DNA of 61,216 bases from Legionellales bacterium (lineage in GTDB: Bacteria > Pseudomonadota > Gammaproteobacteria > UBA1113), in contig PAMH01000022.1 in assembly GCA_002707205.1 (NCBI GenBank), positions 277 to 61,492 on the forward strand. The letters are read 5' to 3'. The notes under the pieces are model-generated. The model had not been told where the DNA came from. It did no database searches and saw nothing but the letters and a program-made list of their open reading frames with translations. A program made the translations under genes and the position numbers. Shown here one piece after another: positions 1 through 61,216 of this stretch (position 1 is the stretch's first letter; the number at the start of each line of letters is the position of its first letter).

Positions 1-94
1 GATATGCATGCAAGTAAACGTCATGTTTTGTTCTTGTTATATATAACAGAGAATAAATATATTTATTTTTCGTGATTCATATGGCGCATTAAAT

Positions 95-556
95 ATGAAA
101 AAATTGACATGCCAAAAACAAAAAGCAATAACGATACTCGAAGTATTAATTACTTTGGTGTTGTTGGCTGTTGGGTTGTTAGGCGTTGCTGGTTTGCAGG
201 TAACTGGCATTAAATTTACCCATAATGCTAATTTACGCTATCAAGCGATGTTACAAGCGGTTGATATGGCTGATCGGATGCGGGCAAATCAAGCAGGTGT
301 CACTACTGGTGCTTATGATAATTTGTCAGGGACGGGTACTAACCCAAACTGTGTTGCAAATAGATGTTCTGCACGACAAATGGCACAAACTGATCGTTTT
401 GAATGGAATACTGCTAACTTAAGACTATTACCACAAGGCGCTGGTACGGTGGTGCGCAATGGCAATTTTTACGTCATTACTATTGGCTGGCTGGAAAAAG
501 AAGGCTTTGGTGCCGCTGATAGTCAACAACAAGTGCAAATGCGTGTTGAGCCATGA
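95..556 (+). CDS. pilV: type IV pilus minor pilin PilV
   Basis: Prepilin-like N-terminus (KQKA|ITILEVLITLVLLAVGLLGVAGLQ), PilV-typical 'MADRMRAN' and 'D..EW...LLPQG' segments; first gene of a pilV-W-X-Y1 series. Confidence 0.9.
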   Translation: MKKLTCQKQKAITILEVLITLVLLAVGLLGVAGLQVTGIKFTHNANLRYQAMLQAVDMADRMRANQAGVTTGAYDNLSGTGTNPNCVANRCSARQMAQTDRFEWNTANLRLLPQGAGTVVRNGNFYVITIGWLEKEGFGAADSQQQVQMRVEP

Positions 557-1554
557 TGATAACCGAGTTAAACCTAAAAAAAATAGCAGGTATTAGTTTA
601 GTTGAGCTAATGGTGGCAATTGCTGTCGGCAGTTTACTGAGCTTAGGGCTGATTGATGTTTTAATTAACAGCAATCAAGCTTATCGAATTCAAAACGCCT
701 TAATGCGTGTTCAAGAAGAAGGACAATTTGCCACAGAAATACTTATCAAAGATATTCGTGACACAGACTTTTGGGGATGTATCAATAATCTTGATGAAAT
801 TAATAATCATCTCAATCCTTTAGGTAGTGGTTATACTGAAGCTTTGATGGGTTATACAACTGCACTTGAAGGACAACAAGCTGTTTCAGGTGGTAACTTG
901 ATTAATGGTAGTGACACGATTACTATCCGTGCAGCAGAGAACATAGGTTCAGGCACACAAGTGCAACCACCTTATGGTCCTTCTAACGCTTCAGATATCA
1001 ATGTGCCCAATGGCAGTGATGTGCGTGCCGGCGATATTGTTTTAGTGAGCGATTGTTTGCAGGGTGATATTTTTCAAGTGACTAATGCTAACGCACAATC
1101 CACAGGGGCGCTAGCGCATGAAGCGGGTATTGCAAGTCCGGGTAATACTACCTCAGCATTAAGCAAAGTATATTTTGGTGATGCATTTGTTTTTTTACCC
1201 TATACACGTACATACAGCATTCGTACTAACAATGAAGGAAATCCGGGGCTTTACGTCACAGATGCAGATGGTACACAAGAATTAGTTGAAGGCGTAGAAA
1301 ATATGCTGATTTTATATGGAGAAGATCTTAATAATAATGGTAGTGCCGATCGTTATGTTCGTGCGGATAGTGTTGCCGATATGAATGATGTTGTGAGTGT
1401 CAGAATTAATCTTGTCGTTGCATCTCTTGAAAATAATGTGACAGGTCAAGTCACGCCATACGTCTTTAATGGTCAGACGATTACACCGAATGATAGACGA
1501 TTAAGACGTGTTTACACAAGAACCATTGTTTTAAGAAATCGAGCCGAACAATGA
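553..1554 (+). CDS. pilW: type IV pilus minor pilin PilW
   Basis: AG|ISLVELMVA methylation motif, C-terminal 'ELVEGVENM.ILYGED...VVSVRINL...RRVYTRTIVLRN' typical of PilW; overlaps pilV stop by 4 bp. Confidence 0.9.
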   Translation: MMITELNLKKIAGISLVELMVAIAVGSLLSLGLIDVLINSNQAYRIQNALMRVQEEGQFATEILIKDIRDTDFWGCINNLDEINNHLNPLGSGYTEALMGYTTALEGQQAVSGGNLINGSDTITIRAAENIGSGTQVQPPYGPSNASDINVPNGSDVRAGDIVLVSDCLQGDIFQVTNANAQSTGALAHEAGIASPGNTTSALSKVYFGDAFVFLPYTRTYSIRTNNEGNPGLYVTDADGTQELVEGVENMLILYGEDLNNNGSADRYVRADSVADMNDVVSVRINLVVASLENNVTGQVTPYVFNGQTITPNDRRLRRVYTRTIVLRNRAEQ

Positions 1555-2066
1555 ATATATTTATAGTAAAAAAACAACGAGCAGCAACTTTAGCGATTGG
1601 CTTAATTATTTTATTTGTAATGACATTAATTGGTACTACAGCATTGCAAACAACGGCATTGGAAGAAAAAATTACGGCTAATTTGAATGATACTAACTTA
1701 GCTATGGAATCAGCAGATAGTGCATTGAGAGATGCTGAGCGGCGAATTGAGGCATTAACAAATACCAGCACTTTTGGGCGCTCAGGCGGGCTGTATACGC
1801 AAGGTAATGCGCCAGATCCATTTGCTGCAAGTACTTGGACTGGCTCAAATTCTTTTACGGCAACAGCAATTCCTGGTGTTGTAACTCCCCGTTATTTTAT
1901 AGAAGAGGTTGGTACTTACGGAGGAGGTACAGATATTAATGTTTACAATTACGGACAAGACCCACGAGGTGGCAGTGTTACTGTTTTTAGAATTGTCTCA
2001 CGTGGTACGGGTGGCACGGGCACAGCAGATGTGATGTTAGAAAGTTTTTATGGAAAACAGTTTTAA
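1551..2066 (+). CDS. pilX: type IV pilus minor pilin PilX
   Basis: Pilin-like hydrophobic N-terminus lacking Glu5 (normal for PilX), 'LEEKITAN..D...AMESADSALRDAE', C-terminal 'FRIVSRGTGG...VMLES.Y'; ATGA overlap with pilW. Confidence 0.88.
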   Translation: MNIFIVKKQRAATLAIGLIILFVMTLIGTTALQTTALEEKITANLNDTNLAMESADSALRDAERRIEALTNTSTFGRSGGLYTQGNAPDPFAASTWTGSNSFTATAIPGVVTPRYFIEEVGTYGGGTDINVYNYGQDPRGGSVTVFRIVSRGTGGTGTADVMLESFYGKQF

Positions 2067-2072
2067 ATGGGC

Positions 2073-2101
2073 ATTTCACATGTTGAAGTCGTTTGGGTAT
2101 A
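2073..2101. repeat. isolated terminal (TIR) fragment of ERIC-like palindromic MITE
   Basis: atttcacatgttgaagtcgtttgggtata aligns with the right end of the element at 32065-32223 (atttcgcattttggagtagtttgggtata). Confidence 0.65.
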
Positions 2102-2130
2102 TACTTTAAGTAATAGAACAGGAAAAAATC

Positions 2131-5094
2131 GTGTTTTGCGTTAAGGTAAAAAATAAACTTAATCAAATCTTAATAAGTACTTTGCTTAGTATTTGCTTCA
2201 TATGGAGTACCTTGTTACACGCACAACCCATTGCGCTATCTGATGGTCCCATTTTAGATTCTGCCGCTGTGCCGCCTAACATCATGTTTTTGATTGATAG
2301 CTCAGGCTCTATGGGTACACGTTTACCTAATTCAAACGATACACGACTTGAAGTTGCGCAAGATGCTGCAATTACACTTATTGATGCGTTGACAGATGTG
2401 CGCGTTGGATTAGCCATTTTTAATGGCAACGATGGTGCAAGAATTTTAGTCGGTATTGACGATATTGAAGATAATCGTCGAACATTAACCAGAGAAATTG
2501 AATCAATACGCGCAAGTGGTAATACGCCGCTTGCTGAATCTTTACAGCAAATTGGGCGTTACTTTGTGCAAGGACATGATGGCACATTGGTTTTATACCC
2601 TGAGCAAGATAATGAAACTAGAAAATCAGCCTACACGGTCTTTGATCGTACACCGGCTTATGAACGTGGTGTCAACCAACAATCGCCAATACAGTATTAC
2701 TGTCAAAAAAGTTTTGTTTTGATGCTAACCGATGGTGAGCCAACACAGGATAGAGATATCTCAGCCAGCAGTGGATTGCAAGATTACGACAACGATTGCG
2801 CTAGTCGAGAACCGCCTTGTGAAAATGCACAGCAAGGACAACCTGCGTTACCAAGCTATGATATGAAACCACCTGGCAGTGGTTATACCTACTCGTCAAC
2901 AGGCAGTGATTATTTAGATGATGTAGCAAATGCTTTATTTGATATTGATTTGCGGCCTGACTTGATTCCGCCAGAAGATGTCGTGAAAAAAAATAATGTT
3001 GCAACTTATCCGATTGGATTTGCGGCAGCAGGTTTACGAGATAATCCACTCATGCAAGATACGGCAGATAATGGTGGCGGACAATATTTATATGCGGATG
3101 ATGCCGATTCACTTGTTGCTGCATTTAACTCAGCAGCGGCAGCAATTTTAACACAAATCAGCACGGCTGCATCAGTGGCTTTTAGCACTATTTCTTTAAC
3201 AACAGATTCTGCCGCTTATCTCGTACAATACAATACTAATAAGTGGAGTGGAAATCTTGTCAAAGTAAATTTAACATCAACCGGTGAAATTTCTGGTATT
3301 GCTTGGGAAGCTGCATCTATTTTAGATAATACCTTACCTGGTAGTCGATTAATTTTTACTTATAATCGTGATACTGCATCAGCAGTTAATTTTAAAACAT
3401 TACGTGATTTGTCACTAGAGCAAATAATAGACTTATCGGGTGGTTTTTTCTTTAATAGGGGACAAGAACGTATTGATTATTTAAGAGGCGATCGCAGTCT
3501 AGAGGGGCGCGGCTTTAGAGTACGTGACAGTGTGTTTGGGGATGTGATTAATTCATCGCCGGTGGTTGTCTCAGAGCCTGATTCAAATTGGCCAGATACC
3601 GCACCTTTTCCAACTGGCAATAATAAATATTCTCTTTTTAAATCACAAAATGAAGATCGGGCACCGGTGGTTTATGTAGGTGCAAACGATGGTATGTTAC
3701 ATGGTTTTGATGGTGGTTCAGGCCAAGAACTTATGGCTTATATTCCATCTAGTATTTTTTCGATCAATAACAATGAAGGCTTGCACTATCTTACTGATCC
3801 TGATTATGAACATCGGTTTTATGTCGATTTAACGCCTACAGTTGCAGACGCATATATCAAAACAAATGGTGGCGGTACTGCTGATTGGCACACAGTATTA
3901 ATCGGTGGAAATCGAAATGGTGGGCGAGGCTATTTTGCTTTGGATGTTACTAACCCTAATCAATTCTCGGCAGGAAATATTAATAATACTTTATTGTGGG
4001 AATTTACTTCACGGGATGATGCACGTTTAGGTAAGACTTATAGTCAGCCCGTGATTGGCTTAATGAATAACGGACGTTGGGCGGCTATTTTTGGTAATGG
4101 TTATAATGCAACAGGTACGAATGATGCTCAGTTATTTATTGTTTATTTAGATGGTGGTGAAAATGGTGAATGGCAAGAAGGGCGAGACTACATCGTTATT
4201 GATACAGAGCAAGGTAATCTTGGTAACCCAAATGGTTTGACTTCCCCAGGTGCTGTTGATTTGGACGGCAATGGTACGATTGATAGAATTTATGCAGGTG
4301 ATTTAGATGGTATGTTATGGGCATTTGATGTTTCTAGTAGTTCTTCATCAAATTGGCAAAGTGCTTATGGTAATGGTGGACGACCTAAGCCTTTATTTAA
4401 TGCTCCGAATAATCAATCAGTTACCACACGAGTGACTGTTGTTAAAAATCCAAATGTGGGCGATACAACAGGCAATGCGCCTAATACCATTGTTATGTTT
4501 GGTACGGGTAAATTATTGGCTGCAAATGATAAATTTACCACCACCACAGAAAGCTTCTACGGTATTTGGGATCACGGCGATCAAAATATTCAACGTAATA
4601 AACTGCTTGAACAAACCTATCAAACTACAGGTAACACACGTACGTTAACCGACAATACTATTAATTATCAGGCGGATAATCCCAACCAGTCTGACCAAGG
4701 CTGGTATATTGATTTTGTCGATGGTGAACGAATTATCACTAATCCAGCGACGCGAGGCGGATTTATTTTCTTTAATACGACAATTCCAACCACTGATTCA
4801 CCATGTTCTTTTGGTGGTAGTGGCTGGTTGATGGTTGCAAAAGTAGAAAATGGTGGGCAGCCCAGTGAAGCCGTTTTTGATGTAAATAATGATGACCAGT
4901 TGGATGATAACGATAAGATTAATGATAACTTTGTTTCTGGTTTATTGTATGAGGCTGGCGTCCCTGCTGAATCTAGTTTCCTCGCTGACCAGATGTATAC
5001 AGCAACTTCTAGTGGTGAAATAGATAAACGAAAAATTATTGATTCTGGGGTTAAACGTGGTCGTATCTCGTGGAAAGAAATTCAAAGAAATTAA
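2131..5094 (+). CDS. pilY1: PilY1/PilC pilus tip adhesin (N-terminal vWA domain, C-terminal beta-propeller)
   Basis: Signal peptide, vWA MIDAS (DSSGS...TP...TDG), 'YVGANDGMLHGF', Ca-binding loop DLDGNGTIDRIYAGD, 'GRISWKEI' C-terminus; GTG start. Confidence 0.93.
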   Translation: MFCVKVKNKLNQILISTLLSICFIWSTLLHAQPIALSDGPILDSAAVPPNIMFLIDSSGSMGTRLPNSNDTRLEVAQDAAITLIDALTDVRVGLAIFNGNDGARILVGIDDIEDNRRTLTREIESIRASGNTPLAESLQQIGRYFVQGHDGTLVLYPEQDNETRKSAYTVFDRTPAYERGVNQQSPIQYYCQKSFVLMLTDGEPTQDRDISASSGLQDYDNDCASREPPCENAQQGQPALPSYDMKPPGSGYTYSSTGSDYLDDVANALFDIDLRPDLIPPEDVVKKNNVATYPIGFAAAGLRDNPLMQDTADNGGGQYLYADDADSLVAAFNSAAAAILTQISTAASVAFSTISLTTDSAAYLVQYNTNKWSGNLVKVNLTSTGEISGIAWEAASILDNTLPGSRLIFTYNRDTASAVNFKTLRDLSLEQIIDLSGGFFFNRGQERIDYLRGDRSLEGRGFRVRDSVFGDVINSSPVVVSEPDSNWPDTAPFPTGNNKYSLFKSQNEDRAPVVYVGANDGMLHGFDGGSGQELMAYIPSSIFSINNNEGLHYLTDPDYEHRFYVDLTPTVADAYIKTNGGGTADWHTVLIGGNRNGGRGYFALDVTNPNQFSAGNINNTLLWEFTSRDDARLGKTYSQPVIGLMNNGRWAAIFGNGYNATGTNDAQLFIVYLDGGENGEWQEGRDYIVIDTEQGNLGNPNGLTSPGAVDLDGNGTIDRIYAGDLDGMLWAFDVSSSSSSNWQSAYGNGGRPKPLFNAPNNQSVTTRVTVVKNPNVGDTTGNAPNTIVMFGTGKLLAANDKFTTTTESFYGIWDHGDQNIQRNKLLEQTYQTTGNTRTLTDNTINYQADNPNQSDQGWYIDFVDGERIITNPATRGGFIFFNTTIPTTDSPCSFGGSGWLMVAKVENGGQPSEAVFDVNNDDQLDDNDKINDNFVSGLLYEAGVPAESSFLADQMYTATSSGEIDKRKIIDSGVKRGRISWKEIQRN

Positions 5095-5196
5095 TGATGT
5101 TGAATACACTTACCTTTTTATTGTTGAATCGTATTACGGATAAACAGAGATAAGATATTTTGTTATAATATCTTTTTTATCTCATGTGGAGCATCC

Positions 5197-6429
5197 GTGG
5201 ATTTTTATACGATAACCGCAATTTTAATTACTTTTTCTATCGGGGTCGCTTATATCAATTTACGTTTTATTGGTATGCCAATGACAATAGGTGTTATGTT
5301 TGCGGCGTTATTAACTTCAGGTTTATTGATATTTGCCGATGCGTTGGGATTCCACGCATTAGAACATAAAGCAATTGTTTTAGCTGGCACAATTGATTTT
5401 CATGATTTTCTCATGAATGGTATTTTAAGTTTTTTATTATTTGCAGGCGGCCTGTCAATACATTTGGAACATTTAAAACGCCAAAAATGGGAAATTAGCA
5501 TTCTTGCATCATTAGGCACTATTAGCTCGGCGATGTTAGTGGGGACATTGGTTTATTATTTATTAAGTTTGCTCGGTGTACATTTACAATATATTTATTG
5601 TTTATTATTTGGTGCATTAATTTCACCGACGGATCCTATTGCCGTTTTAGCATTATTTAAATCATTAAAAGCCCCCAAAGAAAGCAGTATTCTATTAGAA
5701 GGGGAATCATTATTTAATGATGGTGTGGGTATCGTTATTTTTTTAACTATCTATCAAGTTGCGTTTCATGGTGTGCCACCCACTTTTTCTTCGGTGTCAT
5801 TACTTTTCCTCAAACAAGCAATTGGTGGTATTGCCTATGGGTACATATTAGGTTGGATAACTGTACGATTACTAAAACCTATTCATGATAGTCATATGCC
5901 AGTATTATTGACCTTAGCTTTAGTGACCGGTGGTTATGCTTTTGCTGAATTTTTAGATGTTTCTGGCCCTTTGGCAATGGTAGTTGCTGGGATTGTGATA
6001 GGTCATCTGGGGCGCAGCAGCTTTTTGTCAGACAATCAAAATAATTATTTAGAACAATTTTGGAGTATTTTAGATGAAGTACTTAATGCGATTTTATTTT
6101 TAATGATTGGTTTTGAACTGTTATTAGTAAAAATTTCGGGTATTGAGTTGATCGCTGGTATTGCTGTCATTCCTCTAGTGCTATTAGTTCGTTTTATCAC
6201 TGTAGCCATTCCTATGGGCGTGATGAAACAGAAAAAAATAGCCTACTGGCCAATGGTGAGTTTATTAACATGGGGAGGTCTACGAGGCGGTCTGGCTGTG
6301 GCTTTAGCACTTTCATTACCTGCGGGCGATTATCGTAGTATTATATTGACAATGACATATTGTATTGTTGTTTTTGCAATTATTGTACAGGGCATGACGG
6401 TAAAGCCATTCATTAGAAAAATTGTCTGA
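5197..6429 (+). CDS. CPA1-family Na+/H+ antiporter (NhaP-like)
   Basis: Multi-pass hydrophobic protein with FGALISPTDPIAV, LEGESLFNDG and WGGLRGG motifs. Confidence 0.92.
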   Translation: MDFYTITAILITFSIGVAYINLRFIGMPMTIGVMFAALLTSGLLIFADALGFHALEHKAIVLAGTIDFHDFLMNGILSFLLFAGGLSIHLEHLKRQKWEISILASLGTISSAMLVGTLVYYLLSLLGVHLQYIYCLLFGALISPTDPIAVLALFKSLKAPKESSILLEGESLFNDGVGIVIFLTIYQVAFHGVPPTFSSVSLLFLKQAIGGIAYGYILGWITVRLLKPIHDSHMPVLLTLALVTGGYAFAEFLDVSGPLAMVVAGIVIGHLGRSSFLSDNQNNYLEQFWSILDEVLNAILFLMIGFELLLVKISGIELIAGIAVIPLVLLVRFITVAIPMGVMKQKKIAYWPMVSLLTWGGLRGGLAVALALSLPAGDYRSIILTMTYCIVVFAIIVQGMTVKPFIRKIV

Positions 6430-6532
6430 CAAGTTTCTTTTAAACAGATTGGCTTGTAAAAATATTGCACATAAATTTACGTTTACAACGCCTTGATTCG
6501 CGCTAAACTTATTAGGGTCGTCGTTTTAATTA

Positions 6533-6541
6533 TGATATAAT
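6533..6541 (+). promoter_or_regulatory. extended -10 promoter element (TGnTATAAT) upstream of aceE
   Basis: tgatataat matches the extended -10 consensus exactly, about 150 nt upstream of the aceE ATG. Confidence 0.5.
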
Positions 6542-6554
6542 TAAGTATTTAGTT

Positions 6555-6633
6555 TTACGCAAAACTTGGAATCGCATGTCCTGTGAGGAAAATCGATTTA
6601 TAGCATTTTGATAAATTAGTGTGTTTTGCGTAA
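6555..6633 (+). promoter_or_regulatory. inverted-repeat structure in the predicted aceE 5' leader
   Basis: Perfect 11-bp inverted repeat ttacgcaaaac (6555-6565) / gttttgcgtaa (6623-6633) enclosing a smaller atttat...ataaat stem. Confidence 0.4.
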
Positions 6634-6691
6634 GCCCTGATTGATACATGAAACTGGCGGTTACTTCCCCAGATTAATCGAAGGATTACCA

Positions 6692-9370
6692 ATGGCTGAA
6701 AATAATATAAATCAAAGTCACGATATCGATCCCATTGAAACAAAAGAGTGGATTGAAGCTTTACAATATGTGGTCGAAAATGAAAGCCCAGAGCGAGCGC
6801 ATTTTATCATAGAACAACTTCAAGATGCGGCAATACAAGCGGGCATTAATTTACCCTATAAAGCAAGAACGGCTTACATCAACACGATACCTGTTGCGCA
6901 ACAAGCCCAATATCCTGGAGATTTAAGTACAGAGCAACGCATTGATGCTTTTTTACGTTGGAATGCAATGGCCATGGTTGTTCGTGCGGGTAAGAAAGCC
7001 CCAGATGTAGGCGGACATATTGCATCATTTGCTTCTGCTGCAACGCTTTACGGTGTTGGATTACATCATTTTTTTCATACAGAAAGTGATGCACATGATG
7101 GCGATTTTGTTTTTATACAAGGTCATTCTTCGCCAGGGATTTACGCGCATGCTTATTTAACAGGCCGTTTAGAAGAAAAACAATTAGATAATTTTCGCCA
7201 AGAAGTGGATGGTGAAGGCATATCATCTTATCCTCATCCATGGTTAATGCCAGATTTTTGGCAGTTTCCAACAGTTTCCATGGGATTAGGGCCTATACAA
7301 GCCATTTACCAAGCAAGATTTTTGAAATATTTACATCATCGCGAATTAAAAAATACGGATAATCGTCATGTGTGGGCATTTTGTGGTGATGGTGAAATGG
7401 ATGAGCCAGAATCACTGGGTGCAGTAAGTATTGCGGTAAAAGAGCAATTAGATAATTTAATTTTTGTAGTGAACTGTAACTTACAACGCTTAGATGGCCC
7501 CGTTCGTGGTAATGGTAAAATTATTCAAGATCTTGAAGGTGTCTTTACCGGCGCGGGCTGGAACGTTATTAAAATTGTTTGGGATTCAAATTGGGATGCA
7601 TTATTAGCCAAGGATATTGATGGCAAATTAAAAAAATTAATGATGGAAACCATCGATGGTGAATACCAAACACTAAAAGCCAATGATGGTGCCTATTTGC
7701 GTGAAAATTTCTTTGCCAAAGATCCTGATTTACTTGCGATGGTTGAAGATTATAGTGATACGCAGTTACATCAATTATTATTTGGTGGCTTAGACCCACG
7801 TAAAGTTTTTGCAGCATACCATCAGGCAGTGAATACCAAAAATGGACGTCCAACAGCCATTCTTGCAAAAACCATCAAAGGCTACGGGATGGGTGATATT
7901 GGCCGTGGTAAAAATACGACACATCAACAAAAGAAGTTAGGCGAGTCTGATATTATTAGTTATCGTGATCGTTTTGAAATTCCTGTTGATGATAAACACG
8001 TTGCAAAAGCGCCTTACGCAAAGCCTGAGAAAGAAATTATTGATTATATTTTAGATTGTCGTCAAAAATTAGGCGGTCAGTTTCCACATCGTAGGGCAAA
8101 AAGTGATGAAACTTTAAAAATACCAAGTTTAGATACGTTTGATACATTCTTTGAAGACAGTGGCGAGCGTGAATTTTCAACAACGATGGCTTTTGTCCGA
8201 ATTTTAAATCACTTGTTAAAAGATAAAAATATTAGTGATCGTATCGTACCGATTATTCCCGATGAATGTCGTACTTTTGGGATGGAAGGTTTATTTCGGC
8301 AAATTGGTATTTATTCGCCGGTTGGGCAATTATACAAGCCTGTTGATTCATCTCAATTAATGTATTACAAAGAAAGTGTTAATGGCCAACTATTAGAGGA
8401 AGGTTTAACTGAAGCTGGTGCATTTAGTTCGTGGTTAGCAGCAGCAACCTCCTACAGTACTAATAATTTACCCATGTTGCCGTTTTATATTTATTATTCT
8501 ATGTTTGGTCATCAACGTATTGGTGATTTAGCATGGGCAGCTGGTGACATGCGTGCACGCGGCTTCCTATTAGGCGGTACTGCTGGTAGGACAACATTGG
8601 CAGGAGAGGGTTTACAACATCAAGATGGTCATACGCATATTTTTGCAAATGTAATTCCTAATTGTCGTACTTATGATCCTACTTTTGATTATGAATTAGC
8701 TGTGATTATTCAACATGGATTACAAGAGATGTATGTTGAGCAAAAAGATCTGCATTATTACATTACAGTGATGAATGAAAACTATCATCATCCAGCTATG
8801 CCAAAAGATTGTGACAAAGATATCATTAAAGGGATGTATTTGTTACAAAAAGCGAAAGCTAAAGCGAAACAAACCAAGGTACAGTTATTAGGCTCAGGTA
8901 CAATTTTACGAGAAGTGATGAAAGCTGCTGAAATACTTGAAAAAGACTATAATATCGCAGCAGATATTTGGAGCGTAACAAGTTTTAATGAATTAACGAG
9001 GGAAGCTGCAGATAAACAAAGATGGCAGCATTATAATCCAGATAAAAAAGTAGATGCTTCCCATGTGCAAAAATGTCTTGAAAAAACAGAAGGGCCTTTA
9101 GTGGCTGCGACTGATTATATTCGTGCATACGCTGAACAAATCAGACCTTATGTTGGTGATAAACATTATGTTACTTTAGGAACAGATGGATTTGGTCGTA
9201 GTGATAGCCGTGAAAAGTTACGTTACTTTTTTGAAGTGGATGCACCGCATGTCGCCTATGCCGCGTTAAAAGCATTAACTGATTTAGGACAATTTAAGCA
9301 AGCCGACTTATTAAAAGCGCGGAAAAAACTTGGTATTGATCCGAATAAACCTAATCCAATGACTGTTTAA
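6692..9370 (+). CDS. aceE: pyruvate dehydrogenase E1 (homodimeric type)
   Basis: DIDPIET.EW N-terminus, TPP motif GDGEMDEPES...NCNLQRLDGP; start moved to ATG 6692 behind an AAGGA RBS (track start 6641). Confidence 0.98.
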   Translation: MAENNINQSHDIDPIETKEWIEALQYVVENESPERAHFIIEQLQDAAIQAGINLPYKARTAYINTIPVAQQAQYPGDLSTEQRIDAFLRWNAMAMVVRAGKKAPDVGGHIASFASAATLYGVGLHHFFHTESDAHDGDFVFIQGHSSPGIYAHAYLTGRLEEKQLDNFRQEVDGEGISSYPHPWLMPDFWQFPTVSMGLGPIQAIYQARFLKYLHHRELKNTDNRHVWAFCGDGEMDEPESLGAVSIAVKEQLDNLIFVVNCNLQRLDGPVRGNGKIIQDLEGVFTGAGWNVIKIVWDSNWDALLAKDIDGKLKKLMMETIDGEYQTLKANDGAYLRENFFAKDPDLLAMVEDYSDTQLHQLLFGGLDPRKVFAAYHQAVNTKNGRPTAILAKTIKGYGMGDIGRGKNTTHQQKKLGESDIISYRDRFEIPVDDKHVAKAPYAKPEKEIIDYILDCRQKLGGQFPHRRAKSDETLKIPSLDTFDTFFEDSGEREFSTTMAFVRILNHLLKDKNISDRIVPIIPDECRTFGMEGLFRQIGIYSPVGQLYKPVDSSQLMYYKESVNGQLLEEGLTEAGAFSSWLAAATSYSTNNLPMLPFYIYYSMFGHQRIGDLAWAAGDMRARGFLLGGTAGRTTLAGEGLQHQDGHTHIFANVIPNCRTYDPTFDYELAVIIQHGLQEMYVEQKDLHYYITVMNENYHHPAMPKDCDKDIIKGMYLLQKAKAKAKQTKVQLLGSGTILREVMKAAEILEKDYNIAADIWSVTSFNELTREAADKQRWQHYNPDKKVDASHVQKCLEKTEGPLVAATDYIRAYAEQIRPYVGDKHYVTLGTDGFGRSDSREKLRYFFEVDAPHVAYAALKALTDLGQFKQADLLKARKKLGIDPNKPNPMTV

Positions 9371-9384
9371 GCAGGAGAAGCACA

Positions 9385-28505: not shown

Positions 28506-29613
28506 ATCTGATGTTAATGCACATTTAACTTGCCAAGCGCAAACTATCTATGCAGAGGGGCATTGGAAAACACAAACGATTGCGACATTAAGTAATAATT
28601 ATCAAAGGCAGACTTATCCAAGTTCAGAGCAAGTTATATTTGATATGTCAAAAGTAGAGGCTTTAGATACTGCTGGATTGTGGTTATTATCCAAAATCAT
28701 GCATTATTTGCGACAATCTGATAAAAAAATTATGCTTCAAGGTTTATCTGAAAAACAAAATCTTATTCTTGAAAAGCTTTTATCCAATGATACAGAAAAG
28801 CCTGCTGTCAGTAAAAAATTAGATTTTATTACGCGGCTTGGTGTCCAAGTTGAGGCAGTGAATAAACTTGTTGTAAGTTTTATTATGTTTCTTGGAGAAA
28901 TTAGTTTTTATTTGTTTGGTTGGATTAAAAATATTCAATCTATTCGTTGGAAAGCTGTATTAAGTAATATCGATAGTGCTGGATTACAAGCCAGTGGTAT
29001 TGTTGCATTACTTTCTTTTTTAATTGGTTTAGTTTTGGCCTATCAAGTTGGTGCACAATTACAAAGCTATGGCGCAACCATCTATGTTGTGGATTTGCTC
29101 GGGTTATCTTTATTACGTGAATTTGCGCCATTACTAACGGCGATCATTGTCGCTGGTCGTAGTGGTTCAGCTTTTGCAGCACAGATTGGAACAATGAAAT
29201 TAAATGAAGAAGTCGACGCATTAAAAACACTTGGTGTATCACCCGTTGAAATTTTAGTTTTGCCGAAGGTACTGGGTTTATTAATTGCTTTGCCATTGCT
29301 TACCATTTTAGCCAGTTGTTTTGCATTGTTGGGTGGCATGGTGATGTCCAAAATGATGTTGGGAATTTCACTCATTGATTTCCTCGCCAGATTTGGCGAT
29401 GTTATCAAACTAAAAACCTTACTACTTGGTGAGATTAAAACGCCAGTATTTGCAATTATGATTTCAGCAATTGGTTGTTTTCAAGGTTTCATGGTGACAA
29501 ATAGTGCAGCAAGCGTTGGACGTAGAACAACCATTAGTGTCGTTCATAGTATCTTTATGATTATTGTCTGTGATGCTTTATTTTCAATTATTTTCAGCGC
29601 ATTGGGAGTATAA
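28486..29613 (+). CDS. MlaE-family ABC permease with N-terminal STAS domain
   Basis: STAS-like '[12 protein letters not shown]', then [33 protein letters not shown]; overlaps hldD by 20 bp. Confidence 0.92.
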
Positions 29614-29614
29614 T

Positions 29615-30382
29615 ATGAGTCACGATACTGTAATTGAAGTGCGTGATTTGGTGACAAGTTTTGCTGATGGTAGTTGCGTGCATAATGGCTTAGATTTTAC
29701 TGTTTATCGTAATGAAGTTATTGCAATTGTTGGTGGCAGTGGCGCAGGTAAAACAACATTATTACGTGAGATTTTACTGCTACAAAAAGTCACTTCAGGT
29801 AGTATTCAAATTTTTGGGCAAAATATTTTACAAGCGGATGGTAACGTTTTAAAAAAATTGCGACAACGTTGGGGCATGATGTTTCAATCAGGCGCATTAT
29901 TTTCAGGTTTAACTGTACTTGAAAATGTTGCTTTTCCTTTATCTGAATTTACACACTTATCAAAAGCTGATATCCATGAACTTGCATATTTCAAATTGCA
30001 ATTGGCACAATTTCCAGCTAAGTCTGCACTTAAATATCCTGCTGAATTAAGTGGTGGTATGATTAAACGTGCAGCAGTTGCGCGCGCCTTAGCAACTGAT
30101 CCGGAACTTCTATTTTTAGATGAGCCAACAGCAGGACTAGATCCTAAAACCGCAAGTGGACTTGATGCGTTAGTTTTAGAATTAAAATCTACATTAGGTT
30201 TAACCATCGTAATGGTTACTCATGACTTGGATACTTTATGGACAGCTACCGATCGCGTAGCATTTTTAGGTGAGCAAAAAGTTTTAGCTAATAAACCAAT
30301 GGCAGAGTTAGTCAAAGATTCACATCCATTAATTCAAGATTATTTTGCAAATGAGCGTTCAAAACGGGCGAAAGTTGCATAA
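29615..30382 (+). CDS. MlaF-like ABC ATPase
   Basis: Walker A GGSGAGKT, LSGGM.KR signature, LFLDEPTAGLDP; start moved to ATG 29615. Confidence 0.93.
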   Translation: MSHDTVIEVRDLVTSFADGSCVHNGLDFTVYRNEVIAIVGGSGAGKTTLLREILLLQKVTSGSIQIFGQNILQADGNVLKKLRQRWGMMFQSGALFSGLTVLENVAFPLSEFTHLSKADIHELAYFKLQLAQFPAKSALKYPAELSGGMIKRAAVARALATDPELLFLDEPTAGLDPKTASGLDALVLELKSTLGLTIVMVTHDLDTLWTATDRVAFLGEQKVLANKPMAELVKDSHPLIQDYFANERSKRAKVA

Positions 30383-30422
30383 TTCTGTTATATTATAATT
30401 GTTTAATTTAAGAATGAGATAG

Positions 30423-31325
30423 ATGGAAAATACAAATAATTATTTTCGAATTGGACTATTTGTTATTGGCTTTACGGTAGTCTTTATTATTTTGTGTTTA
30501 TGGTTGTCTGTAGGTTTAAGTGGAAAAACTTACAAGACTTATGTCGTCTATATGAAAGAATCAGTTTCAGGATTATCTGATAAAGCCCCAGTTAAGTATA
30601 ACGGTGTTGAAATCGGTTATGTTGCTAATGTCAGTCTTTACAAGAAAGATCCGGCGCTTGTTACATTAAAATTAGCCATTGAAAGCCAAGTTCCAATTTA
30701 CACAGATACTCGTGCAATTTTAGAAACTCAAGGTCTAACCGGAATTGCTTATATTGAATTACAAGGTGGTGAAAAAGGTGCGAAACAATTACATGCGCAG
30801 GTAGGCGAAAAATATCCAGTGATTAAATCTTCGCCATCCTTACTCTTTCGTTTAGATAATGCATTAGATGATTTAACGCATAACTTAAATGATATTAGTA
30901 GCGGCTTAAAAACAGTTTTGAATAAACAGAATACAGAAGCCGTGCGCGATATTATTCAAAACTTTAAATTTCTTTCTGATAATTTAAAAAACAATTCTAA
31001 AAAATTAAATCTTATTATCGATAATACATCGAAAGCGAGTAATGCCTTACCACGCGTGATGCATAGTGTTGAAGAGAGTGCTAAATCAGTACAGAATATT
31101 TCTGCAAAATTATCGCGAACTAGTGATGAAGCTGATAAAACCATGCAAGCAGCATCAGCAACAGTTCAACATGTTAACAATCAATTACTACCACAAATAC
31201 AAGCATCAGTACAAACTTTTCAATCAACGATGACAAATTTAAAAGACTTTAGTGGCGAATTAGATGCGAATCCTTCTATTATTATTAGAGGAAAAGCCCC
31301 TGCAGTACCAGGGCCTGGAGAGTGA
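30423..31325 (+). CDS. MCE/MlaD-family protein with long helical C-terminus
   Basis: N-terminal TM, 'SVSGL...APVKYNGVEIG.V', 'QGLTG.AYIEL.GG', coiled-coil tail ending 'NPS.IIRG'. Confidence 0.92.
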   Translation: MENTNNYFRIGLFVIGFTVVFIILCLWLSVGLSGKTYKTYVVYMKESVSGLSDKAPVKYNGVEIGYVANVSLYKKDPALVTLKLAIESQVPIYTDTRAILETQGLTGIAYIELQGGEKGAKQLHAQVGEKYPVIKSSPSLLFRLDNALDDLTHNLNDISSGLKTVLNKQNTEAVRDIIQNFKFLSDNLKNNSKKLNLIIDNTSKASNALPRVMHSVEESAKSVQNISAKLSRTSDEADKTMQAASATVQHVNNQLLPQIQASVQTFQSTMTNLKDFSGELDANPSIIIRGKAPAVPGPGE

Positions 31326-31335
31326 GAAGATTAAT

Positions 31336-31968
31336 ATGGAATATTTAAAAAAATACTTTGTCAGTTATTTTGTGCGTCGTAGTTTTTTGCTCATTTTCCT
31401 AGGTATATCATCCATAATTTTAGGTGCTTGTTCACCAATTAAAACACCAACTATTAGTCAATATACTTTAACACAAGTAAATACAGATACCGTGCATGCA
31501 CCCTATAAAGGCAAAACAGTTCTCATTACGACACCAATTGCTGAACCTGCTTATACAACAAGTAAAATGGCGTATGTGAAAAAGCCATATCAGATACAAT
31601 ATTATGCCCAGAATAAATGGATTAGTGCGCCGGCACATCTTATGGCACCTTTAATAGTTGCCTCTTTACAGCATACTAATCACTTCAGGCAGGTGGTCGC
31701 TGCACCTTATACGGGTCGTTCTGATTATCGAATAGATACGCAGTTATTAACATTTGAGCAAGACTTTATGCAAAACCCTAGTGAATTTAAATTAACAGTG
31801 CGATTTAATATCATAAATAATACAACACAAACGTTAGTTGCGAGTAAAATCTTTAATACGATTGCAACTGCACCAGGGGATGATGCATATTCAGGTGTTA
31901 TTGCTGCCAATCGTGCGATGGCTGATATGTTGGGTAAAATGGCTCAGTTTGTGGTAAAAACCATTTAG
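31336..31968 (+). CDS. ABC-transport auxiliary lipoprotein (PqiC-like)
   Basis: Lipobox ILGAC, 'MAY.......YYAQNKW...PA', last gene of the MCE operon; start moved to ATG 31336. Confidence 0.82.
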   Translation: MEYLKKYFVSYFVRRSFLLIFLGISSIILGACSPIKTPTISQYTLTQVNTDTVHAPYKGKTVLITTPIAEPAYTTSKMAYVKKPYQIQYYAQNKWISAPAHLMAPLIVASLQHTNHFRQVVAAPYTGRSDYRIDTQLLTFEQDFMQNPSEFKLTVRFNIINNTTQTLVASKIFNTIATAPGDDAYSGVIAANRAMADMLGKMAQFVVKTI

Positions 31969-31999
31969 CATTACTGACTTATTTTCCTTTTTAAAAATG

Positions 32000-32066
32000 C
32001 CTCAGAACGTCCAATCACACAAAAATATTTTATTAAAATTTCACATTTTGAGGTAGTTTGGGTGTA
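32000..32066. repeat. partial (right-half) copy of ERIC-like MITE, tandem to the full copy
   Basis: cctcagaacgtccaatcacacaaaaatattttattaaaatttcacattttgaggtagtttgggtgta is a near-identical direct repeat of 32156-32223. Confidence 0.85.
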
Positions 32067-32223
32067 TACCCAAACTACCCCAAAATACGATTTTTAACTT
32101 TATCTTTTTTCTGTGCTTGAACGTTCTTCAGTGCACAATAACAGGTTATTATTTACCTCAGAACGTCCAATCACACAAAAAATATTTTATTAAAATTTCG
32201 CATTTTGGAGTAGTTTGGGTATA
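32065..32223. mobile_element. 159-bp non-autonomous palindromic MITE, ERIC-like
   Basis: Terminal inverted repeats tatacccaaactaccccaaaatacg / cgcattttggagtagtttgggtata, TA at both ends, internal inverted arms (ttttttctgtgcttgaacgttct / agaacgtccaatcacacaaaaaa), no ORF. Confidence 0.8.
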
Positions 32224-32318
32224 TACTAATAAATATCGAAAAATTTTTGTTTATTATAATTATTTTTGCATGGGGTAATCTAATAGTAAATGATGCTTAG
32301 ACGATTAGGTTTTTTTGT

Positions 32319-34004
32319 ATGAAATTCTCGCCGTTTTTTTCACTCAGTTCGAAAATTTCTTTTTTTACGGGTCTTATCATTATTATTGCTGCAATTATAA
32401 TTTCCGTGACTGTTTATGTGATTTTTAATAGTAGCCTTACTGATTTTACGCAGCATAATTTAGAAACTGAGCAAAAATTTGTTGCAACCGAAATAGAAAC
32501 AGCGTTTATTGATATCGCTAATGACTTAAATGTTTTGGCGAATGTTCCACCAATTCAAGGTATTATTCGTAGCACAGAAAGTGGTGGCGAGGATAAAATA
32601 GAAAAGTCATCTCTGAAGATGTGGCAAAATCGGTTAGCGACAATTTTTTCAGCAATGCTGAAGGCAAATGGCGCTTATACTCAAATACGTTATATTGGAA
32701 TTTCAAATAAAGGAAAGGAAATTGTTCGTGTTAATCGGACAGGTAATAATATATATCGTACGCATCTATCAGCACTAAGTTCTAAAGGTGATACTGCTTA
32801 CTTTAAAACTGCAACTACATTATCACAAGGCAGCATTATTTTTTCACAAATTAATTACAATGAAGAGAAAGGTCAAGTTCAAAATCCTAAGATTCCGACC
32901 ATTAGAGCTATGATGCCTGTTTATGATAAGAAACAACAGATATTCGGCACGCTGATTATTAATGTTAATGTGAAAGCTTTTTTAAGACAAATTTTGTTGA
33001 GTATAGGTCAACGTTATCCGGCTTATTTTTATACGACATCGGGTGATCTTTTTATTTTTAATCCGAAAGAAAGAACGTTAATTTTTTATACTAAAAATAA
33101 TCTTGCACGCGCAGGTAATGGTATACCCAAGGTGCAAAAAAACATTGAAGCTTTCCGTTCTGTTATAGATAAAAATCAAAAGTATGATTTAGTGACGAAA
33201 GTTATATATTCCGATGATGAAAAGCAAAATAAATTATTTACGATGCTGGTTAAGGTTAATAAAAATGAACTTGTTAAACATGATAAATCAGTGATTAACA
33301 CTTTACTGAGCGTGATTATTCTGGTTTGTTGTTTAGCGCTTATTTTAGTTTATGTATTTTCTAATCGTTTATTAAAAGACTTAAGAAATTTAGCCGAAAT
33401 GATTTCTCACTCCACCAAAAAAAATAAAGAAGCGATGGATCTACCTGTACATTTGCGTGATGAAGTTGGGGTGTTGGCAAGAGCCTTGGATAAGAAAACA
33501 AAATTGCTTTACAGCCTCGCAGCTTATGATAGTTTGACCGGTTTACCTAATCGTAAGAAATTTATTGAACGTTTAGATGAAACAATCTTGCGTGCAAAAC
33601 GCAATAAAACATGGGTCATGTTATTATTTATTGATCTCAATGACTTTAAACAGATTAATGATGTGTATGGGCATGATTATGGTGATGAAGTTCTGGTTAA
33701 GTTTGGTACAAAGTTAAAAGATGTTATGCGTGAGTCCGAGTTCTGCGCGCGCTTGGCCGGTGATGAATTTGTTGCCGTACTAGCAGATTTACCAATAGGT
33801 GAATATGATAATTTAGATAAAATTTATAAGCGGTTTATGGATAGTTTACAATCAACGTACTCTATTAAAGGGGTGACATTCCATCTTGAAATTGGTTTAG
33901 GATACAGTATTTATCCTGATGATGGCTCAACAATTGATGATTTGATGAAGAAAGCTGATATGATGATGTATCAAGATAAAAAAAACAAAAAAACTCAAAA
34001 TTAG
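32319..34004 (+). CDS. sensor diguanylate cyclase (TM-Cache-like-TM-HAMP-GGDEF, AGDEF variant)
   Basis: Periplasmic 'YTQIRYI...KEIVRV...YF...PTIRA..PVYD' sensor, HAMP 'RDEVGVLARA', YDSLTGLPNR, DLNDFKQINDVYGH, RLAGDEF. Confidence 0.9.
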   Translation: MKFSPFFSLSSKISFFTGLIIIIAAIIISVTVYVIFNSSLTDFTQHNLETEQKFVATEIETAFIDIANDLNVLANVPPIQGIIRSTESGGEDKIEKSSLKMWQNRLATIFSAMLKANGAYTQIRYIGISNKGKEIVRVNRTGNNIYRTHLSALSSKGDTAYFKTATTLSQGSIIFSQINYNEEKGQVQNPKIPTIRAMMPVYDKKQQIFGTLIINVNVKAFLRQILLSIGQRYPAYFYTTSGDLFIFNPKERTLIFYTKNNLARAGNGIPKVQKNIEAFRSVIDKNQKYDLVTKVIYSDDEKQNKLFTMLVKVNKNELVKHDKSVINTLLSVIILVCCLALILVYVFSNRLLKDLRNLAEMISHSTKKNKEAMDLPVHLRDEVGVLARALDKKTKLLYSLAAYDSLTGLPNRKKFIERLDETILRAKRNKTWVMLLFIDLNDFKQINDVYGHDYGDEVLVKFGTKLKDVMRESEFCARLAGDEFVAVLADLPIGEYDNLDKIYKRFMDSLQSTYSIKGVTFHLEIGLGYSIYPDDGSTIDDLMKKADMMMYQDKKNKKTQN

Positions 34005-34006
34005 AG

Positions 34007-34035
34007 TAGCCAGAGGCGGGCGATAAAGGTACAAT
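34007..34035 (+). promoter_or_regulatory. putative sigma70 promoter of carAB
   Basis: TAGCCA-17 nt-TACAAT, 33 nt upstream of the carA GTG. Confidence 0.4.
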
Positions 34036-34068
34036 AGGCAAATTCAACTCGTTTTCAGAGGGGAGAAA

Positions 34069-35187
34069 GTGCATAAATCTGCATTGCTTGCGTTGGCTGA
34101 TGGTACTATTTTTCATGGAGTATCGATTGGTACTTCGGGTATTGCTACTGGTGAATTAGTTTTTAATACCGCAATGAGCGGATACCAAGAAATTCTTTCC
34201 GATCCTTCTTACTGTCAACAAATTGTTACATTAACTTATCCGCATGTTGGTAATGTTGGTGTTAATGCTCAAGATCAAGAATCAAATAAACAATATCTTT
34301 CAGGTTTAGTGATTAAAAATCTGCCTGTTGCTATGAGTAATTTTAGAGCGGAAACAACGCTCAATGCGTATTTGCTGCAACATGGCATCGTTGCGATAGC
34401 GGATATTGATACTCGAAAACTAACGCAAATTATTCGCGAAAGTGGTGCACAAAATGCATGTATTATGGCTGATGATATTGACGTTGATCAAGCAATAGCA
34501 TTAGCGCGTAAGACCATAAGCTTAAAGGGTTTAGATTTAGCACAAAAAGTTACAACAGAAGAAACTTATGTCTGGTCTGAGGGGAGTGTAGATTTAGCGG
34601 GTGTTCAGCAACGCAAGTTGCCATCTAAGTTTCATGTGGTAGTTTATGATTTTGGTGTGAAACACAATATTTTACGATTGCTTGTTGATAATGGATGTCG
34701 GTTAACTGTTGTGCCTGCTACAACATCAGCCGATGTGGTCTTAGCATTAAATCCCGATGGTGTTTTTCTATCTAATGGTCCTGGCGATCCTCAAGCTTGT
34801 TCTTACGCCATTGCTGCTACACAAGAATTATTAAATAAAAATATGCCGATATTTGGTATATGTCTTGGCCATCAAATTTTAGCGCTGGCCGCAGGTGCTA
34901 AAACTATCAAAATGAAGTTTGGTCATCATGGGGCAAACCACCCAGTGATTAATTTAGCAAATAAAAAAGTATGTATCACGAGTCAAAATCACGGATTCAC
35001 GCTAGATGAACAATTGCCGACATCTCTTTGTGTGACACATCGTTCATTATTTGATGATTCAATACAGGGAATTCAATTAAAAGATAAACCAGCGTTTGGT
35101 TTTCAAGGACATCCAGAAGCAAGTCCTGGTCCTCAAGATTTAACTGAGTTATTTGAGACATTTATTGAAACACTCGCGGCAAATTAA
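34069..35187 (+). CDS. carA: carbamoyl-phosphate synthase small subunit
   Basis: [40 protein letters not shown]. Confidence 0.98.
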
Positions 35188-35200
35188 TAGAAGGTGAATT

Positions 35201-38200
35201 ATGCCTAAAAGAACAGATATTCAATCAATTCTTATTATTGGTGCAGGGCCTATTGTTATTGGTCAGGCATGTGAGTTTGATTATTCCGGAGTACAAGCCT
35301 GTAAGGCACTTAGAGAGGAAGGGTATCGTGTTATTTTAGTAAATTCTAACCCAGCAACAATCATGACTGACCCTGAAATGGCTGATGCAATTTATATTGA
35401 GCCTATTCAGTGGCAATATCTGGAAACAATCATTCAAAAAGAAAAACCAGATGCCATTTTACCAACAATGGGTGGACAAACTGCATTAAATTGTGCGTTA
35501 GATTTAGCGCGAGAGGGAATTTTAGATAAGTATCAAGTTGCGTTAATTGGTGCAAGGAAAACGGCGATTGATAAGGCAGAAGATAGAGAACTTTTTAGAA
35601 AAGCTATGCATAATATTGGCTTGGAAGTGCCAACTTCTTATATCGCACATGATTTAACACAAGCCTTCAAAGCACAAGAAAAACTGGGTTACCCTACTGT
35701 TATTCGCCCGTCATTTACGTTAGGTGGCAGTGGTGGCGGTATTGCTTACAATCGTGAAGAATTCATTGAAATTTGTGAGCGTGGTTTAGACTTGTCGCCA
35801 ACTAATGAATTACTTATTGAAGAATCAATTTTAGGTTGGAAAGAATTCGAATTAGAAGTTGTACGTGATTGTAACGATAATTGTATTATCGTTTGTAGCA
35901 TTGAAAATATTGATCCTGTTGGTGTACATACCGGTGATTCAGCCACTGTAGCACCCGCCCAAACTTTAACAGATAAAGAATATCAGATATTAAGAAATGC
36001 ATCGATTGCCATTTTGCGCGAAATTGGGGTTGAGACAGGTGGATCAAATGTACAGTTTGCCATCAATCCTGATAATGGCCGCATGGTTGTCATTGAAATG
36101 AACCCTCGTGTTTCCAGATCATCAGCATTAGCTTCTAAAGCTACAGGTTTTCCAATTGCAAAAGTGGCTGCTAAGTTAGCTGTTGGTTATACACTTGATG
36201 AATTACGTAATGAAATTACACAAGGTATTATTCCTGCATCATTTGAACCTACCATAGACTATGTTGTGACAAAATTACCACGATTTAACTTTGAAAAATT
36301 TCCTAATTGTGATGCGCGTTTAACAACACAAATGAAATCTGTGGGTGAGGCAATGGCTATTGGCCGCACGTTTCAGGAAAGTTTACAAAAGGCGATGTGT
36401 AGTTTAGAAACAGGATTTTATGGTTTTGATACTTTAATCAACCCGACAGATGAGAGTGAAGAAATAAAAACCACTTTGGTTGCAAAATTGAAAACAGCAG
36501 GTGCGTCAAGGCTTTGGTATATCGCAGATGCTTTTCGCTTTGGGATGTCATTAGAGGAAATTGTTAATTTAACAAAAATAGATTTGTGGTTTTTGGCTCA
36601 AATAGAACACTTAATCATAAAGGAAAAACAGCTTAAAGGTAGAAAATATAGCACGCTATCTGCTTCTGATTGGTTAGATTATAAAAAAGCAGGATTTAGC
36701 GATGCTCGTTTAGCCAATTTATTAGATACGGATGAAACACACATAAGACAAGCACTTATGGACTTCTCAATTAATCCTGTATACAAACGGGTTGATAGTT
36801 GCGCGGGTGAATTTTCAACTGAGACCGCTTATTTATATTCAACTTATGAACAGTATTGTGAAGCAAAACCAAGCCATAAACCTAAAGTGATGGTCTTAGG
36901 CAGTGGGCCAAATCGAATCGGACAAGGCATTGAGTTTGATTATTGTTGTGTACATGCTGCATTTGCATTAAAGCAACTTGGTTATGAGACGATCATGGTT
37001 AATTGTAACCCTGAAACAGTATCGACTGATTATGATACGTCAGATAGATTATATTTCGAGCCGTTGTCATTATCACATGTTTTGTCGATTATTCAGCTTG
37101 AAAAACCACAAGGTGTGATTGTGCAATATGGTGGTCAAACACCCTTAAAGTTAGCGCAAAAGCTTGCAGATTTAGGTGTTCCCATTCTTGGCACAACCCC
37201 AGAAAACATACATCTTGCAGAAGATCGTGAGCAGTTTAATCAATTAATTTCACGTTTAGGTTTGAAACAACCAGCAAGCGGCATTGCAAGAACCATTGAA
37301 GAAGGTTTAACAATCGGAGAAAAATTACAGTATCCATTAATGGTAAGACCGTCTTATGTTTTAGGTGGTCGTGCAATGGAAGTTGTTTATAATGCTAAAG
37401 AATTAGCAGATTATTTATTCCATGCATTACATGCCTCTGAACAAACGACTGTTTTAATTGATCGCTTTTTAGATGATGCAATCGAAGTGGATGTTGATGC
37501 CATTTGTGATGGTGAAACTGTTGTTGTTGTGGGCATTATGGAACATATAGAACAAGCAGGGATACATTCTGGCGATTCTGCTTGTTCATTACCACCATAT
37601 CAACTTTCTGAGGTTACTCAGCAACAATTAAAACAACAAGTGACACAGTTAGCTTTATCCTTAAATGTGATTGGTCTGGTCAACGTTCAGTTTGCAATAA
37701 AAGACAATGATATTTATTTGCTAGAAGTGAATCCTCGTGCATCACGTACCGTACCTTTTGTCTCAAAAGCAATAGGATTACCTATCGCCCAACTTGCAAC
37801 TAAAGTTATGTTAGGAAAAAAATTAGATGAAGTATTTCCGCAACCGATAAAACAACCACCATATTTTAGCGTCAAACTTCCTGTTTTCCCTTTCATTAAA
37901 TTTCAAGGTGCTGACCCAATTTTAGGCCCTGAAATGAAATCGACAGGTGAGGTAATGGGGGTTGCGAATGATTTTGGACTCGCCTATGGTAAAGCATTAG
38001 TTGCAGCTGGCATACATTTGCCGGAGAAAGGTAAAGTCTTTTTAAGCGTGCGTGATGCAGATAAGTCTGCCGCTGTTGAAATTGCAAAATCATTATCTCA
38101 ACTGGGTTTTAGTTTATTAGCAACTAAGGGTACAGCAGAACAATTAATAATAAATGGCGTTAGCTGTGAAATGATTAATAAGGTATTAGAAGGCAGTCCA

Positions 38201-38473
38201 CATGTTGTCGATAGCATTAAAAATAATGAAATACAATTTATTATTAATACGACAGAAGGACGACAAGCCATTACGGACTCTTTTGCAATACGTCGAAATG
38301 CTTTGCAATATAAAGTATGTTACACCACTACACTTGCCGGTGCGCGCGCTATGATTGCTGCGATGATGACAAAAAAACAGCAACAAGTAAATGCTTTAAA
38401 AAAATTACATGCGCAAATACCTTTATCTATGGAAGTTAGAGCAAGTGGGACGGTGGATATTGAAGCTATTTGA
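35201..38473 (+). CDS. carB: carbamoyl-phosphate synthase large subunit
   Basis: MPKRTDI...[17 protein letters not shown], duplicated ATP-grasp domains, [22 protein letters not shown] domain. Confidence 0.99.
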
Positions 38474-38552
38474 TAACATTTTACTTTTGTAGATTTCGTT
38501 ATAAGAAGTCATTTTGCTGTAATAAATATAAAGGTCATTAATGCTAAAAAAA

Positions 38553-40016
38553 TTATTGATTTGATTTTCCATTACTCAATTGTTGACGAATATTTTTAAT
38601 TTGTGCATTAATCTTTGCTTTTTCTTCGGTAGTGAGTTTAGGTAACTTTAATGCAACTTGTAATTGTGCCAAAGCCGCAGGTAAATTACCATATTCTACT
38701 AAATAAGCAGCACGGGTTTGATAGGCTTGTGCTAATAATCCTGCTTTTGCTTGCACTCTAGCCACTAAACTATAGGGAATAGGGTCATTGGGATAGTCTA
38801 AGCGATGTTCACGTAAAATATCTAAGGCTTTTTGATATGCTTTTGCGACAAATAGAACATAGGCATACTCAACCATGACAGGGTAACTATCTGGATAAAG
38901 GGCATATGTATTTTCGATAATTGGTAATGCAAGCTCGGGTTTTTGAGCATCAGCAGCAATATCTGCTGCACCCAATTGAAAAATAATTTGTTCAGGGTAA
39001 TTTTTGATAAGTTGTTTCATGAGCGTTAATGCTTTTGAAAACTCCTGATTATTTTGCAGAGCAAGCGCATAGCCATATTCTACCGCATAACGTTGTTTGA
39101 TATTTTTCTTTTGTAAAAGTTGCTGATAGTAGTTAAGGATATCATGCGGATTAGCAGTTGCTATCACACGTAGTCGTTCCTTAATTAAATAGTAATCTTG
39201 AGGGGTTTTATGATGACGAGCTGGATATTGTGCTGCGCGATTTTCTGCATCAGCGATTCGATTTGGCGTTAAAGGGTGATCACTTAAAAGTTGAGGTACT
39301 TTCATATAATAGCGTTCATTATTTTCTAATTTAGTAAAAAAAGCAGGCATGCTATTAGGGTCATAGCCAGCATTTGCCAATAATCGAATACCAACTCTAT
39401 CTGCTTCTTCTTCCATTTGTCGGCTAAAATTAAGCATACTTTGCTGACTACCTGCAACAGTCGTTAGAAGCGCAGCTTCTGCAGCTTCGCCACTTACAGT
39501 ACCTAAGGCAATTGCTGCTAACATGCCCGCGAGTGTTTTATATTTTTGTTTTGAAGCATCGGCTATTTTCCTTGCGATGTGTCCTTGTAATACATGCGCA
39601 ATCTCGTGTGCCATCACAGATGCTAATTCTTCTTCATTACTGGTTGCAAGCATGAGGCCACTATAAATCGCAATATAGCCATCAGGGCCTGCAAAAGCAT
39701 TAATTTGAGGTGAGGCCATAAAGAAAAAATAAAAGTGACCATTATTTTCTTGACCATTTGCGGCGACTAAGCGCATACCTAGATCATTGATGTACTGTCT
39801 ATCAATTGGATCTTCAATAACTTTACCGGAGGCACGTAATTGTTGCATGTATGATTTGCTAAGTGCAGCTTCTTGACTTTGACTAAATACTGCGCGATCT
39901 GATGAGCCTAAGTCTGGCAAATCATCTGCTAAACTTGTCTGAACCATGAATCCTAGACTTACTAGCGCGAGTAAATTTGTTATTCGTTTATATTTTCGAA
40001 TCACGGTCTCTTTCAT
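38553..40016 (-). CDS. bepA: M48 periplasmic metalloprotease/chaperone with TPR domain (BepA/YfgC-like)
   Basis: Signal peptide then LPDLG, INAFA, HEIAH zinc motif, FSRQMEEEADR.G, HPLT..RI; start likely ATG 40016 rather than 40085. Confidence 0.88.
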   Translation of the reverse strand: MKETVIRKYKRITNLLALVSLGFMVQTSLADDLPDLGSSDRAVFSQSQEAALSKSYMQQLRASGKVIEDPIDRQYINDLGMRLVAANGQENNGHFYFFFMASPQINAFAGPDGYIAIYSGLMLATSNEEELASVMAHEIAHVLQGHIARKIADASKQKYKTLAGMLAAIALGTVSGEAAEAALLTTVAGSQQSMLNFSRQMEEEADRVGIRLLANAGYDPNSMPAFFTKLENNERYYMKVPQLLSDHPLTPNRIADAENRAAQYPARHHKTPQDYYLIKERLRVIATANPHDILNYYQQLLQKKNIKQRYAVEYGYALALQNNQEFSKALTLMKQLIKNYPEQIIFQLGAADIAADAQKPELALPIIENTYALYPDSYPVMVEYAYVLFVAKAYQKALDILREHRLDYPNDPIPYSLVARVQAKAGLLAQAYQTRAAYLVEYGNLPAALAQLQVALKLPKLTTEEKAKINAQIKNIRQQLSNGKSNQ

Positions 40017-40098
40017 TGCATTAACATGGTTTAAATATGATATTATCTTAAGATAGCAGTTTTTAAGATTAAATACATCGGGCATTTGGAGCTTAAAG

Positions 40099-40536
40099 AT
40101 GAAAATTATTCATGCACAAGATATTCAATCACCATTTAATTTGGCCATCATTATTAATAGAGATGATAAAGCACGTTATTGTGAAGTATTTGCACATGCA
40201 TTAGTTGAGCGATTTGAAGAACTGGAATTTACTGATGAAAACATCACAATTTTTAATGCTGCATCGATATTAGATCTACCATTGCTTGCTGCTCGGTTAG
40301 CCAAAAAAGCACAATACTCTGCGATCTTGATTGGTGGTTTTTATGGTAAATCTGAGCAGACTGAACAGCAATTAATTCAACAAACTTGTTTTAATTTAGC
40401 AACACAAACAGACACAGCAATTTTATTTAAAAGTTTTGATTTAGTACATATTAATAAATCTCAACTCAATCACGAGGCAAGAGTATTAGCTGAGCGTGCA
40501 TATACAACTGTTTCAATTTTAGGGCAGCTTGATTAA
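40099..40536 (+). CDS. degenerate lumazine synthase (RibH)-fold protein, catalytic residues absent
   Basis: Colinear with RibH: 'FNLAIIINR' (beta1), 'ERFEELEFTDENITIF..ASILDLPLLAARLAKKAQYSAILIGG', 'LATQTDTAILF', C-terminal helix; lacks FN, PGA.E, RG.T.H, G.LTT and K/R motifs. Confidence 0.7.
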   Translation: MKIIHAQDIQSPFNLAIIINRDDKARYCEVFAHALVERFEELEFTDENITIFNAASILDLPLLAARLAKKAQYSAILIGGFYGKSEQTEQQLIQQTCFNLATQTDTAILFKSFDLVHINKSQLNHEARVLAERAYTTVSILGQLD

Positions 40537-40766
40537 TGTCAGGATATGATATACTACTAGATGCGTCTGGTTTGGTTTGCCCGTTTCCAATTTTAAAAAC
40601 TAAAAAAGCAATGTTAGCGATGGAAAAAGGTCAAGTCATTAAAGTGATTTGCACAGATGCCTCTTCTGTGGTGGATTTTGAAAGTTTAGTTGCCGTCTCA
40701 GGTGATACCATGCTGACAAGAGCGCATGATGAGAGTCAGTATGTATTTTTTATCCGAAAAGAATAG
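40536..40766 (+). CDS. TusA/SirA-family sulfur carrier protein
   Basis: LDASGLVCPFPILKTKKA (CPxP), 'TD.SS..DF', 76 aa; start overlaps the upstream stop (TAATG). Confidence 0.92.
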   Translation: MSGYDILLDASGLVCPFPILKTKKAMLAMEKGQVIKVICTDASSVVDFESLVAVSGDTMLTRAHDESQYVFFIRKE

Positions 40767-40862
40767 ATCGTGCATCAATTATTTTAATTGTTTATACTAA
40801 ATAGCAAACTTAAGATTGCCAATAAGGTAATTGGGATATGTTTTTAATCATTGGGAATGAGA

Positions 40863-41933
40863 ATGAATATTGCAAAAAAATGGGTTAAAAAGTATTTCTC
40901 AGATCCTGAAGCGATTATTTTATCTCTTTTATTATTGGCGGCATTGCTATTTATTATTTTTTTAGGTCGAATGCTAGCGCCATTTATTGCTGCCATCATT
41001 TTAGCGTATCTTTTAGAAGGCTTAGTTGTTCGATTAGAGCGTATTAAGTTTCCCCATTGGTTAGCTGTCGTTTGCGTGTTTTTATTATTTTTAAGTATTG
41101 TCGTTTTTGCTTTATTTCTTATTTTACCACTGCTATGGCAGCAAACCATCGCACTAGCCTCTGAATTACCATTGATGGTTAATAAAACACAAACTTTATT
41201 ATTAGAGTTACCACAAAAATATCCTGATTTATTTACCTTAGATCAAGTCACACAAGTGTTAAGTCAACTTAAAGGACAAATGGCACATTTAGGACAAAAA
41301 GTTTTTTCACTTTCAGTCGCCTCAATACCTAATGTCATTGAATTAACGATTTATTTAATTTTAGTGCCTTTGATGATTTATTTTATGCTAATGGATAGGG
41401 ATGTTTTGGTTAATATGTTTACTCGTGTATTACCAAAAGATAAAAAATTATTAACTGAAATTTGGCGAGAAGTCGATCAACAATTTGGTAACTATGTGCG
41501 TGGCAAGGTCTTGGAAATTACCATTGTTGCGGTGATAAGCTATATTGGCTTTGTTTTTTTTCATCTTAATTATGCAATGTTACTCGCTGTCTTGTGTGGA
41601 TTTTCAGTGCTGATACCTTTTATTGGCGTTACTATTGTTACAGTACCTGTTTTTTTAATTGCCTATACACAGTTTGGTTGGTCTACCGATTTAGCTTATG
41701 TAGCTATTTTTTACTCAGCTATTATGGTATTAGATGGCAATGTATTAGTCCCCTTATTATTTTCAGAAGCCGTTAATTTACATCCAGTGATGATTTTGCT
41801 TGCTGTATTACTTTTTGGTGGTATTTGGGGTTTTTGGGGAGTGTTTTTTGCGATTCCATTAGCAACAGTGGTGAAAGCTATTTGTAATGCATGGCCAAGA
41901 CAAGCACATTCTGTTATGGATCACGATGCGTAA
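40863..41933 (+). CDS. AI-2E family transporter (PerM-like)
   Basis: YFSDPEA, LAYLLE, YVRGK..EI, LIPFIG, LDGN.LVP.LFSEAVNLHP, WGFWGVFFAIP; start 40857 or 40863. Confidence 0.92.
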   Translation: MNIAKKWVKKYFSDPEAIILSLLLLAALLFIIFLGRMLAPFIAAIILAYLLEGLVVRLERIKFPHWLAVVCVFLLFLSIVVFALFLILPLLWQQTIALASELPLMVNKTQTLLLELPQKYPDLFTLDQVTQVLSQLKGQMAHLGQKVFSLSVASIPNVIELTIYLILVPLMIYFMLMDRDVLVNMFTRVLPKDKKLLTEIWREVDQQFGNYVRGKVLEITIVAVISYIGFVFFHLNYAMLLAVLCGFSVLIPFIGVTIVTVPVFLIAYTQFGWSTDLAYVAIFYSAIMVLDGNVLVPLLFSEAVNLHPVMILLAVLLFGGIWGFWGVFFAIPLATVVKAICNAWPRQAHSVMDHDA

Positions 41934-41935
41934 AA

Positions 41936-43351
41936 TTATAAAATTTCCGCGGCATGATCGGCAAGTCTGGAGCGTTCACCACGTTTTAATGTCATATGTC
42001 CACTATGTGCCCAGCTTTTAAAATGATCAACCACATAGGTCAAACCAGAGGTGGTTTCAGTTAAATAGGGTGAATCAATTTGTTTAATATCACCTAAACA
42101 AATGACTTTTGTACCAGGCCCTGCACGAGTGATTAAGGTTTTCATTTGTTTTGGGGTAAGATTTTGTGCTTCATCGAAAATAATAAATTTATTTAAAAAA
42201 GTTCGACCACGCATGAAGTTGAGCGAACGTATTTTAATACGATGTTTAAGTAGTTCTTTTGTTGCTTCTTGTTGCCAGTCATCACATTCTTGAAAGCAGT
42301 GTAATACTTCAAGATTATCCATCAGAGCTCCCATCCACGGGGTCATTTTTTCTTCTTCTGTACCAGGCAAAAATCCGATATCATCCGCAACAGGAATGGT
42401 GACACGAGTCATGATAATTTCGCGATAGGTTTGTGCATCTAAGGTTTGTGCCAATGCTGCTGCTAGTGTCAGTAACGTTTTACCCGTACCTGCAATACCT
42501 TGTAAACTGACAAAATCAATATCTGGATTCATCAGTAAATTAAGGGCGTAACTTTGTTCAGCATTGCGTGCGGTAATTCCCCAAACGGCATTTTTTTCTT
42601 GGCGATAATCCGTTGCAAGCTCAATGATAGCACTATTGCCATCAACTTGAAGTACAATTGCCTCCATGCCACTATCATCGGTCATTTGTAAAAACATATT
42701 AGGATACCAGTGCTGTATTCCTTCGCCATTTAAACGATAAAATGTCCGGCCAGAATCTTGCCACGACTCCATTGCTTTGCTATGTTTTTCCCAAAAATCT
42801 TTGGGTAGGCTTAACATGCCAGTATGTAATAATTCAATATCGTCAATGACTTGGTCATTAAAATAATCTTCCGCTGTTATACCTAAAATTTTCGCTTTGA
42901 TGCGAAGATTAATGTCTTTTGAAACAAGAATAATATTGACGTCAGGATGTTCTGCCTCAAGATATAAAACAGTGCTTAAAATACTATTGTCTGGTTTGCT
43001 ACCCGGCAGTGATTGAGGTAGGGCAACAGGAGCTTCATTGATTTGAAAATGTAATATGCCAGAGACTTTTGGTGAGGTTTCTGATAAATTTGCAAATTGG
43101 TTGAGTGCAATGCCTTGATTGATATTTCTTTTCTCTTGGAGGGATAAGAGTTCAGCTAAAAAACGGCTGGATTGACGCGCATTGCGAGCAACTTCACTCA
43201 AGCCTTTTTTTTGATTATCTAATTCTTCAAGCACAACCATTGGTAGATAAACATCATGTTCATGAAAACGAAAAAGGGCTGATGGATCATGTAACAACAC
43301 ATTGGTATCAAGCACAAATAGTTTTTTCTTAGGCACTGATTTATTAGGCAT
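41936..43351 (-). CDS. PIN-PhoH family protein (PhoH2/YlaK-like)
   Basis: PIN motif FVLDTNVLLHDP...VVLEELD...DN.IL...SKDINLR; Walker A GIAGTGKT; RGRT, DEAQN, GD..QID; start moved to ATG 43351 (GGAGG RBS). Confidence 0.94.
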   Translation of the reverse strand: MPNKSVPKKKLFVLDTNVLLHDPSALFRFHEHDVYLPMVVLEELDNQKKGLSEVARNARQSSRFLAELLSLQEKRNINQGIALNQFANLSETSPKVSGILHFQINEAPVALPQSLPGSKPDNSILSTVLYLEAEHPDVNIILVSKDINLRIKAKILGITAEDYFNDQVIDDIELLHTGMLSLPKDFWEKHSKAMESWQDSGRTFYRLNGEGIQHWYPNMFLQMTDDSGMEAIVLQVDGNSAIIELATDYRQEKNAVWGITARNAEQSYALNLLMNPDIDFVSLQGIAGTGKTLLTLAAALAQTLDAQTYREIIMTRVTIPVADDIGFLPGTEEEKMTPWMGALMDNLEVLHCFQECDDWQQEATKELLKHRIKIRSLNFMRGRTFLNKFIIFDEAQNLTPKQMKTLITRAGPGTKVICLGDIKQIDSPYLTETTSGLTYVVDHFKSWAHSGHMTLKRGERSRLADHAAEIL

Positions 43352-43376
43352 ACCATATCCTCCCTTTTCTAAATTA

Positions 43377-43460
43377 TATACCCAAACCACTTCGAGATGC
43401 GAAATTTTAATAAAAAATAAGTTTAAAAATCACGTCCCGAAATGGTTTATTGGAGATATA
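43377..43460. repeat. internally deleted copy of ERIC-like MITE
   Basis: tatacccaaaccacttcgagatgcgaaattttaataaaa closely matches the reverse complement of 32185-32223, followed by a degenerate opposite TIR ending in tata. Confidence 0.75.
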
Positions 43461-43532
43461 ATATCGCCTTGGGAGGCTTGACCACACATAGAGGTATGGT
43501 ATTGACCTTCACATGTAGGCTAGAAAAGCTTG

Positions 43533-44000
43533 CTAAGCTAAGTTTTTAACTTCAGCTAAAACTTCTTCAACATGCTCAGGCACTTTAACTTTTCGCCACT
43601 CGCGAACAAGCACACCGTTAGCATCGATTAAAAAAGTACTACGCTCGATACCGCGCACTTTTTTACCATACATATTTTTGTCTTTCATGACAGAGAACAA
43701 ATTACAGATAGTTTCCTCAGGATCTGCAATTAGTTCAAAGGGAAAGTTGAACTTTTCTTTAAACTTTTCATGGCTTTTGATGGTATCTCTTGAAATACCA
43801 AAGACGACTGTATTGTGAGCTAAAAACTCGTCATGATGCGTCCCAAAGTCAATACTTTCTGTTGTGCATCCTGGTGTGTTGTCACGCGGGTAAAAATATA
43901 GAACGACATTTTTGCTTTTATAGTCACTAAGTTTAAATGTGAGCTCAGAGGTTGCCGGTGCTGTAAACGATTTGACTTTTTTTCCTACGGTAATGCTCAT
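43533..44000 (-). CDS. bcp: peroxiredoxin Bcp/PrxQ
   Basis: YFYPRDNTPGCTTE, GISRD...SH..F, GIERSTFLID. Confidence 0.95.
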   Translation of the reverse strand: MSITVGKKVKSFTAPATSELTFKLSDYKSKNVVLYFYPRDNTPGCTTESIDFGTHHDEFLAHNTVVFGISRDTIKSHEKFKEKFNFPFELIADPEETICNLFSVMKDKNMYGKKVRGIERSTFLIDANGVLVREWRKVKVPEHVEEVLAEVKNLA

Positions 44001-44057
44001 GTATGGCTCCTCTTGGGGGTTAATTTATTTAAGCATAATATAATAACTATTTTTAGT

Positions 44058-45758
44058 TTAGCTATGGTTAGCAAATAAGTTATTTGTCATTAAATGAGTT
44101 TTTTCATTATGCTCATTGAAAAATTGTTGTATTTCATTTCTAGCATCTGCTGACTTAAAAAAGGTACTCGCTTGTTTACTTATCTCACGCATAGTATGGC
44201 TTAAATCTGTAAAGCCTGGCTGATGATCTCTATTGTAACCACACCAAGACATCATTTTTCCTAATGTGTTATTCGTCATGCAAATTGTTGTGTTGAGTAA
44301 AAATTTTGAAAAGTCATGCGTATTAATTGATGTCGCTCCCCAATTAGCAATTAGACTAATAATCATAACACTAGGAGTTAATTCGCCATAATCTAGATTT
44401 AAAAAATTGATAAGTGCAGAGTAAGTATCAAGCATATAACAGGTACCACTCGTAACAAAGCAACCAAGAGCAATGACAGTTGGTATTATTATAGCAGCCT
44501 TTGTTTCTATAGGTAAGTGATAGAATAATTTAGTAAGATAAAGAGTATCACAGAGTGTATCTTTGATGCTGAGTTGGGCTGAAACATACATAAGTAGTTT
44601 TGCAATAAAGGGATACCAAGCTGTACCATCCGCGATTGCTTCACTTGTTTCCTCATCCGTAAAGACACTTAATATTACTGTTTCACCATTTTCCTGAGAA
44701 TAATAATTTCCGAGACAAGCTATGATACCAATCATAGCCGCAAGGCCATTCAAAATAAGGCGTATGTTTTTATTACAGTTTGTTTCGGGCTTAATCTCCA
44801 GTTTTTGCATTAAAGCGTTACCAAGTATGAACATTTCTTTAGCCGGTAATTTTTTAATATACTCAAAGCAGTATTTTAGTTTTTTACCATCCGAATCTTT
44901 GGTGTTAGATAAGTATTTATAACATTCATTATGAGCCTCTAAATTTACGAGAATGTCTTTAAGTAGTTCAACTTGTTCTGATGAATTTTTACTGAGTAAT
45001 TTTTCAGATAATTTTCCAAGTAATCTCGCATACTCTGCTTCTTGTTTGGGTAATAGAAAACGAGTCAGCAAGTTAATTGCGTACATGAAATGTAGTGGAA
45101 TATTAAATGCGGTTGTTGCAATAAATGACAGGGTTTGACGCCACTTAGGAAGCTCTGTGAGCCCGAGCGCATTTACGCCAGCAACAGAAACTGAAGCTAG
45201 AGCGCCAGAGACGCCAAGACTAGCTGCCAGTATCGATTTATATTCAGTTTCTTTTGGATTAAAAATTTTTATGTTGTTTCCTGAAATAAAACCAAGGAAA
45301 GCTTTATCATTTTTTTCATATATATAAAAATTGGTAATGCCTGCAAAAATAGCCGTTCCTTTGGTATATAAGATTTGAAAAATTCCAGAGTCATGTGATG
45401 AGAAAAACTCGATAACTTCTTCAGCTGAACTTTCTCCGCAATTGTAACTGCCCATGGCCGGTAAAAAAGCACAAAGTCCGCAACCGCTTAAAATAGCTAA
45501 CTCTTTGCTAAGTTCCGCCTTAGAGTAATTATTAGTTTTTGCTTTATTAAACAACGCTGTAAATTGTTCTGCTTGTTCTTCAGCGCAAACAATAGTAGCT
45601 ATTTGTTCAGAAGTCCGTGAGTTAATGGATGAAGAATCATCAACGTTGGGTTGTGAAATAGTTATGTCTTCTGCGAAAATCGATGAGGTCGTGGACGAAG
45701 CATCATCAATATTAGTTTTTTTTTTGTTAGAATTGGTTGTGTTTAACGTATTTGTCAT
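44058..45758 (-). CDS. orphan multi-pass membrane protein, candidate secreted effector
   Basis: 566-aa ORF with S/T/D low-complexity N-terminus, several hydrophobic helices in two clusters, Cys-rich; no bacterial family recognised. Confidence 0.75.
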   Translation of the reverse strand: MTNTLNTTNSNKKKTNIDDASSTTSSIFAEDITISQPNVDDSSSINSRTSEQIATIVCAEEQAEQFTALFNKAKTNNYSKAELSKELAILSGCGLCAFLPAMGSYNCGESSAEEVIEFFSSHDSGIFQILYTKGTAIFAGITNFYIYEKNDKAFLGFISGNNIKIFNPKETEYKSILAASLGVSGALASVSVAGVNALGLTELPKWRQTLSFIATTAFNIPLHFMYAINLLTRFLLPKQEAEYARLLGKLSEKLLSKNSSEQVELLKDILVNLEAHNECYKYLSNTKDSDGKKLKYCFEYIKKLPAKEMFILGNALMQKLEIKPETNCNKNIRLILNGLAAMIGIIACLGNYYSQENGETVILSVFTDEETSEAIADGTAWYPFIAKLLMYVSAQLSIKDTLCDTLYLTKLFYHLPIETKAAIIIPTVIALGCFVTSGTCYMLDTYSALINFLNLDYGELTPSVMIISLIANWGATSINTHDFSKFLLNTTICMTNNTLGKMMSWCGYNRDHQPGFTDLSHTMREISKQASTFFKSADARNEIQQFFNEHNEKTHLMTNNLFANHS

Positions 45759-46096
45759 TATATTTTCTCATTATCTTAATTTATTATGGGCTGCATATTA
45801 TGATTTGTTGTTCTAAACTGCAATATTTTTAAGATGTTATTGATGTTTTTATTTTTAAAGTATGCCCAGAAGAATAACCATGATGTAAAAAAAGTAAAAA
45901 ACACAAAATTGCATATTGTTGAAAGTTTTATAATAAAATTTTATCTTGGTTACAGACAGCAAAAGATAAAATCTGTTATGCTTATCAAAGAAATTTACAA
46001 AAAGCTTTCCATTGAGCTGGATTGACAATATTTAAAGCTAAAATATGTGATCGAGTAGAATTAAATAACAATGATAGAAAACCAAAAGGAAAAATC

Positions 46097-46201
46097 ATGG
46101 GATATAAGGCAGAACCTATTCAATTTACTAAAAAAGCAATGTGGATTGGTCTAGTGGCTTATTGTATCGTGGCATTGATTATTGCTACGCCTTTTTTATG
46201 A
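46097..46201 (+). CDS. 34-aa single-TM small protein (not in ORF track)
   Basis: MGYKAEPIQFTKKAMWIGLVAYCIVALIIATPFL; AAAGGA RBS 6 nt upstream; TGA overlaps the next ATG (ATGA). Confidence 0.6.
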   Translation: MGYKAEPIQFTKKAMWIGLVAYCIVALIIATPFL

Positions 46202-46986
46202 AAGAAACCATCCATTTTGCACATGCTAATGGCTTTCCAAGCCCGTGTTATCGGGAGATGTTCCGTCATCTTCTGGATGATTACGATTTAAGTTATATCG
46301 ATACTATTGGGCATGAATCGCAGTACCCTGTTACAGATAGCTGGACCTTTCTCGCAAAAGAATTAATTGATAACATTATGCGCTATCACACTGAACCTGT
46401 TATAGGGGTTGGGCATTCATTAGGTGGTGTGTTGAATTACCTCGCAGCAAGTCAGCGGCCTGAATTATTTAAAGCCATCATTTTACTCGACTCGCCGGTT
46501 TACGGCGGATTAAAATCGCGCGCAATAAAATTCATGAAGCAGTTTAAGTTAATTAATGCAGTAAGTCCTGGACGCCGAACGATTAAACGTAGAAATACGT
46601 GGGAAACACGACAGCAGGTTTATCAGTATCTAAAAAGTAAAACTATATTTCAAACTTTTGATGAGCAATGTTTAAATGATTATATTGATTTCGGTATGGC
46701 ACATCATGAGCAAATGATACAGTTACGTTTTAAGCGTGAAATTGAATCTGCCATTTATCAAACATTGCCACATAATTTAGTAAAATTGAAATCAACGGTT
46801 AATATCCCGATAGGATTACTTTATGGGAAAAGTTCTACAGTTATTAAAGTGCATGATTTAAAATTTATGCAGCGCCAATTAAACTTTAAAACAGCAAGTG
46901 TGGTAGGTGATCACTTATTTCCATTTCAGCATCCCAAGGCTGCCGCACTTGCTTTAAAAAACATGATAAATGATCTTTTAAAATAG
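46198..46986 (+). CDS. alpha/beta hydrolase
   Basis: HFAHANGF, nucleophile GHSLGG, catalytic His in GDHLFP; start moved to ATG 46198. Confidence 0.92.
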   Translation: MKETIHFAHANGFPSPCYREMFRHLLDDYDLSYIDTIGHESQYPVTDSWTFLAKELIDNIMRYHTEPVIGVGHSLGGVLNYLAASQRPELFKAIILLDSPVYGGLKSRAIKFMKQFKLINAVSPGRRTIKRRNTWETRQQVYQYLKSKTIFQTFDEQCLNDYIDFGMAHHEQMIQLRFKREIESAIYQTLPHNLVKLKSTVNIPIGLLYGKSSTVIKVHDLKFMQRQLNFKTASVVGDHLFPFQHPKAAALALKNMINDLLK

Positions 46987-47017
46987 TTTCAGTACAAATA
47001 GAAAAAGGAGTGTTTTT

Positions 47018-49444
47018 GTGACTATCATAATAAGCTGTGCCATTATCCTGAGTTTAGGTTTGCTTGCTATTAAGCGAGCAAGTTTAAGTATATGGGCAAT
47101 CTTAATTTTTGCTTGGTTATTATTTCTAAGCTTAACGGATTGTTTAAGTGATTTTTCCAGCATTGTGTGTTGGAGCCTATTTGTTATCGTATTTGGTATA
47201 TTATTAGTTAAACCATTAAGGCAGCAGTTAATTTCGCGACATATATTTAAATTTTATCGACAAGTAATGCCAAAAATGTCACGAACTGAAAGTGAAGCAT
47301 TATTGGCAGGTACAGTGAGTTGGGATGGTGATTTATTTTCAGGACAGCCCAATTGGCAAAAATTATTTGAAATAAAACCGGCGCAATTAACCCATGAAGA
47401 GCAAGCCTTCCTAAATGGTCCCGTAGAAACATTATGCCGAATGATTGATGATTGGGATATCACACATTGTCGTACAGACTTACCACCCGAAATGTGGGCG
47501 TATCTAAAAAAACAAGGTTTCTTTTCCCTAATAATAGCTAAAGAATATGGCGGCAAAGCTTTTTCAGCATATGCACATGCACAAGTTATTACCAAAGTTT
47601 CTTCTATTAGCGCATCTGTTGCGACAACTATTGCAGTACCAAATTCTCTAGGGCCTGCTGAATTGTTGCAACACTATGGCACAGACGAACAAAAACAATA
47701 TTATTTACCACGTTTAGCCAGTGGCGAAGAGATTCCTTGTTTTGCATTAACTGGACCTAATGCGGGTTCAGATGCTGCCAGTATGGCAGACACGGGTGTT
47801 GTTTGCTTAGATATGTTTGACGGTAAAGAAACATTAGGTATTAAATTAAATTGGAATAAACGTTACATTACACTAGCGCCTGTTGCAACGGTTTTAGGTT
47901 TGGCTTTTAAATTATTTGATCCTGAGCATTTATTGGGAGATATCGAGTCATTAGGTATTACTTGTGCTTTGATTCCTGTTAAAACTGACGGTGTTAAAAT
48001 TGGGCGTAGACATTTTCCTTTAAATTCAGCTTTTCAAAATGGACCAACACAAGGCAAGGATGTTTTTATTCCTATTGATTGGATTATTGGCGGAAAAGAA
48101 CGTGCAGGTCAAGGTTGGTTAATGTTAATGGAATGTTTAGCGGCAGGACGCGGTATTTCTTTGCCTTCTGTTGCATTAGGCGGTTCTAAAAATAGTGTTG
48201 CTTCGAGTACGGCATATGCGCGTATTCGTCAACAATTTAACACTTCTATTGCTGCATTTGAGGGGATACAAGAAGTTTTGGCGCGCATGAGTGCTTATAC
48301 TTTATTGAGTCACGCGGCAAATTATCTAACGGTTAGTTTATTAGATAATCAAGAAAAACCATCGGTTATTTCCGGTATGATGAAGTATTATGCGACTGAA
48401 TTAGGGCGTATGGTAGGGAACGATGCGATGGATATCCATGGTGGAAAAGGGATATGCCTTGGGCCTAAAAATTATCTTGGTCGGGCTTATCAAGCTATAC
48501 CTATTAGTATTACTGTAGAGGGAGCAAATATTTTAACGCGTAATATGATCATTTTTGGCCAAGGCGCGGTACGTTGTCATCCTTACACATTGAAAGAAAT
48601 TCAGGCAGCAAATCACACAGATAGAAAGCAGGGACTTGCACTTTTTGACCAAGCAATCTTTGCGCATTTGGGCTATGCTTTTTCAAATAAAATTGCGAGT
48701 ATTTTCTATGGATTAACAGGCGCAAGAGGTATTAGTGTGCCGAAAAATCCATTAAAGCGATATTGCCAGCATTTTTCGAGAATGAGTACAGCCTATGCTT
48801 TGCTTACTGATTTTTCTATGATGTATTTAGGTGGAAAATTAAAACGAAAAGAATCTTTATCTGCAAGATTTGCTGATATTTTAACTTATCTCTATTTTGG
48901 ATCGGCTGTTATTAAATATGCACATACGATTAACTTTCCTGATGAAGCAATGCCATTATTTCGTTGGATATTAGATGATTTATTATATAAAATTCAGCAA
49001 ACCTTTGGTGAAATTGTAGATAATTATCCCAGCAAATTTTTAGGCAAAATACTAGCATGGCAAATTTTTCCGCTGGGTCGATGGTTTAAACCTGTTAGCT
49101 TAGAGCAGACTTTTGCTATTTCACAATTAATGACTCACGATAATAAAACACGAGATACTGTGATTAATGGTGCTTTTTTATCAGATGTGCCTAATAATCC
49201 AGTTGGACAAATGGAAACTTTATTTCGTGAAATTATGGCCATGCAAACTATTGAGCAACATTTTAAAAAGGCAAGGAAGTCTGGTGCATTTAAAAGTCAG
49301 AATTATCAGCAGCAATTGAAAGAAGCTGTTGAACAATCAATTTTAAGCCAAGACGAAGCAGATGCCTTGTCTAAGATCGATGCACAAATACAGACAATTA
49401 TTGCAGTGGATGACTTTGATGTGAATGCGTTGAAACGGTCTTAA
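47018..49444 (+). CDS. fadE: acyl-CoA dehydrogenase FadE
   Basis: N-terminal TM anchor, VPNSLGPAELL, CFALTGP.AGSDA, KRYITLAP, ITVEGANILTR, C-terminal VDDF; ~808 aa. Confidence 0.95.
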   Translation: MTIIISCAIILSLGLLAIKRASLSIWAILIFAWLLFLSLTDCLSDFSSIVCWSLFVIVFGILLVKPLRQQLISRHIFKFYRQVMPKMSRTESEALLAGTVSWDGDLFSGQPNWQKLFEIKPAQLTHEEQAFLNGPVETLCRMIDDWDITHCRTDLPPEMWAYLKKQGFFSLIIAKEYGGKAFSAYAHAQVITKVSSISASVATTIAVPNSLGPAELLQHYGTDEQKQYYLPRLASGEEIPCFALTGPNAGSDAASMADTGVVCLDMFDGKETLGIKLNWNKRYITLAPVATVLGLAFKLFDPEHLLGDIESLGITCALIPVKTDGVKIGRRHFPLNSAFQNGPTQGKDVFIPIDWIIGGKERAGQGWLMLMECLAAGRGISLPSVALGGSKNSVASSTAYARIRQQFNTSIAAFEGIQEVLARMSAYTLLSHAANYLTVSLLDNQEKPSVISGMMKYYATELGRMVGNDAMDIHGGKGICLGPKNYLGRAYQAIPISITVEGANILTRNMIIFGQGAVRCHPYTLKEIQAANHTDRKQGLALFDQAIFAHLGYAFSNKIASIFYGLTGARGISVPKNPLKRYCQHFSRMSTAYALLTDFSMMYLGGKLKRKESLSARFADILTYLYFGSAVIKYAHTINFPDEAMPLFRWILDDLLYKIQQTFGEIVDNYPSKFLGKILAWQIFPLGRWFKPVSLEQTFAISQLMTHDNKTRDTVINGAFLSDVPNNPVGQMETLFREIMAMQTIEQHFKKARKSGAFKSQNYQQQLKEAVEQSILSQDEADALSKIDAQIQTIIAVDDFDVNALKRS

Positions 49445-49507
49445 GATTGTTTATCTACTTAATTCGCGTACAATAAAAATTAAGAAAATCTACGGAATAA
49501 ATAAGTT

Positions 49508-50527
49508 ATGCAAGATTTTGATAGAATCATAGATGCAGCGGCACAAACAGATGAAGAATTGTTAGATAATGCAATTCGTCCTAAAAAACTTGCAGATTAC
49601 GTAGGGCAACAAGTTGTTAGAGAACAAATGGATATTTTCATCAATGCGGCGCGCGGTCGTGGAGAAGCTTTAGACCATGTTTTAATTTTTGGTCCGCCAG
49701 GACTTGGTAAAACAACATTGGCAAATATTATTGCTCATGAAATGGGGGTTTCTCTAAAACAAACTTCTGGCCCTATTTTAGATAAAGCAGGGGACTTAGC
49801 GGCACTATTGACGAATCTTGAAGCGCATGATGTTTTATTTATCGATGAGATCCATCGTTTAAGTCCAGTTGTAGAAGAAATTTTATATCCTGCGATGGAA
49901 GATTATCAGTTAGATATCATGATAGGAGAAGGGCCTGCTGCACGTTCAATTAAACTCGATTTGCCACCATTTACCTTGGTGGGTGCAACAACACGTGCGG
50001 GATTATTAACCTCGCCCCTACGTGATAGATTCGGTATTGTGCAACGTTTAGAGTTTTACGGTATTGAAGACTTAACCCATATCGTTGCACGTTCGGCTGC
50101 GATTTTAAATATTGAATGTGAACAGGCGGGCGCTCGTGAAATTGCAAAACGCTCACGTGGAACACCTCGTATTGCGAATCGATTATTACGTCGAGTGCGT
50201 GATTATGCACAGGTTAAAGGGCGAGGAGTGATTGAGCAAGAAGCGGCAGCAAAAGCGTTAGATATGTTAAATGTTGACCATTGCGGCTTTGATATGATGG
50301 ATAGAAAATTCTTATCTGCTCTCATTGAAAAATTTGATGGTGGTCCAGTAGGTATTGATAGTTTAGCTGCAGCCATTGGTGAAGAACGTGGTACTATTGA
50401 AGATGTGATTGAGCCTTATTTAATTCAACAAGGATTTGTTATGCGGACTTCTCGAGGCCGTATTGCGACCAAATCTGCATATTTACACTTGGGGTTAGCG
50501 GTACCTGACGTTTCAAATAATGCATAA
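49508..50527 (+). CDS. ruvB: Holliday junction branch migration helicase RuvB
   Basis: [52 protein letters not shown]. Confidence 0.99.
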
Positions 50528-50731
50528 ATATGACAGTGTTTTCAAATTGAACAACTAGACCGCTGAAAAGCTGCACATAATTATTACATTTATAGTTGAA
50601 ATTTGTTATAGTAACTAAAACAAAACATAGCATGTTTATTGTAGTCTTGATATTAAGATAACTGAATATTTTAAACGCTTGATGCTTTATGTGAGTGCTA
50701 TTTATTAATAACCATTATTTAAGGTGAAATC

Positions 50732-51430
50732 GTGACATTAGATCATAGTATTTGGAGCATGTTTACTGATGCAAGTATTTTAGTTAAAGGCGTGATGTTA
50801 GTGCTTTTGGTGATTTCTATTATTTCTTGGACACTTATATTTTATCGAGGCAGTTATTTAAAGGCGCGCAAAAAAAATTGGCAGCGCTTTATTAAACAAT
50901 TAAATGAAAACTCAGATTATATTGATACCTATCAAAAGATTAAAAATCAAGCCAGTCAAAGTGGGGTTGATGCAATTTTCATTCGAGGTTTTGATGAATT
51001 TATTGCGATGAAGAAAACAGGCGCAAATCAAGATGCAATTTTATCTGCGGTTGGGCGTGCTATGCAGGTGGCTCAGTCTAAAGAACTAGACAAAATTGAG
51101 CAAAACATTTCAATTTTGGCAACGATTGGCTCAACCAGTCCATATATTGGTTTGTTTGGTACAGTTTGGGGTATTATGACATCGTTTCAAGCGCTTGGTG
51201 CTGTGCAGCAAGCCACAATCTCGATGGTCGCACCAGGTATTTCTGAGGCCTTAATTGCTACTGCAATGGGATTATTTGCCGCAATCCCCGCGGTTATTGC
51301 TTATAACCGGTATTCAAATCACATTGATTATCTAGCCAATCAGTATGAAGTTTTTAAACAAGAATTTCTCGTTGTACTAAATCGTAAATTGCAGAGTAAT
51401 GAAACAGCTTGGGGCATCGATTATGAATAG
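50732..51430 (+). CDS. tolQ: Tol-Pal proton channel TolQ
   Basis: LATIGSTSPYIGLFGTVWGIM, VAPGISEALIATAMGLFAAIPA. Confidence 0.97.
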   Translation: MTLDHSIWSMFTDASILVKGVMLVLLVISIISWTLIFYRGSYLKARKKNWQRFIKQLNENSDYIDTYQKIKNQASQSGVDAIFIRGFDEFIAMKKTGANQDAILSAVGRAMQVAQSKELDKIEQNISILATIGSTSPYIGLFGTVWGIMTSFQALGAVQQATISMVAPGISEALIATAMGLFAAIPAVIAYNRYSNHIDYLANQYEVFKQEFLVVLNRKLQSNETAWGIDYE

Positions 51431-51872
51431 ACGGCAACTTGGCCAAAAACGTCGTAGTCTTTCTGAAATTAATGTTGTTCCCTATATTGACGTTATGTTA
51501 GTTTTGTTAGTCATTTTTATGATTACAACGCCATTATTAAGTCAAGGTGTTGATGTGCATTTACCTAAGGCGAAAGCCAAGGCTATTAAATCAGAATCAC
51601 AGATTCCTTTAATTATCAGTGTTGATAAAGCTGGCCGATATTATTTAAATGCCTCTGCAACACCAACAGTTGCAATGACGCCTGAACAAATTTCTGTGCG
51701 AGTAGCGGCTGAGTTAGCAATTGCAAAACAACAACATCTTAAAAAGGCTGTTTACGTTAAAGGTGATGAAGGTGTTGATTATGGTAAAGTAGTTACTATT
51801 ATGGCAACTTTACAACAAGCGGGCGCGAGTGATATAGGTTTAATGACAGATCCGGTAAATCAACATGGCTAA
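51423..51872 (+). CDS. tolR: TolR
   Basis: SEINVVPYIDVMLVLLVIFMIT.P, KGD...YG.V; start moved to ATG 51423. Confidence 0.96.
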   Translation: MNRRQLGQKRRSLSEINVVPYIDVMLVLLVIFMITTPLLSQGVDVHLPKAKAKAIKSESQIPLIISVDKAGRYYLNASATPTVAMTPEQISVRVAAELAIAKQQHLKKAVYVKGDEGVDYGKVVTIMATLQQAGASDIGLMTDPVNQHG

Positions 51873-52746
51873 ACAACAGTTAACTACAAAAAAATCTTTT
51901 ATATATTCAATTTTTTTTCATGTGATTTTCATTCTTATAATTACAGCGTCAATTAGTTTTGCGCCAACGCCAAAACCTCAGCAGACATTGGCATATAAGC
52001 AAGCAGATAAAATTGTTCAAGCAGTTTCAGTTAATCAAACGCAGGTTGAGCAAGAAATTCAAAAAATTAAAACAGAGAAGCTGGTACAACAGCAGCGAGA
52101 ACAGGCGCGTGTTGCTAAATTACAGCAAGAAGCTAAAGCTGCCGAGCAAGCTAAAAAATCACAACAAATGCAATTGGCTAAAGTAAAAAAAGAGCAAGTT
52201 GAAGCTCAGAAAAAAGCACAAGCACAATTAAGTCAACTGAATGCTCAAAAAAGTGAAACCAAGCAGCAGTTAGCCACATTAAAGAAACAAACCTTAACTA
52301 CGGCAGAGCAGCAACAGAAGTTACAAAAAGATATTGAAAAATTGAAAAAAGCACAAGCCTCGGCTGAAAAACAAGCACAAATAAGTGATTTGCAAGCACA
52401 AGTCGCACAAGAGCAAACACAATTAAATGCACAGAAAAAACAAGCTAAAATACAAGGTGAAATTCAAAAATATACCACGTTAATGTTGCAGTCCATTGAG
52501 CATAATTGGAATTATCCAGAAAATGTAAACCGTGCACTTTATTGCGTGCTAGAAATTAAACTTGCACAAGATGGTCGTGTAACACAAGTAAAATTAGTGA
52601 AGAGTTCTGGTAATCAAATGCTAGACCAATCAGCAATTGCAGCAGTTTATAAATCATCGCCATTGCCAGTATCAACAGATCCTGATGTATTTAAAAAAAT
52701 GCAAGATATTAATTTAAAAGCATCTCCACAAGGACAAATTTCTTAA
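51865..52746 (+). CDS. tolA: TolA
   Basis: N-terminal TM with S..FH (SHLS-like), long A/K/Q/E helical region, C-terminal 'SSGN..LD.SA..AV.K..PLP'. Confidence 0.92.
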   Translation: MAKQQLTTKKSFIYSIFFHVIFILIITASISFAPTPKPQQTLAYKQADKIVQAVSVNQTQVEQEIQKIKTEKLVQQQREQARVAKLQQEAKAAEQAKKSQQMQLAKVKKEQVEAQKKAQAQLSQLNAQKSETKQQLATLKKQTLTTAEQQQKLQKDIEKLKKAQASAEKQAQISDLQAQVAQEQTQLNAQKKQAKIQGEIQKYTTLMLQSIEHNWNYPENVNRALYCVLEIKLAQDGRVTQVKLVKSSGNQMLDQSAIAAVYKSSPLPVSTDPDVFKKMQDINLKASPQGQIS

Positions 52747-52756
52747 TGAGGTTAAC

Positions 52757-54064
52757 ATGCAAAAGCGTTTATTTGTCTTATTACTAACAATTGTTAGTTT
52801 CTTTTATTTACCGCTGGCTAAAGCAGCACTTGACCTTGAGTTAACAAAAGGTATTGCTTCTGCATTGCCCATCGCTGTTGTGCCTTTTAAGTCAAATGAA
52901 AAATTACCTGTTGATATTACAGCAGTTATAGCTAATGATTTAAATAATAGTGGTGAATTTAATGTAAAACCTTTTAATGATTTAAAATCTCATCCTGATT
53001 CAGCACAAACTGTTGATATAGAGGCTTGGCGACAACAAAACGTTAATGATGTCGTTGTTGGTCATATAGAAAGCCGAGGATTGGGCAAGTATGAAGTTGA
53101 TTATAGTTTAGTGAACTTGTTTGCTAAAAAAGAGAATAGTATATTGTTGTCGGAGCAATATACAGTATCTAAAGATGAATTAAGAGGTTTGGCGCATCAT
53201 ATCAGTGATCAAGTATATCAAGCACTGACAGGTGAGCGTGGTATTTTTTCAACTAAAATTGCTTATGTCCTCGTAGAAAATAATCCAGGTCAAGCTACGC
53301 AATATTCATTGGAAGTTTCGGATATTGATGGCGCAAATGCAAAACCCATTTTAACATCCTCTCAACCAATTATGTCTCCATCATGGTCACCAGATGGCAC
53401 GAAAATTGTTTATGTTTCTTTTGAGCATTATTTGCCGCAAATTTATATCTCAGATGTTATTACAGGAGATCGTAGCTTAGTCACTAGTTTTAGCGGTATT
53501 AATGGAGCGCCTACTTTTTCTCCTGATGGTCAATCATTAGCCGTTGCTTTATCAAAAGGGGGAAACAATCCCAATATTTATACCATTAATATAGCAAGTA
53601 AAAAGTTACACAAAATTACCAATAATTGGGCGATTAATACAGAGCCTTCATGGGCGCCTGATGGAAAATCTTTAATTTTTACATCAGACCGTGGTGGTAG
53701 TCCGCAAATTTATCAAGTTAATTTACAAGATAAACTCACACAACGTTTAACTTATGATGGTAAATATAATGCCACTGCATCTTATACTGCGGATGGTTCT
53801 GAAATTATTTTATTACACCAATTAGATGGTAACTTTAATATTGCGGTGATGGATTTAAAAACTGGTACGATTAAAGACTTAACACATTCAGGAAAAAATC
53901 AATCACCAAGTGTTGCACCTAATGGGAAAATGGTTGTATTTGCTTCAGAGCATAGTGGTCAAGGTGTGCTAGGGATTGTCTCTACTAATGGACGTGTGAG
54001 TTTACGTATACCAGATGAAAATGGTAGCGTACAAGAGCCGGCTTGGTCACCATTTTTGAGTTAA
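52757..54064 (+). CDS. tolB: Tol-Pal beta-propeller TolB
   Basis: Signal peptide, PIAVVPF, repeated SPSWSPDG / PSWAPDG blades, ends PAWSPF. Confidence 0.97.
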   Translation: MQKRLFVLLLTIVSFFYLPLAKAALDLELTKGIASALPIAVVPFKSNEKLPVDITAVIANDLNNSGEFNVKPFNDLKSHPDSAQTVDIEAWRQQNVNDVVVGHIESRGLGKYEVDYSLVNLFAKKENSILLSEQYTVSKDELRGLAHHISDQVYQALTGERGIFSTKIAYVLVENNPGQATQYSLEVSDIDGANAKPILTSSQPIMSPSWSPDGTKIVYVSFEHYLPQIYISDVITGDRSLVTSFSGINGAPTFSPDGQSLAVALSKGGNNPNIYTINIASKKLHKITNNWAINTEPSWAPDGKSLIFTSDRGGSPQIYQVNLQDKLTQRLTYDGKYNATASYTADGSEIILLHQLDGNFNIAVMDLKTGTIKDLTHSGKNQSPSVAPNGKMVVFASEHSGQGVLGIVSTNGRVSLRIPDENGSVQEPAWSPFLS

Positions 54065-54157
54065 GAAAGAATATTCATTGCTTAGTAACTTGATTTGCAT
54101 ATTAAAAAAATATGAGCGCATAATAATTTAAATGTTCAGAAACTTAAGGAGCATAAA

Positions 54158-54670
54158 ATGAAAAAAGTTTTTAAACTAACAAGTGTTTTAACCTTAGGGT
54201 TAATGATGGCAGCTTGCTCGTCGACTAACAAGTCTGCTGGTGTTGAAAATGGTTTTGACTCAGGCGTTAAAACATCAGGCCTAGGCAGTGAAGGGCCTTT
54301 TTTAAGTAGTGCATATATGGCAAAGCAAGTTGGGGTTGATACGAACACAATTTATTTTAACTTTGATCAAAGCACCATTCCTGCAAAATATCAGCCAATC
54401 ATTGAAGCAAATGCAAATTATTTGAAACAACATGCTTCAGCCAAAGTGCGTTTAGAAGGTAATACTGACCCCCGTGGTAGCCGAGAGTATAATATAGGAT
54501 TAGGCCAACGTCGCGCATCTTCTGTTGCACAACAATTAGAAATTTTAGGTGTTTCACCAGATCAAATTGTTACAGTCAGTTATGGTCAAGAACGTTTAGC
54601 CATGCAAGGTAACTCAGAGCAAGCTTATCGTTTAGATAGACGCGTAGATTTTGTTTATATGAGTAAATGA
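54158..54670 (+). CDS. pal: peptidoglycan-associated lipoprotein Pal
   Basis: Lipobox MAAC-SS, YFNFD, EGNTDPRGSREYNIGLGQRRA, SYGQE. Confidence 0.97.
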   Translation: MKKVFKLTSVLTLGLMMAACSSTNKSAGVENGFDSGVKTSGLGSEGPFLSSAYMAKQVGVDTNTIYFNFDQSTIPAKYQPIIEANANYLKQHASAKVRLEGNTDPRGSREYNIGLGQRRASSVAQQLEILGVSPDQIVTVSYGQERLAMQGNSEQAYRLDRRVDFVYMSK

Positions 54671-54682
54671 GGAAGGTTCTAA

Positions 54683-55672
54683 ATGAACAGGATATTGAAA
54701 ACATTTATGTTGTTAGGAATGACAAGCAGCGTTGCTTTTGCAGACTCAGCTCCTGTTGTTGTTGGGCATTTAGCCGGTGATGAAACAACCTCATCAGCCC
54801 CTCAGCAAACATTAGTTACGGCTGATAATGCATCTGCAACCGAAAGTTCGGGAAGTACAGCAGAGCTTGCCGATCAACAATATCAGTCTGCAAGTTCTGG
54901 TTTAGCACAAGAGGCAGCGATTCCTGTACAAAATACCGTGCAACCCAATAATAATTTAGCTAATCAATCATCTCTAAGTTTATTACAACAAGTACAAACT
55001 ATGCAGCAGCAGATGCGTGATATGCAGGGACAACTTGAATTACAAGCGCATCAATTACAAGTCTTGCAGCATGCACAGGCTCAAGATGCAAATGAACTTG
55101 CAAGTAAAATATCTGCATTAGCCAATGGTAATAAGCAAGCAGCCCTACAGCCATTATCTGTTTCTTCAACTTCAGCACAGGGACAAATAGCGACACCCAC
55201 AGGATTACAAAATCCAACTTCTGTTGCACAAGCCACTGACAAAGTTGCTCAGCCCTTGAGTGCTCAAGAAGCGCAAGCGGTATTAGCGGAGGAAAAAAAC
55301 TATCAAGCAGCATATAATTTGTTAGCAAATAAACAATATGCCCAAGCACAAGCTGGTATGCAAGATTACATTAAAAAATACCCTAATGGAAAATTTGCTG
55401 CAAATGCACATTATTGGTTAGGTGAGTTGGCGCTTATTAGTGGAAATACAAAACAGGCTTTAACTGAATTTGGAACAGTTACAAATAAGTTTGCTGATTC
55501 ACAAAAAGCAGCTGATGCGATGTTAAAAACAGGCTTAATTTATTATAATGAGCATCAACTGATTCAGGCAGAAAATCAATTAAAGACATTAATTCACAAA
55601 TATCCTGATTCAAATTCAGCGCAAATGGCAAAACAAAAATTACAATTAATTCAGTCATCTGGAAATAGTTAA
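54683..55672 (+). CDS. cpoB: cell division coordinator CpoB (YbgF)
   Basis: Signal peptide, coiled coil (LLQQVQTMQQQMRDMQGQLE), TPR 'ANAHYWLGE...KAADAMLK.G'; follows pal. Confidence 0.92.
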   Translation: MNRILKTFMLLGMTSSVAFADSAPVVVGHLAGDETTSSAPQQTLVTADNASATESSGSTAELADQQYQSASSGLAQEAAIPVQNTVQPNNNLANQSSLSLLQQVQTMQQQMRDMQGQLELQAHQLQVLQHAQAQDANELASKISALANGNKQAALQPLSVSSTSAQGQIATPTGLQNPTSVAQATDKVAQPLSAQEAQAVLAEEKNYQAAYNLLANKQYAQAQAGMQDYIKKYPNGKFAANAHYWLGELALISGNTKQALTEFGTVTNKFADSQKAADAMLKTGLIYYNEHQLIQAENQLKTLIHKYPDSNSAQMAKQKLQLIQSSGNS

Positions 55673-55675
55673 TCA

Positions 55676-56320
55676 ATGCAACAATCATTAAAAATAACAG
55701 AAATATTTTATTCGCTCCAAGGCGAAACAAATACGGTGGGTTTGCCTACCGTATTTGTTCGTTTAACGGGTTGTCCCTTACGTTGTGGCTACTGTGATAC
55801 CGCTTATGCATTTAGTGGCGGAAAACGATTAACAATTGATGATATTTTAAAACAAGTTGATAGTTATCATGCGCGTTACGTGACGGTGACCGGCGGCGAG
55901 CCGTTAGCTCAACCAGCTTGTCTCTTGTTACTCAATGCATTATGCAATAAAAATTATCAAGTATCTCTTGAAACCTCGGGTGCCTTAGATATTTCAAAGG
56001 TTGATGACCGTGTTATCAAAGTCATGGATTTAAAAACGCCATCATCTGGAGAGCTTGAAAAAAATCGTATGGAAAACTTAGTGTTTTTAACACAAAAAGA
56101 TCAGGTTAAATTTGTAATAGGAGATAAGGCTGATTATGATTGGAGTAAAATGATTTGTGAGCAATATCAATTAGCAGAAAAAACACAAATTCTATTTTCT
56201 CCTATCCATCATGCTATTTCTCCAACTGATTTAGCCGACTGGATTATTCGGGATAATTTACCTGTACGTTTTCAAATTCAACTGCATAAATATTTATGGC
56301 AAGATCAACCAGGTAAATAA
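55676..56320 (+). CDS. queE: 7-carboxy-7-deazaguanine synthase (radical SAM)
   Basis: EIFYSLQGE, CPLRCGYCDT, TGGEPL, ETSG, QLHK. Confidence 0.96.
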   Translation: MQQSLKITEIFYSLQGETNTVGLPTVFVRLTGCPLRCGYCDTAYAFSGGKRLTIDDILKQVDSYHARYVTVTGGEPLAQPACLLLLNALCNKNYQVSLETSGALDISKVDDRVIKVMDLKTPSSGELEKNRMENLVFLTQKDQVKFVIGDKADYDWSKMICEQYQLAEKTQILFSPIHHAISPTDLADWIIRDNLPVRFQIQLHKYLWQDQPGK

Positions 56321-56338
56321 TGTTACTTTTCTATAAAA

Positions 56339-57613
56339 CTAAGTTGCAGGAAAAGCAACCACGCCCGGAATAGCAAAAGGGTGTGTGACGTCTTCGCGGG
56401 CACAATAGTTGAGATCAATGGCAATTTTATGATGCGCACAAAATCCTAAATATGCCATCAACAAAGCTTCAAAGTAATCTGCAATATAGTTTAATTTTCG
56501 CATATCAATAAACTCAAATTTAGCCTGTTCAAGTAGTTGTGTTTGAATGCGATGGATAATATATTGATTATGGGACATCCCGCCATAAAAAATAACTTTT
56601 GTTGTTGAGTCGTTATCTGTTATGGCAGTGAGCGAGTTATTGATGGCATCAGCAATACTATCTGCAACAATAGCAGAGATTGTTGTAATAATATCAATCC
56701 ATGATAAATGCGCTAGTGAGAGTAATTTAAGTTGCGGTAAAATCCATGTATATATATCAAAGTCTGCTCTGTCGGCACTTTTAGCTTTTACTTTACGTGA
56801 AAAATACTCATGTGCGCGTAGCGCTTTATAAAGTTTAGGTATGATAGCTCCTGATTCTGCAAGTTTACCGTCCACATCGAATCTGTGTTCAGAGATAGGT
56901 TTACGTAATAATTCAGGAATCACATTTATTAAGTTTTGATCTAATAAGTAATGAATTAAACTATCGATTGGTGCATTAGCAGGGCCAGTATCATAGCCAA
57001 TAATTTTAGTGGGATCATTTTTATTAAGGATAGTAATATTTGCAATACCGCCACCATTAATAAGAACAACATTTTTTTGGGGGTCAAAAAATAATTTTTT
57101 AATTAATACTGGTGCTAATGGTGCTGCCATGCTGACAACTAATGGGGCTTGTCTATGTTGTGTTACAACTTTGTAGCCGGTTTTTTGTGCTAGCATGGGA
57201 CCATTGACAATAATATCAGTGTAGTAATTTTTATCTAATGGATTATGCTCAAGTGTTTGACCATGAGGACTTAAAATAATTTTTGTTTTTGGATAATGCA
57301 ACAAATTTAACTTTTTAATTACTATTAAAAATGCATCAACAAAAAAATTTGTTAATTGTGTTTCAAGCCTGTTTGCTTCAGTTCTTAAAATTTCCGTTCT
57401 ATTTGCTTTACTAAGAGTCAGTAAGTGTAAGTTTAGTTGTTCAGGAATAGTTATCGGAAAATTTTTAAAGCAAATTGGCATTCCCTCAGTATCAAAAGTT
57501 GCAGCAGTAAAGTCAGCAGTATTATCTGCGCTAGTACCTGTCATACAACCAATGTAAATATCGAGGTTAGCGCTCAGTTTTTTTGGTTGAAGTATTTCCC
57601 AATTATCCCACAT
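56339..57613 (-). CDS. divergent anhydro-N-acetylmuramic acid kinase family protein
   Basis: IGCMTGTSAD, HGQT..H, APLAP, N.GGIANIT, YDTGPAN..ID, GG..HN, EAL..AYLG match the AnmK/levoglucosan kinase family. Confidence 0.82.
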   Translation of the reverse strand: MWDNWEILQPKKLSANLDIYIGCMTGTSADNTADFTAATFDTEGMPICFKNFPITIPEQLNLHLLTLSKANRTEILRTEANRLETQLTNFFVDAFLIVIKKLNLLHYPKTKIILSPHGQTLEHNPLDKNYYTDIIVNGPMLAQKTGYKVVTQHRQAPLVVSMAAPLAPVLIKKLFFDPQKNVVLINGGGIANITILNKNDPTKIIGYDTGPANAPIDSLIHYLLDQNLINVIPELLRKPISEHRFDVDGKLAESGAIIPKLYKALRAHEYFSRKVKAKSADRADFDIYTWILPQLKLLSLAHLSWIDIITTISAIVADSIADAINNSLTAITDNDSTTKVIFYGGMSHNQYIIHRIQTQLLEQAKFEFIDMRKLNYIADYFEALLMAYLGFCAHHKIAIDLNYCAREDVTHPFAIPGVVAFPAT

Positions 57614-57814
57614 AGAAAACTATCTTAATTTTAGCTTGAATGATTTGATTGTATCACAAACTGGAATAAAACAAGTTAAAAAGCTAATGATTTTATGTTT
57701 GATAATGCTTATGCAGGCCATAAGCGTTATTCGTTTTTAGATCATAAAGTATTGGAAATTTCTATGAATAATATGCCATACTAGTAAAGATGATAACATC
57801 TTAAGTACAAATAT

Positions 57815-58768
57815 ATGGATCCAATAACGCAAGGACTTTTAGGCGCAACAGCCGCACAAATTGTTGGTGGAAAAAAAATACCTAAATATGCATGGAAAAT
57901 AGGTTTTCTTGCGGGTATGGCGCCCGACCTTGATATAGTGATTCGCTCACAACAAAACCCTTTATTATTTTTAGAATATCACCGACAGTTTACACATTCG
58001 CTGATTTTTATTCCTATTGGTGGATTAATTGTTAGCTTATTTTTTTTATTAATATGTAAATCATTACGCGAACATAAACTTTTAACATTTTTAGCAACGA
58101 CTTTAGCTTATGGCACGCATGGATTGTTAGATACTACAACCTCTTATGGAACGGTCTTACTTTGGCCATTGAAGTATACACGCTTTGCCTGGGATAATAT
58201 GTCAATCGTTGATCCAATTTTTACAGGCATGTTACTCATCTTATTAATTTTGTCAGTATTAAAACGCTCACAGATTATCGCTACGGTCAGTTTAATTCTA
58301 GCATTAATGTACATGGGGTTTGGCGCTATACAACACCAGCGAGCTTTAAGTATTCAACAAGCATTTGCAAAAGAACAGCAGCAATCAGTTATTCAAGCAA
58401 GAGCTATGCCAGCACTTGGAAATCTTTTTAAGTGGCGTGGTGTCTATCGAAGTGGTGATAAGCTTTATTTTACTAAGATTAAAACACCGATATTCTTCGA
58501 ATCATCGATTCAATTTATCGCTTCAGAACCATTTTTTTCAGTAGAAAATTTACCTTATTACATAAAATCAAATCAAATTTTAATGAAAGATTTTCAAGCA
58601 TTTATATGGTTTACAGATAATTATCAATTTGAAATCTCTAAATCGCCTTTAACTTTGTGTGATGCACGTTATTTCTTACGAACACAAAATAAGACATGCA
58701 TGTGGGGTATTCGTTTCCCCCAAAAAAGTAGTCAACAAAAACATGTAACCTTTGTTAGAAATTTTTAA
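57815..58768 (+). CDS. membrane-bound metal-dependent hydrolase (YdjM/DUF457-like)
   Basis: MDPITQGLLGA, APDLD, HRQFTHSL, HGLLD.TTSYGT.LLWP. Confidence 0.9.
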   Translation: MDPITQGLLGATAAQIVGGKKIPKYAWKIGFLAGMAPDLDIVIRSQQNPLLFLEYHRQFTHSLIFIPIGGLIVSLFFLLICKSLREHKLLTFLATTLAYGTHGLLDTTTSYGTVLLWPLKYTRFAWDNMSIVDPIFTGMLLILLILSVLKRSQIIATVSLILALMYMGFGAIQHQRALSIQQAFAKEQQQSVIQARAMPALGNLFKWRGVYRSGDKLYFTKIKTPIFFESSIQFIASEPFFSVENLPYYIKSNQILMKDFQAFIWFTDNYQFEISKSPLTLCDARYFLRTQNKTCMWGIRFPQKSSQQKHVTFVRNF

Positions 58769-58783
58769 GTGGGAGAAAAAAGA

Positions 58784-59518
58784 ATGAAAAAAGCCGTGTT
58801 GTATCGGATGATGTCGAATAAACATATTTGTCCTTTTGGTATTAAAGCCAAACATTTATTGCAACAAAAAGGTTATCAAGTCGAAGACCATCACCTGCAA
58901 ACAAGAGAAGCGGTTGATGTATTTAAGGCTAAGCACCAAGTTAAAACTACACCACAAGTATTTATTGATGAACAACGAATTGGCGGTTATGATGATTTAG
59001 TTGCTTATTTAAAAGTGAAAAGCTTAAAACAAGAAGGTAAAACATATCAGCCGATTATCGCTATTTTTTCAGTAACATTTTTAATGGCCATTGCATTAAA
59101 CTTTGCTATCAGTCCAATGGTTAATATCGTTAAAATACTTGAGTTATTTATTGCGTGTAGTATGTGCGTACTTGGCATTATGAAGCTACGAGATTTGTAT
59201 GGATTTACAAATCAATTTTTAGGTTATGATTTGTTGGCTATGCGCTGGGTGCCTTATGCCTATATTTATCCCTTCCTTGAAGTTGCTGCTGGCGTTTTAA
59301 TGTTAGCAGGTCATTTTATTTGCTTTGCCGCAATGACCAGCTTTTTTATTGGAATGGTGGGTTTGATTTCTGTTTTTAAAGCGGTTTATCTTGACCGTCG
59401 TGATTTGCGTTGTGCTTGTGTAGGAGGTAACAGCCATGTGCCATTAGGCTTTATTTCCTTAACTGAAAATATCATGATGGTAGCTATTGCATTATGGATG
59501 GCGAGACTGTATTTCTAG
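58784..59518 (+). CDS. glutaredoxin-MauE/DoxX fusion membrane redox protein
   Basis: CPFG, TTPQVFI...IGGYDDL glutaredoxin domain; 'YDLLA.RW..Y...YPF.E', CACVGG..VPLGF.SLTEN; start moved to ATG 58784. Confidence 0.9.
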   Translation: MKKAVLYRMMSNKHICPFGIKAKHLLQQKGYQVEDHHLQTREAVDVFKAKHQVKTTPQVFIDEQRIGGYDDLVAYLKVKSLKQEGKTYQPIIAIFSVTFLMAIALNFAISPMVNIVKILELFIACSMCVLGIMKLRDLYGFTNQFLGYDLLAMRWVPYAYIYPFLEVAAGVLMLAGHFICFAAMTSFFIGMVGLISVFKAVYLDRRDLRCACVGGNSHVPLGFISLTENIMMVAIALWMARLYF

Positions 59519-59596
59519 AAATGATTAAAGCTATGACGCTTTAGATTAAATTTAGTTTGACGCGCTCTTAAATTTCTCTTGTGCTAAAAGGCTTAA

Positions 59597-59833
59597 TGCA
59601 TTAATACGTATACTGGAAGTTGGTTTTTTAGCACAAATTATTGGATCATATATGTCAATTCAGGTTATCAGTATGCGCTCGTTAGTAAAGGAAATAGTCG
59701 ATCTCATTTGTGGCTTTTATCAAGAAATCCCAATATCTCTAAATCACAATACAATCAATTGTTAAAAATTGCTAGAAGCAAAGGTTTTAATACTAATCAA
59801 GTTCAAACGATAAGTCATAGCGTATGTTCATAA
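59597..59833 (+). pseudogene. 3' fragment of a bacterial lipocalin (Blc-like) gene
   Basis: Stop-to-stop frame reads ...SWFFSTNYWIIYVNSGYQYALVSKGNSRSHLWLLSRNPNISKSQYNQLLKIARSKGFNTNQVQ...; no start codon or N-terminal half (GxW motif, lipobox). Confidence 0.75.
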
Positions 59834-60124
59834 TTTTTATTACAAAACAATTTTCGTAAAATGGTACCGTTGTGAGATATCGCATATTGTTTGATAAAAA
59901 TACCTTTTTGGAAATTTAATTTTTTTGACTGGATTATAGACACGAATAGTCTTAGTGCTTATTGCACCAGCTTGCATTTTATTATAATGAAATAAAACCA
60001 CATAAAAGCTTGAATATGATGCTAGCAAGGCAGTATACTTTTTATTGCAGCAATACATACCATAAGCAAATTTGTTGATGGAAGTAGCCCCATTTTAATT
60101 TCCGCTTGTTAAGAGAGAAATATT

Positions 60125-60874
60125 ATGAGAAAAGTCATCGTGATAACAGGAGCAAGTAGAGGCATCGGTGCTGCAACAGCACTACTCGCAGCAAAAAAAG
60201 ACTACGATGCTATTTGTATAAATTATCATCATAATATAGAAGCTGCTAATGAGATTGCAAATCAAATTAAAGCATTAGGGAAAGATGTTATCACTGTAGC
60301 TGCTGATATTTCGCAAGAACAATCTGTTAAAGATTTATTCTGTCAAGTTGACGAAAAACTTGGACCCATAACAGCCCTTGTCAATAATGCCGGTATATTA
60401 GATAAAAGAGCGCGCTTAGATGCTATCAGCGCTGAACGTTTAAATCGAATATTCTCAACTAACATAATGGGTAGTTTTCTTTGCGCAAAAGAAGCTATCA
60501 AACGTATGTCTACACGCTATGGTGGTCAAGGCGGTTCTATTGTTAATGTATCATCGACAGCATCTAGATTTGGATCTCCAGGTGACTATATAGATTACGC
60601 AGCATCAAAAGGTGCAATTGATACGTTTACAATAGGTCTAGCACAAGAAGTCGCTGCTGAAAATATTCGTGTCAATGCCGTGCGTCCTGGATTTATCTAT
60701 ACAGATATACATGCTGACAGTGGTTCTAATTCGCGTGTTGATGATCTTAAGTCCTCATTGCCTATGCTGCGCGGTGGTATGCCCGAAGAAGTAGCCGAAG
60801 CTATAATTTGGTTGCTATCTGATGCTGCTTCATACACTAGCCGCACATTTATTGATGTGTCTGGTGCAAGATAA
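60125..60874 (+). CDS. classical SDR oxidoreductase (glucose-1-dehydrogenase/YgfF-like)
   Basis: TGASRGIG, LVNNAGI, NVSS, YAASK, RVNAVRPG.I.T.IHA. Confidence 0.93.
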   Translation: MRKVIVITGASRGIGAATALLAAKKDYDAICINYHHNIEAANEIANQIKALGKDVITVAADISQEQSVKDLFCQVDEKLGPITALVNNAGILDKRARLDAISAERLNRIFSTNIMGSFLCAKEAIKRMSTRYGGQGGSIVNVSSTASRFGSPGDYIDYAASKGAIDTFTIGLAQEVAAENIRVNAVRPGFIYTDIHADSGSNSRVDDLKSSLPMLRGGMPEEVAEAIIWLLSDAASYTSRTFIDVSGAR

Positions 60875-61014
60875 AAAAGCAGTTAAACTATAAATTTTTC
60901 AGGCGAAAATTTTGGTTTTTGAGCAGCAAAAGATACAACTAGATTAAACAAAGTTAAGATTTTTTTGGTAAAATAAAGTGTGACTTTATGATACATGAAG
61001 CATTTTATTTATTA

Positions 61015-61216
61015 TTATGCATTGTATAATCTTTGCCATTCATTACTGGTTATCGCATAAATAGCTGAATCACGACTGGTTAAATCTCGGCGTATCATAT
61101 GATTTTTTAATATTCCTTCAAGCGGTATACCAAGTTTTTCTATTGCATTTCTAGATGGAATATTTTCAGAATCAATAGAAAATGCTATTCGCTTGAACTT
61201 CAAATCTTCAAAAGCG
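61015..61216 (-). CDS. GNAT acetyltransferase (RimJ/RimL-like), 5'-truncated by window edge
   Basis: C-terminal GNAT motif 'KRIAFSIDSEN.PSRNAIEKLG...EGILKNH......RDSAIYAI...EW'; the frame stays open to the window end. Confidence 0.85.
   Translation of the reverse strand, partial: AFEDLKFKRIAFSIDSENIPSRNAIEKLGIPLEGILKNHMIRRDLTSRDSAIYAITSNEWQRLYNA

Follow-up and report, generated by a model that had tools for sequence, protein, structure and literature searches.

INTRODUCTION

Type I lumazine synthase, RibH (EC 2.5.1.78; PF00885, TIGR00114), is the described enzyme with which the protein analysed here must first be compared, and lumazine synthase is also widely used as an assembly scaffold. 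The protein, which we call psRibH, is encoded in a window of 61,216 nucleotides, the window being the whole stretch of DNA that was analysed, from a genome of the order Legionellales (designated G000). It resembles type I RibH in its fold, with TM-scores up to 0.84, and in common ancestry; it differs from that enzyme in that all the substrate-binding motifs are replaced, two deletions are present and the scores fall below both curated thresholds. With the RibH of its own bacterial family it has the length, the N-terminal strand, the C-terminal helix and the chromosomal slot in common.

Two other described cases concern more than one protein of this fold, or a protein of this fold with another role. 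According to a report on Brucella (PMC2828483), RibH1 and RibH2 are both active as lumazine synthases in vivo, and at least one of the two is required. The likeness lies in two lumazine-synthase-fold paralogues of different clades in one genome, and the difference is that both are active in Brucella, whereas one of the two copies in the present genome is without catalytic residues. The pentameric riboflavin synthase of Archaea (PDB 2b98/2b99) is a paralogue with the lumazine synthase fold whose product is no longer lumazine, and it is matched by psRibH with TM-scores of 0.59-0.61. The archaeal protein has a new catalytic role in the same pathway, whereas no such role is evident for psRibH and an ordinary ribE is present in its genome.

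RibH-like proteins with degraded motifs are also found in the same bacterial family, namely the bepA-adjacent copy of genome G006, the protein P0013 and two tandem ORFs of genome G009 (locus L037). The G006 copy differs from psRibH in two respects: with 55 bits it is still above the Pfam threshold, and the gene after it encodes an acyl-CoA dehydrogenase. Our literature search, whose coverage excluded most subscription journals, returned no catalytically dead lumazine synthase paralogue and no link between ribH and tusA. Judging from its sequence, psRibH works like none of its characterised relatives.

RESULTS AND DISCUSSION

Structure of the locus

The gene of psRibH lies between a divergent bepA-like gene and a tusA-family gene, which is followed by perM (Table 1). 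An earlier note on this DNA, made from the letters and a list of open reading frames, had described an intact frame, a GGAG ribosome-binding site and a TAATG overlap with tusA, and all three have been read back from the sequence. For the bepA-like gene, the alignment with homologues begins only at about residue 33-51 of the 510-aa ORF; Met24 (about 40016) is the probable true start, and with this choice the intergenic region would be about 82 nt.

A scan of the whole window with Rfam gave zero matches, hence no remnant of an FMN riboswitch, and a promoter scan found 5 sites against 5.8 expected, which is the chance level. The stretch carrying the locus is present in DNA runs of marine metagenomes, which belong to 6 studies, and 3 of these rows are possibly the source of the assembly itself. 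All of the sequencing runs listed are of marine metagenome DNA, with no RNA run carrying the stretch among them. Reads of 4 runs gave short pieces at low depth; those lying fully on the stretch had 0 differences, and zero variants were listed.

Table 1. Features of the psRibH locus, in coordinates of the window
Feature	Position	Strand	Evidence or remark
bepA-like periplasmic M48 protease with TPR repeats	38553..40085	-	Divergent from psRibH; PF01435, 117 bits, and TPR families
GGAG ribosome-binding site	40088..40091	+	7 nt 5' of the psRibH ATG; read from the sequence
psRibH, 145-aa lumazine-synthase-fold protein without catalytic motifs	40099..40536	+	Family scans, alignment, models
Residues 20-24, NRDDK for canonical SRFN (loop of the substrate ring-stacking Phe)	40156..40170	+	A3; N20 clade-conserved
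Residues 53-61, NAASILDLP for WVPGAVEIP	40255..40281	+	S56 and D59 are clade-conserved replacements of Gly and Glu
Residues 79-90, GGFYGKSEQTEQ for LGAVIxGETxHY, then 4-residue deletion	40333..40368	+	A3
Residues 110-115, FKSFDL for FGVLTT	40426..40443	+	A3
C-terminal helix, ARvLAERAYttVSIlgQ	40477..40527	+	AlphaFold2 helix at residues 120-144
TAATG stop/start overlap of psRibH and tusA	40534..40538	+	TAA 40534-40536 and ATG 40536-40538, one base in common
TusA-family sulfur carrier, 76 aa, active-site Cys15 in CPxP	40536..40766	+	PF01206, 64.3 bits against a cut-off of 28.6
perM / AI-2E family transporter, start codon uncertain	40851..41933	+	PF01594, 251.6 bits

Fold of psRibH and loss of the catalytic motifs

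In family scans, psRibH scores 23.7 bits against the Pfam model DMRL_synthase (PF00885; cut-off 26.7) and 16.6 bits against TIGR00114 (cut-off 84.6), and it is therefore below the threshold in both. The controls pass TIGR00114, with 145.7 bits for the second RibH of the same genome and 157 bits for the RibH of G005, a genome of the same family. Against the model of type II lumazine synthase, NF009084, psRibH reaches 23 bits and the equivalog cut-off is 160. Because the thresholds and the motifs both fail, psRibH is assigned neither to type I nor to type II lumazine synthase.

The descent of the protein can nevertheless be recognised at this low level of similarity. The best match in a PDB sequence search is a lumazine synthase (E 0.86), and a profile built from psRibH's own clade alone matches the canonical RibH of G005 with an E-value of 1.4e-31. 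The AlphaFold2 model has a pLDDT of 93.4 and a pTM of 0.88 and is made up of four strand-helix units and a C-terminal helix, which is long; canonical RibH was included in its input alignment, and the single-sequence model of ESM Atlas serves as an independent check. That model, made by ESM Atlas itself, matches a lumazine synthase cluster with a TM-score of 0.88. When the AlphaFold2 model was compared with PDB by Foldseek, 115 chains were found at E <= 0.001 (best E 1.4e-7). Among the 24 of these matches that were listed, all are lumazine synthases or designs on them (TM 0.66-0.84), several being engineered particles, save two chains of the archaeal pentameric riboflavin synthase. By AlphaFold2, Foldseek and ESM Atlas, psRibH has the flavodoxin-like lumazine synthase fold of four beta-alpha units and a C-terminal helix. 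The RibH fold had been claimed in the earlier note from secondary-structure blocks, and the structure comparison agrees with it. From these profile and model matches, we consider it secure that psRibH is a true, sub-threshold homologue of lumazine synthase.

The comparison of motifs is based on an alignment of 30 sequences (A3). The whole set of substrate-binding and catalytic residues (the Phe of (S/T)xFN, PGAxE, GETxH with the catalytic His, GxLTT, and the phosphate-binding Arg and Lys) is replaced or deleted in psRibH, and likewise in all 10 full-length members of its clade. In the Bacillus subtilis enzyme, these motifs correspond to Phe22, His88, Arg127 and Lys135. At the position of the catalytic His a Glu is found in A3, F81 and Y82 are conserved in the clade, and the phosphate-binding Arg/Lys loop (RxGGxxGHKG) is both shortened and replaced. 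The core of the C-terminal helix (R128, Y135, S139 and Q143) is conserved in the dead clade as well as in the family's canonical RibH. The loss of every active-site motif, as stated in the earlier note, is thus borne out by A3; the exact replacements that it gave, "FN to DD" and "RGxTxH to YGKSEQ", are tied in their register to the alignment, but the loss itself is real. Judged by its residues, psRibH is catalytically dead.

A working riboflavin operon elsewhere in the genome

A separate canonical ribH, for which the earlier note had proposed to look, is found on another contig of the same genome (C27), where a ribD-like gene, ribE with two Lum_binding domains, ribBA and the gene of a 143-aa RibH stand in a row. 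This RibH scores 152.5 bits with Pfam and 145.7 bits with TIGR00114, and all motifs are present. It is without the 13-residue N-terminal segment and belongs to a different RibH clade from psRibH, and the two RibH-like proteins of the genome have 32% identity over 63 residues. Two candidate roles are removed by this operon: psRibH is not the only ribH of the genome, given the canonical ribH on C27, and it is not a substitute for riboflavin synthase, given the ribE. Because a complete rib operon is present on another contig, psRibH should be dispensable for the riboflavin pathway.

The same slot in related genomes

The order comprises one family of 21 species genomes, which was compared here, G000 being the genome of the window (Table 2). 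The slot next to bepA holds a canonical ribH in six genomes (G005, G008, G004, G009, G010 and G012) and on a metagenome contig (L041), and it holds a degenerate copy in G006. The search for related loci with A2 found one canonical locus in metagenome contigs, which is L041, and none in genome contigs. The RibH proteins in the slot of relatives score 164-190 bits (for G005, the TIGR00114 score is the 157 bits given above). Their N-terminus reads M-R/K-x-I-x-A-E-D-I..FNIAIVVSRFN and their end reads ..AAYEMVSVLRQI. These two segments have been kept in psRibH, the forms common to both being M-K/R-x-I-x-A-E/Q-D-I..FNIAI for the N-terminus and ..AYxxVSxxxQ for the C-terminal helix.

Table 2. Genes at the bepA-adjacent slot in the family
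Genome or contig	Gene order
Genus g2 (10/10 genomes)	bepA, tusA, with no ribH between; perM after in 10/10
G003	bepA, tusA
G005, G008, G004, metagenome contig L041	bepA, (ribD) ribBA-ribH-(tusA)-(perM)
G009, G010, G012	bepA, ribH-perM
G000 (window)	bepA, dead ribH-tusA-perM
G006	bepA, degenerate ribH-acyl-CoA dehydrogenase
G002	bepA with other neighbours
G007	No bepA match with the query used

The earlier note had regarded psRibH as newly inserted, or as a new system, in a bepA-tusA-perM neighbourhood normally without ribH. This is not supported, since relatives carry a canonical ribH in the same slot. The order without ribH is indeed the rule in genus g2 (10/10), but not in the ribH-bearing relatives. 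Similarly, the remark on the absence of rib genes nearby is correct for the window, yet it misleads, since the locus is in our reading a rib operon that has been taken apart. With ribBA-ribH in this slot in relatives, the association of the gene with riboflavin genes would be a historical one.

Only G000 and G006 pair a full-scoring RibH, located by ribBA, with a weak copy located by bepA. The remaining genomes of the family have one ribH, which in G011 and G014 is split over two contig ends, or none detected. As a separate observation, G009 has a full RibH and, elsewhere (L037), two weak, divergent RibH-like ORFs in tandem.

Phylogeny and history of the two RibH genes

Our careful tree of RibH was unrooted and was built from 58 rows and 158 columns, with L103 excluded. 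The dead clade, represented by 6 rows (psRibH, P0002, P0004, P0005, P0006 and P0008), has support of 100/99, and it joins the bepA-adjacent copy of G006 and P0013 with support of 99/84. This join links long branches (stems of 0.79 and 1.75), and the grouping of the dead clade with G006 could be due to long-branch attraction, in which case degeneration would have occurred twice. The second ribH genes of G000, G006 and G002 form a clade of their own (100/99), apart from the long-type RibH of the family and inside a 27-row clade (95/96) together with RibH of other families of the class. In all three genomes this second ribH adjoins ribBA, and in G000 it belongs to a complete ribD-ribE-ribBA-ribH set. 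The bepA-adjacent copies of both G000 and G006 are without the substrate-binding motifs.

Since relatives carry a canonical ribH in the slot and a working operon exists elsewhere in the genome, psRibH can be read as a relic of the displaced original ribH. The history that we propose is the following. The ancestor of G000, G006 and G002 would have held both kinds of RibH; once the newer operon supplied riboflavin, the old operon would have been dismantled, with loss of ribD and ribBA. The old ribH, with the TAATG that it had inherited, would have remained as the first gene before tusA-perM, and would then have degenerated in G000 and G006 and been lost from the bepA locus in G002. The best overall explanation, to which we give a probability of about 0.62, is therefore that psRibH is a dead but retained descendant of the family's original ribH.

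Conserved and switched positions in the dead clade

Among 1.84 billion representatives, an exhaustive search with psRibH yielded only 17 proteins at E <= 0.001; two long proteins among the weak matches, P0016 and P0019, were rejected as chance matches of low complexity. With the profile of the clade, 12 proteins were found at E <= 1e-10 among 5.8 billion. The dead clade consists of 10 distinct full-length members of 137-154 aa with intact frames and one fragment. All of them, the fragment included, are without the motifs and have the same two deletions, one of 4 residues after the His motif and the other in the Arg/Lys loop. A common signature of the clade can be written as MKxIHAQDIKSHFNIA, ALVERLxELEFS, S.LD.P, EYSAIL and ARxLAERAYxxVSIxxQ.

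Columns were classified by conservation in 7 dead-clade rows and 13 canonical long-type rows of A3. The same residue is conserved in both sets in 15 columns, which include M1, F13, A16, I17, R38, L39, E41, L42, P61, A64, R128, S139 and Q143. Conservation is restricted to the canonical set in 32 columns and to the dead clade in 9. A further 12 columns are switched, being occupied in the dead clade by N20, F31, A34, L35, S56, D59, L77, F81, Y82, F113, A127 and E132. Several of the switched positions presumably lie in the substrate-cleft loops of canonical lumazine synthases, as placed from known structures of these enzymes.

From this pattern, psRibH is probably a non-catalytic protein of the lumazine synthase fold that would form oligomers through the conserved N-terminal strand and C-terminal helix, although the conservation of these two elements is only suggestive of oligomerisation. 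The former substrate pocket appears to be remodelled, not randomised, as might be expected of a binding or scaffold protein. We infer every step of this mechanism that goes further than a protein which is folded, dead and constrained. A tentative and rather speculative extension is that the rebuilt and conserved cleft binds a new ligand or protein partner, which might be a flavin-like molecule or the TusA translated with it; psRibH would in that case be the first natural example of a non-catalytic lumazine synthase that has its own function.

The switched positions could also be read as those of a ligand binder or enzyme with a new specificity, whose cleft has been rebuilt (N20, S56, D59, F81, Y82, F113) for, e.g., a flavin- or pterin-like compound. 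That the switches are clade-wide and fall in the canonical pocket loops is in favour of this reading, their location being taken from known lumazine synthase structures, and the archaeal riboflavin synthase among the structural matches would provide a parallel origin from the lumazine synthase fold. Against it, clade members differ from one another at the ring-stacking position and in the phosphate-binding loop, no further invariant residues of catalytic type stand out besides N20, S56 and D59, and ribE is already present in the genome. We consider a new specificity of this kind unlikely.

The junction with tusA

The downstream protein has the CPxP cysteine that is invariant in 14/14 aligned TusA sequences (A4). 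It scores 46.2 bits with NF001423, the equivalog of the TusA of tRNA thiolation, for which the cut-off is 78. A second TusA-family gene is present on C27 of the same genome (positions 1964-2170), and with 46.9 bits on NF001423 it is also below 78.

The coupling of ribH to tusA had been presented in the earlier note as an innovation of this locus, together with the suggestion that psRibH binds the persulfide carrier. Canonical ribH genes have comparable junctions with tusA: TAATG in G005, identical to that of the window, ATGA in L041 and, in G023 from another family, an overlap of 11 nt. The same junction is thus found with a catalytically intact RibH, and therefore the coupling predates the loss of activity and was inherited. 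The binding of TusA, and likewise the capsid or nanocompartment considered in the earlier note, is not supported by the results obtained here.

It may still be asked whether psRibH has been recruited to TusA, so that it binds, cages or regulates the persulfide carrier, the overlap fixing the proportion of the two proteins. The TAATG overlap with a single upstream ribosome-binding site is what such a recruitment would need, the gene has been retained under constraint, and the ribH-tusA adjacency is old enough to reach another family (G023). Yet the coupling is the same where RibH is intact (G005, L041 and G023), the dead copy of G006 is followed by an acyl-CoA dehydrogenase gene and not by tusA, ribH-perM occurs without tusA in G009, G010 and G012, and in genus g2 tusA-perM occurs without ribH. 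Recruitment to TusA seems improbable to us on this evidence. The prediction of a complex of psRibH (A3) with TusA (A4) gave 0.00 against a mark of 0.32, with controls absent, and counts neither way.

The gene orders and junctions point to inherited synteny, i.e. the history of the operon, as the origin of the adjacency to tusA. Of the dead copies, those of G000 and G006 have a known DNA context, with tusA downstream in 1/2, and because it is known for just these two we grade a specific partnership of psRibH and TusA as unlikely and no more strongly than that. The window does not appear to contain a new TusA-linked system.

Selection on psRibH

Pairwise identity among the 10 full-length members is 38-90%, with a mean of 46%. 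The 10 members have 20/143 invariant columns over a tree length of 4.0-5.7 changes per site, and the LG+G4 model is better than LG by 73.7 log-likelihood units, with an alpha of 0.97, which means that rates vary strongly from site to site. Four genes were compared between G000 and G006, and in each of them the synonymous sites have reached saturation (pS 0.71-0.82), while pN is 0.51 for the dead copy, 0.36 for bepA, 0.33 for ribBA and 0.29 for the second ribH. The pN and pS values stem from this single saturated pair, with an alignment that in itself maximises identity. The dead copies of the two genomes still match each other with an E-value of 3e-12. At such divergence a neutral sequence would be expected to be unalignable and broken, an expectation that comes from reasoning and not from simulation, and we regard the evolution of the clade as non-neutral.

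As an observation on the family as a whole, it is small (12 proteins at E <= 1e-10) and evolves at about double the rate of its neighbours, and weak selection also fits these two features, e.g. selection just for an open frame in front of the next gene.

The conservation data bear directly on the question of whether psRibH is a decaying relic with no function at the protein level, in which the frame stays open solely because its translating ribosomes bring initiation to the overlapping next gene, or because too little time has passed for it to break. Several features are in line with decay. psRibH is the fastest-evolving gene of the locus (pN 0.51 vs 0.29-0.36), the Pfam scores of degenerate RibH-like proteins fall steadily (94.5, 77, 55, 43, 25, 24, 23, 21 and none), each of the two dead copies whose DNA is known overlaps the beginning of the gene that follows, and G002, which has a second ribH, has lost the bepA-adjacent copy. 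These have to be set against ten intact frames maintained over 4-5.7 amino-acid changes per site, the 20/143 invariant columns with strong rate heterogeneity between sites, the conserved residues that are specific to the clade, and a pN well below the saturated pS; moreover, selection on the frame only would not conserve particular amino acids. Simple decay is accordingly an explanation that we find hard to favour. The earlier note's expectation of a conserved gene, not a neutrally decaying one, agrees with the intact frames, the clade signature and pN below saturated pS, and by these comparisons psRibH is a retained, fast-evolving protein that is not simply decaying.

A regulatory "poison" subunit, which would enter assemblies of the working RibH and inactivate the catalytic sites located between neighbouring subunits, is very improbable: lumazine synthase active sites are built by two adjacent subunits, and the N-terminal strand and C-terminal helix are conserved, but the working RibH is of a different clade, is without the 13-residue N-terminal segment and has 32% identity to psRibH over 63 residues.

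Implications

The reading of psRibH as a dead, retained descendant of the original ribH has consequences for annotation. In the source annotations of the clade, one member is named "6,7-dimethyl-8-ribityllumazine synthase" and another "hypothetical protein". If genes of the dead clade are counted as ribH, the riboflavin capacity and the gene redundancy of these genomes would be misstated.

The locus provides a clean and datable case of the passage from an enzyme to a conserved non-enzyme after displacement of its operon, with intermediates in relatives. If psRibH assembles, it would be a natural non-catalytic version with a remodelled cleft, and as such may be of practical interest as a scaffold.

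Genome context of the RibH-fold ORF

The genes flanking the locus look ordinary as judged from their translations (see the table). The start of the longest bepA ORF (510 aa) is probably placed too far upstream, the putative excess being window 40017-40085; alignment of bepA homologues to this ORF begins at about residue 33-51, and a signal-peptide-like segment is found directly after its Met24. Marine metagenome runs of four separate studies (X5, X8, X12, and X13) contain low-depth pieces of window 38500-42000 with 0 differences, among which no sequence variants were seen.

Table. Positions of ORFs and genes in the window, in its own genome (G000), in relatives from its bacterial family (G006 and G009), and in a genome of another family of the same class (G023)
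Feature	Position	Pfam score (bits)	Remark
carB-like large ORF	window 35201-38473		Named from reading translation, not family scan
PIN/PhoH-like ATPase ORF	window 41936-43390		Named from reading translation, not family scan
Bcp-type peroxiredoxin-like ORF	window 43533-44000		Named from reading translation, not family scan
Second TusA-family gene	G000:C27:1964-2170 (L044)	76.1	
ribBA-ribH-tusA of G023	L013 1065-1758, minus strand		
Divergent RibH-like ORF 1 (144 aa)	L037 (G009:C47) 1450-1884, minus strand	55.6	
Divergent RibH-like ORF 2 (110 aa)	L037 (G009:C47) 1891-2223, minus strand	37.9	Masked stretch within ORF
Degenerate RibH copy adjoining bepA	L011 (G006:C2) 1501-1971		55 bits
Acyl-CoA dehydrogenase gene (flavoprotein family)	L011 (G006:C2) 1965-3134		

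Divergent RibH-like genes

Besides a full RibH at its bepA locus, G009 carries two RibH-like ORFs arranged in tandem, in which the canonical motifs are altered (SRFN to SSQVH, PGAVEIP to AGTYEIP, and GETxH to SNQDH). There is a 7-nt overlap between the degenerate copy in G006 and the beginning of the acyl-CoA dehydrogenase gene, which is present in place of tusA. In the ESM Atlas, two clusters, mostly of Bacteroidota, bear the name of lumazine-synthase-domain proteins, while PF00885 is carried by just 44-48% of their members, and further divergent lumazine-synthase-like families may exist.

Adjacency of ribH and tusA

Neither of the TusA-family copies in the window's own genome reaches the NCBIfam TusA equivalog cut-off. 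In G023, ribH and tusA overlap by 11 nt. Since the ribBA-ribH-tusA arrangement is present in this genome, which is outside the window's family, the adjacency of ribH and tusA predates that family.
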